From: Naegleria gruberi | Lineage: Eukaryota | DNA: 1,000 nucleotides | Strand: one strand, 5' to 3' | Assembly (NCBI GenBank): GCA_000004985.1 | Contig: GG739628.1 | Shown: positions 1 to 1,000 of the stretch, in pieces | How the letters are laid out: each line of letters starts with the position of its first letter | Position numbering within the stretch: the stretch's first letter is position 1 | Program-made: the position numbers and the translations under genes | Notes under the pieces: model-generated | Seen by the model: only the letters and a program-made list of their open reading frames with translations | What the model was told of the DNA's origin: nothing | The model's database searches: none

Positions 1-157
1 AACGGACTGTGCTTTTCTTATACTTTTTATACAGAGCTCTGCATACTTTTTCGAATTCGGATGGTGACAATTTTGTATGAGGTCGTGGTGTACCATGTGT
101 TATTGCTTTTGGATATGGATTTTCAGACATTGTATCTGAAGATGGATTATCGGACAT
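1..157 (-). CDS. 5' end (N-terminal 52 codons) of a protein-coding gene running off the left edge; product unknown. N-terminus reads MSDNPSSDTMSENPYPKAITHGTPRPHTKLSPSEFEKVCRALYKKYKKSTVR
   Basis: ATG is the complement of 155-157 in context AAAATGTC (A at -3, A-rich leader, no SD-like purine run), and the frame is open to position 1. The peptide is hydrophilic and S/P/K-rich, typical of a eukaryotic N-terminus. Codons match yeast/plant preference (CCA x5, GGT, AGA, TTG, GCT, TCT). The overlapping plus-strand frame 1-160 is also open but is hydrophobic and uses CGG/CGA/CTG/GTG repeatedly. It is absent from the ORF track only because it is truncated by the window edge. Confidence 0.55.
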   Translation of the reverse strand, partial: MSDNPSSDTMSENPYPKAITHGTPRPHTKLSPSEFEKVCRALYKKYKKSTVR

Positions 158-160
158 TTT

Positions 161-220
161 GAACTTGTTGATGAACTTGTTGTTGATTGAACTTGTTGTT
201 GATCGATTTTGTTGATTGAA
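161..220. repeat. Tandem 16-bp repeat forming the leader immediately upstream of the ATG: a truncated copy GAACTTGTTGAT at 161-172, GAACTTGTTGTTGATT at 173-188, GAACTTGTTGTTGATC at 189-204 and a degenerate copy GATTTTGTTGATTGAA at 205-220. On the gene strand this reads (GATCAACAACAAGTTC)(AATCAACAACAAGTTC)(ATCAACAAGTTC)AAA-ATG
   Basis: Direct reading shows two full copies differing by one base (T/C at the last position) flanked by partial copies. Confidence 0.85.
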
Positions 221-233
221 TTTGCTAATAATC

Positions 234-262
234 GATTGATTGCTTATTGATTGCTATTGATA
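234..262. repeat. About 2.7 tandem copies of a 10-bp unit: ATTGATTGCTt at 235-245, ATTGATTGCT at 246-255 and ATTGATA at 256-262. Related CGATTGAT octamers occur at 232-239 and 294-301.
   Basis: Direct reading. The TTGATTG core recurs throughout 181-262. Confidence 0.75.
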
Positions 263-283
263 TGACGACGCCGAAAAGATGAA

Positions 284-324
284 GCCCACGTAACGATTGA
301 TATAAGAGTTTGTGATACGTGGCG
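284..324. promoter_or_regulatory. Inverted repeat gCCACGTA (286-292) ... TACGTGGcg (316-322) with a 23-bp spacer containing the TATA-like tgaTATAAGag (301-306). Both arms carry an ACGT core. The right arm TACGTGGC (316-323) equals the plant ABRE/G-box-type consensus YACGTGGC and is one base off the yeast E-box CACGTG.
   Basis: Seven of seven bases are exact reverse complements, extending to 8 of 9. The element lies 135-165 bp upstream of the ATG on the gene strand. The motif assignments rest on consensus memory only. Confidence 0.35.
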
Positions 325-368
325 GCTTGAAAAATTGGTTAAATTTTATTTAGTTACAATTATCAAAT

Positions 369-423
369 GAATTCATACATGAAAGGAAGGGAAACGAATT
401 CATACATGTCAAGGGAAGGGAAC
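369..423. repeat. Near-perfect tandem duplication with period 27/28 bp: GAATTCATACATGaaaGGAAGGGAAAC at 369-395 and GAATTCATACATGtcaaGGGAAGGGAAC at 396-423. The purine tracts read CCCTTCCCTT / TTCCCTTCC (CTTCC boxes) on the gene strand.
   Basis: The first 13 bp of the two copies are identical and about 11 of the next 15 match. A third ATACATG at 442-448 and ACATG at 429-433 continue the motif outside the duplication. EcoRI sites at 369 and 396 are incidental. Confidence 0.85.
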
Positions 424-555
424 GAAAAACATGACATTTTGATACATGATTTGACAAACAATAATTAAAGGAACTGGTGGAAGCATCCCCTTTAACCCAT
501 TGTAATCCCAACAAACAAGAGTTTGAAGAAAAAACAAAGCCCATTTCAAAGCAAA

Positions 556-610
556 GGAAAAAAAAACCAAGCTGATCAACTTGGGAAATTTTTCCAAAGC
601 CCTAAAAAAA
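556..610. promoter_or_regulatory. Poly(dA:dT)-rich segment with an A9 tract at 559-567 and an A7 tract at 604-610. Between them are two overlapping imperfect palindromes, CCAAGcTGATCAaCTTGG (567-584, 8/9 pairs) and CTTGGGAAAttTTTCCAAAG (580-599, 8/10 pairs). An AGCCCTAA octamer at 598-605 matches both the plant telo-box and the yeast Tbf1 consensus ARCCCTAA.
   Basis: Direct reading. Homopolymer A tracts are classic nucleosome-excluding promoter elements in yeast, but function here is inferred only. Confidence 0.4.
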
Positions 611-710
611 CAAACTTTGCATCAAACCAGCAAGTGATCAAGTCACTAGTTCAATACATAGATTGCCGGAATGTCATTGAAGTTCAGAATGATCAAATCA
701 TCACTTCAAT
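573..710. repeat. Three dispersed copies of the heptamer TGATCAA at 573-579, 635-641 and 690-696. Each sits at the centre of local dyad symmetry. The first lies in the 567-584 palindrome, the second in AGTGAtcaagTCACT (633-647), and the third in the loop of the inverted repeat ATTGAAGT (676-683) / ACTTCAAT (703-710).
   Basis: Exact matches were read directly. Three copies of a G/C-containing heptamer within about 125 bp is unlikely by chance. Confidence 0.55.
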
Positions 711-744
711 TCAATTCCATAGGTACTATCGTAGACGCAGGTAA

Positions 745-1000
745 AGTATAGATCCTTTATCAGGTTCGGGACTTTACGAGCGTCAGTGAGTCGACAAGAA
801 GCCCTGTCTCGCCCAGGTACGACAGTAGGTCCCTTCAAAGAGGGGTCATAAGTGGTCTCCTTATTTGATACGGTCCAATCCCTTTTGGCTACCACTAGAT
901 AGAGATAATCTTTATGTTTACTCAGTGGGACTGAACCTAACTCAGCATCACAGTAAGACTCATAACTTAGAGGCTTTCAGTTATACATCTACATGCGTGG
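745..1000. other. Non-coding block of unknown function, GC-richer (about 48%) than the rest of the window. No ATG-initiated ORF over 25 codons occurs in any frame. Local short stems are present (CTGTC 804-808 with GACAG 821-825; the SalI-type palindrome GTCGAC 790-795). An ARS-consensus-like 10/11 match cTTTATGTTTA lies at 910-920.
   Basis: I scanned all six frames by eye and found stops in every frame except frame 1 from 829 to 1000, which is open but has no ATG. There is no tRNA or snRNA signature I can verify. Confidence 0.3.

What the first reader, a model, noticed from the sequence alone, without database searches (positions are those of the whole stretch)
567..710. Three TGATCAA heptamers, each centred in local dyad symmetry, plus overlapping palindromes
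TGATCAA occurs at 573, 635 and 690, with spacings of 62 and 55 bp. Each copy is embedded in an inverted-repeat context: an 18-bp palindrome CCAAGcTGATCAaCTTGG, then AGTGAtcaagTCACT, and finally the loop of the 8-bp inverted repeat ATTGAAGT/ACTTCAAT. The first palindrome overlaps a second 20-bp imperfect palindrome, CTTGGGAAAttTTTCCAAAG. Repeated symmetric sites at roughly helical-multiple spacing look like a cluster of binding sites for a dimeric factor, or a cruciform-prone region. I do not recognise TGATCAA as a named element, so this may be an undescribed cis element.
Basis: seen in the sequence. Interest (0 to 1): 0.5.

Follow-up and report, generated by a model that had tools for sequence, protein, structure and literature searches.

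The report
Conserved TGATCA hairpins after 28S rRNA gene
The three TGATCAA copies are real. They lie just downstream of the large-subunit rRNA gene on a Naegleria-type circular rDNA element, their positions are conserved in related elements, and they most likely mark where the rRNA transcript is ended or trimmed rather than forming a promoter.

Summary
**Observation.** It is confirmed. TGATCAA occurs at 573, 635 and 690, each inside local dyad symmetry. Three clustered TGATCA arise in only 18 of 20,000 shuffles.

**Context.** Window 1000→758 on the minus strand is the 3' end of a eukaryotic LSU rRNA. The closest relative is a circular 14,034-bp rDNA element with a GIR1 intron, which is the Naegleria CERE type. 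The finding therefore lies +40 to +200 nt downstream of the 28S end, in 3' ETS/terminator territory.

**Conservation.**
- In five other lineages the spacer is otherwise barely alignable.
- TGATCA recurs at the same offsets, about +62 and about +118 to +130, with a third box at about +180.
- It is about 50-fold enriched in that zone. It is otherwise absent from about 18 kb of spacer, apart from two copies in an unrelated tandem repeat.

**Structure.**
- On the rRNA-sense strand the boxes sit in the apical loops of three back-to-back hairpins.
- The second hairpin shows compensatory changes.
- The third hairpin is followed by T9.

**Best reading.** These are nascent-RNA hairpins carrying a YUGAUC(A) loop motif, plus a T-run. 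They would drive RNA polymerase I termination and/or 3' ETS processing.

**Main rival.** TGATCA is read in DNA by a dimeric roadblock or fork-barrier protein.

**Status.** I found no description in the papers searched. I rate it a new variant of a known kind, of moderate interest.

The parts
758..1000 (-). 3' terminal part of a eukaryote-type large-subunit (28S) rRNA gene. The gene ends at about 758 and runs off the right edge of the window.
   Evidence: Rfam LSU_rRNA_eukarya, model positions 3099-3401 of 3401, E 7e-4. Identity to full LSU genes of relatives is 94.7% (L015), 89% (L127), 87.5% (L125) and 81% (L032). In each case similarity stops at window 753-757.
724..737 (-). 'Box 0': CGTC-N6-AGTA on the minus strand, +21 to +34 after the LSU end. 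It is invariant in all aligned lineages.
   Evidence: Invariant runs CGTC and AGTA in alignment A2. Function not examined.
668..718 (-). Hairpin H1 of the 3' external transcribed spacer (19 bp).
   Evidence: MFE fold and inverted repeat I5. TGATCA lies at anchor +94 to +100 in all six lineages. No common stem register was found across lineages.
609..667 (-). Hairpin H2 (23 bp, six G.U pairs) with the 9-nt loop CUUGAUCAC at 642→634. It carries box 2, TGATCA at 635-640, about +118.
   Evidence: Box 2 lies at anchor +150 to +163 in four lineages, and one lineage has TGATCC. On alignment A3, 17 consensus pairs were predicted and 12 have compensatory changes. Cells paired are 81%, against 36-49% with slid partners, and 0 of 500 shuffles reach the observed value.
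545..606 (-). Hairpin H3 (22 bp). Its core is CCAAGUUGAUCAGCUUGG (584→567) with loop GAUC, carrying box 3 (TGATCA at 573-578, about +180). The 3' side runs into a T9 tract.
   Evidence: Terminator-like hit on the minus strand at 584→567 followed by TTTTTTTTTC. The positional equivalent in lineages D and E is AAGUU-UGAUC-GACUU followed by a pyrimidine/T run.
558..566 (-). T9 run on the non-template (rRNA-sense) strand directly after the H3 core hairpin. It is the candidate release site for RNA polymerase I.
   Evidence: Read from the sequence. Relatives have a T8-T9 or pyrimidine run after their last hairpin.
1..157 (-). Start of an ORF (MSDNPSSDTMSENPYPK...) on the rRNA-sense strand, about 600 nt after the LSU end. 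It runs off the left edge. This is context, not part of the element.
   Evidence: Translation. No homologue found. No similarity to the L125 ORF in a similar position.

Best explanation
**Where it is.** The window comes from a Naegleria-type extrachromosomal rDNA circle (CERE). The 28S rRNA gene lies on the minus strand and ends at about 758. The finding is the 3' external transcribed spacer and terminator zone that follows it.

**What it is.** On the rRNA-sense strand the region folds into three back-to-back hairpins: 718→668, 667→609 and 606→545. Their apices carry a conserved motif, YUGAUC(A). The last hairpin runs into a T9 tract.

**Proposed mechanism (inferred, not shown).**
1. RNA polymerase I transcribes through the hairpins.
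2. The nascent hairpins, together with the T-rich tract, destabilise or arrest the polymerase, giving hairpin-dependent Pol I termination.
3. The long double-stranded stems, H2 above all, may also be cut by an RNase III-type enzyme to start 3' end trimming.
4. The conserved loop sequence would be the recognition feature for the factor involved.

**What is shown.** The location, the positional conservation of the hexamer, the hairpin context and the covariation in H2.

**What is inferred.** That the region is transcribed, that Pol I stops there, and that the motif is read in RNA rather than in DNA.
For: **Location**
- Rfam places the LSU 3' end at window 758 on the minus strand.
- Relatives carry full LSU, 5.8S and SSU genes on that strand.
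- L015 is a circle, with a 127-nt terminal overlap giving 14,034 bp. It has one rDNA unit and a GIR1 ribozyme.
- L015 matches the Naegleria genus ITS primers exactly. The primer sequences were recalled from memory.

**Conservation of the hexamer**
- TGATCA positions relative to the anchor CTCACTGACG are:
  - window: +95, +150, +212
  - L015: +99, +163
  - L125: +100, +155
  - L128-L137 group: +97, +152
  - L127 group: +97
  - L141: +94
- In the zone +90 to +225 the expectation is about 0.04 copies per sequence, against 1-3 observed. About 18 kb of other spacer holds only two copies, both in an unrelated repeat.
- TGATCA and TGATC are the longest invariant runs in the spacer alignment. Only 7 of 200,000 permutations do as well.

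**Structure**
- The sense strand of window 540-760 folds at -64.6 kcal/mol, z -5.1. The antisense strand gives -44.5, z -3.3.
- The sense strand has the lower z-score in 7 of 7 sequences.
- The boxes are unpaired with mean probability 0.88, against a background of 0.28.
- H2 covaries: 12 of 17 pairs show compensatory changes.
- Closely related haplotypes show CAC/GUG→UAC/GUA and A-U→U-A exchanges.

**Directionality**
- The base before the box is always a pyrimidine.
- Variants differ only at the last base: TGATCC, TGATCG, TGATCT.

**Hairpin plus T-run**
- A hairpin followed by a T-run is detected on the minus strand.
- The more distant L032 keeps hairpins and a pyrimidine tract but has no TGATCA.

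**Precedent**
- Pol I terminators of yeasts, frog, mouse and human combine an RNA hairpin, a T-rich tract and a roadblock (PMC12366685).
Against: - There are no transcript or protein data for any of these sequences.
- A strictly conserved palindromic hexamer is more typical of a dimeric DNA-binding protein than of an RNA loop motif.
- The excess of G.U over A.C in the stems is clear only in the window (7 against 0). The other four counted sequences give 7 against 9, and the overall total is 14 against 9.
- H1 has no common stem register. In two cases, window box 1 and L125 box 1, half the box is paired. Sequence therefore seems to matter more than an exact loop context.
- The centre of any inverted repeat is a loop by geometry, so 'displayed in loops' is partly automatic.
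- No conserved roadblock-like site follows the T-run. The yeast/mammal terminator architecture is therefore incomplete here.
- There are only about six lineages, all from unnamed environmental or contaminant contigs.
- The H2 structure was derived from the same sequences it was tested on.
Confidence: 0.5

Rival explanations
1. TGATCA is read in double-stranded DNA. A dimeric protein binds the repeated palindromes and blocks RNA polymerase I as a terminator roadblock. It might also arrest replication forks entering the rDNA head-on, as TTF-I, Reb1 and Fob1 sites do elsewhere. The flanking hairpins then serve as the termination hairpin for the next roadblock downstream.
For: - The hexamer is a perfect palindrome and is kept while the flanks change.
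- Two to four copies lie downstream of the rRNA gene, like the repeated Sal boxes or Ter sites (established knowledge; PMC12366685).
- The box's position relative to the stems varies.
- The 54-62 nt spacing would place a polymerase stalled about 15 bp before one box just past the preceding hairpin (my inference and PMC12366685).
- How transcription-replication conflicts on the CERE are resolved is stated to be unknown (PMC13398248).
Against: - The motif is directional. There is always a pyrimidine before it, and degeneracy occurs only at the last base. A symmetric dimer site should not behave like this.
- Dyad symmetry around the boxes is kept through compensatory changes. A hexamer-binding protein would not need that.
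- No copy lies upstream of the rRNA genes in the complete circle L015, unlike the promoter-proximal T0/Reb1 sites.
- There is no match to the Reb1, Sal-box or Xenopus T3 consensus.
- L032 keeps the hairpins without the hexamer.
Confidence: 0.3
2. The dyads act as DNA structures on the supercoiled circle, for example cruciforms used for plasmid maintenance, multimer resolution, recombination or replication. In this reading they have nothing to do with rRNA 3' end formation.
For: - Each box sits at the centre of an inverted repeat.
- The element is a high-copy supercoiled circle whose maintenance functions are unknown (PMC13398248, PMC11008152).
- Covariation in stems fits DNA hairpins as well as RNA ones.
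Against: - The position is tied to within 6 nt of the 28S 3' end in all lineages.
- Stems are imperfect, with bulges and G.U pairs, which disfavours cruciform extrusion.
- The sense strand folds better than the antisense strand.
- No recombinase gene was recognised nearby.
Confidence: 0.08
3. The sites are promoter or enhancer elements for a nearby gene, here the ORF that starts at 157 on the minus strand, 410-540 nt downstream of the boxes.
For: - An ORF on the same strand begins about 600 nt after the LSU end.
- L125 has a 228-aa ORF in a comparable place.
Against: - The boxes keep their distance to the LSU end within 6 nt. Their distance to the ORF start differs by about 140 nt between the window and L125.
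- The two ORFs are not detectably related, and the window ORF has no homologue.
- L015 has the boxes but no comparable ORF within about 400 nt.
Confidence: 0.05
4. Chance, or neutral persistence of an ancestral sequence with no function.
For: - The window alone gives only p of about 0.001-0.025.
- The lineages share ancestry.
Against: - The surrounding spacer has diverged to near-unalignable, yet the hexamers are invariant at fixed offsets.
- Compensatory changes keep the stems.
Confidence: 0.03

Closest known systems
RNA polymerase I terminators of yeasts and vertebrates: 3' ETS RNA hairpin, T-rich tract and a Reb1/Nsi1/TTF-I roadblock (Nielsen & Zenkin 2025, PMC12366685)
   Same: - It lies directly downstream of the LSU rRNA gene on the sense strand.
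- Stable nascent-RNA hairpins are followed by a T/pyrimidine run.
- Several elements occur in series, like main and fail-safe terminators.
   Different: - No Reb1, Sal-box or T3 consensus is present, and no conserved site follows the T-run.
- The only conserved sequence is a 6-bp palindrome placed at the hairpin apices, not 15 bp downstream of a T tract.
- There is no promoter-proximal copy.
Rnt1/Pac1 (RNase III) processing hairpin of the yeast 3' ETS, which starts 'torpedo' termination (named in PMC12366685 and PMC8421224; details from established knowledge)
   Same: - An extended, imperfect double-stranded stem of 13-26 bp (H2) lies within about 150 nt of the LSU 3' end.
- It has a sequence-conserved apical loop that could act as the recognition feature.
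   Different: - The loop is a 7-9 nt YUGAUCA loop, not an AGNN tetraloop.
- There are three to four hairpins rather than one.
- Cleavage is untested.
Bacterial intrinsic (rho-independent) terminator
   Same: The pattern of a G+C-containing hairpin immediately followed by a U-run is present on the minus strand: 584→567 plus T9.
   Different: The polymerase here is eukaryotic Pol I. The resemblance concerns how it may work, not membership of the family.
Kissing-loop elements with a palindromic hexamer in a 9-nt loop, such as the HIV-1 dimerisation initiation site (from my own knowledge)
   Same: A self-complementary hexamer is displayed in 7-9 nt apical loops, and two to four such loops occur in one RNA.
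   Different: - UGAUCA would give only a weak six-pair contact.
- There is no evidence for loop-loop pairing.
- This is a speculative analogy only.
Non-ribosomal sequence (NRS) repeats described for Naegleria CEREs (PMC5805870, PMC7714845, PMC11008152)
   Same: It lies in the NRS of the same kind of element, which is known to be rich in repeats.
   Different: - Published descriptions list large direct repeats and call the NRS highly variable between species.
- The papers I could read describe no conserved motif next to the 28S end.

Membership tests
Naegleria-type circular extrachromosomal rDNA element (CERE) | A single rDNA unit (18S-5.8S-28S) on a circle of about 14-16 kb | tested here: met
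   For the closest relative, not the window itself. L015 has a 127-nt terminal overlap, giving 14,034 bp, and one SSU/5.8S/LSU unit. The window shares 94.7% identity over the LSU 3' end. Published sizes are 14,007-16,164 bp (PMC5805870, PMC7714845, PMC11008152).
Naegleria-type circular extrachromosomal rDNA element (CERE) | Naegleria-specific rDNA markers: a GIR1 twin-ribozyme intron in the SSU and the genus ITS primer sites | tested here: met
   GIR1 at 182.5 bits in the L015 SSU. Both ITS primers match L015 exactly, and one matches L125. The primer sequences were recalled from memory. The species of the window is not identified.
Pol I terminator (hairpin + T-rich + roadblock) | Located downstream of the LSU rRNA 3' end on the transcribed strand | tested here: met
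   The LSU ends at about 758 on the minus strand, and the element spans 718→545.
Pol I terminator (hairpin + T-rich + roadblock) | A stable RNA hairpin upstream of a T/pyrimidine-rich tract on the non-template strand | tested here: met
   H3 core at 584→567 followed by T9 at 566→558. The same arrangement occurs in L015, L125 and the L127/L128 groups.
Pol I terminator (hairpin + T-rich + roadblock) | A binding site for a Myb-type roadblock protein (Reb1/Nsi1/TTF-I/Rib2) about 15 bp downstream of the T-rich tract | tested here: not met
   No shared motif follows the T-run in five lineages. Reb1, Sal-box, S. pombe Reb1 and T3 consensus sites are absent, apart from one isolated CCGGGTA in L127 at +510.
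Pol I terminator (hairpin + T-rich + roadblock) | Transcripts actually end or are released there | not testable with these tools
   No transcript data are available.
RNase III (Rnt1-type) 3' ETS substrate | A long double-stranded stem close to the LSU 3' end | tested here: met
   H2 has 23 bp in the window and 13-26 bp in relatives, with covariation.
RNase III (Rnt1-type) 3' ETS substrate | An AGNN tetraloop capping the stem | tested here: not met
   The loops are CUUGAUCAC, AUUGAUCAC, CUUGAUCAA and CUGAUCA.
Sal-box / Reb1-type repeated terminator DNA sites | Repeated copies downstream of the rRNA gene | tested here: met
   Two to four YTGATC boxes within 300 nt.
Sal-box / Reb1-type repeated terminator DNA sites | An asymmetric 7-18 bp consensus, plus a further copy just upstream of the Pol I promoter | tested here: not met
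   The core is a 6-bp palindrome with no match to known consensus sequences. No TGATCA occurs in the remaining 6.6 kb of the L015 spacer.
Box C/D snoRNA (Rfam SNORD110) | A score at or above the family threshold, with C and D boxes of conserved spacing | tested here: not met
   20.8 bits against a gathering score of 64, E 0.25, and a 33-nt match with 38 model positions deleted. The UGAUGA...CUGA pattern is absent from relatives.
Any Rfam family over 545-718 | A match at E of 1 or below | tested here: not met
   Only chance-level hits were found: SNORD110 at E 0.25 and MIR161 at E 0.5.

The most novel reading that the evidence does not exclude
The palindromic hexamer is the working part of a Pol I 3'-end system unlike the Myb-type (Reb1/TTF-I) terminators. 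There are two versions of this reading.

1. A so far unknown dimeric protein binds TGATCA on the rDNA circle. It serves both as a Pol I roadblock and as a replication fork barrier.
2. The self-complementary UGAUCA loops of the successive 3' ETS hairpins pair with each other as kissing loops. They would build a compact RNA structure that signals processing or termination.

Either version would be the first defined cis-signal for rRNA transcription on Naegleria CEREs.
Probability: 0.3. Interest if true: 0.65.

Novelty: new variant of a known kind. Interest (0 to 1): 0.5.

Why it matters
Naegleria keeps all of its rRNA genes on about 4,000 copies of a circular element. [quoted passage not shown] The non-ribosomal part of the circle is described as highly variable between species (PMC11008152).

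A short motif that keeps its position next to the 28S end across lineages gives the first concrete, mutable candidates for the Pol I termination and 3' processing signal. These candidates are the three boxes, the three hairpins and the T-run.

It also offers a test, in a lineage far from yeasts and animals, of the recent claim that Pol I termination depends on an RNA hairpin (PMC12366685). N. fowleri is a lethal pathogen, and rRNA synthesis has been proposed as a drug target, so knowing these signals has some practical value. For biology at large the result is an incremental extension of a known theme.

Tried and rejected
1. **tRNA or tmRNA.** None found.
2. **Rfam families over the finding.** Only chance-level hits. 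The SNORD110-like C/D pattern in H1 looked suggestive (UGAUGA...CUGA with a terminal stem) but scores far below threshold and is absent in relatives.
3. **Identifying the source through the ORF at 157→1.** No homologue.
4. **Exact look-up of two window ORFs.** Not on record.
5. **Megablast against plasmids.** No match.
6. **Viral contigs scan.** No match.
7. **Homology between the window ORF and the ORF downstream of the LSU in L125.** Not supported. The L125 ORF family has no Pfam or PDB match, so my guess of a His-Cys-box endonuclease relic is unsupported.
8. **G.U against A.C asymmetry as proof of RNA-level selection.** Clear only in the window, 14 against 9 overall, so I use it only as weak support.
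9. **A common H1 structure.** RNAalifold finds none.
10. **A conserved roadblock site after the T-run, or known Reb1/Sal-box/T3 sites.** None.
11. **Literature on a Naegleria Pol I terminator or on TGATCA as a terminator element.** Nothing relevant. The origin-mapping paper (PubMed 30954840) is not held.
12. **Helical phasing of the boxes.** Rejected, because 55 and 62 nt are not multiples of 10.5.
13. **L140.** Discarded as a chimeric contig.

Full report
**1. The observation**

The window holds TGATCAA exactly three times, at 573, 635 and 690, all on the + strand. The tool's shuffles give a mean of 0.41 copies, and 5 of 200 shuffles reach three. In 20,000 dinucleotide shuffles of my own, three or more TGATCA within 117 nt occurred 18 times.

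- CCAAGCTGATCAACTTGG at 567-584: 16 of 18 positions self-complementary.
- CTTGGGAAATTTTTCCAAAG at 580-599: 16 of 20.
- AGTGA/TCACT at 633-637 and 643-647.
- ATTGAAGT/ACTTCAAT at 676-683 and 703-710, extendable to 16-nt arms at 81%.

Two details need correcting:
- The second heptamer is not centred on the AGTGA/TCACT dyad.
- The spacings of 55 and 62 nt are not helical multiples.

**2. What the locus is**

A permissive Rfam scan showed that window 1000→758 on the minus strand matches the last 300 positions of the eukaryotic LSU rRNA model (E 7e-4). I used two routes to find relatives:
- A metagenome scan with a 15-mer from that stretch.
- A scan of prokaryotic genome contigs with an 18-mer.

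Together they gave four relatives whose similarity to the window stops at 753-757:

| Relative | Identity to window |
|---|---|
| L015 | 94.7% |
| L127 | 89% |
| L125 | 87.5% |
| L032 | 81% |

Rfam finds complete LSU, 5.8S and SSU genes on the same strand in L015 and L032. It also finds a GIR1 branching ribozyme inside the SSU of L015.

L015 has a 127-nt terminal overlap, so it is a 14,034-bp circle with one rDNA unit. It also contains exact matches to the Naegleria genus ITS primers as I remember them. This is the architecture described for Naegleria CEREs, which are 14,007-16,164 bp with one rDNA cistron and a repeat-rich non-ribosomal sequence (PMC5805870, PMC7714845, PMC11008152).

**3. 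Conservation**

I obtained more relatives by translating the LSU 3' end and searching for spurious ORF calls, then fetching their contigs. This gave six lineages in all, plus the more distant L032.

TGATCA positions, measured from the invariant LSU 10-mer CTCACTGACG:

| Lineage | Box 1 | Box 2 | Box 3 and beyond |
|---|---|---|---|
| Window | +95 | +150 | +212 |
| L015 | +99 | +163 | none |
| L125 | +100 | +155 | none |
| L128-L137 group | +97 | +152 | TGATCG at +212, TGATCC at +291 |
| L127/L138/L139 group | +97 | TGATCC at +151 | TGATCG at about +211, TGATCC at about +291 |
| L141 (only 109 nt available) | +94 | not covered | not covered |
| L032 | none | none | none |

The enrichment and invariance are as follows:
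- In the zone +90 to +225 composition predicts about 0.04 copies per sequence, against 1-3 observed.
- The other 18.4 kb of spacer in these loci holds two copies where five are expected. Both lie in a 161-bp tandem repeat in a different context.
- In a six-sequence alignment of the spacer, the longest invariant runs are TGATCA and TGATC. Only 7 of 200,000 permutations of the invariant columns do as well.

**4. Anatomy on the rRNA-sense strand**

Window 760→540 folds at -64.6 kcal/mol (z -5.1), against -44.5 (z -3.3) for the complement. The fold consists of three back-to-back hairpins:
- **H1**, 718→668, 19 bp.
- **H2**, 667→609, 23 bp including six G.U pairs, with loop CUUGAUCAC.
- **H3**, 606→545, 22 bp. 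Its core is CCAAGUUGAUCAGCUUGG, and its 3' side is the T9 tract at 566→558.

The simple terminator scan also picks up the H3 core plus T-run on the minus strand.

Every relative gives the same picture, with a box at or near each apical loop. Across 19 boxes the mean predicted unpaired probability is 0.88, against a background of 0.28. The two exceptions are window box 1 and L125 box 1, where half the box pairs with an upstream GUGAU. The sense strand has the lower z-score in 7 of 7 sequences.

Evidence on the stems:
- For H2, RNAalifold on a plain MAFFT alignment predicts 17 pairs, 12 of them with compensatory changes.
- 81% of cells are paired, against 36-49% with slid partners. None of 500 shuffles reaches the observed values.
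- Two closely related groups differ by CAC/GUG→UAC/GUA in the outer H2 stem and by A-U→U-A in the fourth hairpin.
- H1 has no common register.

L032 keeps hairpins and a pyrimidine tract but has no TGATCA. The hairpins therefore look older than the hexamer.

**5. Is the motif read in RNA or in DNA?**

Three points favour RNA:
- The sense/antisense folding difference.
- The stem covariation.
- The directionality of the motif. On the sense strand the base before TGATC is always C or T. All variants differ only at the last base (TGATCC, TGATCG, TGATCT), and no VGATCA variant was seen.

Four points favour DNA:
- A conserved perfect palindrome is what dimeric DNA-binding proteins recognise.
- The copies are repeated like Sal boxes.
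- The exact relation of box to stem varies.
- The G.U excess over A.C is clear only in the window (7 against 0). The other four counted sequences give 7 against 9, and the total is 14 against 9.

Three points count against a TTF-I/Reb1-like system specifically:
- There is no match to the known consensus sites.
- No conserved motif follows the T-run.
- The complete circle L015 has no promoter-proximal copy.

**6. Mechanism**

The best-supported reading is that this is the Pol I 3' end formation zone of the rDNA circle. Nascent 3' ETS hairpins followed by a T-run would promote termination and/or offer RNase III-type cleavage sites. The YUGAUC(A) loop would be the recognition feature.

The precedent is recent. 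Pol I terminators in yeasts, Xenopus, mouse and human combine an RNA hairpin, a T-rich tract and a roadblock, and the hairpin is what releases the polymerase (PMC12366685).

Here location, conservation and structure are shown. Transcription through the region, termination at the T-run, and recognition in RNA are inferred. I put this reading at 0.5, the DNA roadblock/fork-barrier rival at 0.3, and other readings together below 0.2.

**7. Comparison with known systems and novelty**

The element works like a Pol I terminator or 3' ETS processing region. It fails two defining features of the characterised families: a Myb-type roadblock site and an AGNN loop. It matches no Rfam family.

The CERE papers I could read describe only large repeats and ORFs, and call the spacer highly variable. 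Searches for a Naegleria terminator, or for TGATCA in this role, found nothing. I therefore class it as a new variant of a known kind.

**8. Limits**

- All relatives are unnamed environmental contigs or contaminants in bacterial bins.
- I could not retrieve the named Naegleria CERE records.
- There are about six lineages, some of them close to each other.
- The H2 structure was derived from the same sequences it was tested on.
- No expression data were available.

Noticed in passing
window 724-737 (minus strand): A second conserved element, 'box 0', reads CGTC-N6-AGTA in the window (N4-N7 in relatives). It lies +21 to +34 after the predicted LSU 3' end and is invariant in all six aligned sequences. 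It might mark the true mature 3' end or a processing site.
   Followed up: partly
window 1-157 (minus strand): An ORF starts at 157 on the rRNA-sense strand (MSDNPSSDTMSENPYPK...). Its first 18 residues are an imperfect 9-aa duplication, coded by the 27-nt direct repeat 102-128/129-155. It has no homologue among 5.8 billion proteins. CERE papers report unexplained ORFs downstream of the 28S gene (PMC5805870, PMC7714845).
   Followed up: partly
L125 3935-4621: A 228-aa ORF lies on the rRNA-sense strand about 450 nt after the LSU end. It has two relatives at 69% and 49% identity in short contigs (P0002, P0003). It has no Pfam or PDB match and no similarity to the window ORF.
   Followed up: partly
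window 365-419: A 27/28-nt tandem duplication, AAA(T/C)GAATTCATACATG...AAGGGAA. Each copy carries a (near-)palindrome ATGAATTCAT (families D8 and D12).
   Followed up: no
window 164-262: Short periodic repeats, TTGTTGAT(T/C)GAA with 13/16-nt spacing. On the minus strand they form a CAACAA-rich leader just upstream of the ORF start (families D1 and D2).
   Followed up: no
window 677-709 (minus strand): A miniature box C/D-like pattern sits inside H1: UUGAAG-UGAUGA-...-CUGA-ACUUCAA. It gives a sub-threshold SNORD110 hit, E 0.25. It is not present in relatives, so it is probably chance.
   Followed up: yes
L125 (JARLHW010000166.1) and L127 (DYOB01000097.1): Naegleria-type rDNA contigs are filed inside bacterial metagenome-assembled genomes labelled Desulfosporosinus sp. 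and Borreliella garinii. The first contig is 14,317 nt, about the size of a whole CERE. These look like binning contaminants.
   Followed up: partly
L015 (JACCDN010942333.1), whole locus: A complete circular 14,034-bp CERE recovered from a metagenome. It has a GIR1-containing intron in the SSU at 5720-5917, and many copies of an AAAATGGCAAAGTCGAGAA-type repeat in the spacer.
   Followed up: partly
L032 230-420: Six tandem copies of an approximately 30-nt unit, TTGGTACTTGTAATTTTTAC..., lie directly after the hairpin plus pyrimidine tract that follows its LSU gene.
   Followed up: no
L128, anchor +1392 and +1553: Two further TGATCA copies lie in a 161-bp tandem repeat, in the context ATATGATCACG with no preceding pyrimidine. 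They are unrelated to the boxes near the LSU end.
   Followed up: yes
L140: In this contig the LSU 3' end is joined directly to LSU 5'-domain sequence. It is probably an assembly chimera and was excluded.
   Followed up: yes
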